From NCBI GenBank assembly GCA_048013815.1, contig CM106586.1:4030001-4094000 (forward strand): a stretch of 64,000 nt of DNA, in the 5' to 3' direction. Shown piece by piece: positions 1 to 64,000 of the stretch. The position numbers were made by a program, and so were the translations under genes. The number at the start of each line of letters is the position of its first letter. Position 1 is the first letter of the stretch. The DNA comes from Setoptus koraiensis (Eukaryota > Animalia > Arthropoda). The notes below the pieces were generated by a model. That model was given only the letters and a program-made list of their open reading frames with translations. It did not search any database and was not told the DNA's origin.

Positions 1-1446
1 TCGGCTCGACGAGAACCCGTCAAGTCATTAGCAAACAGTGTGTGCATGCTGATTCGGGCACAACTTCGCCAGTGTCGCTCGGCTACAGCTAGCACTGGTT
101 ACATATCGCTGATATTGGGCGCCCGATACCGGAATCTCGTGCCAGTTTGTCCGACGATGCGGCGCGCGAAAATATAGCGCCGGCCCGACTGCAACCTGCA
201 ATTGTTTTTCCCGTTTCGCCGCATCCTTGCGAGCTGCCGGCCCGACCGTCCGAATGTCCGACCCGACCGTGCGAATGTCCGGCCCGACCGTCCGACTATC
301 CGGCAACTCAGTTGCCTCAACTGCCGGGGTACCGCTGGCATCGCCCACTGGAACAAGCGATCACTCAGCTCGCCAGCTCGCAGCACCAGAGTCCGTAGCC
401 AGAGTCCGGCAGCCAGGGTCTGGTTGGCGTTGGCTGGTGCGCGCGAGCTGCGGGCTACGAGCTTGTGCAACGTGGGGCCCAGTGCCGACAAGATTGGGCC
501 CGGTTGCACTTTTCGCCGGGCCAATCTATCAGCGATCAGGTGATTGGGGCCAGCCCGACGGACCGATGGACCGATGAAGCGATGAATTGAATAATTGAGC
601 CAATTCTGCGTGTCAGCGAGTTTGATTGTGTGCGCGAATAGTAATTATTGTTTGATAAATACAAATAACCAGCGTGATATACTGAGTACGTTAGTGACAA
701 GATGAATTATGCCATAATTTGCCAGACAATATTGCCAGTAGACTCTACCGAGTAGAGTGTATAATATTTTGGGCCACTCACTGGCCGCTGGTTTTGGGCC
801 GCTGGTTCGGGCAAACGTTTTGGGGCAACCAGCGGCCAGTAAGCGGCCTCAAACGCTTTCCAGCGACCAGGCTCTCGATTGGCACGCCTGGCGCCCACAT
901 AGGATATTAATTTTGGTTTTGCTGAACGCGTGATATGATGGCGAGCTGATGTAGCGTAATTGCTTTTGGGGCGCTTGAGCTGGAAAATGGGCAAAACGGG
1001 AAAGTCGTTGCGGGGCCCCAGTTGTTGTGCCATGCTGCCTGCGTCTGACCTGACGTTTGACTTGCACCCAACTTCAGCTGCTGCTGTCGAGACCTTTACC
1101 CGCACGGCCGGCCCGGCCGGCAGTCAAATTTGTGCCAAGTCCGCCTGGCCGGCAGCAATATTTGCAATATAACCCAGCCTGATAAGCCATACGATGCGAT
1201 AGCCGGCTCTTATATGGCCGGTGTGTATCGCGGGCACGCCGTCGACAGTTGAGGTAGCTTCGTGGGGCCCCCGTGCGGCTATAGAGCATATTTGCGGCCA
1301 AGTGCTCGAGTCGATTATTATCCGACAACGCAAAACAACAACAACAACAACAAACAAACAATCAATCAATAACCTCTGTTGTTTCTCTCACACGCTCCCT
1401 CTCTCGCACTTGCAATCTCCCCTGGCCCACTCCCACGCACATATAG

Positions 1447-4400
1447 CTCCCATGGGCCACTATATAGTAGTTGAATTCAGAGATCAATTTTACATGGAGG
1501 ACTCTCTAACTTGTGAATATGATAGATTAGAAATAAGAGATGGCTCTTATGGTTACTCAAAAGTGTTGGCCCAATTGTGCGGCGATAAATTCCCTCCAGA
1601 AGTCGTTTCTAGTGATAGATTTATGTGGCTCAGGTTCACAAGTGATGCCAGTATTGAATATCCGGGCTTTAAGGCCGTCTTCAAGTTCCTCAAGCAGCCA
1701 AGTAAGTACATTCTCAGTTGCAGCATTTTATCTATGCCGCTAGTGTATTTATTGATGTGAATATCTCCAATATATCTGATAATATGTGTATGTGTTAGAT
1801 ATTCACATTAATAAATATACATATATATCATCCATCTTGTGCCACCGATGGCCTAACTAACAATGATCAATTGCTCTCTTGCTCTCCTTACTGGTCTTTT
1901 CGCATGGTCGATGATGATCAATTAATTGGCCGATATTCTACAACTGGGGCCCCTGTCGACGTTGCCGCCATGCAAAACTTTATCCCGAATCATCGTTTGT
2001 TCATTGCGCAAACGCGCACAATGGTGGCGGCTGGCAAACGACGAATATTCAAATGTCAACAACCAACTAATGGTGCCAAACCGCCACAATAACCGCCGCC
2101 CTGTTCCGTTCAACAGACGCGAAACCTAATCCACCTCAAGGTAAGTTTGTTTATGGTCTCTGCCTGTTCGATCTGGCTGTTTGCATATCCGCCTCGAATC
2201 GACCAATTCCGATTCGCCACGAATCGACCAATTCCGGTTCGCAGCGGCGATATAAGCTCTCCGGAACTGCGGCCTGGCCACCGGGGCCTCGCCTGAATGT
2301 TTTATGTCGCAGCGAGCTGTACAATTGGTGGGATACTGGGCCGGCTCGCTGCAGTGAGCTGAACATTGCAATGAGAAAATTTCTCGGAATTTTCTAATTG
2401 TCACAGCTTTGTCAAGAGCAGGGGTCGCTCACGTCATGGTTGCGCCCGAACAAATGCGCGTTCCCAACACTGCGAACGCGAATTTGCACAACGTGAGCGA
2501 TTGTGAACCAATCGCCCCAATCGCCATCGTTGTTGGCCCCAATGGCTAGATCGCTGGCGACGAATTGCGCCCACAAGGATGCGCAATTTGAGGCCCACGA
2601 ATTGTGGCCCGCAAATTGTGTGTGTTAATCGCAACTCACGCGCTGTCAGACTTTGACAGTCAGAGGCAACAAAATAACATAATAACATAATTTCATCACA
2701 TGTTGTCACAATATCAATGTAACAATGCCGAAATTGTCGGCACAGATTGTAGCTTCAATGTCACCGCCAGGACAGGTATTCATTCAGGCATTATACGTCA
2801 CGACGATATACCATCAAGTGTGCTTAATTATACTCACGCTTACAATGTCTCATTGGAGTGCATTTGGAACATAACAGTTCTGCCCGGCTGGAAGGTAGGC
2901 ACCACAACAACAACAACAACATTAATCACTAATTACGTAATCAACCAGCCAATTAATTAATTAATCAACCTCTAACCCAATCTCGTTGCCACTGATCATC
3001 GACAAATTTGCGTGGCCAGATCTACTTAACGTTCAACTCTTACGAATTGGTGAGGCCCAATGATTGCGAGTCAAACTTCATCGAAATATATGAGGAGCTG
3101 CTGAGAGAGGACAAACAAACGGTGAAATTTTGCGGTACGCGAACGGAACCGCAAACATCCAAGGGCAACGTGTTCAACATACGGCACCACGCCGATCCAA
3201 AAGCTTTCAATCCAGGCGACAGCCAATCAAAGTTTGAGATAATATTCACCGCATTCCGTGATAGGGGCACGGGGGGTAAGTGTCACTATATATGTCACAT
3301 ATATGATAATGTCATAATGAGTTGATTGACTGATTGACCGCCGGACCGCTGACTGCTGATTGACACTAAATCTTGGAATTAATCAATTAAATCAATCCGA
3401 ACAGCTTGTAACGCCACCAGCGAGTTTGACTGCGACGACGGAACCTGCATAGACGCCTCATTGAAATGCGACGGAATACGTAATTGTAAATATCACTACG
3501 ACGAAAGCGAGGACCCGGGACCCTGCATGAGTAAGTACACGCGCCGATTGATTAGCGCCGAGCGCCGAGCGCCGAGCTCCGAGCGCAATTATGCAATTAC
3601 GCCGCCTATCGGATATTGGTGCGATCGGTGGATATCTCTCGCGCCCCCTTGCATCGCTTGTCTGCATTGATGTGTCCGTTGTGTGCGCTCGATTAATGCC
3701 AGCAATAATGCCGCGCCAAGTGGCTGGCGGCTTCGGGTGCGATCGGGCCGATGATCAGCGATCACTTGTGACCCGTCGCAAGTGATCGCTGATCAGCCGA
3801 CTGGGACCCAAACAAATTGTTGTCCGGCCCGCCGCCGGCAGCCAGCAAATGCCAGCACAAATTGAGCCCGCCTTATCTGGCCCGATCAAATATCAAGCGC
3901 CCCAATCAAGCGATAACGGGGCCCCATTGCCGACCTGGCTGGCCCCAAGATGACCGGCCCCAATCCATTAACAGTGAACAGTGGCCAGCCAGGTGAAATA
4001 TCTATAATATCGGCCGTGATATGTATGATTGCGATGTATGTTGGCGCTGTTTGTGTGTGCGTCTTGTTGCGGATATTTTATCGCTACCGTTGGATAATTT
4101 TTGTTGCAATGTTGTTGCAACCAACAAAAAGGTGTGTGCGTGCCACTGGGCTCGATTTTCATGCTGGCTCAAGAGGCCCCAGCCTCTGCCAATATTGAAC
4201 CATTTCTTGTGGCGCCGCCACACATGCAGTGCGCCTGGCGCCAGGCAACACAAACAAAACGGCCTAAGTGGCACCCAGATACACTGTATCTGGACGCGGC
4301 GCCGTCGACAACGAAGCCCAGAATGGGGCCCCCAAGAAAGCCGTGTCTTGGCGGCCGTGTGTGGCTGTTGCTGGCTTCATTATCATTACTACCATCATCA

Positions 4401-7400
4401 ATCTTGTCTCATTTCCTTTCTCCTTTCGCTCTTTTCGGCGGGCTCGCTGCCAACGATACACTGTGAGCCAGCCAGAGACTGCAAACCAGCCAGAGACTGT
4501 GAGCTCGCCAGTCCAGGGGCACTCTCATTTGTGACTACGGCCAAAGAAAGAGCGATCCAGCGAGCGACAAACACAAAGCGGCGAGGTGTTTGCGGCCCGC
4601 GAATCCGCCAGGGCCCATTTGTAGTGAGCCAGTTGGCGGCTACAACACTGTTTCTCACACATATGAATATTAATATCTCTGGCCGTCTAGCCGTCGGGCC
4701 GTCGGGCCGTCGGGCCGCCGAGCCAGCCAGCCAGCCAGCTTGGCGGCGCCAAGTGCGCCAAGTGGAGCAATATGGAAATACAAGTGCCACCAGCGCTCTC
4801 ATTGTCGCCCCGTGGGTCGCCCATACGGCGCCACTGGCGCCAGCGACACGCCGTCGGCCCCTGGCGGAGGCCCATGGGGCCCGAAGGGCCCCAGCGATTC
4901 GCCGCCAGTCGCTGGCGAGCCGCCAGAACAGTGCGCTTGTTTGCGGCTAATGGCAGCCCCTGATATGCATCTACCTCAAGCCATCCACTTCTCGCGTTTC
5001 ATCTCATCTCTCATATGAGAATCTCATATGAGAGATCTCATATGAGAGATCTCGGCCGTGTCTGGGCCCCTATCTCGGGCGCGCATCTCCCGTGCCGCTG
5101 CTCTCGTCTCGTCTCATTTAATCCATCTATTGCCACTCAAATTTGTTTTAGTCGTCTTGGTCGTCGTCGTTGTTCTCGTCGCCGTTGTTGCCGGTGTGCG
5201 CCGGGCGACACATTAGCCCCTTGTGTCAGGGATAATTTGTGTGAGGATCGGGGGCGCGCGCGAGCGCCAAAGATTTGTTTGTTGTCGGTTGAGAACAGTT
5301 TGAAACGGCGGCGCCCAGAAACTACTTATCTCGAATTATGAGCTGCACACATTATGAACACACACACTTATCGCCGTATATGCTTTATCTCGTCCCCTCT
5401 GTTTCTCCTCAAACCCAAACCCGAACCCAAACCCAAACGACTAATACAACTAATATCTGGGCTACCTGGGCGCTTATGCAGATGACGAGGGCGCCGGCTT
5501 CTTCGATACGGAGCACATGGTGATTATATTGATTGTTTTCTTGACTCTCGTTTGCGGGATGTTCGCCTCGATAGTGGTGTCGTGTTGGGGCAAAATACAA
5601 GAACGGAGGCGCAGAAAAGAAGAGTATAAGATGAGAAAATCGCGTGATGCCTCAATGGAGAAATTGCAAAGCGCCGGCAATTCGCAAATGGGCTCCAGCA
5701 ATCTTCAACAGCAACAACATTTGCAACTGCAACAACAACAGCAACTACAGCAACAGCTTCAATTGCAATTGCAACTGCAGCAAGCCCAAGCGGTTGGCAC
5801 CGCCAACTACAACAACAACAACAACACCAACAACAACCAAAACACAACCGCCGCTAATAACAAGAACAGCAGCGGTCAGAATGCCCTATTATTGCATCAT
5901 CAGGCATCTATTAGATCGACAGCGACTATTAATAATAATCAGACCACTGACCCAACAAACTTTTCCGCTAGCGGTGCAAGCACTAATGCAATTACAAAAA
6001 TGTCCAAGATACAATCGGCTAATCAGACCAGCTTATTAAATACCAACAATACAAGCAACTCTAGCAGTAACAATACAACAACGGCAACAACTGACAACAA
6101 CAATAAGCAGCACAACAACAACAATATCGCACTACCTGTCACGTTGACCAACAGTAAGGGGGCGCTGCAGGCCAATATGCAAATGATGACCACCACCGAC
6201 CAGCATAGGACGCATGCAAATCATTCTACGACAATGCAACAACCGGCGCCATCTAATGCTCAATTGCAACAACAACAACAGCTAACGGCAAACCTGGCGG
6301 CCGCCGTTGCCTATCAACAAAGGAATCTACTTAGACAGCAGCAGCAGCAACAACAACAGCCTAGCGGTTATCGGGTCGCCCCGGCGCCCTCTCTAACGGC
6401 CAGTGGCGGTATCTATGGGCACACGGGCGAGTTGCAACAGCAACGGTCGATAATGAAACAGTCGCCTTATAACATTAATAGCCAAGCAAATAGCACCAAT
6501 CAAATTGTTTATCCCATGAACCCTAGCAACTCGGACAATTTCCTCATACAGCACCATCTAGCCACCAACAGGCCCGCCAGTATGATGCACCACAACCAGA
6601 GGGCGCTCACTCTGTCGGGTCCAATCCGGAAGTTGGACCATCAGCAGTATTTGCAGCATCAGTACCAACTGAAACATCATCAGCAACAACAACAACAACA
6701 ACAGCAACAACAACAGCATCACGCAAATCAATTGTTAAACGCGCACGGATTGTCGTCGTCTGTCAGTTGCTGTTATCAATTGGACGGCGAACCGTTGCCA
6801 ATTAGCACAATTAGGCAATTGCAATTGATGCATCAACAACAGCAACAACAACAACAACAACAACAGCGCCATCGACTGGACGAGGCCAATCGCATGGCCT
6901 CCATAGACAACGACAATGATCTCGTTATTAATGAAGCTCACATTTTGGGCGACAAGGGCGCCGCCGCTCGGCTACAACAGCAGCCAACAACGGACAGCCT
7001 AGATGACAGCAGCATGCAAATGCAGCCGGGCGTTGAGGATTTTTACAATTGTTCAACCAAGGACAGATTGGCCGCCATCTATGGCACAACCGCTGCAACA
7101 ACAAAACCACAACAACAGTATCCACCGCTAGAGGCGCCCGGACAACAACAATTTGTTATGAATGCAAACTATACCGGACATCTACCTAACAGCGCCCTCT
7201 TTAATCAGCAGCAACTTCAAACAAGCCAAACGTTGCGCAATGTGCGCCAGTCCACCCACGGCCCGGGCCTCAATCCGTCGGCCTCGTCCCATCAGATAGC
7301 GGCCTCTAGCGGGGGGCCCTTTGGGTCGCCCGCCATGGTGGCTGGCGTGCAACAGCATCAACAGCAACGGCCTTACTTAACCCTGCAGCAGCAACATCAT

Positions 7401-9293
7401 CATAACCAATCCACAGCGGCCGACTACTCTAATAACATGTCCACCGGAAGTATAGGGGGCGCCATTGTGCAGTTGGGCAAGCATCCCGCACCGAATCATT
7501 CGTTGTCTTACCCGCACGCGTGTACGGGCACGCATACCATTATAAGAGCGGGTAGTGAGTCGCCCAATTTACCCACGCCTCCGCCGCCGCCCTCCATGGC
7601 CCAGGTGAGGGCGGCCACCGTTTGCGGCACTATGGGCGGCTCAACAACGGCCACCAATGGTGCGGGCACTCAACAGCAACCGGACAGCACATCGGGTAGC
7701 AAGCGGAGCGCCTTTAGGGTGTCACGCCTAGACCCGAGCCAATTGACGGGCGACACAATTGATCAGTTGAACATGAACAGCATAAACAATGGCCCAAATG
7801 GCGGATCGTCCGACAGCGACGTTACGTTTGGCATTAGTGACACGCCCATCACGTTGCCCAGTCAATCGAGAGGTCTGTATAGGCCCGGTTTGGGTATGAT
7901 GATGTCGGGCAATTCGGACGGCATGGGTAGCATGGGTACGCCAATATCGATGGGCAAGTCTAGCGCGCATCAACTCAATCACCTAGTGGACAACAATCAA
8001 ACTAGCGTCATTAGCGGTGGTCAACAACAGAAGACACACAAAATATTGCATCATCCCGAATGCAATTTCATGTTGAACTTCAATCAGCAACAGGGACAAC
8101 GGCAGCCCAAGTCGCCCCATGCTCAACAGCGCCAACAAACAATTTATTCAACAAGTGGCGCCATCTGTGATTGTGGCGCCCTCGCCAAGCAGGCCGGCCT
8201 GCATCAATCGGCGGGTCTTGTCGAGCAAGACCTGGTGGTCAATCATCATCGCCTGCTCAATCAGCTAAACCAGCAGCAACAACAGCATCCGCTTATGATG
8301 ACCAACACAACAAGCACGAGTCGCGAAGAGGAGTTTGATGACAGCGACGAAGGTATGTACCTGGGCGACGGCGGCGGCAATGGCCCGTATATGATGCAAC
8401 AGCAGCAGCAACAGCAGCAGCATTTGCAGTTAATGAAGGGTACGATAGGCATACCTGGAGGCGGCGGTGGCGCGAGCGGCTTCGGCGGTGGCGGGCATTC
8501 CATGAGGGCACAGCAACTATTGAGAGGTTGCACAAATCAGAGTTCAATGTCACAGCAAATGGACGACAGCGACGGCCTAGATGAAGACTCTGCCAATCAG
8601 CAACATTTGTTAGACCAACAACAACAACAACAACAACAGCAGACCGGAAGTAAAATGCCCCTCTACGGTATGGCCAATGCACAGCAGCAGCAACAGCAAC
8701 AACAAACCCAAAATACCCTGTACCGGGTGGAGCCCAGTAGCCGGCGAAGTTTGTGCTTGTGTGGCAGCCAAATAATGGAACAATTAAGCTCAATTGAAGA
8801 TGATAATCAATCTAGCGGTGATAGTCTAGGCGGTACCAAAGTGACGGCGGGTAGTGTCAATACAAGTGCCCTGGTTAATCAGCAGCAGCAACAGCAACAG
8901 TCAGCTATGGACACCGCAGCCAGTCAGACTAACGTCCAACAATCGTCTAACCAAAATCAGATGGTGGCCGCACAACTAGATGGCGCCACTGCGGCGCCAA
9001 ACAGTAACGATCTCACATCGGCAAACCAGTCAACCATTCAACAACAACAACAGCAACAACATACCGCTGACAACAGCAACAACAAACAGTTTGGGCCAAA
9101 CGTGTTAATTGGTTGCGATAACGGACAACAACAACATAAGATCTCTCACAATACCAATGCCCACAACAACAACAACAACAATAACACCAATTTGACTGAC
9201 TCAGTTCAAACAGGTGACAGTGGCACCCAAACTGGCACAATGACAACGGATTTGTCAATTGACAGTCAGCAAATAGTGAACAAAACTAGCTGA
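1447..9293 (+). CDS. Neto: Neuropilin and tolloid-like protein (Neto; auxiliary subunit of ionotropic glutamate receptors), 5'-partial, with a ~1230-aa Q/N-rich cytoplasmic tail
   Basis: Exons with GT-AG ends and consistent phases: 1447-1701 (CUB1: APMGHYIVVEFRDQF..CEYDRLEIRDG..CGDKFPPEVVSSDRFMWLRFTSDASIEYPGFKAVF), probable microexon 2117-2140, 2746-2894 plus 3020-3275 (CUB2), 3405-3530 (LDLa: CNATSEFDCDDGTCIDASLKCDGIRNCKYHYDE), 5482-9293 (TM VIILIVFLTLVCGMFASIVVSCW, basic stop-transfer, long tail). The CUB-CUB-LDLa-TM order defines Neto. The signal peptide and the start of CUB1 were not found in the window. Confidence 0.93.
5009..5053. repeat. Three tandem copies of the 12-bp palindrome TCTCATATGAGA
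   Basis: Copies at 5009-5020, 5022-5033 and 5036-5047, inside a Neto intron. Confidence 0.9.
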
Positions 9294-9552
9294 CAAGCGT
9301 CTATTATTGACTAACAAGTTACTTGTTAGTTTTATTGATTAGTTTTTAATGAATTTATATCGATTAGATAAGATATCAAACAAATGCTCAATTGTAAATG
9401 ATTCACCTCACTATCACCTATGTCGCCCTATCCGTCAGTTTGGTGGCGCTTCAGTGGTGCCGGGGTGGTGAGATAGTGAAGCAGACAACTCACTTGAATA
9501 ATAACAACACAAATTGCTCAAACAGCCAGCTCGCAAAGCACCAGCTGACCAC

Positions 9553-9645
9553 AAAAGGCTGGCCCCAAAAGGCTGGCCCCATAAGCTGGCCCCCAAAAGC
9601 CGGCCCCATAAGCTGGCCCGATGAGCTGGCCCCAATAAGCTAGCC
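9553..9645. repeat. ~14-bp minisatellite (AAGCTGGCCCC core, ~7 copies) in the probable Neto 3'UTR
   Basis: aaaaggctggcccc / ataagctggcccc variants repeated in tandem. Confidence 0.85.
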
Positions 9646-9945
9646 ACGACGTACGTATTGTGTTGCCGGGTGCGCAAACAAAATCAACTCAATCAAGTTT
9701 GAATCAAGTTGAACAAACTAACCTATTGGTGTGTGTGTGTGTTTAGGCCGTTGTTAATTAACCTAGTTTCCAATGATGATCAAATGAATGAGATCACACA
9801 ACATTATAGGCGACAACAATTCACGACAGTAACAGCTATCAATTAATTGTTAGATAACACAACACACTCTACAACATGTACAATGTAAATCAAGCGTCAC
9901 ATGACAAACCAATCTATCAATTACCATTAATTATCTCTATCTTCA

Positions 9946-10052
<107 letters not shown>

Positions 10053-11144
10053 GCGATAAATTATTTATCTAGGCAATCAAATCAATGTCATGTCGACAAT
10101 TGGTGACCATGAGCAATGTTTCTAAATATACACACTGTACAGTGGCTACTTGACCTGACAGTACCAGTCAATAAATTGAACAAAAATTATCGAACGATAA
10201 GCGGTCATTTTACACACATTCACGATATTATTATTATTAAATTAATTGCAAATCAACAATTAATCAGACTACTTTTGATCAAATATACACACAACATGTA
10301 AACCTAATTATATTGTTATATGTATGCACATTTTATAGGGTAAAGTGATCGCAATGTAAAGACACAAACAACACATAAAAGCAAACATTTTCAAAGAGAT
10401 GAAAGATAAAATTATCAAATTATAAATTTACAAATTTACAAGCTCGTGTCCACGCTGCTCGTTGCATTGACGTACGTTATCTACTTGATTTTGTGATTTC
10501 GCGATTTCGTGATTTTGTGGTTTGATGTCGTTGTTTCGGTGTCGCTTCGAATGGTCGAGCATGACAAAATTGGGTGAGATTATCGATCTGTCTGATCTTT
10601 ATTCAAGTTCGAGTACACACACATTCTTATTTACAATATATAGGCATGTATATATATATATATAGCAATTGTATTAGTAGTTCTCTAATTATCTGTCAAT
10701 TCTCAATTAGCCGTGCATAGCTAGTTTTATTTGTTGTTTGAAACAGTTTAGTCACGTCGCATGAATTGGTGATTCGCGTTGTAGGTGGCCAATTAACATT
10801 AATAATGTATTAACAATGTGACTTGTGGTAATGATTTGGTTGTTTGTTGTCTCGATATATGTCTTCGTATATCTAGAATAATGTTGTTTGCTTGTTGTAG
10901 TCGCGATCATGTGGGCGCGAATGAGATCAGCTTACATCAATCCTTTGTTGTTGTCGTTGTTGTTGTCGTTGTTGTTGTTTCGTTGATTTGTCAACTGTCG
11001 TTGTCAGTGGCACGAGTGTCCAGCACGAGCATATTTCAGCACAACGTGTCACAATTGTCATGGTGGTTGCGTCACAAGGTGATCTGGGCATTGACAATTT
11101 GTTAGTCGTTGGGCTATTATTACATAATTACTACCAGTACATAA

Positions 11145-12947
11145 CTAGTTTGAACTATGAGTCACCACCGACGGGCCCTCAACAGGCGAATCGTGCCATA
11201 CGCCCTCAAAATCTTGATCCGCTTGCGTAACCTGGCTAGACACAGGTGAGTTTTGTGCAGGTAAATTGTTATTGTCATTATTATTGTTGTTGTTGTTATT
11301 GTTATTATTCAAATTAGATGTCACTATAGAGTGTATGTGGTGACCCGTGTTAGTTGTGGCATGTAGGTGATTCATGTTTAATTGGTTCAATTGATTGAAT
11401 GTGGCCGCTGATATTGATTGCGTATCAGCCCCTTGCTCCTTAGATGTCGTCTTCTTGGGCTGCTGGCCTCTGGCGGGATGCGCCGAGTAAGTTGCGGATG
11501 CCATTGCGGAGGCCAAAGATCCGGTGTTGCCAATCATAAATTGTTGTTGTTGTTGTTGTTGTTGCTGTTTTCTTGTATTATCCATATTTATTATATCCGA
11601 GTTTGTCTTTGTGTACGGGTTATGTGGTGCTATGGGGCCAGTGATTATCTGGCCATACATTTGCGACTGATCCAGGTCCAGGTCGGCGCTGCTAATTGGG
11701 TGCACTCTCCTGTGCGTTGACGCGGCCCCAATTTGCTGCTGATGCTGCTGCTGCTGATACCTGACAGAATGGTCTGTTGTTGGTTTGTTGTTGCCACTTG
11801 CTGCAATAACAGGCCTTAGCAGCATATGATGCGCATCGGCCCGTTGTATACTATCACTGTTACTTTTCAACAATTGGCCAGGTGCCAGGCGCCAAGATTC
11901 TTTTGGGTTCGCATGGGTCACTATTGTTCCTGGAAAAAGGAAGTGGAGAGATAAAAAAGAAACGGATAAAAAGAGGGAACGGATTAGCTGAGATGAGGCC
12001 AACATGAGGCTCAAATAATTAATTGGCCCGATTAATCAGCGTTAATCTTGACACTTGCATAACTACATAATAATAGTAGTGATAATAGTATAACTATATG
12101 CGTTATACTGTTGATACCACCGATAAGAGCTGCACAATGCGCCGCTTGCATAATGCTAATGGGCCCCCGCATCATGTATTACATCATGTGTGTGTGTAAT
12201 GTATACCGCTGCTGCATATTACATAACACACGATGATGTAATATAATGTCCCGATATAATGTGAGCGTTGGCCCGCTTATCTTGGCGCCAACACACACTC
12301 ACTGTCTCAATCAATCACTCGGCCGCGTAAATCACCAACGGAGTTGCCGAGCTAGCTCGCTGCCAGCCAATTCGTTATTGGGGCCAAACAGGCCGACAAT
12401 GAATTAGAATTAGCACGGTTGTTTGTTTACAGCAGGCAGCTGTCATTGTTGCTCGCTGCAAAATGGATTGTCGGCGAGCAGCAGCCTCGACGACAGCTCT
12501 CAGCCGACGACAGCGCCAACTTAGGTGACGCGCTCACTGATTTGCGCGTTGCGCAACGTCCCAGTTAGCCAGACGGAACAAGGTCAAGAGCTCGTCGTTG
12601 TCGTGGCAACAATTGGCACCACAACAACAACAACAACAGCGCGACGCACACCATGCCAAGACGACACGCAAAGCTAATTCGGGCGCCCCTCTAACAGGCA
12701 AATCGGAAGCCGGCATGGGCTCATTTTAATTATCATTAGCATCATCGTGGCACGCTTACGCAACGGTGTCTTTGTATCTATTGCGACTGCATCTATTGCG
12801 ACTGCATCTATTACGTCTGCATCTATTATGAGTGAGCCGCGTCGCTGCCGGCTGACAATTAGTTGATTGGCTGAGATTGTCGCCCATTTGGCCCGCTCGG
12901 CCCCGTTTGGCGCTTGTCAACACGAAAATCTACTTACCGTACATTTC

Positions 12948-12987
<40 letters not shown>

Positions 12988-15008
12988 TTTGCGGCGGCGG
13001 CGGCGGTGAATCTGTGCTGGTGGCGATGCTGCTTCAGCGCTCCGCCGGGCCTGTGCGCTCGGTCGGCGCTGGCCCGGCCCGGCGACGACGAGCCGCCGGC
13101 TACGCCGCCGGGCGCCGCTAGCGGTCGCAAGTGCGACACGCTCATGGTGATCTCGTTGTCCTCGTCGTTGTCCGACGACGGCGCGGCCATGCGAGCACTA
13201 TCATAATTGGGCGCCGGTTGTTGCTGTCGGCCGCTGATGTCGCTGTTGACGTTGCCGTTGATGTTAATGTTGCTGTTGATGTCATTTTCATTTGTTTGCG
13301 GTTGTTGCGTGGTGCTGATTGTCGTCTTGTGCGCTTGTCGTTGGTGTTGCCGTTGTTTTGAGTTGAACTCCCGCAACGACTCCACCGCCCCGTAGTGGCC
13401 CGTGCGCGGCACTTGCATCGGGTACTCGACCTCGTACCCGTAAACGTGTTGCTCCGACGCGGACGGACGTGCTGCTTGCTCGTCTAGGCTCGCTGTGTTG
13501 CTGCCGCTTCTCGCCTCCGCCGCACTCTGCTCCGCACCCAATGCGGGCCCCTCGGCCGCTGTCTTGACGCTGGCGGTTGCGACCGTACCGCTCGGGCTGC
13601 GCGACCTGAACGGACTCAGAGAAAGCAGGCGCTCGATCCACGACGAGGGCTCCTCTTCGACGTGTTGCTGTTGCTGCGGTTGCTGCTGTTGCCTGCTGCT
13701 GTCCGCAGAGCTGAAATGATTCAATTTGCCCATGAGTCTGCTCTTGAGGTCGCCGTTGGCTCGCTGAAGCGCCAACTGACCCGCTATTTGCTGCAAAACG
13801 CTCGCGTGGGTGTATCTCATGGCCTCTATGACTCGCCACAGCAGTTGCAACTCGGAACACTCGATGGACACAACGGACCGCTTGTTCATGTCGTCGAATT
13901 GCTGCTGCCTGTTGCTGCTCGCCGCCATCAGCTGTCTGTTGTTGTTGTTGTTGTTGTTGTTGTGTGTGGCAATCGCTTCCGGTGCAGACCACAACACGCC
14001 AGACGTCATGTCAGATCGTTTGTTTACTGCCCTCTGCTGGGGCAATGTCCCCCTCTCAAACAATTGGCGATCGTCGGCTGACAGTTGTGACAGTTGCTGC
14101 TTGAGCTGTTCGGTCAGCAACGCGCTGGCTATGGTGAGATCCTCCAGCGACACGTCGCCGTCCTCATTATTGTAATTGTTGTTGTTGTTGTTGTTGTTTT
14201 GTAATTTGTCGTTCAACTGTAGGTGTCGCCTGAATCGCGCCAAGTGCTCCTGACTGTCCGAAGACAACAACTGAATAATATTGTTTGGTGTTAATTGTTG
14301 TGAATGATATATGACACTATTTTTCAGTAGTTCAATTTGATTGTTGTCGTCGAGCAGGGGGCGCTGCAACGAGGCATCATTGGTGGCGTATGACCATGAC
14401 CGGATATTTGCTGGATATTGCTGTGATATTGCGCCTGCTGTTGCGGTTGCTGTCGCGGTTGCTGTTGCTGTTGATGGTAATGATAATGGCGATGAAGCTT
14501 GAGATGATAAAGGTGATAATGACAATATAGGCTCGTGATGAGGCTCGCCTGTGTTTGTTTGTGTGGCGTTGGCGTCGCTTGTTATTAGTGAATGACAACA
14601 AATGTTTAGCAGCAATAGCAAAGACGACGATAGTTTTATTCTGTTGGTGCTACAATTGCTCGGCGACACTTTGCATGTCGTTGTTGTGGTTGTGGTTGTT
14701 GTTGCTGTTGTCGTTGTATAAATTGAACGTTTTGAACCTTGCAAATTTTGTAATCGAGCACTGTTAAAATTATTAATTTCTAAATTCTTTCTACAGCCTA
14801 CTTTGGCTGGGCTGTATGTGATGTTTGCGTTGTTGTGTGGCTGCCATTTGCACTGGGAGCGGGCCCTCCATTTCCGGTCGCTGTTCATGTTGTTGTGATT
14901 GAGTGTGCTTGTCTTGTTTTGGGCAGCCGGCTCAGCTAAGTCACTAGTGGGGCCGTTGCCGATGAGTATATTGCCAATTGGATGGTGCCAACACAGCACG
15001 CGTGCCAT
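11145..15008 (-). CDS. Hypothetical ~951-aa low-complexity protein, possibly secreted or precursor-like; no recognised family
   Basis: Two long ORFs (692 aa and 289 aa) are joined by a phase-1 intron: donor TAC G|GTAAGTA at 12938/12937 and acceptor pyrimidine tract tttccag|GA at 11930/11929. The CDS is 15008-12938 plus 11929-11145. Composition (Q/N/T runs) matches the genuine Neto and HR96 ORFs. The true start is uncertain. Confidence 0.7.
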
Positions 15009-15159
15009 CTTGAATTTGATTTGACAATTATTTGATGAAACTAACTAAACTAACAAGTTGCAAGTCTCTCTTGTCACTCGTCGTGCACTGTCGCCAACTT
15101 ATAATGTCGCTCGTAGATTGTCGCCACTGAATTGTCACTCTCGAATTGTGGTGATGTTG

Positions 15160-15272
15160 TCGATACTGATTTGGCGACTTGTTTGGCCTATTGAAATGAG
15201 GCGACTCGTTTGGCGTATTGAATTGGGGCGACTCTTTTGGCTTGTTGAAATGGGGCCACTCGTATTGAACTG
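15160..15272. repeat. ~27-bp degenerate minisatellite (ggcgactcgtttggcgtattgaa core, ~4 copies)
   Basis: Tandem degenerate copies with no unique spacers. Confidence 0.75.
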
Positions 15273-18200
15273 ATGCTGGCAATTGTTGTGATTGGTGCTC
15301 GATGGCGGTTGTATCAGTGTGACTGGTAACACTAGAATGCGGCTAAAATTATCGCTCACTTATTGCTCATTTGTTATAACTGCTCGTTGTGACTTACAGC
15401 TCATGTCAGAGACGCTACAGCGAGAATGTCAAGCCAGCCAGATTCTTGAACTCACTCCACTGGCTGGGCCAATGTCACCAATTATGATGAATGGAACACA
15501 CAGACACACGAGAAGCATTTAGAGCAAACAAAATCCTATTTATATCTTCTTCTTCTTCTTTATATATCTCGCTATTTTATCTAGCTGATGCAGCCAGCTG
15601 AAGCGACGACAGCGACACAGGACAAAGTCAACAAGGAGCGCACATTCTCATTCTCTCGGCAGTCTCAATTGGTCGCTTAGTTTCGTGTCGTGTCGTATCG
15701 CAACGTATCTCGTCGTATCTCGTCGTATCTCATCGTATCGTTTCGTTTCATTGATAAATATAAACAGTAGTAGTATGCTGGCGCACATGCGCCCTTCGTG
15801 CTAGCCTGTGGGAAAGAGAGATATTTGTTGAGTGAGATTGTTGTTTGTAGAGGATCCTCGCTCGCTTGCCAGCGCCGCTAGCTTGCCGATGCATGATAAG
15901 ACTTTGCGTTTTCCTTGTGCCAAAATTAATAATAATAAAGCAAAGTTGGTAACAACAATTTGTTGTTGCCGAGTTGCGCAGTTGCGCGACGCTGCTCGCT
16001 TTGCACAACTTTTGCCATCGTTCCTGTTTCATTCATACATTTTTCGCGCTGCCATAGCGCACACACACACACACACGCTGGGCCCCAAACAGCTGACGGC
16101 GTGGCCAGTGGCTAAATTTGAATGGCGTCATCTTCGCATCCACTGTACCTATATGGCCGCACAGCCATATAGCACGGCCATATAGCGCGGCTGCCATATA
16201 GCACACGCACAGGTGCCGCTTCCGGTGGCCGTAACGCCATTAGCGGTGGTTGCAGCATGTGCGCGTTAATGGTGCGCTTGCACAGAGCAGCCCTTACGTG
16301 CAGGCGTGTAATGGCCAATGGCCTATTATGTCACCATTATGTCACACCTTGCCGAATCACTGGTCAGTTTGCACAGGCACAGGGCACAGGCAGCGGGCAC
16401 AGGCATCGGGCACAGGCACACCCGACTGGCTTTGGACTGTCGAGCCGGCTGCTCGGGGCTGTTGAGCGCGTGTTGCGCGTGCTGGGCGCGCGTCGAGACG
16501 CCCACGCATGAGCCAGGCAAAGATTAAAAGTGGCCAGCGGAGAGCGAACGAGCGAATGAGAGAGAGAGAGAGAGAGAGAGAGACAACAACAACAAATAAT
16601 GACAAGTGGCAATACGAACAAGTTGCATTATTTATGCAAGCTGCGCACTTATGAGCCCACTAAGCGGGTTATGTAACCAGGGTAACGCGGCTGTGTAATT
16701 GTGCTGCGCCTTGTGTGACAATTGTTGTGTGTTTCTCCGCTCGTTGGCTGGCTGACTGACTGACTGGCTGGCTGGCTGGCTCAAATGGCTGGCGGTTGTT
16801 TTGTCTGGGGCGCTTGTTTCGTCTGGGGCCGTTGCCGACTGGCAGCAAAGGGGCGCCAATTGAAATGTTGGGGCCCACGAGGCAATCATAGTGTCGGCGG
16901 TTGTAGGCAGCCTGTAAATGTTTGCATCATTAGTGTGCGCGTACAAGTGGAGCGAATCCATGGCGCATTACGATTATCAATAATGCTCACGTTACAATGC
17001 AAACAAACGAGACGATAACGCCGACAACACTCCACTGGGGCGCAATTATATGTTATGTATTATATGTTGCCGGCAACAGTCACGCCGCCGACGGTTAGGC
17101 CGCCAATAGTGGCGTTGCAAACATTCGCGCTGCAAACAGTTACGTTGCGAACAGGTGAGCTGGTAACGATGCTCGAGTTTGCTCTTGTGCATCAAATTCG
17201 CGCTCACCGGTTGATAACGGATAGATGGATAATAGATGATAGATTCATCACGAGCCAGCCATGAATGTTTGCTCTCTCCCCCTGCGAACGTTGATCTGCG
17301 AACGTTGCTCTTGGAACGTTACTCTGCGAACGCTACTCTGCGAACGCTACTCTTCAAACGTTACTCTTCGAGGGCCTCTTATACAGCAGTCATAAGTATG
17401 ACTGTTGTGCGGATACTCTCGCGGCTCGTGTTATTGCTCTCATGACGGATACCGTTTGTGTATTATATCGTGTATAACACTCAGTTACCGATCCCCGTTG
17501 AGTGTGCAGCGGGCCCGGCGACACTCGACGGGCCCCTCCGGCCACCAACGGCTGCCGACTGACGGATAATTCAAGCCGACGCATAATTGGAGCCGACGCA
17601 TTCAAGTGCGACCCGTTCAAGTGGCGACTGGCGAGCCAGTGTTATGATTGGCCGCCGACCAGCAAACCGACCCGAGCTCGACGAACCAATTTCCATTTAG
17701 AAACAAAAGCTTTTAATGGGCCCATAATATAAATGTTCGATTATCGCGCCCATCCGATAGTGTGAGGCCCGAAACACGAGCTAGTGCTCGTGTATCGGAT
17801 GTTATCTCTCTGGTTATCTCACATTGTGTGCGAACCGTCGCACGGCTATCGCGCCCAGTTATCGCGCTCAGCTATTGCGCTCGGTTAGCATGGGGCGCCC
17901 GTCATATTATTGAACGTAACGTGTAAATTCGACACTAATCTGTTGTGATTGTTTTTTAGTTAATGCAACGACCATTTCTATCAACAAGAGCGAAAGCCGG
18001 CCCAACGCGGCCACACAAACGCGATATCGACACGATTCGACGGACGGCGCAAAACAAACAACGGATAACGCGCCGTTCCGGCAAACAATCATCATTTGCC
18101 AGAACCGAGATTTGTTGTTGATGCGCCGGGCGCGCATTACATTGAATTGCACATAATGTATAATATAATGTATAATTGTACACCGATAATTGTCGAAACT

Positions 18201-21200
18201 GGGCCGCCCCAACAATGCTCAATGATTCAGCGATGCCCAATGGCGTCGGCCCGGTGCGGCGACACGGGCAGCGCAAACAAGGCCGTAGAGCAGTGCAAAT
18301 AATGGCCACCGTTATTCGCCAGCAGTTAAATGCGTTTTTTGGGGCACACACAATTAACAGTTGAAATGGACGAGCTCGCCAGCCGATGCAAATGACGCGC
18401 CGATGGACACTTGTCAGTGTTGCACAAGGTCAGTTATCAAGTTTTGCATGGGGCGCGCAAGTTGCAGCGCGCCAAGTCACACGGGGGCCCGTGTGAGGCC
18501 GATTCCGTGGCGGGGGTGGGCGATTGCGTGCGCGATTATGAGCATGGCAAGCGCAACGATAACACAAACGACTGCTGTTTGCCATCAACTTGAGATAAAC
18601 TTGAGCTTGCACGGGCCAATGGCCACGCTACGCTTTATCTCAAGTCAGTCGCTCGGCCGGCTCAGCGAGTCGCCAAATGGGGCCGCACAACAACTAATCA
18701 TGACAACAATCGCCGACCACTCATTAGCCGCCAACGCTGTTGGCATCTCATTTGAATAGTTAGTTAATTTGCGTGGGCCTCATTAACTGAGCGCTGCATG
18801 TTGGATGTCGGCAGTCGACAGTTGACAGTGCAGCGCGCGAGCCAGAGCTGCTTTCAATTGTCGTCTTGCGGCTTGACTAAACGACTTCCGTCTCACTGCC
18901 CGCACAGCGCGCCGGCCCGCCGACTTGCCAGCGAGATTTGCTGCCAGCGAGATTTGCTGTCGGCGAGATTTAAGGCCGGCGAGATTTTGCCGCCATTAGC
19001 GTGCGCTTGGTTGCCCGGCCGGTTGTTATCTCGACAGCGGCACGACGGCGAGGCGACGGGACGGCGAGGCGACGGGACGGCGAGACGGGCGAGCGCTCGT
19101 CAAGCTACAAACTGCGTGTCACTGTTGGCGCGTCGCCGAGCGTCAACCGCGCTACAAGCGCGCACCTTTGCACACCGTTCCGGTGCGATATGGCTGCGTG
19201 CCGCACGCCACTATCGGCCCGATAGTATCGGGCAGTTACACCCACACGCGGCCACACGCGGCCGCAACACTATCCGACTGGCCGGCTGAAATGCCACGCA
19301 CTGCCGAGATATGCGGCCGGCGGGCCGGCCGCATATCTCGGGCAAATGGCTGATCATTATTTATTTATAGCGCCTATTTATAGCGCGTGTGTCGAGTTAC
19401 TTTGCTTATCGAGTTATCGCTGCAGTCGCAACTGTCCATTACGGGTAGTGGCACGGTTTTGTTTGGCCGGCCCATGTAAATATAATTTGCGCCACACCGC
19501 CAGCCATGGGCGCTGGCCCGCAGTTGAACGGGCGCTGGGCAAACAACATTATCGATAGTGGATCAACTTTAAAAGTTTTTCAATCGGACAAGTTGCACGC
19601 ACTTCGAGCCGCGAGCTACGAGCGAACCTGTTTTAGGGGCAGTTGTGCCGGCACACATTTCAATATCCGGCTGCACCGTTGGCTGGTCAGCGGCACTCTG
19701 GCGCGCACAATACATATAGAGGCTCCATGACCGAGTGACATCCGATACCCGCGCTGGTACGCGCGCGCGCTTGTGTGCGCCGCGGTGATATATGCGCTCG
19801 ATAATGCGCTCGATAATGCGCTCGATAATGCGCCCCCTTATGCGACGCGTACTGCCACGGGTAATGCGACGGGTAATGCGCCCGCTATGAGTGGCCGGTG
19901 CGGCCACTATTATGCTGAAATGCTAATTATGTGCACGTAAACCTGGTTGCCCGGTTACATGAATATGCATTCGTTGTGTAATCCGGCGCCGCTGTTTAAT
20001 TTGCTGTTATGTAGCAATGCGGCGCCGTCGTTTGTCATTAACCATTAGCGTTATATAAATCAATATAAATGCGCCTATGTAAATTACCGGTATCACCGGT
20101 AGCGCCACCAAGCACACGCCGGCCCGCCACTAGCCCGTGGGCATCGAACGGGCGCCAAAACAATTGGCCGCATGTCGGTCTCACCAATATGCCACTAATA
20201 TAATTAGCGCACTACTACCTGCGTCATTCACCTGTGTGATTTGCCCGTGATTCGCCTGTGTGATTTGCTTGTGTGATTCGGCCGGTGTCACTCACCTGGC
20301 GCGATCGGCGTGACAGGGGGCGCCGTGTCAAACAATCGCGTGATGAATTAATTTTGAAAAATGTTGAATCAATCAGTGGCCAGCAGGCAAACGCAGCCCG
20401 ATGGTAATTTTTGCAACACGAAATATGTGGGCCAGTGTGTCGCAATGTCCGGATGATTGCTTCGTGTCGCATGGCGTGGCCCCCAGTACCGATAACACGA
20501 TATAATGATGATATAATTACACAATAATGCCAAAACATGCCCGATCGTCACAGAACCGTGTGATGGGGGCACCGTATGCTGTTGTGAGCGGTTCGGCTCG
20601 CCAATCTCAACGGCCATCGCTGAATCGCCAGCTCGGGGCCGCCCGCAGCCACGACGCTCACGGCCATCGGTGAGGCCGAAACAATTATGGCGCCAGCGTC
20701 AATTTGCACCAATCCAATTGAGGCCCCTGGCCAGTGTTTGCCGGCCGCCTCACATATATTGCCGGCCGTCTCTCATGTATTGCCGGCCGTCTCACATATA
20801 TAGCCGGTTGTTTGCTGATCAACTGTCATGCGACCGGCAATATATACAATATATATAATATATATGATATTGCCGCCACTGCCAGCAGCAGAAATATATT
20901 GGCCGTTGCTGAGATTGCCGGTGTGACACTGCCCGACGGCCGCTCGCTGCAAACTGCAAACTGGCCCCACACTGGCCAAACTGGCCCCCGCTCGAACTGT
21001 CCGCCTCCAATCGGCCAATTGACAAGTTAAATCGATATGTCCAATCAATTTGCCTGCCGGACACCAGTGGCCAGGCTGGCCGGCCCGTTTTTACCTGCAT
21101 TTCCTGCGTCTGCAAGATCATTATTATTATATCATTATTATTATTGGACGCCCACGCAATTGTTGATGTGGCCCAGTGACGCCGGCCAGACCCACTGAGC

Positions 21201-24200
21201 ACAATTAATAATGATGGCATTGTCGCATCGGTGACATTATTTGGCGATTACATCAGTGACATTAGTCGGTGATATATGGATGCTCGCTGGCGATAATACA
21301 AATCCATGCAAGTCAACGGCGCAATCAGTGGCAACTGTTGACTTGCACACTCGATGATATATTGTTCAATATTGCCGATGCACTGTCAAACGAGCTGCTG
21401 TCCAACATACTTAATCGCATATTTCAAGTGACGCGAAACTAACTTTGGCTAGTTAGCAACACAAAATGAGCGACACGCACAATGAGTGAAATGTCATTCA
21501 AAGTTCAGACGGATCAAAGTGATCTAATTTGAGAGATTGGGCCTCAATGGGCGCTTGCGATCAATAATGGCGCAGATGAGACAAACACAAGTGCGACGAC
21601 AGCGACGATAGCGGCTCCTCAGGCTCAAGCAACCGGTCGCTTGTGCACACCGTGAGCTTGCCATACATGACGTTATATCATTATGACACCATTAGTACAA
21701 GCCAGAGGCACCACGCCATCTTGCACGAGATGTCACAAGTCGAGACACTTGCCCGCAATGCAGACTTGGCGAGATTAACAAATCGATCGATCAATCGCGC
21801 GCCTGGCCCCAATTGGCCCGGCTGGCCCCAACTGGCCCCAATCAACTGCGCGATCGCTGCACAGGCTGCAAAGTCATTAGACGGAAATTTGAATGGGGAC
21901 ATTCATTCATAAATAGCGGCATCATTACGACAGGCAGCGGTAGTTTGTGCTGAGTGCAGTTACATGCCGAGTTACATAATGCCGAGTTACATAATGCCGA
22001 GTTACATAATGCTCGAGTTGTTGCTCATCAGCGGCGACCCGAGCTCGCCCGACAGCGACTCGGGGTCGGCCGACAGCGACAACAGGGAGCTCATGCGAAG
22101 CTATTTACAGTTATTTGTTCTTGTGAATGGTGCATGCTGTCATGAATGGCGCTTTTTGGTGGTTGCGGGGGGGGAGGCGGGGGCACAAAATGGCGGATTT
22201 GTGGGCTCCATTCATTGGGGCCCACAAATCTGTGGCCGTGGGGATAATATTGAGGAAGCTTGTGATCTCTGGCGCAAAATATTATCATTTACATATGAGT
22301 GGCAGCGCAATATCTGGCTTGGTTGTGTGGCAATGTCACAGCGTCACACAGTGGAGAACGGGGGCTCCGTTGTGTGGGTATCAAGTCACACACACACACA
22401 CACTGTGCGATATTGACACAAATACTGGCGATCGTGATACAAATCGGCCGCACACTGATATAGCACCCGTAGCAGTTTATCGCAGTGGAAGACAGTTGAA
22501 TAGTGGCTGCAGTGATGATAAACACAAGTTTGTCTGAGAGTTAGTTTAGCTGAAAGAGAGAGAGAGAGAAGTTGAATTAGATCACTGGCACAACTGGCCG
22601 CCTTCTTGCTCATTCTACTTTTCTACGTGAACGCATTCTGGCGCGTGCCACCAACTTGATGTGATTGCGTGGGCGTTCAACAGCAGCAACGACAACAACG
22701 ACAACGACAGCAATAACAACAATGCTAGACGGTCGCTTTATTATAGTCGCTGGCTATGTATTATATTACAGCAGCAGCAACAGCAGCAACAACGCGGGCA
22801 CCGAGGCGCGCGTTGCTGCAACGTGATGTGTCGTGCCTCCGTTCACTTTTGTCCAATGGTCGCAATGAAAGAAAGATACTGTCTCTTTGTGTGTAATTTC
22901 GCTGCGTTCGTGCGCTCTCACAATCCAGCCAGGTGGCCATAGCAGCCTGGCCGCTAACTGATTTGAGCTCACTGAGCAACTGAGTCGGCAGTCACAATTA
23001 CAAATACACCTGTACCCGTCGGCAGTGGCAGATTGGGCCCGACAAGACGAGATAAGACGACAACGGACAACAAATGATTAGTGATGCGCCGGCCAACAAT
23101 AACTTAACTGGGGGGGGGGCCGCTGCTCATTGGCAGTATGCCGATAGTGACTGACGGACTGGCCATGATTATGTAACACGTAAGCCTCACTTGACATGTG
23201 CTGATGGGTGCACAGCACGCCGCCGGGCTAGCGGTATTATACTCTGACTTGTGAGTATATCGGCGAGCAGAGCTGACAGTCTATGACCATGCTAATTGGC
23301 ACAGCGACCCAAATACTCACAGCGCGGATATGGCACAGATGCGGCACAGATAATTTGTTGCCGTTTGTTGGCAGTTGTCGCCAGTTGTCAGGCCATGTCG
23401 CTGACCAGCTCCATAAATGGACAATGATGGTGACAAAAGGCCAGTTCTTCTTGCTAACCGCGCTCACAATCCGCCGCCATGAATACCGCCGATCGTTATC
23501 AGCTCACGCGAGGCTTATCGTGAACCGGCCCGAGGCCGGTGGGGCCAGACGCGAACAGACTCGAGGAGCGGCCCATTGCGCAGCTCGGGCCGCTTCGACT
23601 TTTTTTTACAAGGTAACTTGCTAGGTGCTAAACAGTGTTCAGTGAATGACTGACATCACTGGTGACAGACAGATGGTTTTTAGATCGAAAAATGACCACT
23701 GCAAGACACAATATATATAAATACAAACCAATAATGGACGCCCAGCGAGCAAGTCGTCAACTGTTTGGCATGAACGAGTGTCGGCGGGGTGTCACACGAT
23801 TCACCTGTGCCCTCTTTTCATCGGCTTCTCATTGATGGGCCCCGGGGCCCGTGCCCTTTTGCGTCATTTGTTGTCGCGGCCGTTTGTTGTTGTCATTCGT
23901 TGTTGACTTGTCATTTGTGTTGTGTTGTTGGCACAAGCACACACACACGTCAACAACTGTTTTGTTATACTGTAATATTTCATATCTGCGCCATCATATC
24001 TGGTGCGTGGGCAGGCCAATAATCGTCGCCGATGGCCCAATGTCGAAGGGGGCGAACGACCAATGACAAATGACAACAGGCGACTGACAACAGGCGACCG
24101 ACGGCAGGCGACTGACAAACGACAGCTGACAAATGACAACCGACAAACAGCCCAATGGAGAGGCCGGCTCTATATGCCGGTATGCAATAACAGGTTGCAT

Positions 24201-27200
24201 ACCGGCATATAGCAGGTGCAGCGTGATTGGGCAAGGGTTGCCGGCGAGCCGGCGAGCGAGCGGCGGACAAACAAGTCAATAACAAGTGTTATCGGGTCTC
24301 GCTCACTCGGTGCCGATTGACACCGATCGCCATGGTTACGCTGGGCGCCTGTTTGTCGCACGGGTTCATATGGCGCGACAAAAATATATCGGTGGTATAA
24401 ATATGTGAGCGCACAATGGGTGTCGTGTCTGGTCGGGCCGCATGCATGCGGGGCATTCACGATGCCCGACACAAACAATCATGATCGATGTGGTGGCTGG
24501 CTTTTGAAAAATGCCAAATGTGCGAATGAACTACGACAAACGCATTAATATTATTTGTATTTCTTTGTGTACTCAGTTGTTATGTAATGTGCATTGGTTG
24601 CAACGGCAGCATTTAGCGAGAGAGAGAGAGAGAGAGAGAGATACATTTAATTTATGCACGGCACCTCTGCACAAAAGCGGCTACCATCAACTACTGTATC
24701 GACTCCCCCGCTCGCACGATCGCTTTGCTAACAGTGGCACGATCAACATTGGCTGCTCGTGCCACTATCGACTGTCTGTCGGCTAGCGGCATGACGTAAC
24801 GTTCTTTGGTTGGGTGCAACATTTGTTTGTCTTGCCAGCAGCCATGTCGTTGGCAATCAAGACGCAATGAGCCGTAGTGTTAGCTTGTAACTATGGCTTA
24901 TTTATAACTTATAACTGTGACTTATTTGGTGACGGCGAGCGAGTCAATTGAGTCTGTTGAGTCATGCCAAATGATGATGGCATCCATTCAATTATTGGTG
25001 CCGCTTCTCGAGCCACAATCTCAAGCGCCAATCCAAAGCGACAATCTCAAGCGACAAAACGGCCGTAAACACAAACGTCATCCGTTTTGCGGTGACAAAC
25101 AGTGACAACACTAGTAATCGCCAATAAATGAGCGACACAGGCCAATAAATGAGCGACACACAGGCCATGACATCAGCGCACAATTGCCACCGTTGCCGAT
25201 ACTCATAATTATGGCGCCAATTATCATGATAATCATCGCGCTCATTACGAACGACAAGCCACTAACGAGGCCGGCTGCCAGAGCCTCGCGCCCGGCCACA
25301 ACGCACAGCTAGCTGGAGAAAATTATATAATAGTTATATATATAAACATCTAATTATATACTTGACTTATATCAGTTGACTTGGCTTGTAAAAAATGAGT
25401 TATGATGCCAATGCGGCACCCACGGCGCCGACCCTAATGACTGCGAGCGAGCCAGCCAGCCTCATGCCGTCACCATTAATCTCGCTATAAGCTCGCTCGC
25501 CTTGCAGCGCATAGTGTTGCTCGTTGCTTGTTTGCCGGCTGGCCGCCAGTTGGAGCGTGACTAACAGTCAGTTTGCTCGCTAGCTCGCTTGTTGTTTTGT
25601 TTGTTTGCGGCCTCTCAAGTCTGGCGAGCGAAGCTTGATTTCCAACGGTGCGCTCGCGCGCCACCCAAGCGATGAGCGAACCGATTACGCGACCAGCCCA
25701 AGACTCTCTGGCAAGTGCACAAATAATCAGAAGCTTGCCAGCATCTGATTATTGTTGTTGAGCCGGTTGGCTGGCTGGCTCCGCTAAATAATCCAAAAAT
25801 AAAAAGTAATGTTGCAATGAGCGCGCTTACGCCGCCCGAATAAGGCACAAATTTTATTGTTGCCAGAAAATGCGCGCGCGCGCGCCAAATTGTAAATAGA
25901 TAATTCTATCAATTGACACCAATTTTTCATCATATTACTTTTGGCCTATTTTTAGTCACAACAAACTGCTGCTGCCGCTGCTGATGGTCCCAAAATGAAA
26001 AATCGTGTCAACTCGACGGCCACCGGCAGCAAGCAGGTGCCGACAAACAGATAGTTTTTTATTGTCGTGCTTATTTGCATAATCACACAAAGCCAGCGCG
26101 CTCGTTTGGCTCGCACCTTGCGGGGCGCCATTTGTTGTTCATCGCCCCCTCCCCCTTTATTCTTTCGCCGGGCACAAATTTGCCAAGGCAGACATTTTCT
26201 AGCCGTGTTGAGGCATTGTGTGTGTGCGCGCGTCGCCCACCCCCAACGCCCAACAACCTGGAAACTACTAAGCGACGCTCATCGCCACTCAAGCTGCTGG
26301 CTCAATTGCTCGCGTAAAATAAATTTGAATAAAATCTCTGTTGAATTTGCGAGCCAGTGAGAGTGAGCGATAAAATCACGACACACACACTCGCCATTCC
26401 AAGAAGTTGGCACGGCTAATACGGTGGCCGTTCGAGATAAAAATTGAACACTTTTCGTCTTCTGGCTCATTACTTGCGCCCCAAAAATGCAGGCGTGGCA
26501 CGTACATGGGAAATGGACGAAAATGCCAAAAGGTAATTTAAATGACGCTCACTGGCGAGCTAGCTATGTGCCAAATATAGATAAGCGTAACAGCAAGCAA
26601 ACTGGCAGCTCACCAGTGGCCAGATAAGGTGCTAGAATGCAGCGGCTGCAGCGGTGGCCCAACGATCGTTAATGATTCTCGAGGCCACAATATACACCGT
26701 GGGCGAAATGTCGCCGCCGGGTGTCGCTGCCGGTGTTGTCGCAACAAACGCCTTGTCCCAGCAAACAAGCGGGCGGGCGGGCGGACAGATATTGAGATTC
26801 GCCAAAAGCGGGAGAGCAATATTAGTAACATGCCACCAATCGCCTGACGGGAAGCCTTCCTTGAGCCTTGAGCTTGACAGGGGGGAACTTGCGCCAGCTG
26901 TCGCTGCTGTATACCTGCAGTAGTATAGTGGGCCTCAGTGGGCTCATTGTAATCAGAGCTCGAAGGAGTCACTCTGCCAGGTGATGGACACAGGCCAGGC
27001 ACGAGTTAATTGGCGAGATCAACCAATGAAGATTCGCAAGACTCTGGCTGTACTATCCCGCAGATGATAACGTGGACTTGTCAGCGTTGACATTAATGAT
27101 GAGTGCTCCTAAAAAACTATATGGCTGACTCGAGCCGATTACTCAGCCTAAATAATGTGTGACTCACATAGATAATTGTCATTCACACTGTTAGTTGGAA

Positions 27201-28061
27201 CATCACTCCCGTTCGAGGTTTGGCCGACATATGAATGTCCGACATACTCGCTGTCGCTGCAGCGAGGCCCAGAATTGATCTACATCTCGAGTGCAGTGGT
27301 AAATTGCTCGATCGATCAATTCGTTGGGTCAATTAGCTGCTTGTGGATAGTTTGCGCGCAAACAACGTGACAACAAACCCCTCTGAATGTAGGCTTATAT
27401 AAACAAACGGTGTATATATATATAATAATAATAAATGTATATATACACATATATATACAAGAGATTACACAATATGCATTTATATATATACACACACACG
27501 AAAATAGCGTACTCAAATGTACTCTTGTGAGATTTACTGAGCCCATCATGCCTGTCAAGCCAGTCGACAGTTCAATTATGTCTTGGTTCACTCATTAGCG
27601 GTGGCCGGACTGAAACAAGCTACCAATATGCATAATCTGGCACTACTAAATCAATGCCACATGCACCTCATAACATTTCATGTTGAGGTATAGGTAAACT
27701 GCCTCGAGATGAATGGTCACCCAACCATTACAGTAAAGGCGATAACTGGCGTACGCCCATGACATCTTCCTGTCAAGTCGACATTGGACCAAGTTGTCCG
27801 TTGGCGTAGGATCACGCACAAGCTTGTGTGAGAAGCTTCTGTAAAGAATGTATACATTCGTGAACCAATTAGATCAAACATCAGATAGGATATCTCATTC
27901 CGGTGTGTGTCTGTGTGCTATTAATAGTTGGATCTGTTATGTCACAATCAGTGGGGTCACTTTTGACACACTAGCTGGTCAACAACAATCTCATGGCAAA
28001 TTGCAAGCCCAACAACAACAACAATTAACAACATGCGAATCGATCCTTTGGATTGTGTTGA

Positions 28062-28123
28062 TTCGCTATTATTTCCTTTCCTGACAACGTTGCCAACGTG
28101 TCAGCACAGGAAATAATAGCGAA
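28062..28123. other. Near-perfect 62-nt hairpin (pre-miRNA-like)
   Basis: TTCGCTATTATTTCCT (28062-28077) is the exact reverse complement of AGGAAATAATAGCGAA (28108-28123). Inner CTGAC/GTCAG and ACGTT/AACGT pairs extend the stem. Confidence 0.5.
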
Positions 28124-28470
28124 ATGAATGCTTTCGACCAAAACTGTCATGATTTGATAACAGAAACTCTAGTACCAGACAAGCTATCACCAGATTAAGC
28201 TCGTAACCTCTATGACTGGTTCATCCTATAGTTGGTTAGATAACAACACAAAGCGTGGGCGTTTCACCATGTCCTAACCTTATCTATCTAGACTGCTAAT
28301 CTAAACTTGTGTTCGGATTAGTTTTGTTTTGATGATTATTCTAGCAGGTACACATTTCGTCAGAACTCAACTTTTGTTTCTCTCTACCGTTTGATAAGAA
28401 CAACAATTTACACGGGCCAGAATTTCAAAAAGGTCACACCGATGTGGGCAACATATCGCAACAACTAGCA

Positions 28471-28511
28471 ACTACCATTGCCTGATGATTTCCTCTTCAG
28501 GCAATGGTAGT
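28471..28511. other. Perfect 15-bp inverted repeat with an 11-nt loop
   Basis: ACTACCATTGCCTGA (28471-28485) / TCAGGCAATGGTAGT (28497-28511). Confidence 0.6.
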
Positions 28512-29041
28512 CTTCATTAGAGATCTTCATTCATTGCCGAGTGTCGTTTGCCATGATCGATGTCTAGTGTCTGCCGGATTACAGATGTAAGCGATCGGGT
28601 GGCAGAGAGGTGCGAACAAAAATCACTATTTAATTAGTCATCTAAGTATCGGTCATCGTGGTCGGAGGGGACAATTTTATTGAGCGAGGCGCGACATGAG
28701 CCGGCGTAAAAGTGAAAATATTTTCATTTGAGTTTCGCGCTTAACCACGTGCTTCCGACCGTTGTCAGCATCGAGATTAGTTGTTCGGCACAGAAACTGT
28801 GCACAATTTTGAACCGGGCGCACATTTTGCTACTTCACTGTGTAGATTTTCAGTTCTGTGTTTACAAAAAGTTGCACAGCATAAAAAATATCGAAAATCT
28901 ATAGGAGGGCTGAATGAGAGATCAATTGCGGCCGCTTCTACCAACGTGTCCACCCAATAATATCCATCTGCAACTGTATTATCTTGCTCTAATTACGTAT
29001 CTTCATCTCGTCCAAAATTGTTTGAATTCAAGTAATTCAAC

Positions 29042-32000
29042 ATGTTTAGTCAACCACCGCCTCACATTCCCACCGCGGAGGAGCTGGAGGAGAAGGCAAA
29101 GAAATGGCAACAACTACAAATGAAACGATATGCCGACAAGAGAAAATTCGGATTTGTCGACACCCAAAAAGAGGAGATGCCACCCGAGCATATAAGAAAG
29201 ATAGTCAAAGATCATGGCGACATGACTAGTAAGAAATTTCGTCATGACAAACGGGTCTATTTGGGTGCGCTTAAATATATGCCTCATGCAATATTAAAAT
29301 TGTTAGAGAATATGCCAATGCCTTGGGAACAAATAAGAGATGTTCCTGTTTTATATCACATCACTGGAGCTATCACCTTTGTGAATGAGATACCCTGGGT
29401 TATAGAGCCAGTATTTACAGCTCAATGGAGCACCATGTGGATTATGATGAGGAGAGAAAAACGTGATAGGCGTCACTTTAAACGTATGAGATTCCCCCCG
29501 TTCGATGACGAGGAACCACCCCTGGACTATGCTGATAACGTTAATGATGTAGAACCTCTAGAGGCCATTAGGCTAGAACTTGACCCCGAAGAGGATGTCG
29601 CTATTGCCAGTTGGTTCTATGAACATAAACCTTTGTTAGATACCAAACACGTTAATGGATCTACATATAGAAAATGGTTTCTAGAATTGCCACAAATAGC
29701 AACCTTGTACAGGCTGGCTGATCAATTATTGACTGATTTAGTCGATGACAACTATTTTTATTTATTCGATCAAAAATCCTTCTTCACGGCAAAAGCGCTC
29801 AATATGGCCATACCGGGCGGACCCAAATTTGAACCTCTCATTAAGGAAGTTTATCAGGCAGATGAGGATTGGAATGAATTCAATGACATTGATAAGATCA
29901 TCATTAGGCAGCCTATCAGGACGGAATACCGTGTTGCATTTCCTTACCTTTACAATAATAACACTCAATACGTGCATCTATCCAAGTAAGTAGGAAATTC
30001 TGTTATGCAGTAACAAAGAATTCTTTTTTCATTCCACATAACGTAGGGCTGATTGTTTTTCTAAGATTGATTGGCAACTTCGGCAAAGGCGTGTGGTAAA
30101 AAAACAGTACTTGAACTGATGAAATCTCGATTTCGCACGGTTCACCTATTGCTACGTTCAAGCCATCCCTGTCTCTTATAGGTTATAACGAAAGGGGAGC
30201 GAACTAAGCGCTGACAAACAATATCATATTGTTGAATGTCCATCTATTATTTTTCTACCGCCACTAATCATTCGAATGCATCGTCATTTTTCTTCTTACT
30301 TACGTCTACCAGGTATTACTCACCACGTGTTGTCTATATCAAGACGATGGATCCCAATCTTCCTACATATTACTACGATTTCTTGATAAACCCCATTCCT
30401 GCAACTCGGAGCAAGTTGCCTGATTTTATAACCGACGATGATGACGATTTCATCTTGCCCAGAGATTTAGAGCCCTTCTTTTCAGAGTATGATCTGCAAA
30501 CAGACAACACATCGAATGGTATTTCCCTCCTCTGGGCTCCCAAACCATATAATCTCAGGTCTGGAAAGACCAAGAGAGCCGTTGATGTTCCCCTAGTCAA
30601 AGAGTGGTATCGCGAGCACTGTCCACCTGGAATGCCTGTCAAAGTAAGAGTTTCCTATCAGAAGCTACTGAAGTACTTTGTTCTTAACTCACTGCATCAG
30701 CGACCTCAAAATCCCAAAAAGAAGAGATATCTCTTCAGGTCATTTAAAAGTACCAAATTCTTTCAAGCCACAACACTTGATTGGGTGGAAGCAGGTCTAC
30801 AAGTCTGCCGTCAGGGTTATAACATGCTCAATTTACTAATACACAGGAAAAACCTCAACTACTTACATTTAGATTATAATTTTAACCTCAAGCCAGTGAA
30901 AACTCTCACAACCAAAGAAAGAAAGAAATCGAGGTTTGGAAACGCTTTTCATCTCTGCAGAGAAATTCTTAGATTGACGAAACTGATTGTCGATAGTCAC
31001 GTTAACTATAGATTAAATGAAGTAGACGCATTCCAGTTGGCCGATGGTCTTAACTATATATTTACCCATGTCGGCCAATTAACTGGAATGTATCGTTATA
31101 AGTATAAGTTGATGAGACAAATCAGAACATGTAAGGATCTAAAGCATCTCATATACTACCGCTTCAATACTGGTCAAGTCGGCAAGGGTCCTGGTTGTGG
31201 ATTTTGGGCCCCATGCTGGCGTGTCTGGCTCTTCTTCATGAGAGGTATAACGCCATTGTTAGAACGTTGGTTAGGAAACTTGCTATCTCGCCAGTTCGAA
31301 GGTAGACATTCTAAAGGTGTAGCCAAAACAGTGACCAAACAAAGAGTCGAAAGTCATTTTGATTTGGAACTTCGAGCAGCTGTAATGCACGATATAGTCG
31401 ATATGATGCCGGAGGGAATCAAGCAAAATAAGGCTCGAACTATCCTTCAACATCTCAGTGAGGCTTGGCGTTGCTGGAAGGCAAATATACCTTGGAAGGT
31501 TCCGGGTTTACCGATAATGGTTGAAGATATGATTCTCCGTTATGTCAAGATGAAAGCTGACTGGTGGACGAATACAGCTCACTACAATCGTGAGAGAATA
31601 AGACGAGGAGCAACAGTCGACAAAACAGTTTGTAAGAAAAATTTGGGTCGATTGACTCGATTATATCTTAAATCAGAACAAGAGCGCCAGCATAATTATA
31701 TCAAAGATGGGCCTTATGTCAGTCCTGAGGAAGCCGTGGCTATATATTCCACGACTGTTCACTGGCTCGAGAGTAGACGCTTCTCTGCAATACCATTTCC
31801 GCCGCTTTCGTACAAGCATGACACTAAATTACTAATATTGGCACTGGAACGTTTGAAGGAAGCTTACAGTGTAAAGAGTAGACTGAATCAGTCACAAAGA
31901 GAGGAGCTCGGACTCATTGAACAGGCCTACGACAATCCTCATGAGGCTCTTTCTAGGATCAAGAGACACCTATTGACCCAGAGAGTATTCAAAGAAGTCA

Positions 32001-35000
32001 GTATCGAGTTTATGGATCTTTACTCACATCTGATTTGTGTCTATGAAGTTGAGCCGTTGGAAAAGGTGACCGATGCCTACTTAGATCAATACCTTTGGTT
32101 TGAGGCTGATAAGCGAAGACTGTTTCCAGCATGGATCAAACCTGCTGATTCAGAACCACCTCCTTTACTAGTCTACAAATGGTGTCAAGGTGTGAATAAC
32201 CTGCAAGATGTTTGGGACACATCTGACGGCGAATGTAATGTTCTGCTTGAATCTAAATTTGAAAAAGTTTACGAAAAGATTGATCTCACCCTCCTCAGCA
32301 CACTATTGAAACTGATAGTAGATCACAACATTGCTCATTATATGACATCAAAGAACAATGTTGTAATCAACTACAAAGATATGAATCATACTAATCAATA
32401 TGGACTCATAAGAGGCCTTCAATTCGCTTCATTTATCGTTCAATATTATGGATTAGTGCTTGACCTGTTGTCACTCGGATTGACTCGAGCATCAGAGATG
32501 GCTGGGCCTCCGCAAATGCCAAATGATTACCTCTCCTATCAAGATGTGCAAACTGAAACTATCCATCCTATAAGGTTATACTCACGTTACATAGACAAGA
32601 TTTACATGTTCTTCCGTTTCACTGCGGAGGAGGCGCGCGATCTCATTCAGCGTTATCTCACCGAACATCCAGATCCAAACAACGAAAACATCGTGGGCTA
32701 TAATAACAAGAAATGCTGGCCCCGTGATGCTAGGATGCGTCTAATGAAGCATGACGTGAATTTAGGACGTGCTGTGTTTTGGGATATTAAGAACAGGTTA
32801 CCTCGTTCTGTCACGACTATACAGTGGGAAAATAGCTTCGTCTGCGTATACAGCAAAGACAACCCAAACCTCCTATTCAATATGTGTGGTTTTGAGTGCA
32901 GAATATTACCGAAGTGTCGTATGGCAGGTGGTGAATTAATCAAGAAGGATGGAGTTTGGAGTTTACAAAATGATCTAACCAAAGAGGGCACAGCTCAGTG
33001 TAGCCTGCGAGTTGATGACGATTCAATGCACAAGTTCCACAATAGAGTGAGACAGATATTAATGGCCTCAGGATCCACAACATTCACTAAGATTGTCAAC
33101 AAATGGAACACCGCACTGATCGGCCTGATGACCTATTACAGAGAGGCTGTGATGAACACTCAAGAATTGCTGGATCTTTTAGTCAAATGTGAGAATAAGA
33201 TACAAACTCGCATTAAGATTGGTTTGAACTCTAAAATGCCTTCCAGATTCCCACCTGTTGTGTTCTACACACCCAAAGAGCTAGGAGGACTTGGCATGTT
33301 ATCAATGGGACACGTGTTGATACCTCAATCCGATTTAAGATGGTCCAAGCAAACAGATGCTAGAATTACACATTTTCGGTCCGGATTGAGTCACGATGCC
33401 GATACAGTCTTACCTAATTTGTTTCGTTACATACTACCATGGGAGACCGAGTTCAAAGATTCTCGGCGTGTTTGGGCTGACTATGCGCTCAAGAGACAAG
33501 AGGCTCTTGCCCAGAACAGAAGACTCACTCTAGAAGATCTGGAGGACAGTTGGGATAGAGGCATACCTCGTGTTAATACTCTCTTTCAAAAAGATCGACA
33601 CACATTAGCGTATGATAAAGGATGGAGAGTCAGAACAGATTTCAAGCAGTACCAAATGCTGAAACAAAATCCATTCTGGTGGACCCATCAGCGGCACGAC
33701 GGAAAATTGTGGAATCTAAACGATTACAGAACCGACATGATTCAAGCTCTAGGTGGAGTAGAGGGGATACTTGAGCATACACTATTCAAAGGAACATATT
33801 TCCCAACATGGGAGGGTCTATTTTGGGAGAAGGCGAGTGGATTTGAGGAGTCGATGAAATACAAGAAGCTGACCAACGCTCAACGTTCTGGATTAAACCA
33901 AATACCTAATCGACGTTTTACATTATGGTGGTCGCCAACAATTAACCGTGCCAATGTCTATGTTGGGTTTCAAGTTCAACTCGATCTGACTGGAATATTC
34001 ATGCATGGAAAAATTCCCACATTGAAAATATCTCTCATCCAGATATTCAGAGCCCATCTATGGCAAAAGATACACGAAGGAATTGTTATGGATCTGTGTC
34101 AAGTTTTCGATCAAGAACTGGATGCCCTCGAAATAGAAACCGTTCAAAAAGAAACAATTCATCCTAGAAAGTCATATAAGATGAATAGCAGTTGCGCTGA
34201 TATATTACTGTTTGCCGCTTACAAATGGACCGTGCACAAACCATCATTACTTGCCGATACTAAGGAGATGACTGATGGGCACACAACAACGAAATATTGG
34301 ATCGATGTACAATTGCGATGGGGCGATTATGATTCTCACGATATAGAGAGGTACGCTAGGGCTAAATTTTTAGATTATACTCATGATAATATGAGTATGT
34401 ATCCATCACCAACTGGAGTCGTTATAGCAGTTGATTTAGCTTATAATCTTCATTCGGCTTATGGAAATTGGTTTCCATCTAGTAAAATTCTTTTGCAACG
34501 TGCCATGGCCAAAATAATGAAAGCTAATCCTGCCCTCTATGTTCTTCGAGAACGTATAAGGAAAGGTTTACAATTGTACTCTTCAGAACCGACGGAGCCA
34601 TACCTTTCTTCTCAGAACTATGGTGAGCTCTTTTCCGATCAAATCATCTGGTTCGTTGATGACACCAACGTCTACCGTGTCACGATCCACAAAACTTTTG
34701 AAGGTAATCTGACGACGAAGCCCATCAACGGAGCTGCATTCATATTCAATCCTAGGACAGGTCAACTCTTCCTTAAGATTATTCACACTAGTGTCTGGTC
34801 GGGCCAAAAGCGTCTCGGACAGTTAGCCAAATGGAAGACGGCCGAGGAGGTGGCTGCCCTAATCAGATCTTTACCTGTGGAAGAGCAACCGAAACAAATC
34901 ATCGTCACTAGAAAAGGAATGTTAGATCCTCTTGAGGTAAGTTAAACTACTCGACACTTGTGGGCTCGACAAAAAACACGTGATTTGGTAACTTGATCCA

Positions 35001-36608
35001 GTTATTATCACATTTGTTCAGCCACATATGAAATTCGTCTTCTCTTTTCATAGTGCTACCTCATGCTGATTACATCCATGAGATAGTCTCCAGTAGAAGA
35101 TACATGGATAATACACTCTATCATCTGAGAACAATTCTTATTTTCGATTCACTCTAATCTTAATCCTTCAATTCTCTGATCTTGTTCCTTTCTCACAAAT
35201 GATCATTCCATTCTAGGTTCACTTGCTCGACTTCCCTAATATTGTCATCAAAGGAAGTGAACTTCAGCTTCCCTTCCAAGCATGCTTAAAAGTTGAAAAA
35301 TTTGGTGATCTCATCCTCAAAGCAACTGAACCTCAGATGGTACTATTCAATTTATATGATGACTGGTTGAAAACAATATCTTCTTACACAGCATTTTCCA
35401 GATTGATACTAATCTTGAGGGCATTGCATGTTAACAATGAACGAACTAAAATCATTTTGAAACCGGACAAGACCACTATAACTGAGCCTCACCAAATTTG
35501 GCCATCTCTCACGGATGAACAATGGATTCAAGTAGAAGTAAAATTGAAAGATTTAATTTTATTGGACTATGGAAAGAAAAACAATGTCAATGTTGCCTCA
35601 CTAACACAATCTGAGATCAGAGATATTATTCTAGGTATGGAAATATCTGCACCATCAGCACAACGTCAACAGATTTCTGAAATTGAGAAGCAAACAAAAG
35701 AACAGGGTCAAATGACAGCTACTACTACTAAAACTGTGAACAAGCAAGGTGATGAAATTATAACGGCTACAACTAGTAGATATGAGACCACTACATTTTC
35801 CAGTAAAACTGATTGGAGATCTCGTGCTATCTCGGCAACAAGCCTATATATAAGATCGGGTCACATTTACGTAGCTTCTGACGACATAAAAGAAACCAGC
35901 TATACTTATGTGCTACCCAAGAATCTTCTCAAGAAAATCGTATTGATATCAGATCTTAGAACACAGATAGCAGGTTACATGTATGGAATAACTCCTCAGG
36001 ATAATCCCTTGGTGAAAGAAATCAGATGTATAGTGATGCCACCACAATGGGGCACTCACCAGACTATTCATCTACCTAACCAACTCCCCAACCATGAAGA
36101 TCTTAATGAGTTGGAACCGTTGGGCTGGATTCACACTCAACCTAATGAACTACCTTATTTATCACCCGAAGACGTTGTCACTCACTCTAAAATTATGTCT
36201 GATAATTCAAGTTGGGAACAGGACAAGACTATCATAATCACTTGTTCTTTCACTCCCGGATCATGCTCATTGGTGGCTTATAAACTCACGCCAAGTGGCT
36301 ATGAGTGGGGAAGAATGCAAAGTTCAGAAAAAGAGATAAACCCTCAAAGTAGATCAAATAGTCATTACGAGAAAGTCCAAGTCCTATTATCCGACAAATT
36401 CTTGGGTTTCTTCTTAGCTCCCGTACATGGTTCATGGAACTATAATTTTGTGGGCGTCAGGTATGATGCGAACATGAAATATCAGTTACAATTGTCAAAT
36501 CCCAAGGAATTTTACCATGAAATTCACAGGCCAGCCCACTTTTTGAATTTTAGTTCACTAGAGGAACAAAACAATACTGGTTTGGATTATGAGAGTTCTT
36601 TCGTTTAA
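29042..36608 (+). CDS. Prp8: Pre-mRNA-processing-splicing factor 8 (U5 snRNP core protein), ~2319 aa
   Basis: Exons 29042-29985, 30313-34936 and 35217-36608 (GT-AG, phases 2 and 0; 6960 nt in total). Hallmark motifs: [59 protein letters not shown], and the Jab1/MPN motif [10 protein letters not shown]. Confidence 0.99.
30034..30219 (+). ncRNA. Candidate snoRNA-like structured RNA in Prp8 intron 1 (target not identified)
   Basis: Hairpin CCACAT/GTGTGG (30034-30096), then an A-rich H-box-like segment (30098-30106), further stems (TGAAC/GTTCA, TCCCT/GGGGA) and ACA at 30214-30216. TGATGA (30117-30122) and CTGA (30211-30214) resemble C and D boxes. No convincing guide was found. Confidence 0.3.
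34959..35107 (+). ncRNA. Box H/ACA snoRNA in Prp8 intron 2; predicted guide for 28S helix 69 pseudouridine (E. coli 23S 1911-equivalent)
   Basis: Fold: 5' hairpin, H box ATATGA (35026-35031), 3' hairpin (lower stem TCTTCT/AGAAGA, upper stem GCTA-CTCATG/CATGAG-TAGT), ACA at 35102-35104. Pocket strands TCATAGT (35048-35054) and CTCC (35088-35091) pair with the conserved LSU sequence GGAG-UA-ACUAUGA. The pocket top is 14 nt from ACA. Confidence 0.8.
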
Positions 36609-36710
36609 GATCACATAAAAAGTTCGAACTAATACACTGCAATTATTTTAGCGATTGGCTGAAACACCCCATACTTTAGGTAAGTTTTCTAAACATTATA
36701 ACTGTTATCT

Positions 36711-36843
36711 GGGCGAAACTCCAGAGTGTCAGCGCTTACCCAAACTGACAGCTTTTGGATTTTGCCAAAATTAAAGGCGACTTTGGAGGACTGTGATGGT
36801 GCAAACCAATGCCTTCATACGTTCCAGCTACTACGCGACAAAC
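36711..36843 (+). ncRNA. Box H/ACA snoRNA copy 1 (intron downstream of the Prp8 stop); predicted 28S rRNA pseudouridylation guide
   Basis: 5' hairpin GGCGAAA/TTTTGCC plus TGTCAG/CTGACA, H box AAATTA, 3' hairpin, ACA at 36838-36840. Guide strands ACTTTGGAGG and CCAGCTACTA pair with the conserved 28S sequence UAGUAGCUGG-UUC-CCUCCGAAGU, and the 3' guide starts 14 nt before ACA. It lies in the GT-AG intron 36680-36916. Confidence 0.85.
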
Positions 36844-36916
36844 TATCATCTTTCATGCTATCACCATATATAACATTTATGAGCAACGACTAATTAACCA
36901 TCTTTTACTTTTACAG

Positions 36917-36933
36917 TGTATGGAGGAATGAAG
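36917..36933 (+). other. 17-nt non-coding microexon separating the two snoRNA-bearing introns
   Basis: cttttacttttacag|TGTATGGAGGAATGAAG|gtaagt, with branch-like CTAAT at 36890-36894. Confidence 0.7.
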
Positions 36934-36973
36934 GTAAGTTTCCCAATCAACTGTTAAAATACTACCATGATCA

Positions 36974-37106
36974 TGGCGGGACTCCAGAGTGTCAGCGCTT
37001 ACCCAAACTGACAGCTTTTGGATCTTGCCAAAATTAAAGGCGACTTTGGAGGACTGTGATGGTGCAAATCAATGCCTTCATACGTTCCAGCTACTACGCG
37101 ACAAAT
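36974..37106 (+). ncRNA. Box H/ACA snoRNA copy 2 (paralog of copy 1)
   Basis: The core 36981-37105 is 123/125 identical to 36718-36842, and flanks diverge just outside the predicted RNA. The basal stem is GGCGGGA/TCTTGCC. ACA is at 37101-37103. It lies in the GT-AG intron 36934-37224. Confidence 0.85.
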
Positions 37107-38480
37107 TATAAATCTGAAACTCAAATCAAGACTCACCTAACTTCGACATCAATTTATTAAATCAATTATCATCAGCTTCTAATAGAATGAACGCCTTTAT
37201 CTCTCGTACACTTTTCCATTACAGTACTTAAGGCAACCCCGACGATAAATTCCGATTGAAATGTTGATCTCAAACCAAAGCGAGGATTTAAGGTGTCATC
37301 GATCACTCAAACTGAGAGCTCTAGTAATTCTTGTCTATAAACAGACCTTTTCTGTCTGATAATGGCATCCAATAACGTCTATTCTACCGCGCCCACAGCC
37401 CATGTTAGAGACCAAAGGTATATACCTGGTATATCATTAGATATCCGTTACACCGTTTGCAGTGGATGCACATAGGCAGGAGAATGATGAACTAAAACAT
37501 TTGTTGTGATTATTAGGCAATCAATCAGTCAACCAATGTGTAGAAAATTTGTAATAATAAATAACACACTTCATGATTTACAACACAGTGAATTGCGAAA
37601 TATATTTAGCGTGGAGATTTGAATCACACATATCGTTGATGTGACTTGGTCATGTTACGATAAATCAACGAAAAAAATGAATTGTGATATCGCATGATTG
37701 TCTTCAATGTATTAAAAATTAGATGCAAATTCAGATTGTATTCTTATTAGGATTATTATTATTATTACTATAAGTGGCCCAATTGATGAATTAATTTATA
37801 GTAATAATAGCTAAACGCACTGGCGCTAATAACGTATCGGTAGTGTTACGTTACAGACTTTACTGCGCTCGCATTTTGAGACGCATTGTGTAAATTAGAA
37901 CATATGATGCTTTGTTTACAACTTTTTTAAGCATTGTGAGGCATTAATGCGCAAGCTCATTGCAATAATTTAATAAAACTCAAGTCAATATTATTGCTGT
38001 TGGCTTTGGAAAAAAATGGAAATAAATTCAAACACTGGCAGAACAGCCGATCCACATTTTGTTGAATTAATAATCAGGACGAATCGAAACGAATTACTGT
38101 CGTAGCTACAATCGGTCTTCCTTAACCGTCACAATAATAATCTCATCAATTTTCATTCATTATTACAATAAAATGAACAATCGAATGGAACAAAATAATA
38201 GAGAAAATAATTTTGAAAAGAAGTATCTTATCTAAACAAGACGCCCTACGACATAAATCATGATTTAATCAGACTCACTGTTTTTGCATATATTTACATT
38301 CATGCATTCATAAAGACTTTAGACTAATCCAGAGTATTCGCATAATAGCAACCATTTGCCATCCATTTATCAGGAGAAGACTTAGGAACTTATATATAGG
38401 ATAGAGAATAAACATTATACATATATTTTATCTAAATATACATAGTTATTATTAGATAATATAGTTATTCAGATAGAAGG

Positions 38481-40218
38481 ATGCAGCAAGAGGGAAAACC
38501 ACGTTTTTTGCGCCATCACACTGGCCAAGTAAAAGGGGTCGCCTTTCATCCGAAGGTAATGACGTCTCTATTGTCTGTCAAAAATTTTCATCAGATCAGC
38601 TGCATCTAAGCTGACAATAGTACTCATAATCTCATCTTTTCCCTTTCTTGTGTAGGATCGATTTTTATTTTGCTCAGGAGCCCATGATGGACGTATCAAT
38701 CTCTATCATGCTCGCAAAGAGGAGCTAACTACAACCATCCAATTACCCCATGCGGGATTGATGAAGAACATCAATGCGGTCAAATTCACCTCTTGTGGTA
38801 GCCGTATCTTGGCCGTAAGTGATTCAAAACACTTTCTTTCATCCGATCACAACACTTAGATGGGCCATCTAAACTTTCAACAGAAACTAATCAAATGCAT
38901 TTACATTTTTCTTTTCTTAGGCCACTACAGCCAAACGTCTTGTTGTGATTGATGTAATCCGAGGGGAGCAGATAGCCACATACGATCATTGCGCTTTCAA
39001 CGCGAAAGACGGAAGGGATAGAGCTCCACGTGAGTATTTACGATCAAATACTGAGGCTTAACATCAACAATTTAAAGTATGAATTAACTAATATCTATTA
39101 TCTTTACGAATATCTGTCTAGTGGCCGCTGATCCTCTCAACCCACACTTAGCGGCTTGTGGTAGTACAAATGGTAAGACAATAATATGCAATATAAGCAA
39201 GCTTATGTTCAAAGCTTAAGTTCAAGGTCGACCAGTTTTCATAATATATACGTGTCTCATGTTTTCCACTCATAGGCAAAGGATTGACCGCAATAGATCT
39301 GAGGATGGCTACACCCGTGGATATCATTCCTGATGTGAGTTATCAAAAGTCATCCATCGTAGATAATATTATTACTGATTCGACTTGAAGAGTATCATGT
39401 ATTTTCAATTAGACATATCATAACGTTTTTTTCATCCAAATCCATTCGATCAATCAACCTGCATGACATTTGACAGATGCACAGTAGTGTTATTCGCGAT
39501 ATCACCTATGTGCCTCGCAGTTGGGCATATGCTCCACAAACTGATCCATCTGTTTTGGTTTCAATATCATGGGAAGGTGTATGTAAATTGACCAGATTTG
39601 ATGGCAGACAAGTTCATTCGTTTGAGGTGGGCCATACAACCAATTCTGTTGTTACAACACCAGATGATTGTTTCACGCCACAAGGGACAGGATTTCATAG
39701 CTCACTCATGATTGGTGGTGGAGATTATCTATCTTCCTACACTCCGGCCGAGGAAGGTATGGGAATCCAAGAGGAACTCAGGAAAGAAAAGATTGAATAT
39801 CCGGTTAAGGATAGTAACTCTTATGATTACTTATCCATATCGAAACTTAAGTATACGTCAAATGGAAGCTTCTTGTATGGATCATTTGAAGGAGGTCACA
39901 TTAGAAGGTAAGATTTGCCCCGAGTCATTTTATTTCATAAGTCATGGAAACTTTTGAAAGTTTTTACATATGCTGGACTTGACTAATTTCGGATTCAATT
40001 GAACTATTTTTTTTTCTTCCTAAATTGCCAGGTATCGAAGGCATCCCAGCCACCATGAATATTTGGGAGAGGTCTATTCTCATGAGGGAGAAGTTCTTGA
40101 CATGGATATATCTCCGTACGACGAATTTTTGGTGACAGCCTCAAAGGATAGGAGCGTGGGTCTGTTGTGTCTAGGAACTCCGTCTCATGGCTGCACTGGA
40201 TACATCGAAATATCGTAA
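38481..40218 (+). CDS. WD40-repeat protein, ~356 aa, uncharacterised family
   Basis: Seven phase-consistent GT-AG exons: 38481-38555, 38656-38814, 38921-39029, 39122-39172, 39276-39334, 39477-39907, 40032-40218. WD-like repeats: RHHTGQVKGVAFHPKDRFLFCSGAHDGRINLY and SHEGEVLDMDISPYDEFLVTASKDRSV. Confidence 0.88.
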
Positions 40219-40432
40219 CAACGGATAGACCAACACATGACAATTTCGCTATCAATACGTGAGCTGGATACAGCAATGCCAAACTACAATGCTCGACCAC
40301 TAAATCAAATCTTTTATAATCTGTGAAACTTCTGCTGGCTATATAAATCAGATTAAGTTGTGTAACAGCTCAAGGGAATACATAGTAGGTGTAAATATAG
40401 ACGTAATTAAATTATTTTTACTCACACTGAAG

Positions 40433-42793
40433 CTATATGTTGTTGTTTGTAATCAAAGATAGTCTGAATGCATCAGTATCATCGGCATGATAACTATCTA
40501 GCAGTCTTTGTGATTCCGCGGGTATAGCTGATATTGGAATATGACCAGTATGCCTATGAAGATCCAAGAGCGCATAGATTAGGCTCTTACCAACTCTCAT
40601 ATCTGTCAATTTTCACATTCAAAATAAGCAATACAGAGGGATTAGCAATTCTATGAGAGTGTTATGTTTGTTGGAGCATTACCTGGTTGAATCGATACTA
40701 ACATCCAAGTTGGTCGTAATGGCAAATCTTTCTAGCCAATGAGGCCTTGCTATAATAACCAAAATGGCTCACCTCCAATGTGTAGAAATCCACACGTTGA
40801 TCTATTTGCTCGATTATTCTGACAAGTGTGATAAGAATGAGTTGGTAGATTTATAATGGAAAGTTATAATCGCCCATTCAAATCAAACAAGTGACTCAGT
40901 TTCGCTTAGATGGATACTTCACCTCTGTAATCCGTTCATTTCATCAGCATCGTACTCTCGAAAGATGCAATCCTCAATGTAAAAATCTTGAGCTACACTA
41001 GACAGTAGTTTAGGAAACAAAGCATGCCGCTCCATACGAACTATATCCTCATGAAATCTGCCGGATATCGATGTCCCATAGTTGTGAAAATTTGCATGTA
41101 TGTCGATGAGGATACTGACGCAACTTTCACTCTTGGCGGTGACTCGATGACCCACGTTATTTGATTTTGATATACTGTTTGCTCTCACATTTTGTGACAG
41201 CAGACTAATCAATTCTTGTTTGATAGCATCAATATTCGGGTGTGTCACCTCATTTGCATCTTGCCAACACTTCTCCAAGTGCTGGCCCAGTATCGAAGTG
41301 CGACTATTACCTGCTATCACTGAATCTGGGTCAATCAATGGGAATATTTCAAAAATGAAGTACCTTCTCGCCAAAGCAGCCATTTGATCGATCGGATCAA
41401 GTAAAAAATCAATTAAACCATGGCACACGTACGAGGCTGGACTTTCGCTAGGATGAATCCTGCTCAGTATGACGATGATCTTCTTTGAATCTGGTAGACA
41501 TTTTGTCACTTGCTCCAATCTAACACCATCAAACACAATTTCCGGTGAATTAGCACCCTGCGAGCTATAATTTATCTGAGTTGACTCATCATTTTCAGTT
41601 ATGGTCAATCTATTAACTGGTTTATCTAGGTGGGATCTAGTGACGTGTGATACTTTAAAATGAAAATTATTATTTTTTTGCTGTCTGTTTTTTCTATTAC
41701 GGCGCCCTTTATTAGAGGCCGTCGATTCTCGACTAGATCTACCACCAACAATATTATTCAAACTGAATGGGTCACTTTCAGATGTATGATGCAGATCCGC
41801 ATGCGCACTTAAATCGTTGGTAGCTTGAGATAATCTTCGTGTAGATACAAAATGTTGCTCTACACTATTCGTCGGACTACCCATATATCCAGTACGACTA
41901 CTAGCTCGACTAGAAAACCCACTGTGATTATTGTTGTCGACTGTGTCAGTGATCTCATGATCTGGCGAAGGTGATAGCATAATACTGGTATTTGTCGAAA
42001 GTGATGAGCTACGGCTCCTCCATTTGTCAATGTAGGATTCTAGTCTTGATGCTGTATAAGGATAATTCATTGCGAACTGATAGATATCATCCTGATTGTC
42101 AAATCGGAACGCTAATGATAGAACGTGCCTTAATTTGTGTCTAGGGCACCTGTAATAGAACACCTGGCTCTCTTTCATCCGTATCCTGATAGGCATGAGA
42201 TAGGGGAAGATTCTTTTCAGTCATCGTGTATGGAAAAAAGTTGAAAGCTCAATTCAAATTACTGAACTCACCAGTTTGGCCTCGATTGCGAGCGAACTAC
42301 CGGCGTAAAACCCTCGTTGAAAAACTGTAATTCTTCTGATAAGTTGACTATGTTGAAAATAACAACCTGATAATATGTTTGTGGAAGTGAGTTGGTTAGA
42401 TTCAATCAGAGTTATTAATTGAATTCGAATGACCCAATCTGGGTTAGATAGAGAGATTTTGTCTGATGGCGGCTATAAGTGGAATCAAATAGTTACAAAA
42501 AAAGTTACCTGGTTCGTTTTGGTATTTTGCACGGTGAAATTGAACCACATCCGATACCTGGGATTGGCTACGTCGGGTCTAATGAAGAGCTCGTATTCAA
42601 ATTGATCTGCTTGTTCAACTCTGCCCAAATTCGCCCCTTCGAAGCTTGCATCAAATATGAGATCGCCATGTTTCTTCTTGTGTGCTTGGCCAAAATCTAC
42701 ACCTAGGTCGTTGCTAATATGATATTTCAATAATTGTTTATTGACGTTGCGAACGCGATTATCGTCGTCACTATCACTACTAGAGTCCGACAT
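40433..42793 (-). CDS. AGBL4: Cytosolic carboxypeptidase 6-like (M14D tubulin deglutamylase family), ~642 aa
   Basis: Exons 42793-42509, 42366-42272, 42185-40923, 40818-40703 and 40602-40433. Motifs: FDASFEGANLG, RPDVANPRYRMWFNFTV, VIFNIVNLS, YYRCPRH, RIHPSE, DIHA, YTLEVS, YMRVGK. The HGDLIFDA..RPD..NPRYR.WFNF N-terminus matches the CCP6/AGBL4 subgroup. Confidence 0.85.
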
Positions 42794-43334
42794 ATCTCAC
42801 CAAGTATTTATTATTTGCATTTCGTTCTAATCTCGGCGCCTAAAATTTAAAGGACGACGAACTAGACTGGGAAGGTCGCGGTTCGAATTCAGTTCTATGC
42901 TCATACAAAACCATGGAAACGATTTCCGGTCAGATGTTGAAAAGTAATAACGACTACAGACATGCACAAAATAATGTATTCAATCATGATTTACAGATGT
43001 ATCAAACATATGTGAGTTGCGGTTGGGACCATTGTAACACATTCTTTTATTCTCGATAATTACATCAATTAACAAGTATCTTGAATCATTTAGTTCTTTG
43101 TATATATATAAATCAAACATGATTTCGATACCAGTAGTTGGCATCTCGCTATCTTAGCAAGGGGAGAAAACCTTTTTAAATTGCTAAGCAATTCAACAAG
43201 AGTAAATCTCACCAGGATTATCTTCTAACTTAACTCGGAATAGTCAAGGAACGACCCGAGAACTATGTGCAACATTATGTGAAGTAGTAGTAGTTTGCAA
43301 TTGTGAGACTCGCGTGGTGTAAACAATTTTGTTG

Positions 43335-45736
43335 TTACATATCGAAAAATTCGCACAAGAGCGGATATACTTCCTTAGATGGGGTTTCTCGATGCATGAA
43401 ATCAAGGTAGCTGTCCACGGTTGTTTGCATCCCTAGAACAATACTCATCAAGTAATGCCGAATGCCCAGAGGATCATTAGTGTTTCGGTGTAAATATCTA
43501 GATCATTAGAGAGTAAATGCCGAAGATTAGCTCGTATTAGTCATGAGTGGGTGGGAAATAGATGCATTCTTGAGGCAAGCTTATTTACCACTGTTTACTG
43601 TGGCTTACCTCATCAAAAGATATATGTGCCTAGCTTTCCTTAGAGCTAACGCATTACGATCGTGAATTTTGTTTGAATCGGTATCAAATATAAGAATTGC
43701 TGAAATTGATAAGAGGGCAATGTGCATTTCGATTAGTAACAATGAAAAGATTAAGTAATAAAAAGATCATTGGTTGTAACAAAACGTAACTCACCAGCCA
43801 ATAAAATCATGATCATTTTATCATATCTTAGCCCTTCTTGGAAATTCATCAAGAACTGTCGATTTGCATTGTACAAAACCTCTGTTCTCGGCTGTTGTTT
43901 CAACCAATTTAGGGCCAACTTATTGTTAGGATTCCCGTCGGCATCCTGAGACGATTTGAGTCATAGCAATTTAGGATGATATAAGGTGATTATTATGCAC
44001 ATGATTATAATAACAACCCGATCTGTTATCATTATTACGCATAATAAATAGCTATGACAACATGTGCTACTTACATTCCAGGATTCATTCATAGCTTCAA
44101 AAACATTGGCTGAACGTAATAATAGAACTGATAAACATTTGGACTTGAGAATTTGTACTTGATCGTCTGCAAGCAGTGTAGTGAATGAGCTTAATTTTTT
44201 CATGCATTTTACAAGTCTAGCCAATAGATAATCCGTTTGAGCAATCATCTCTTTAACAGTTTGAACTTTGAATTTCTCACCAATCGGCATGAACAAGAGA
44301 TTACTAGATTCTCTTAATTGATTGAGCAGGGTAGTCTCCCATTCTTGCCATTCTCCATTTAATTGTTTGACATCCGTGCAGAGTACGATAGGATTGAGCG
44401 CTATTTCAGGATTGTACAATTCCTCTGGTGTTCTAGAAACAGCTTTCGGAACAGGTGAATATGATACAGAATCATCATCTGAGTCTCTATACACCGACTG
44501 ACAATGGGGTAGCCTCAGGCGGACTAGTTGCCTCTGAATCATTGGCATTTGGCCGGCTGTCTCGTCATATAGTTGATTAGGTGATCCGGCACATAAAATT
44601 GAATGATCGCTCAATGGCGTAGTGAAATTGCAACAGCTAGTAGTGGCCTGGTGATGATGGTGTGGTTCAGGTGCCATTTGCGCGCTACCAAACATATCAG
44701 AGTTGCTACTAATGTGATAATGATTATTAATATAATTAGCGGCAGCAATACAGCCGTTGTTGTCGATATCGCTCATATGATAGGGAATGGTTTGACCATG
44801 AGATGATAAATCAGTACAGCAATTATTATAACAAGGAACGATATTGTTTGTTTCAAGTAGAGCGGCCATATTTGGTTTAATATCTTCGTTGTTGTATAAT
44901 AATGCGGTATCATTATTATTATTATTATTGTTATTATTAGGATTAGCGGTGGTAGTAGTATTCGGAGTAGTAGACGAAGATGATGACGGCGGTGATGCTG
45001 TTGTTGTTAGTAGTATGTTACTGAAATCTTTATTTGTGCAATGTTCTAATTTTGTGATAATTGACTGGCTAGGCGTGGCATCATAGGTGGATTCACTTTC
45101 ATTTCCCGAATTGTTAAAGCTCAATTGTGATCTGAGCCTCTTATTATCATTAATCTTATCGCGTTTCAATTGTTTTTGTTCATCTGACAGAATCCATTCC
45201 TTGAGCATACCATTCTTGAAGCATTTCTTCAGTCTGCAACTTGAGCAAAATCTTCTTGTGACCCTGTCTATGGTGCATTGGTCATCAAAAACACATTTGA
45301 GATTATCCTTGAAAGCGTTCCTCCTGAAGAATGCCTTACAAGATTCGCACGTTGTGGCATTAAAATTACAAGCAATGGCTTTGTCACCGCATACTACACA
45401 ATATTTTTGAGCCTTGATCTTCTTTTTGGACCTCCTGGTTCGCTGCGGTACCGATAGGTTTGCCATGTGTTGCTGCTGTTTCTGTTGTTTCTGAGGCGGT
45501 TGCCTGAAGGGTTGTTGTTGATGTGGCTGGTGGTGTTGTTGTTGCTGTTGCTGTTGTAACTGCAGTTGGCTCAATAGGGCGCCTTGGCTGCAAATTTGGT
45601 TTGTGTCTGGGTTGTTGATGTTGTTGTTTGTTGCACTTGTGTTTGTGCCAGTGATAATGTGTTCAGTATTGTTGTCGTAGCTGTTGTTGGTGTTGCTGTT
45701 GCTGATGGTGTTGATGCTCTTGTCGGCGGCCTCCAT
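43335..45736 (-). CDS. Hr96: Nuclear hormone receptor HR96-like (NR1J), ~688 aa
   Basis: C4 zinc fingers CVVCGDKAIACNFNATTCESCKAFFRRNA..C..CRLKKC; the P-box ESCKA is typical of NR1J. The LBD is spread over exons 45736-44075, 43945-43795, 43699-43609 and 43497-43335 and ends in AF-2-like PLLCEFFDM. The start is taken at MEAADK, since the upstream in-frame sequence is low-complexity and includes an acceptor-like ctag. Confidence 0.9.
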
Positions 45737-46529
45737 TTCGGGATGTCTAGTTGGCTGTTGTTGATTCAACCGAATGAACAGACGCGAGAGATTATAATAA
45801 TAATAACAATGAAAATAGTTGTGGTAATAGTAATAGTAATAATAATAAATAATAATAATAGTAATCTCTACATGTCTATGTACACGGTATGTAGGTAAAT
45901 TAACGAGTCTGGTGACTGGCTCAATCATGCCACACAACACTACTGCTACTTCTGATACTGTAAGGGAAATATCTCTTGCTCGCTCGCTCGCTCGCTGCCC
46001 CGACATCCCATGATTGTCGTCGTCGTTTGAACGTCGATTCAATTGCTCTGCTCACAAAACGCGCTCGCTCGCTCTGTTTCAATTTAGCGCTTGCGGCGCC
46101 AAAACATACGCTTTACCTGCTGTGCGCGCTCGTTTGCTCTCGCTTTTGCACAAGCGTATATCGTTTAGACTTGACTTTTTCACAGATTTGCGCAAGCCGG
46201 CCCGGCAAGCTAATGTGCGCACCGGTGAGCGTGTGCGTGTGTGTGTGTGCGCAACGTGCAACAACAACTGCCGCTGCTGTGTTGTCACTGCAACAACGGC
46301 GGCGTCACTGCTGCTATAGTACAGTAATAGAATGTTGTTGCTAGTTTATTTAACCCGCCAGCAAATACGCACTGTTCGCCAGGGGGCCACGCGTTTGCCT
46401 CATTCCATTGGCATGCGCACAAAAGTTCCCCCCACTCACAGTGAATATTGTTCACTCATCGGGCATTGCGGGCCCTCCGCCCGGCCGGCCCGCAATGCTG
46501 CAACCGTTCCTCACACCTTCCTCCTCCCG

Positions 46530-46614
46530 GCTCCCACCCACTCCCGCTGGCTCCCACTTACTCCCGCTGGCTCCCACCCACTCCTGCTGGCTCCCACTCA
46601 CTCCCGCTAGCTCC
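46530..46614. repeat. 20-bp minisatellite x4 (gctcccacccactcccgctg)
   Basis: Four tandem near-identical copies upstream of HR96. Confidence 0.9.
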
Positions 46615-48893
46615 TCGATCGTCTTCCAAAAATGATACATAAAATACCAGGTGCACAGAATAGATGGTCGCAGAGTCGCATCAAAGGTGCCCGTTTTTTA
46701 ACTCAGAGCTTAAAGTAGACACTGTACTACAGTGACTGTAGGGCGCACCAAAAGAGGAAATACACGCACGAAATGTGTCCGTGTGAATACAGGAGGCAGC
46801 GTCAGGTCCAACTGCCTCGAACATTAATCTGTGACATCATCGATTAGTTTCTTACCATAATCGGATGATTTATTGGTTATGAGAGCCAATGGCAAGGGCA
46901 GGGCTCTTCTACTTGCGCCGAGCCCAGCCAACCCAAAAGGTGAGCACAGTTGATAAAATGCAACAACAACCAAATTAGCCGTGTCATAATGATCACAAGT
47001 GCGCTTCTGTGCCGATTGCCTGATCTATGCGGCGATCGGCGCAGACATGTCGGCGCTACCAAGCGAAAAGGCGAAATTTTGAAAAGGCGCACCATACGGT
47101 CAGTGTTACATCACACCATTCGAGCACCGTGTCACGACTATTGCGTGTGCCGGCAACTTACAACTTACCTGTCAGCTTCAACCTAACTATACAACCGTTG
47201 CATAATACAACGTCATGTGATATCAATTAGGACCAGTGCCAGGTATTGCGCAATGCATCGGGTATTCGTCCTGTGGCGATACCTTTGTGACCTTGATCTA
47301 GTTCACCTTGCTGACGATTGCGGTTTCGCGAAAGCGAGCGAGACGGGGGAAGAGAGAGAGAGAGAGACAGAGACAGAGAGAGAGACAGAGAGAGACAGAG
47401 AGAGAGACAGACAGAGGGGGGCAGACAAAGAGTGGACAGATACACGTCTCTATGCAACAACAACAGTGGCCACAAGCATTGCGTAAGACTGACTGATGGC
47501 TGATATCACACACAATTGAGAGCTGCTGTTGGGGACACATTGTATTTTGACACAATGTGGCCCCAACAGCAGCAACGCAGCTTAGATAGTGTGCATACAC
47601 AGATGGCTTATGCCGCATGGAAATATGCAAATGCATAATAGATATAATTCATAATTCATAGATAAAACACAAACGTGGCCACGAGAATTTGCCATTTCGG
47701 GCAGAAATTTTCAGCCACTGCATGACGCAATAACGTAAATTGCTGCATATGCTGCCGGCATTGGCATATCGAGCCAAAACACGCTTCGCATGTCGACTGG
47801 TAATGAATGCGGAAAATGTGTGACATATTCTTCGAGACACATAAAGAAATAGAGACACAAACGTAACAGAGTGATTCGTGATTGGTGGTCACGACAATTT
47901 ATCGGAACTTATAAGCCAACGATGTGTTCCGTGAGAAAGCGGCAAGAGCGGAACTAGATGTTAGGCACCTGTTACTTGACTATTAACTATCAATGCATCT
48001 CCGTGAAATAACCAGACGAGGCAATGGCATTTGCATTGCAGGATTTTAAATGATTGTACGAGATACCATGGCCATGCGATCAATTAACCAATGATGGCAA
48101 TTTCAACTGGCCCTCGAATATTTCAGCATGTGTGTCTCTAATTATCTGTTTCAGCTAATGACTACACGGTGTTTTATACACTAATGTAGTCATGTATTCA
48201 CTGATAGCGCTCACTGTAAATGTTTGAAATCGGAGTTGAGTGTGTGATGAATGTGATTGTGATTTTGCAAGAATATCTGCATGATTTATCGCACCCACTT
48301 TACACTAGGCGCCATATAATAAACCGTATACAATTTGCTGTCCAATGACGGCGCATTGGTTTTTGTCCGCATGAAAGTTTTGGTCTGATCTAGACCGAAA
48401 TCTGTCCAGCCATCTATGTTGTGAAATGTGCGCAAATAAATGAATAGGATCTCCCATCTAGTTTTAAGCGCGTATGTTAGCCCATTTACCAATGGCAGTG
48501 TCAACAGAAACGCCGTTGATGCAATGGCCACTCTGACAAATGGCCGTAACACTCGGTATCATATCATCAGCTTGATTGGAAGTAGAACAAGCTGACTAGA
48601 GCCTGCCACTACTGCTGTCTAGCTCATTACATTAGTTTTGTTTGATTCGAGATTAGTTTTGTTTGGTGGTCGCTCGAATGCATGCTCATCGACTTTGGCT
48701 AAAGAGGAGGAAAAAAAGCCGGCGAGACGAGGAAGTGAAGGAACTTCTCCCATCTATCTCGATGTTGTTTGCGCAGGTAGCGAAATGTGGAAACTTTGTT
48801 CTCTTTTAATCAGCCCCTCGTAGACTCAACTAGCGGCAGAAATGATTATCATTAGTGTAGCAACATCATCAAGCTAGCCGAGATGTCACAGAC

Positions 48894-49013
<120 letters not shown>

Positions 49014-52000
49014 CACAGATAATATCCACTAATAATAATCTATAGTTTCACTAATGACGCAGATAATTTCAACTTGCACTTTTACCGCTAGTTTGTTCAG
49101 TTATGGCAACAAACATCTACAGTTACAATGTTCGTTGCAGGTTGAGAATAGATGATTCTAATTTCAGACGGAGAACACAGCCGGTCTAGACGCTAGATAT
49201 TGTTGTCGCACTTGCTCACTCAGCAGCCTCCATTGAGGTTCGCCTTTTGGTCATACTTATCCACTTATCCCCTTATCGAATACCCGGCGACGGGTATTTT
49301 TATGAATTGGTGCAACTTCGATTCTTGCTGGACATTTTTCTTTTTACTTTTCGACTGCACTCATGCCCACCTCCCACAGCCCACGCCCCTTTTCTCCCAC
49401 ATCTCCCCAGAAAAGTCATCACTCCCTTGAAATTCATTTCCGTGGCACGACGAAAAAAATTTATTCTTTTTTTTTCAGAAAAGGCAACTCTATGGGATTT
49501 TTACACGTGGGGGGTGGGGGGTCACTTCTAGGCACACACGCGCTCGCGCATGTAGAAATGGGGCAAAACCGAATGGAATTTTAACACACAAAAGGGGATT
49601 ACGTTTTTTTTTTCGACCCCAGGTCTCAAAAATGGAAAATACAAAGAAAACCGCCAGGGCGGCGCAGCAGCGCCAAGAATACTAGCTCAATCTTCGATAC
49701 ATCAGTCCGTTTTGACCTTCTACCCATAAATAACTCGATTTTCACACGAAAAGCTCCACAGATCCAATCTGGCCCGACAATCTGATGGCCTTTTTCTAGC
49801 CTCTAAATGAGCCGTTAGAGTTTGCTATCACGATTTGCATGCCCAAAGCAGCCAGCGAGCGCGGTGGCGACAGCTCTAATATTTATCTGCCTGCGAGGTG
49901 GCTAATGATGTTCCGATTACCTGAAAATTGTCAAAATTGTGCTCAATGTTGATTGTGAGCTGGTGATTGTCATCTTGCCATAAAGATCAACCATTCTAGA
50001 TGAGAAGGCGAAAAATGTATTCATAGTCTTGTCATAGTGGTGCATCCCCAAGGCACCAAATCGCGAGCCTTCGCAAACCGACCGCAGCTATTTTCGGTGT
50101 CTGGTTTTCGGTCATGTTTTTTTACAAATGGAGAGTTTGCAGTTTACTGAATATAGGACTAGTGTGCTGGGGTTGCGGGTGAATCGGTTGGACAAATAAT
50201 GCGAGAGTATGCGACAAATTTTGATAGATTGGCGAGAGATAATGGGTCGTGTTTATTATTATTGTTGTTGTCACATTATACTGTCCATTGTGGGCGCACT
50301 TGTTGATGATGATTCTTGCATCGGTAATTGGACTGATTAGATAGTGTCGACCAGAGGGAGATAATCAGTTTGAACTTTGAATACCGAGCGACACACAGAT
50401 ACACAAGCAACCAATAGACACACAAATATGGCAATGGCACCAAGGTGTGTGCTAATTAGTTGCAACAACAATGCAACAGAATTACTATTGTCATTAGTGA
50501 CGATAGCAACACAGCAACTGCGACAACAATGAGCCTTATTTGGATCGCTGGGACAAGAGAAAACCTTTGCCATGGACAGAAAAACTGGAAACATTTTACG
50601 GCTCACATAATAATGTGCACACAGGACTCATCAACCTCAAATCATTTCTCAATAATCGTTTGTTAGTTTTTTTCCAGCTCCAACTAACCACCAATGCTAC
50701 CAGACCCATCAATGCTGGTGCATGAAAATATATCGGCAAAGTATACGGCTGCGGCAACACATCGAGGCAATAGCAACACTCCATTTGAGTCTATCAGTCA
50801 GAATGGCTGATTAATTGCTGCGATGATGCTTGTTAATATGCTCACTAGAGCGCATCTTTTTCGTTCTCGTGTCTAGACTCTAGACGCTGGCTTAGTTTTT
50901 CGACCTGCCGCCGCAGTGAGCATTTAGGCCGACCAATGCCCAAACAGGCTAAACGCCACACAGAGAACAATAACCATTTCTCATGAAGATAAATGCAATT
51001 TTAGCAAGTTGGCAAGCGTCAGAGCTGAATAGCTGAAACGAATAGTTTGTGGCGCCTAAGTTATGCGGAAGCGACCAGAAGTTGAAGGACGCCAGGCGAA
51101 AAATATTTTTACACATACACTGTCACATGGGGCAGGTAAATGTAAATGTGGCCACGATATATGGCACCAAGGAGCGAGTTGTTCATATGAGCATTAGTCA
51201 TGTATAATTAGTCATAATGGGAAATTATTGCTTCACGCACATATACTGAATGTAGTTGTCACTTTTTCTCGCACTTTATCAATCGTTCTCGATTTTTTTC
51301 CCTTTCTCTGTCGCTCTCTTCGTCGTGCCATCCGATAATCTGTCTCATGCAAGAGAGAGAGCCAACAAACAATGTGTGAGGAGTTATGTAACACGATCGA
51401 CGCTTCACTGATCACACAGCCGAGAGAGCATCGCGTGGATTTGCAGTTCAAGTGGTTGCCCAACTGGCGCCATGTTGGCCGCCCTAACGAGCTACTCGTG
51501 AGACCGTACGTTACGTAGCCAGAGAGCGCTGGTTTGTCGCAAACAAACAGGAAGTCTCCATTTGAGGCCAACCAATGGTGACTATTTGATTGTAGAAGCT
51601 GATGGGCAATTTGTGTCATGTGCGCCCCACTACTGGCCAGTAGCAACCAACGCTAGACGAAGAAACGCCACAAGGCCTTGTTTACAATGAGACTTTTTCT
51701 CAGTAAGCGAGTAGATGTAGTAATAACATGAAAGAGTTTCATCAACGTCAGACGTGCCACACTCAGGGCGCCCAATGAGCAGAGTGCCCTTATTTATCTG
51801 TCTGAATGAGAGAGAAACTAACTAAAGACAAGATTACTCTATCTAGCGCGATATAGTGGTAGTTACAATTTGGTGTGCGTGTGACAAATTTCACATCACT
51901 ATTAAGCCCCTCATCCTATTTTGAATGGCCCCAAAAGCACATACGGGCCCCCGGCTACGGATTGCCGCTTGCCAGGGATAGGCTGGTAGAATTAATCAGT

Positions 52001-55000
52001 GTACGGGTGTAAAGTGCGCTTTCAGACATTGTGCAGAGTGATTGCCAGTTGTTATTGTTGTCAATACTACTTAATTTGATGCACACTGGGCACCCTCTCA
52101 ATGAAGGCACCGGCCGACCAGCCACACTAAGCCGATCTGGACAACTGTTCAGAGACAGAGACAGCATAATAAAATAGGATGAAAATATATAATACCGCGA
52201 CACAAGCAACTCATAACAAAAAAAAAACTCATACTCTGGCCGCGTAACCCTTAATTGAGCCTTGTTACGTCGAAGGTATATGTGGAGTGATAATTCCAGA
52301 GCGATTTTGTTATTGTCAGGCCGTGTGTGATGTAACAATGCGCCGCTTTGATGTTACATCGTGAACGAAAATATCCAATCGGTCGGACTTTGTGGGATCA
52401 GTAAAGTTTATTCTAGCAATGAGTGACCATCTCGACTTTTCGGAAAAATTTCGGCACACACACACACAGCAATCTCTAAAATGTCAGCCAGCTTTGAACA
52501 TGGCCGAAGAGACTATGACATGTTTACATGATATTGCAAACAGTTGTCAAATTGGGCAAGTTTGGCATGTTCAATGGAAAGGATTGGGCACGTTCCACAA
52601 ACTTCCAGCCGAACCGAGCTCGACCGGCCGTGAACGAGAAATGAAGAACCAACAATTTCTCATGTGTCCAAAATAATAGATAGGATGGATTCGTTCTGGT
52701 GGCGCCTCTACATTTTCTCGCATGAGATGCAAGTGATTAACTGACCGGTCACTGCTGAATGACACAACTAGACAAGGGCACAAACAAACAAACGAGGCAA
52801 CATTGGTCCCGCATTGTTATTCATGACTGGCTGTCACTGTCCATTCGTGACAAACAACAGTTTGATGGGGCAAGCTTTTTATTATTTATTTTACTGTATG
52901 ATGAAGATGTGGATGTTGCGTGAACCAAAACAACATCACCGGCCAACAATAGTGAAAGGGTTAAATGAGTGGTTGGTTGTCAGAGAATTGTTATTTCACT
53001 AACAAACTCGGGCAGTTGCAGTTTTTGGCTTCGAAATCCTCTGCGAATGTTGAACACTCTGGTTGATATCCAAATCGACTACAACATACGGACAACCGGC
53101 TTTCAATTTGATGTACAACAGTTCACATCTGACACGACCCTCTGATCTGACGTTGAGCAGCCACTCCATCATGATGATGATGAGAGCGTCGATGAATTAT
53201 CCCACGCGACAGTTTTTGCTATGTTACAGAGAAAACATTTAATAGGTATGCTGATAGTTAAATCGGCAGCGGATAAATACAGAGACGCATCTATAGGAGT
53301 ATCAAGATAACTCGATAGTCTGATAATTTTGTGTATCAGTCCATCACTTAGCGGGCACGTGATAGACGCTGGTTTGGACACAGGAAACACTTGGATCCGG
53401 TATGTTGATTTTGTTCTTGTCATTCCTTATAAATCGCTAAGTACCCCGCATACATACATAGATACATAGATGAGACATTTCGTTTAGATTGGCTGATGGG
53501 CACGGAGTGTGTAAAGTTGTAATAACTGTATTTAGTACCCGTCGATAGTCGCTTTCGCTGCTGACCGGAAAAGGTGCAAAACTTTGTGCTAGTCACATCA
53601 TCAATATACATCGGCATGGACATTGGGTTTGCGTCCATTTGTTCATCAGTGGAACATGAAGTTAAATGACCGCCAGATCTCAAACGATAAGTGATCCACA
53701 CAGACGTGACAAATGTCACTTTTGTTTCAATCCAAATGCAGTGACGAACGATTGAAAATAGCGCACAAATAACAATTATCGGTTTTTGTCCATCTCCCAT
53801 CTCCCCTTCCCCCTGCTCGCCCGGTTTAATGCCATCTATTAGCGGCAATAGATGGAGAGATATACTGCTGTTGTCTGTCTGGTTACACTATCTGGCCAAC
53901 GGTGGCTCCGCTGGCCAGCGGGATTATACCTGCGCCAGTCATGCGTAGTGAAGTGTGGCTTGTTAGTGGACTGAAATGGAAATTGTCACGGAACGCGGCG
54001 GATATTTTTGGATTAATTAGATCATGTTCATTGATCAGCTGAATAGATCACTAAATAGATGCGAATGGTGCCAGCAACATTTCCCATTCGATGGCTGTGA
54101 CAGAAAATTCTATCGATTTAATCACAGTGAAACAGACAAATGTGTTACTCGCGATAATACAGTGCCCGAGAATGCCATCCATTTTATTTTATCGCGGCAC
54201 GCTGAGCTTATCTCCTAAAATGATCGAAATAGTAGTAGCAAATAAGTAAATTGAATAAAGTAAAACTCTACGCGTACATAATCCATACCCGATGGGGTAC
54301 AGGGGCCACGTTGAAGTATGTTACGTAACAAGCGGACAGGCTATTAGTGTGGCCGAATACAAAATGTGTGTAAGAGGCGCCGTCGATGGGTGATGTGTCA
54401 GGTTAATATTAACGCGCGCGCTAGTGTCAATGGTAATAATTATCTATCTGGTTTGCTGGGCTACCTTTTTTTCCTTCGTCGCCCCTCACAAAATGTCGAT
54501 CGATTATTCTTTTTATTCTCGATGACCGACAACTGCGCCCAACGACGGAACTAGATCAGCAACAACGGCAGCAACAACAACAACTACAACTACAACCTGG
54601 CTTTGCTGTTTTGAGGTAAAAAGCACCTCGGGGAATTGATAATCCACTGTGGAAAGCAACTAAGTAGTGCTTGTCCGATTATTAGTGTACAAACTAATGA
54701 TTTATACACGATGACTAGTCGCGTTTGGCCAATTCGCTCCGTATGACACAAACAACAAACAAACTCAGTGTACTCAATTAGTGACATAAATGCAAATGCG
54801 AATGCAAATGCGGCCGAAAGCCGATGGTCAACGAGCCTCCCAACCAACTAAAAAGGTAATGCCAGCAGCAGCGAAAATAATACAGAGTGTGACGGTTCCC
54901 GTTATTCACAAGGGCACCGCTACTCGAGCCTTCGCTACCCGACTTGACAGTTGGCTTCGTCGCCAACGCTCAAAATGTCGGCCGGCAAGGCGAAGCTTCA

Positions 55001-57239
55001 ATTAGAGCTCCCAGTGCGAGTGTAATATATGCCAGTAATCAAATAAAATATAAAGATACATGACGCGGCACGATGATATGTATCCACTCTGTAAAGCGGC
55101 ATCTGGGGCCCTGGTTGCAGTGCAGGGTGTATGTCCGGCGAGTCGGATCTCGGTACAAATAGGAATAAATCTATCGCCACCTTTCGTTATGTTTCAAAGA
55201 AACTGGTGCGTTGATAGTGCTTGCTGGGCAAGGTAACAATTATCAGCATTTGGCATCTAGTCCGGGCTTGTCTCTGTATCGTGATCGCGTGATTATCGCC
55301 AAAAATCATTTACTAGTTGGGCCAGAGAAAATGCCAAGAATAGAACCATCCAGACCCCATCTCTGCTTGGGTTGTACGATGCAAGGTGAGCTCTTGGGCA
55401 AATATTTGTGCAGCGAGCGGGTATCGTTTATCGTGGCCCAATTTGACCTCGACAAGCCGGCCTAATATCGGGTATTGTTTGCTGCTGACACAACAAGAAA
55501 AGAAACATCTCTTTTTAGATTGCTGAGTTTGCAATTTGTGTCGCATATATATCACAAAAGATGCACAAAGTGAAACGTGTGCGTGTGTATGAGCCCAACA
55601 AAAACTTGAAACCAAAACCAGTCAGTATCACAAAGTAGAAAATAGTATTTGTCTGTTTGTCCAGCCACAATGGCTAGCGGCCAAATGTAATCTGACACAC
55701 AATGGCAAGCTTACGGTTAGACATGGTTAGACAGCGGGTGGAAATTGCACTCGGGAGCCCCTTCCAATTATATTCTCAAGGGCCTATGTTTGAGTGGGCC
55801 ATATTTTGTGTCAGAAATGGGACAGAATATTACTGACGCATTGTGGCTCTTATTTTGAACGCTCGCTTTTAGCACAGATAACCCATTGAGGGCACTCAAT
55901 CAAAAGCCTCTCTTCTGGCCAGCCAGCCAGCCAGCCAGAGCATCTCATTTGCGTCAACTCAGATAATGTTGTCATTTGTAAACAATGTTCAAGTTGAAAA
56001 ATTTCAACAAATCCACCCGAGTCGGCACATTGGCGTACGCTTGTACTACACAAAACTTTCTTGCTATTCCCCCTCCCACTCAATGGGCTTTTCGAGTCAT
56101 CCAAGAATTGAAGCCATTCTGTTCTTGCTAATGTTTGACGTTTCCATTGGGAGCCGTCGATTGAACTGATTGGTGTTGAGAACTTGTTCTATCGGCGGAT
56201 GTCGAGCAAATCAATGCAGTTGATAGTGATAATAATAGAAGCATTCAATTTCTCCGAACGAAGCACAACAGCAGCATTTCTTTTTTCCGTCGATTCTTTT
56301 TTCTCTGTGCTTCCATCATGATATTATAGCTGATAGCTATAATATCATGATAGTTATGTACAAACAACTAAATTTAAACTCTACCAATGTATAAAGTAGT
56401 TTTCATCTTAATGTATGCAACACTCTGAAGCGGCCTTGTGAAAGCAAGACAAGGAGGAAATTTGTCTTACTTTGGACAAGCAAACAACTGGGTATAAACG
56501 ACTGCTGCTGCTTGTTCAATCAGTTACAATCATATCATCGACCATATATCACCATGAGCCTATATCCGCACTAGCCAAAAGTATGATAGTAGTGGATTTA
56601 AGCGCTAATTTGGGTGTCTACTTACTACACATCGATAGTTTGATAAATTGATGACAACCCAAGTTGTTGTTGTACACGAGCTATTTAATCAGCTTATTAG
56701 CGGCCAACTATTCTATCTTGGCTCGCATATCTAAATAGCATGAGTTACCAGATGAGGATCTTCCATCAACATGCTGCTACCACTCTTTGTATAAACAGTT
56801 ATATGAGTATATTTTGAGCATTGCGACCTTCAACAATAACGAAATCGACAACGATGCTATGGTTCGTTGATCAAATTACATAACTATCGCTTTGTTTATC
56901 TACTAATAATAGTAAGTCAATAAAGTTTGGTGACTAATTCTTATAAGATAAACATGTCATGATGAGAACATAAATGAGCATTAATATTTCGCTTTGTACA
57001 TGGCCATTTGCAATCTAATCCAATGGCACACAAGACGACAACTAAGTGGCGCTGCTCTATTTACAAATTAGATTGTCCAAAGAGATCACTATATACTCTT
57101 TAGTATAAAGCGCGATAAAGGACTTTAGCTATGGTTGCATGGACATGTTCGATTTTACTGCAATCTAATGCAATCTTTTTTGTTTTGTATCAGTCTCTTT
57201 GCTTTGCTGGAATGGGGCCTATTTCGGTTTGCTCGCTAT

Positions 57240-57710
57240 TTCCAATTTTTGCAAAAATGGACACCTCCGAGAGAAAGTTGTATGCAAGATGGGCCCCCAG
57301 GAAAGCCACAAAAGTTCGAAAGTGTGCGTATGGCGCCCAAAACTTTGAAAACTTCGAAGAAAGTGAAGATCAACCCAAAGTCGCATTGCTGACAACAGAA
57401 TGATGGTATTGCAACAGTTTTTTTGAATTGCAATGGTATTATTTTTAGTGACCCCATTTCCGCCAAAACTCTAAAAAGGTATGGACTTAATTTACTAGGC
57501 GAATTTGATTGAAAATATGAGGAAAGTTTTTCCAAGAAGAAGATTAGGCGTGTTTTTCAAAAAGCCAATGATTTTGGAATTTCAGAATAATGCGCTTATC
57601 CATTCTGCTGCAGCCACTGTAGAGGTTCGCAACGAATGCAAGTTTGAGGTCCTAGAGCACCCTCCTTGCAGCCCGGACATTGATCCGTGTGATTATTTTC
57701 TATTCATGAT
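57240..57710 (+). mobile_element. Degenerate mariner/Tc1-superfamily transposase relic
   Basis: Frameshifted fragments IATVFLNCNGIIFSD (cf. mariner MATVFWDxxGII) and FQNNALIHSA..KFEVLEHPPCSPDIDPCDYFLF (cf. HQDNAPAH..FELLPHPPYSPDLAPSDYFLF). There are multiple stops, and no terminal inverted repeats were recognised. Confidence 0.8.
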
Positions 57711-60389
57711 AATTTTTGTTACTCTATTACATGTTCCACTCAATGAAGCCAAAGACTTTCAGTGCACTCTATACAGTTGAAATGAAAGTCCAATGAAGCC
57801 AAATGAAACTCAAATTGAATGCGGCCACTCACACGAGTTAAGTTTACCCTTTGTGACACATGAGCGACTTTAATGGCGGGGACCCCATCATACCAGGTAA
57901 CATCATATAGGTTTTCTGCTATGGCTAGTTGCCAGCGGTAAACAATAGAGCAAATTCTTTTGTGCAGGAGCCTCTATAAAGCCCACTTTATTATTTTTGT
58001 TGGCTGCTTTGCCCACTCGGCTTAGCTTGTGAACAATTTGCTACAAACGGCCTAAAAATTCCTCAGGCTGCCGGAGAAGGTTTTGAACTTTAATTTTGTT
58101 TATGTTGGATATATATCTATTATCGTGCTACATGCTTGTATTGGGTCAACACTATAGCCCAAACATATACATTGCATGCCTCGGTATATACACGGTATTG
58201 GTTCTGTGTAATAGTAATTGTGTTTTCTATTTTCGGAACAATAGTGGCCGTGGATGTGCTGTAAAGCGTTGCGAAAATAAACCCGACCGGTCATAGAAAA
58301 ATATTTTGATGATGTATTAATAACTATTGTATGCGCATTACCCTTAATAGCCTATGTTTTTTCAAAAGTTGCTATGCACACTACGCCTAGACCGACCATC
58401 TACCAGCTCTGCCAGTCACTCAGATCGCGCAAATGCCTCTTCAATAATAACACATTAATAATTAAAAACCTGTCCCTATAGAGAGCCAATTAATAACTCT
58501 TACATTGTTCTCTCCTGATAGACTCAATAGTTTGCACTTCGCAGATTGTCAGATATTCAATTCGGATTTCGAATATCCGACAATCAACGACCAACAATTC
58601 GTTCGTCGCCACAGAGGTACGCTTTCATTAGGCCTGTCAGACTGTATGACGTAATCAGAAACCATGACTACTGTTTTACATAAATAATTAACCATGTGAT
58701 CCATATCATTATGCATCCGGAGAGGATGTTACCCCGAAGATGTAACAACCAAATCGTTCAGTCGATACAAAATATACTGATATGACGCTGAGGGAGGTTT
58801 GCTTTAGCTATTGAGATGTTTATTGTATGAAAGTCGAAACTCAAGTGAGCTAGTGTGTGCGATTTGCAAGTGAATCGATTTGTCTGTGAATATTATTCGG
58901 CATTGCATTCACTAGCGTTACAAAGAAAAGAATGCGCCATCTATGTTACATGAAATAAGATTCCATGTTATCATTTAACCGGATCTTCTCACCTCTTAAG
59001 AATCACCGAGGCTCGGGCTCACAGACAGAGTTGCAGAAAACATTAGCCTCATGCTATCCAATGAAATAAAAATCATTAAGATATCAACCCAAATAGCCGC
59101 TCCCTGATAATTTAAATTTATAACAGATTCAGATTTGAAATAATGAACTATATAGAGAGCGAAACGGAAATTGCATGTGCGAATTCAAAAAATCCAATCA
59201 TCAAAGCCGCAGAAAAGCGTTTCAAAACCATCGGTGCGCAAGTTTTAGAGGTGAGGGACGAGATGATACAGATCGATATCGACTACGACATATTTGTAGA
59301 TGGCTGGTGAAGTAAGGAGGCAAACTTTGATTGAGTGACGACGAATCGTCGCCAATGACGCATTGCAAATCGAGTGATCTGCTTTTGGCGGATATAAAAT
59401 GATTGTTTGGTATTTGTTATGCTGAGATACACAGTATTCGACTTGATTGAGCGCTTGTTCGGGGCATGCCATAGCGATGATTATGAAATCATTTATTGAT
59501 CAATCTCAATGTCTCGTTGCTTCCCATTCTTTATCTAGAGCTGAAAAAGAGCTAACATTTTATGTGCATAATCGGTGCGTATGGTCATTAATATTGTTAG
59601 TATTGGGCTATTTCAGCCGGGAATTTCGCGACAATTGTTTCCTTCACGCAGGCTGTGACGATCAGATGTGTTTATTTTCCATCGAAGTATGATAAACAAA
59701 TCCAAATTGGACAGACACCTTCACAAAGTAAAGTGTTAAAACAAAGAGTCTCTCAGAGTGGTCTGGTTATCCCCGGATTATGTGATCGAAATGATACCTT
59801 TATGGCCCATTTCCATCAGATGTTGACAAGAACTCTGACGATTTTTTTTTGTGCACCGCCGGCCTGAATGCAACTATACATGAGCTTCTTCGTGTCGGAG
59901 TCGTGCTTCAGCCAAGTGTTCAATTTTGTCACATGGGTGCTCAACGGGGGCCAGACAGGATCTTAGTCTGGTTGGAAATGGAAAAATTTCTCTGTACCTT
60001 TACTAAAAGTACATTGTATCGAACAATAGAAATAGGATTAGAGGTTTATTGCGCATACTGGTGACAGACACCAAGCTTTGTTAGATCGTAGGGAGGTTAC
60101 GAACGTAGATCTTTGAGATCTGTATTTGACTAAATCCCAACAAATGGTAGACTATCAATAGTAGGCCAACTATTGTAAAACTGACACATCTCATCTCATT
60201 TTCAATATTTGGCTTTGAGTTTCTCGGTGGAGAGAAAGTATTTAAACTCTCTCTTCTACTCTCTGGTGCCATCAATCAACAACTTATCTAGCAAGTGTAA
60301 TCAACTTCAAATAAGTAAGCAGTTGTCATTCATCAGATAACATAACTCGCAAAACGTAAAACCTTCCAACCGGCCGCAACTAACAGAAC

Positions 60390-60518
60390 ATGATGAATTA
60401 TTCTTTTATCGTATTTCTTGGCCTGTTCGCTTTGCTCCTGATAGCAACGCCGGAGATAACACAACCATGCTCCGCAAAACCACAACTCGTAACACTACCC
60501 TTTTATGAGAAGTTCTAA
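60390..60518 (+). CDS. Candidate small secreted peptide (42 aa: MMNYSFIVFLGLFALLLIATPEITQPCSA-KPQLVTLPFYEKF)
   Basis: TATA-like TATTTAAA at 60239-60246 and a 5'UTR intron 60315-60386 (GTAAGC..CTAACAG) ending 3 nt before an A(-3) ATG. The hydrophobic core and C-S-A cleavage site are signal-peptide-like. It falls below the 60-aa cut-off of the ORF track. Confidence 0.55.
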   Translation: MMNYSFIVFLGLFALLLIATPEITQPCSAKPQLVTLPFYEKF

Positions 60519-61263
60519 GCGGGGTTTCAGGTTCAGGATGAGGGGAAAGTAATCGGAATTATTGGCGTCCAAGTAACCAAGGAAACTTAGACGCCATTAA
60601 TTCATCAGTCAACCGACTGGCACCAAGATGGTTCTCATCTTAAAGATCCATATACGGGAACCGCTCTTAGATTTTGTCAGGTGGATATGAAACAAACAAC
60701 ACAACTATGTTTTAGCAGAATCAAAATAGAAGATTGGAAATGAGCGAAAGCGAGTTTTCGACTAGAGGGCAATTCAATTGTGCTGAAAACAAATGTCAAA
60801 ATGAATCAATAAACAGTAAGAAAAAGAATTATAAAATTGAAGTCTTGCTTTTGCGGCGTCCTCTCATATTGACCACGGTGAGCTGTTGTTGTTGTTTGTC
60901 TGTTTATTTGTTTCATACGGCCAAAGAGAGAAACTAAGACTGGGATGAAAATAAGACCAATTGTACCAGAATAAGTAGCCAAACCGACGATCGGTCTGGC
61001 CCCCGTAGATTCATTGATTGTTAGTGGTACCGCTTTTGCTTCAATGCATAACTCTACTGTACTATTCTGACGGTGCACAGAGAGTGCTGAGCAGCTGAAC
61101 GGACCATGTCAGCCAGTTTCATCCTCGTCTCTAATGATATTGCTGTTGTTGTTTATTTATATCCGCATTTGTATTCCTTTCATTTGATTACCACTGCCTG
61201 TTCACAACCTTATTTTTCTGCTTAATCAACAAACAATTGATAGTATCATTTCAGCTAGTTACA

Positions 61264-61983
61264 ATGGGAAATACAACCAGCCTAAAGAGACATATGGAAA
61301 CAGCGGAGAGGACGGGCGTTTTTCAACTGTCACGATCAAATCTTCATGAGATTCCCAAAGATCTTCAACCATTCTGTCACATGCTCAGAAATGTTGACCT
61401 TAGCTTCAATAAAATTCAGCACGTCTCAGATTGTATTGGCTCGTTCAAAAATTTAAAGATACTCAACCTGAGCAATAACAAACTCAAATCACTGTCGGCC
61501 AATATATCTCAATTGACCAAATTGGAGACTCTTCTACTGAGCAACAATCTATTATCGGAACTTCCTGATGAAATTGTCAAATTGGATAATTTAAAACGAT
61601 TGAATCTAGCCTCAAACAAATTCACAACATATCCAGCCACTATATGCCTACTTAAGGCATTGGATGTTATCGATTTATCCCAAAATGAAATCAAACAAAT
61701 ACCAGATGCCATCAGGCATAGTCAAGCGTCGGAGATCAACCTCAACAACAATCGGTTAGAGTACCTCAATGACGCTCTCAAAGATTGCAGTAAACTAAAG
61801 ATATTACGGCTTGACAATAATAGAGTAAGCCTAGATAGTATTACACCTGGCATATTGCGCGATTCTAAAATTTGCTTATTAAGTTTTGAAAATAATGGTT
61901 TCACTGAGAAGGCTCTCCAGGGTAGAGAAGGCTACGAAGAGTATTCGGAAAGATACACGGCAACTAAAAGAAAGTTAATCTAA
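61264..61983 (+). CDS. LRRC57: Leucine-rich repeat-containing protein 57, 239 aa, intronless
   Basis: The N-terminus MGNTTSLKRHMETAERTGVFQL matches LRRC57 ([21 protein letters not shown]). It has LxxLxLxxN repeats, a C-terminal EGYEEYSERYTATKRK, and a myristoylation-type MG start. Confidence 0.93.
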   Translation: MGNTTSLKRHMETAERTGVFQLSRSNLHEIPKDLQPFCHMLRNVDLSFNKIQHVSDCIGSFKNLKILNLSNNKLKSLSANISQLTKLETLLLSNNLLSELPDEIVKLDNLKRLNLASNKFTTYPATICLLKALDVIDLSQNEIKQIPDAIRHSQASEINLNNNRLEYLNDALKDCSKLKILRLDNNRVSLDSITPGILRDSKICLLSFENNGFTEKALQGREGYEEYSERYTATKRKLI

Positions 61984-62185
61984 ACAGGAGAGAGAAGAGA
62001 ATATTGAATGGATTAAATACGGATAGAGCTTTCTCTAGTCAACGAGATATACTAATAATAGAGTATCTGTGAGAGAATACAAAATAACGTTCATCTTGGC
62101 TTTGTAACAGAATCATATAATTATATACTATCATATAATATCCATATATAAATCATATTATTAATACAATAATCAAGAGATTCAC

Positions 62186-62536
62186 TCAGAATCCGTGGAC
62201 CTTCAACTGGTCTGGTTTGGCAAGATTGATTTTGGTCAAGAATGCACAAATATTATTACGTTGATCTCCCTGCAATTGAATGACTTCGCCGTACTCGGGG
62301 TGTTCCACAACTGTCCCGTTGCAAGCAAATTCTTTTTTGCATGCCTTGACAATTTTCTTCTTATCGTAATCGTCACTGATGCCCTGTACGGTGGTCAAAG
62401 TTTTACGTCCGCTTCTCTGTTGTATCCTAATATGAATTAAACCGTCCTGTATGCCCTGGTCGTCGGCCTTGTTAGCATCTGCAAATGGGTCATACTTTTT
62501 TAAATTTTGAATGCTACCGCCTTCTGGCTCTTTCAT
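62186..62536 (-). CDS. eIF1: Eukaryotic translation initiation factor 1 (SUI1), 116 aa, intronless CDS
   Basis: SIQNL..DPFADA, IHIRIQQRSGRKTLTTVQG, KKEFACNGTVVEHPEYGEVIQLQGDQR, LKVHGF. Confidence 0.97.
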   Translation of the reverse strand: MKEPEGGSIQNLKKYDPFADANKADDQGIQDGLIHIRIQQRSGRKTLTTVQGISDDYDKKKIVKACKKEFACNGTVVEHPEYGEVIQLQGDQRNNICAFLTKINLAKPDQLKVHGF

Positions 62537-64000
62537 GTTTTTTTGGTGATGTAATTAATTATTATAATTAATAATCAATTATAACAATAGCAGTTATGAG
62601 TAATAATAATAAAGATGATCGTGGTGCTTCTAGTGCTAGTGCTAGTGGTGATGGTGGTAGTAATCGCTACAGCACTCTAATAATGACGAAAAAGATAATA
62701 AATGTGATAGTAATAATAGTGATAATAATAATAATAATAGTAATAGTAATAATAGTAGTAATAATATATACTATCAAGACCTGATTTGCTTGACGATAAT
62801 AAATATAAATTGTATACGTTGTATATATGTTATTGTTGTGTGTATCATGGTTACTTCTCTCTCTCTCTCTCCCTCTTTCTCTCTCTCGCTCTTTTTCCCT
62901 CTTTCTCTCTCTACAGTGTGACAGCCATTCAGTGTCCGAAATGTCGATGTGAAAAAAATCCGCTAGGCGCGCTGTTGACTCTGCAAACGCACAACGAAGC
63001 CAGCAGTGTTTTGTTAAATGTTTCTCTTTCTTGATTTCGTGTTATAGCGGGAATAGAGACCAGTAGAAAGAGTAGGCGCGGTTCTTTGACGCGATGCGAG
63101 CATTGCTTGTTGTGCGGTTCGCTATTCTACACCAAGAGCTGTGCTTCTTTTGCAATTCATCGGGAAAGCATAGCAGCGCCGCCCTTGCGGAGTTCTTCGC
63201 GTTAATGTTTAGAACACTGTGGAGTGGGCATATAGTGGCTGGTATGCGCATGTGGCCGCTTAGGGTCGTACTAATCTTGTGTACCCTAAAAGATTAGGGT
63301 ACGACTTTAGTGCGGCTAGTTTCTCAAATAGCACTAACCGCTGACTTGGATCGGTACGGCCTTTTGGCGGATTTTTCAAAACGGTCAATAATTTTTCGAT
63401 CGAAACAATCGAAAATAAGCGGCAATTTCGCAAGTACCAACAATCAAAAGAATGTTCAGGTAATAGCGGTGGTTCTTTGTTAATCAAATTTTCATCATTG
63501 CCGGTGATTTCCTCATTGAAAAACGAAGCCTATAAATTGATATTAGAAGACACTTCATTGACGGTCGAAATTTACCCTTCAACTACTATGAAAAGCGATT
63601 TCCCCACCATCATAGCTGATTTTGCGAAGGTTTCGATCTTCACAAAAACGGGCTTGCACAAACCATCTGATTGATTGCAGAGAAAATCTAGCTAAAATTG
63701 ATCCAACCCATCCACTCAAACTGCCGTTTCAGCCGCAAAAATTGGGCTCGAGAATGCACAGTTCAGACCAGAGCCTAGTGCAGCGGTTTTAGGGCGGCTC
63801 TTGGGGTTTGTTCGACTGTGAGAATCAAAAAAGTGCGAGTTGTGAATAATATTGTGCCTACAGTTCTACATGCGAATACTATAGCGGCTATAGTATAGCC
63901 GGCACATCTCTCCGTCTCTCTCTCTCTCTGCCTGTTTCCCTTCACTCATTTATTTATATAGGTGCAACTCATGGATATTAACGGGTATTTTGCGGATATT

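Follow-up and report, generated by a model that had tools for sequence, protein, structure and literature searches.

A paralogous pair of probable intron-hosted box H/ACA snoRNAs just behind the Prp8 stop codon of Setoptus koraiensis

The animal intron-encoded box H/ACA snoRNAs of the dyskerin/Nop60B, Nhp2, Nop10 and Gar1 system are the closest described relatives, in form, of the two elements reported here. The elements share with them a hairpin-hinge-hairpin-tail layout of ~133 nt, a hinge that carries an ANANNA box, an ACA followed by 3 nt up to the inferred end, a 3′ hairpin complementary to rRNA in two parts at 14-15 nt from the ACA, and a position of one RNA per short intron. They differ in matching no Rfam family by either sequence or structure, in leaving three target nucleotides unpaired between very long guide helices of 10+10 bp over a lower stem of 3 bp, in a 5′ hairpin that lacks an open pocket, and in a predicted target at which no pseudouridine has been mapped in Drosophila.

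A second point of comparison is provided by multi-snoRNA hosts, including the vertebrate UHG, GAS5 and SNHG genes and, in Drosophila, snoRNA:Psi28S-1135a-f, a chrX cluster of paralogous H/ACA snoRNAs (PMC13228274 supplement). Tandem paralogs, very short non-coding exons and a spliced product without a conserved open reading frame (ORF) are common to these hosts and to the present locus, which differs from them in that its unit begins 71 nt past the stop codon of a protein gene and may be the 3′UTR of that gene.

The window, as the whole 64,000-nt stretch of Setoptus koraiensis DNA analysed here will be called, contains a Prp8 gene that is identified by Pfam matches to PRO8NT, PROCN, RRM_4, the U5/U6-binding domains, domain IV, JAB and PROCT across three ORF blocks. 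The gene ends with a TAA stop at 36606-36608. Behind this stop lies an ordinary type of gene arrangement in an unusual place, a probable intron-hosted snoRNA pair, with the following features.

35223..36608, + strand: final Prp8 coding exon, which Pfam matches assign to the domain IV core, JAB/MPN and PROCT
36609..36679, + strand: stop-to-donor spacer, 71 nt; part of a Prp8 3′UTR exon, or else exon 1 of an independent host transcript
36680..36916, + strand: candidate intron A, 237 nt, with an AG/GTAAGT donor, a branch-like CTAAT motif at 36890-36894, a pyrimidine-rich tract and a CAG acceptor
36711..36843, + strand: H/ACA snoRNA copy 1 (predicted), with the H box at 36768-36773, the guide strands of the 3′ pocket at 36780-36789 and 36824-36833, and the ACA at 36838-36840
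36917..36933, + strand: inferred 17-nt micro-exon TGTATGGAGGAATGAAG, bounded by CAG/ and /GTAAGT
36934..37224, + strand: candidate intron B, 291 nt, with an AG/GTAAGT donor, CTAAT at 37179-37183 and a CAG acceptor
36974..37106, + strand: H/ACA snoRNA copy 2 (predicted), with the H box at 37031-37036, the guide strands at 37043-37052 and 37087-37096, and the ACA at 37101-37103
37225..37580, + strand: candidate terminal exon; its AATAAA at 37556-37561 is the first one in exonic sequence

A preliminary description of this DNA had placed the stop codon, the donors and acceptors, the 17-nt exon and the AATAAA at these coordinates, and all of them were confirmed on the sequence; intron A runs from GT at 36680 to AG at 36915-36916, and intron B from GT at 36934 to AG at 37223-37224. 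In its full form, our reading is that duplicated intron-encoded H/ACA guides are released from introns of the Prp8 3′UTR and target GG[UU]C in the large subunit (LSU) rRNA, and we assign it a probability of about 0.5. Its parts are not equally secure, and are considered in turn below.

The anatomy of the sequence, its conservation between paralogs and orthologs, and its complementarity to rRNA are matters of observation. The duplication that had been described is real: each candidate intron holds one 133-nt copy, the copies are 95% identical, and their flanks are unalignable. The repeat as a whole spans 140 nt at 95% identity (36707-36846 versus 36970-37109), and the sole stretch common to both introns outside it is an 18-nt donor region. 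Both copies adopt a hairpin-hinge-hairpin-tail minimum free energy (MFE) fold on the + strand only, with folding z-scores of -1.7 and -2.3 for the two copies, as against +0.6 and +0.9 on the minus strand. An H box, AAAUUA, which fits ANANNA, occupies RNA positions 58-63 in the hinge, two nucleotides past the 5′ hairpin; the ACA lies at RNA positions 128-130, and paralog identity stops 3-4 nt after it. The lower stem of the 3′ hairpin consists of 3 bp only, and the strands of the 5′ pocket pair with each other.

An orthologous element is present in a relative, sample SRR33593474, represented by contig L001 and a downstream contig, L124. The C-terminus of Prp8 on L001 is 98% identical to that of the window, and the stop, here TAG, falls at the same codon. 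On this contig, which ends within the snoRNA, TTAGGTAAGTTTTCC and the 5′ hairpin are retained at 96% identity, whereas neighbouring DNA is only 77.5% identical. The existence of two paralogous H/ACA-type guides, one per candidate intron, as originally proposed, is thus backed by the likeness of the paralogs and by an ortholog, and this twofold conservation argues for selection acting both on the RNA and at the donors. In two more distant relatives (L002 and L003; Prp8 C-terminus 72% identical), no such element was found after Prp8. A match to CCAGCTGCTGATACA in L002 was dismissed, as it has no partner strand.

All 27 modelled base pairs are conserved in every sequence compared (n = 3). Substitutions are either unpaired or pair-preserving throughout, and they leave the guide strands and boxes untouched. 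The preliminary description had pointed to compensatory change in the basal stem. The copies do differ as claimed, A6-U52 being replaced by G-U and A7-U51 by G-C, but the covariation is statistically empty, since 254 of 500 shuffles were as good; one double and two single compatible changes among three sequences are too few for statistical meaning. Of the remaining differences between the copies, one falls in the apical loop of the 3′ hairpin and all others at the two ends.

Searches against Rfam returned no snoRNA family for the whole window at the gathering score, nor for a 1.2-kb region or the element alone at E≤10; the matches obtained at E≤10 were chance ones (a viral pseudoknot, a miRNA and a nematode C/D model). 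This negative result concerns membership of a named family and not of the H/ACA class. A spurious ORF that overlaps the snoRNA gave no matches when used as a query.

As to function, the earlier proposal that the 3′ pocket pairs over 10+10 bp with 28S rRNA was verified on LSU rRNA in two metagenome rDNA units, which are independent and were confirmed by Rfam. The pairing takes place at UAGUAGCUGG[UUC]CCUCCGAAGU and includes one G-U pair among its 10+10 bp. It scores 19.5, compared with a mean of 8.7, a standard deviation of 1.4 and a maximum of 13.5 in 300 shuffles. The spacing of 14 nt likewise holds, the first paired guide base being the 14th nucleotide upstream of the ACA. Three target nucleotides (UUC) stay unpaired where the canon is two, and the substrate could be the one or the other of two neighbouring U residues. 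The predicted 28S target of 23 nt reads UAGUAGCUGGUUCCCUCCGAAGU, with the U residues at GCUGG[UU]CC, and its junction GG[UU]C corresponds to position 955/956 of the Rfam LSU model, which we take to be about U942/943 of yeast 25S rRNA, going by known yeast sites and the Rfam model alignment. For the 5′ pocket, whose target would take the form UCCAAAAGC-UN-CUCUGGAG, no conserved rRNA target was found: the best-scoring sites reach 12.0, no more than shuffled sequences do (maximum 12.5), and are not conserved between the two rDNA units.

The target U had also been suspected not to be a known modification site in yeast. Model-organism data agree, since the fly Psi-seq/Ofengand table is empty between M21017:4368 and 4423, and the predicted target would lie at ∼4405 (PMC9997552 Table S3). 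In the same table, fly 28S-1135 is M21017:4423 in the context CCC[T]CAGG, as read from the 21-nt contexts (PMC9997552 Table S3), with an offset of 3288 between M21017 and 28S numbering that is anchored by 4348=1060 and 4480=1192. The elements were considered as counterparts of Drosophila snoRNA:Psi28S-1135a-f, and this was rejected: the fly cluster differs in its target, CCC[U]CAGG, in which Psi1135 lies 18 nt downstream of the predicted site.

From the fold, the boxes, the rRNA pairing and the conservation in L001, it therefore follows that the elements are very probably real intron-encoded H/ACA snoRNAs. That both are genuine box H/ACA snoRNAs is the part in which we have high confidence; that they are intron-encoded we regard as probable, at a somewhat lower level. 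Around each element there are a consensus donor, a CTAAT motif, a pyrimidine tract and a CAG acceptor, with one element per intron. GGTAAGT is rare, occurring five times on the + strand of the 64 kb, and the donor was kept in paralog and ortholog while the flanks diverged. The lengths of the candidate introns (237 and 291 nt) resemble those of the Prp8 coding introns (246 and 277 nt). The candidate terminal exon, 37225-37580, contains no ORF of note; no homologue of it was found in the relative's contig L124, and it is therefore without comparative support.

Splicing, RNA accumulation, modification and, above all, continuity with Prp8 are predictions from this anatomy. A + strand Pol II transcript would be spliced at 36679/36917 and 36933/37225, and the excised introns would be debranched and trimmed by exonucleases down to the H/ACA RNP core, yielding two RNAs of ~133 nt. 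The 3′ pocket of each would pair on either side of GG[UU]C and offer one U to the pseudouridine synthase, with the mostly self-paired 5′ hairpin probably serving a structural role only. The host would most probably be Prp8 pre-mRNA whose proximal poly(A) site is weak or missing and is read through; the candidate introns would then be 3′UTR introns, and the transcript would end after the AATAAA at 37556.

Whether Prp8 is indeed the host transcript of both snoRNAs is a question on which we are evenly divided. Canonical AATAAA or ATTAAA hexamers are absent between the Prp8 stop and the donor in both the window and L001, the spacer 36609-36679 offering only CATAAA at 36614 and AATACA at 36631. Other ORF ends in the window are likewise without a nearby canonical poly(A) signal, which makes this a weak argument for read-through. 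Moreover, variant hexamers lie just past the Prp8 stop, CATAAA at 36614 in the window and an AGTAAA overlapping the stop in L001, and both are followed ~20 nt later by a CA and a U-rich stretch. Because this constellation occurs in both species, Prp8 mRNAs could end before the donor.

These signals suit a separate non-coding host gene of the UHG/GAS5/dUhg type, starting within ~71 nt past the stop of a Prp8 gene that is itself polyadenylated at the variant signal. The spliced exons hold no conserved ORF, and tiny exons with one snoRNA per intron are a hallmark of dedicated host genes. The spacer is also poorly conserved: its length is 71 nt here but 179 nt in L001, and most of it cannot be aligned. 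Against such a gene, only 71 nt are available for the Prp8 3′ end, a promoter and a first exon, and no core-promoter-like motif in the spacer is conserved between the two species. Prp8 is, furthermore, already a snoRNA host by virtue of an H/ACA-like RNA in its last coding intron, which is 89% conserved in L001. A separate host gene is an alternative that we consider rather unlikely.

It is improbable that the copies are decaying or non-functional, arising from a recent neutral tandem duplication or as snoRNA pseudogenes and giving rise to no stable RNA or modification. The absence of an Rfam match, the non-canonical features (the 3-nt gap, the 3-bp lower stem and the closed 5′ pocket) and the absence of a reported pseudouridine at the target in the fly would all be in keeping with loss of function. 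However, 133 nt have stayed 95% identical amid unalignable flanks with every change compatible with the structure, a species whose neighbouring DNA has diverged by ∼22% carries the element at the orthologous position, and chance would not maintain a guide match of 20 bp.

Still less credible is the notion that the snoRNAs are mono-cistronic, independently transcribed and unspliced, with the upstream AGGTAAGTTT either acting as a promoter element or being there by coincidence. Own promoters are known for many snoRNAs of nematodes, plants and yeast, and a conserved motif that precedes each copy by 31-40 nt might in principle be such an element. Yet AGGTAAGTTT agrees with the metazoan 5′ splice-site consensus at 9 of 9 positions, and each copy is followed by CTAAT, a pyrimidine tract and a CAG acceptor. 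Measured from the start of the motif, the RNA 5′ end lies 33, 42 and 40 nt away, a variable distance that suits a donor rather than a promoter element of fixed spacing.

On the downstream side, the relative's contig L124 matches the window from 37857 onward only, with 1.6 kb of unrelated DNA upstream; because the downstream WD40-like gene and the relative's sequence are homologous only from that point on, 36609-37856 is a separate unit. It is accordingly very improbable that 36609-36679, 36917-36933 and the sequence from 37225 onward are 5′UTR exons of that gene (ATG at 38481) and that it is the host, for although it lies on the same strand as the elements and 5′UTR introns are common snoRNA sites, the homology starts abruptly at 37857 with the relative's upstream 1.6 kb unrelated, an extra intron of at least 0.9 kb would be needed at a locus whose introns are ∼250 nt, and the AATAAA at 37556 and several further AATAAA intervene.

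Returning to Prp8 as the host, the preliminary description had suggested that splicing capacity might be coupled to ribosome modification and that Prp8 might be autoregulated through nonsense-mediated decay (NMD), ideas that have no support yet. Feedback of splicing factors via 3′UTR splicing is familiar from SRSF2-type genes, and NMD in Drosophila is largely independent of exon junctions. Hosts of snoRNAs are enriched among NMD targets, and a 3′UTR intron >50 nt past the stop is the best predictor of NMD in human cells (PMC5238794). At the present locus, the first junction lies 71 nt past the stop in the window and 179 nt in L001, beyond the 50-55-nt rule, which is relevant only if Prp8 hosts the snoRNAs. 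In that case, junctions beyond 50-55 nt would be shared with NMD-sensitive snoRNA hosts and with autoregulated splicing factors; an effect on the mRNA would presuppose that this lineage uses junction-dependent NMD. The distance of >55 nt from stop to junction is the sole fact that favours the NMD and coupling ideas.

The boldest version of these ideas, which we regard as a long shot, is a homeostatic loop in which removal of the Prp8 3′UTR introns would both release the guides and mark the mRNA for junction-dependent decay. If so, high spliceosome capacity would lead to less Prp8 mRNA and more guide output, and at low capacity the introns would be retained and the mRNA spared. Such a loop would link a core spliceosome gene to a lineage-specific pseudouridine in a universally conserved LSU rRNA junction.

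If the RNAs themselves are real, they add an unannotated H/ACA guide together with a predicted pseudouridine. Because the site lies in a universally conserved LSU junction of two nucleotides and has no reported pseudouridine in the fly, it would be informative about how rRNA modification patterns differ from one arthropod lineage to another. The location also presents a simple case in which to ask, for a chelicerate-like genome, if snoRNA introns can be housed in the 3′UTR of a protein-coding mRNA, and if they alter how stable that host mRNA is. RNA positions 6, 7, 51 and 96 distinguish the two copies.

Two 133-nt elements on the plus strand downstream of Prp8 (copy 1, 36711-36843; copy 2, 36974-37106) very probably represent duplicated H/ACA snoRNAs encoded within introns, with a guide of unusual length directed at a conserved junction of the LSU rRNA. 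The plus-strand gene was identified as Prp8 by domain matches, with PRO8NT, PROCN, RRM_4, the U5 and U6 snRNA-binding domains, domain IV, JAB/MPN and PROCT distributed over its three ORF blocks. The coordinates in the preliminary description (stop codon, donors, acceptors, 17-nt exon and AATAAA) were all exact on re-reading.

29042-29989, 30236-34945 and 35223-36608, plus strand: Prp8 ORF blocks
36606-36608, plus strand: Prp8 stop codon, TAA
71 nt after TAA, plus strand: spacer between stop and first donor
36680, plus strand: first donor, AG/GTAAGT
36916 (end), plus strand: first acceptor, CAG
36917-36933, plus strand: 17-nt segment
36934, plus strand: second donor, AG/GTAAGT
37224 (end), plus strand: second acceptor, CAG
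37556, plus strand: first AATAAA that is exonic under this intron model

The two candidate introns share a 140-nt direct repeat (36707-36846 and 36970-37109, 95% identity), and the sole further stretch common to both is an 18-nt donor region; outside these two pieces, alignment of the intervals revealed no similarity. Homology had been described as covering only the predicted RNA, which holds with the donor region as the exception. BLAST across the 64-kb window found no further copies. Since the flanks are unalignable, we infer an old tandem duplication of ~260 nt that has decayed everywhere except at the donor and a ~133-nt block. The survival of these parts would be the pattern expected from selection on the splice site and on the RNA.

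The nearest relative available is represented by the Logan assembly SRR33593474, in which the Prp8 C-terminal exon has 98% protein identity and the neighbouring DNA 77.5% identity over 3.5 kb. Its Prp8-bearing contig (L001) has the stop codon at the same place, followed by a mostly unalignable spacer of 179 nt, versus 71 nt here, and retains TTAGGTAAGTTTTCC together with snoRNA positions 1-50 (7768-7817), with two differences from copy 2. The contig ends at RNA position 50, just before the column where the window's copies differ; such a break of a k-mer assembler at a repeat suggests, from the contig end, that the relative has at least two copies. Two more distant relatives have the same three-block Prp8 (C-terminus 72% identical) and nothing comparable after it, one of them having a convergent EF-hand gene 348 nt beyond the stop. 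On this sequence comparison, the arrangement is therefore young and confined to this lineage.

The plus-strand folds of the two copies (z = -1.7 and -2.3) both consist of a pair of hairpins joined by a single-stranded hinge, with a short tail at the end, and the reverse complements fold no better than shuffled sequence. The hinge contains a candidate H box, AAAUUA (fitting ANANNA), at RNA positions 58-63, and an ACA lies at positions 128-130, with identity between the paralogues stopping 3-4 nt beyond. Under a canonical open-pocket structure, neither copy loses any of the 27 pairs, nor does the partial orthologue. The copies differ by A6-U52 to G-U and A7-U51 to G-C, the basal-stem changes noted earlier, and the orthologue by C20-G37 to U-G; other substitutions among the three sequences are confined to loops or ends, and the guide strands and boxes are free of them. 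These pair-preserving changes are compatible with the H/ACA model and are not proof of it, and the covariation among three sequences is not statistically meaningful, being matched by 254 of 500 shuffles. The elements depart from the canon in several ways. In the 3′ hairpin the lower stem is just 3 bp long, and the 5′ 'pocket' strands pair with each other over 7 bp (3 of 7 G-U), which probably makes the 5′ hairpin a closed stem. In addition, Rfam contains no matching family, even with the element alone at E<=10. Nothing favours a Cajal-body RNA, because a CAB-like UGAG, read directly from the sequence, is absent from both apical loops. Near the Prp8 stop, ATTAAA occurs only at 36770 and 37033, inside the hinges and overlapping the H box; if these hexamers served as poly(A) signals, the snoRNA precursor would be cut.

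The predicted target is a 23-mer, TAGTAGCTGGTTCCCTCCGAAGT, found in more than 120 metagenome contigs, among them two complete rDNA units in which Rfam places it within LSU_rRNA_eukarya. When 18S, 5.8S and LSU of both units were scanned with H/ACA pocket geometry, the 3′ pocket scored 19.5 (10+10 bp, one G-U) at UAGUAGCUGG[U]UCCCUCCGAAGU in LSU; the runner-up site scored 10-12, and shuffled guide strands (n=300) averaged 8.7 (sd 1.4) and reached at most 13.5. The 10+10 bp pairing proposed earlier is reproduced on real LSU rRNA; counting upstream from ACA, pairing of the guide starts at nucleotide 14 (C114). For the 5′ pocket, no site in these rRNAs scored beyond the range of the shuffles. Three rRNA nucleotides (U, U, C) are unpaired at the 3′ pocket, compared with the canonical two, and therefore either the first U (14 nt) or the second (15 nt, given a U-U mismatch at the helix top) could be the substrate. 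Both U residues, at positions 955 and 956 of the Rfam consensus model, are single-stranded and together form the junction that links a pair of long-range helices. The yeast sites Psi960, 966, 986 and 990 all fall on U in this model with an offset of 13, placing the target at about yeast U942/943, where we know of no yeast pseudouridine.

In Drosophila, a Psi28S-1135a-f cluster is named in the supplement of PMC13228274, and 21-nt contexts of the classical 'Ofengand' sites are available (Song et al., PMC9997552, Table S3). M21017:4348, 4423, 4429, 4433, 4463, 4468 and 4480 correspond to 28S-1060, 1135, 1141, 1145, 1175, 1180 and 1192 (offset 3288), with the names 1060, 1135 and 1192 confirmed. 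Position 4423 has the context CCC[T]CAGG (PMC9997552, Table S3). The predicted target lies at about M21017:4405, and identity with the 1135 cluster was rejected, 1135 being 18 nt downstream. Among the 735 candidate sites of that table, no row falls between 4368 and 4423 and no context contains GCTGGTTCC or TAGTAGCTGG. No pseudouridine is reported at the conserved junction in the fly, and the earlier suggestion of a lineage-specific target stands.

For the Prp8 transcript itself as host, we estimate a probability of about 0.5 from the sequence. The spacer is only 71 nt long, AATAAA and ATTAAA are absent from it in both species, and the last coding intron of Prp8 already contains an H/ACA-like RNA (34959-35107; two hairpins, hinge, ACA near the end; z = -1.8), which is 89% identical in L001 while the remainder of that intron is less conserved. 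Against Prp8, a variant hexamer directly follows the stop in both species (CATAAA at 36614 here, AGTAAA in L001), succeeded in each by CA and a U-rich stretch. The poly(A) argument is weak, because canonical signals are likewise missing near the ends of several further ORFs in the window. An independent non-coding host transcript is rather unlikely, and the remaining rivals, even taken together, are less likely still. The downstream WD40-like gene (ATG at 38481) is a poor candidate: its homology with the relative begins abruptly at 37857, upstream of which the relative has 1.6 kb of unrelated DNA.

Transcripts hosting snoRNAs are enriched among NMD targets, and in human cells NMD is best predicted by a 3′UTR intron located >50 nt beyond the stop (PMC5238794). 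If Prp8 is the host, 71 nt would separate the stop from the first junction (179 nt in the relative), which fits the >50-nt rule. This lineage is not known to use junction-dependent NMD, and fly NMD is, to our knowledge, largely junction-independent. Autoregulatory feedback, with the junction geometry as the one observation in its favour, is very doubtful.

Some further sequences in the neighbourhood may be mentioned. The first Prp8 intron (29990-30235) contains at 30139-30148 a 10-nt perfect complement, GGTTCACCTA, of the conserved 18S 3′ end (TAGGTGAACC) in both rDNA units, and GACAAAC ~20 nt before the acceptor region; its fold has no clear H/ACA shape (z = -0.4). In the candidate terminal exon, AGATATCCGTT (37439-37449) matches the conserved 5′ part of 5.8S from one rDNA unit (L016) with perfect complementarity over 11 nt, which may be due to chance; no suitably placed C/D or H/ACA boxes surround it. 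The relative's 1.6 kb upstream of the WD40-like gene (L124:1-1638) has no similarity anywhere in the 64-kb window; compared with 36609-37856, one of the two species has either an insertion or a synteny break in the interval that separates the Prp8 and WD40-like genes. A ~130-nt block (37857-37985; L124:1639-1770) starts precisely at the point where the homology of the two species sets in, ~500-620 nt before the WD40-like ATG, and its ~95% identity is far above that of its surroundings. It has no structure signal (z ~0) and no Rfam match, and probably serves as promoter or 5′ leader for the WD40-like gene.
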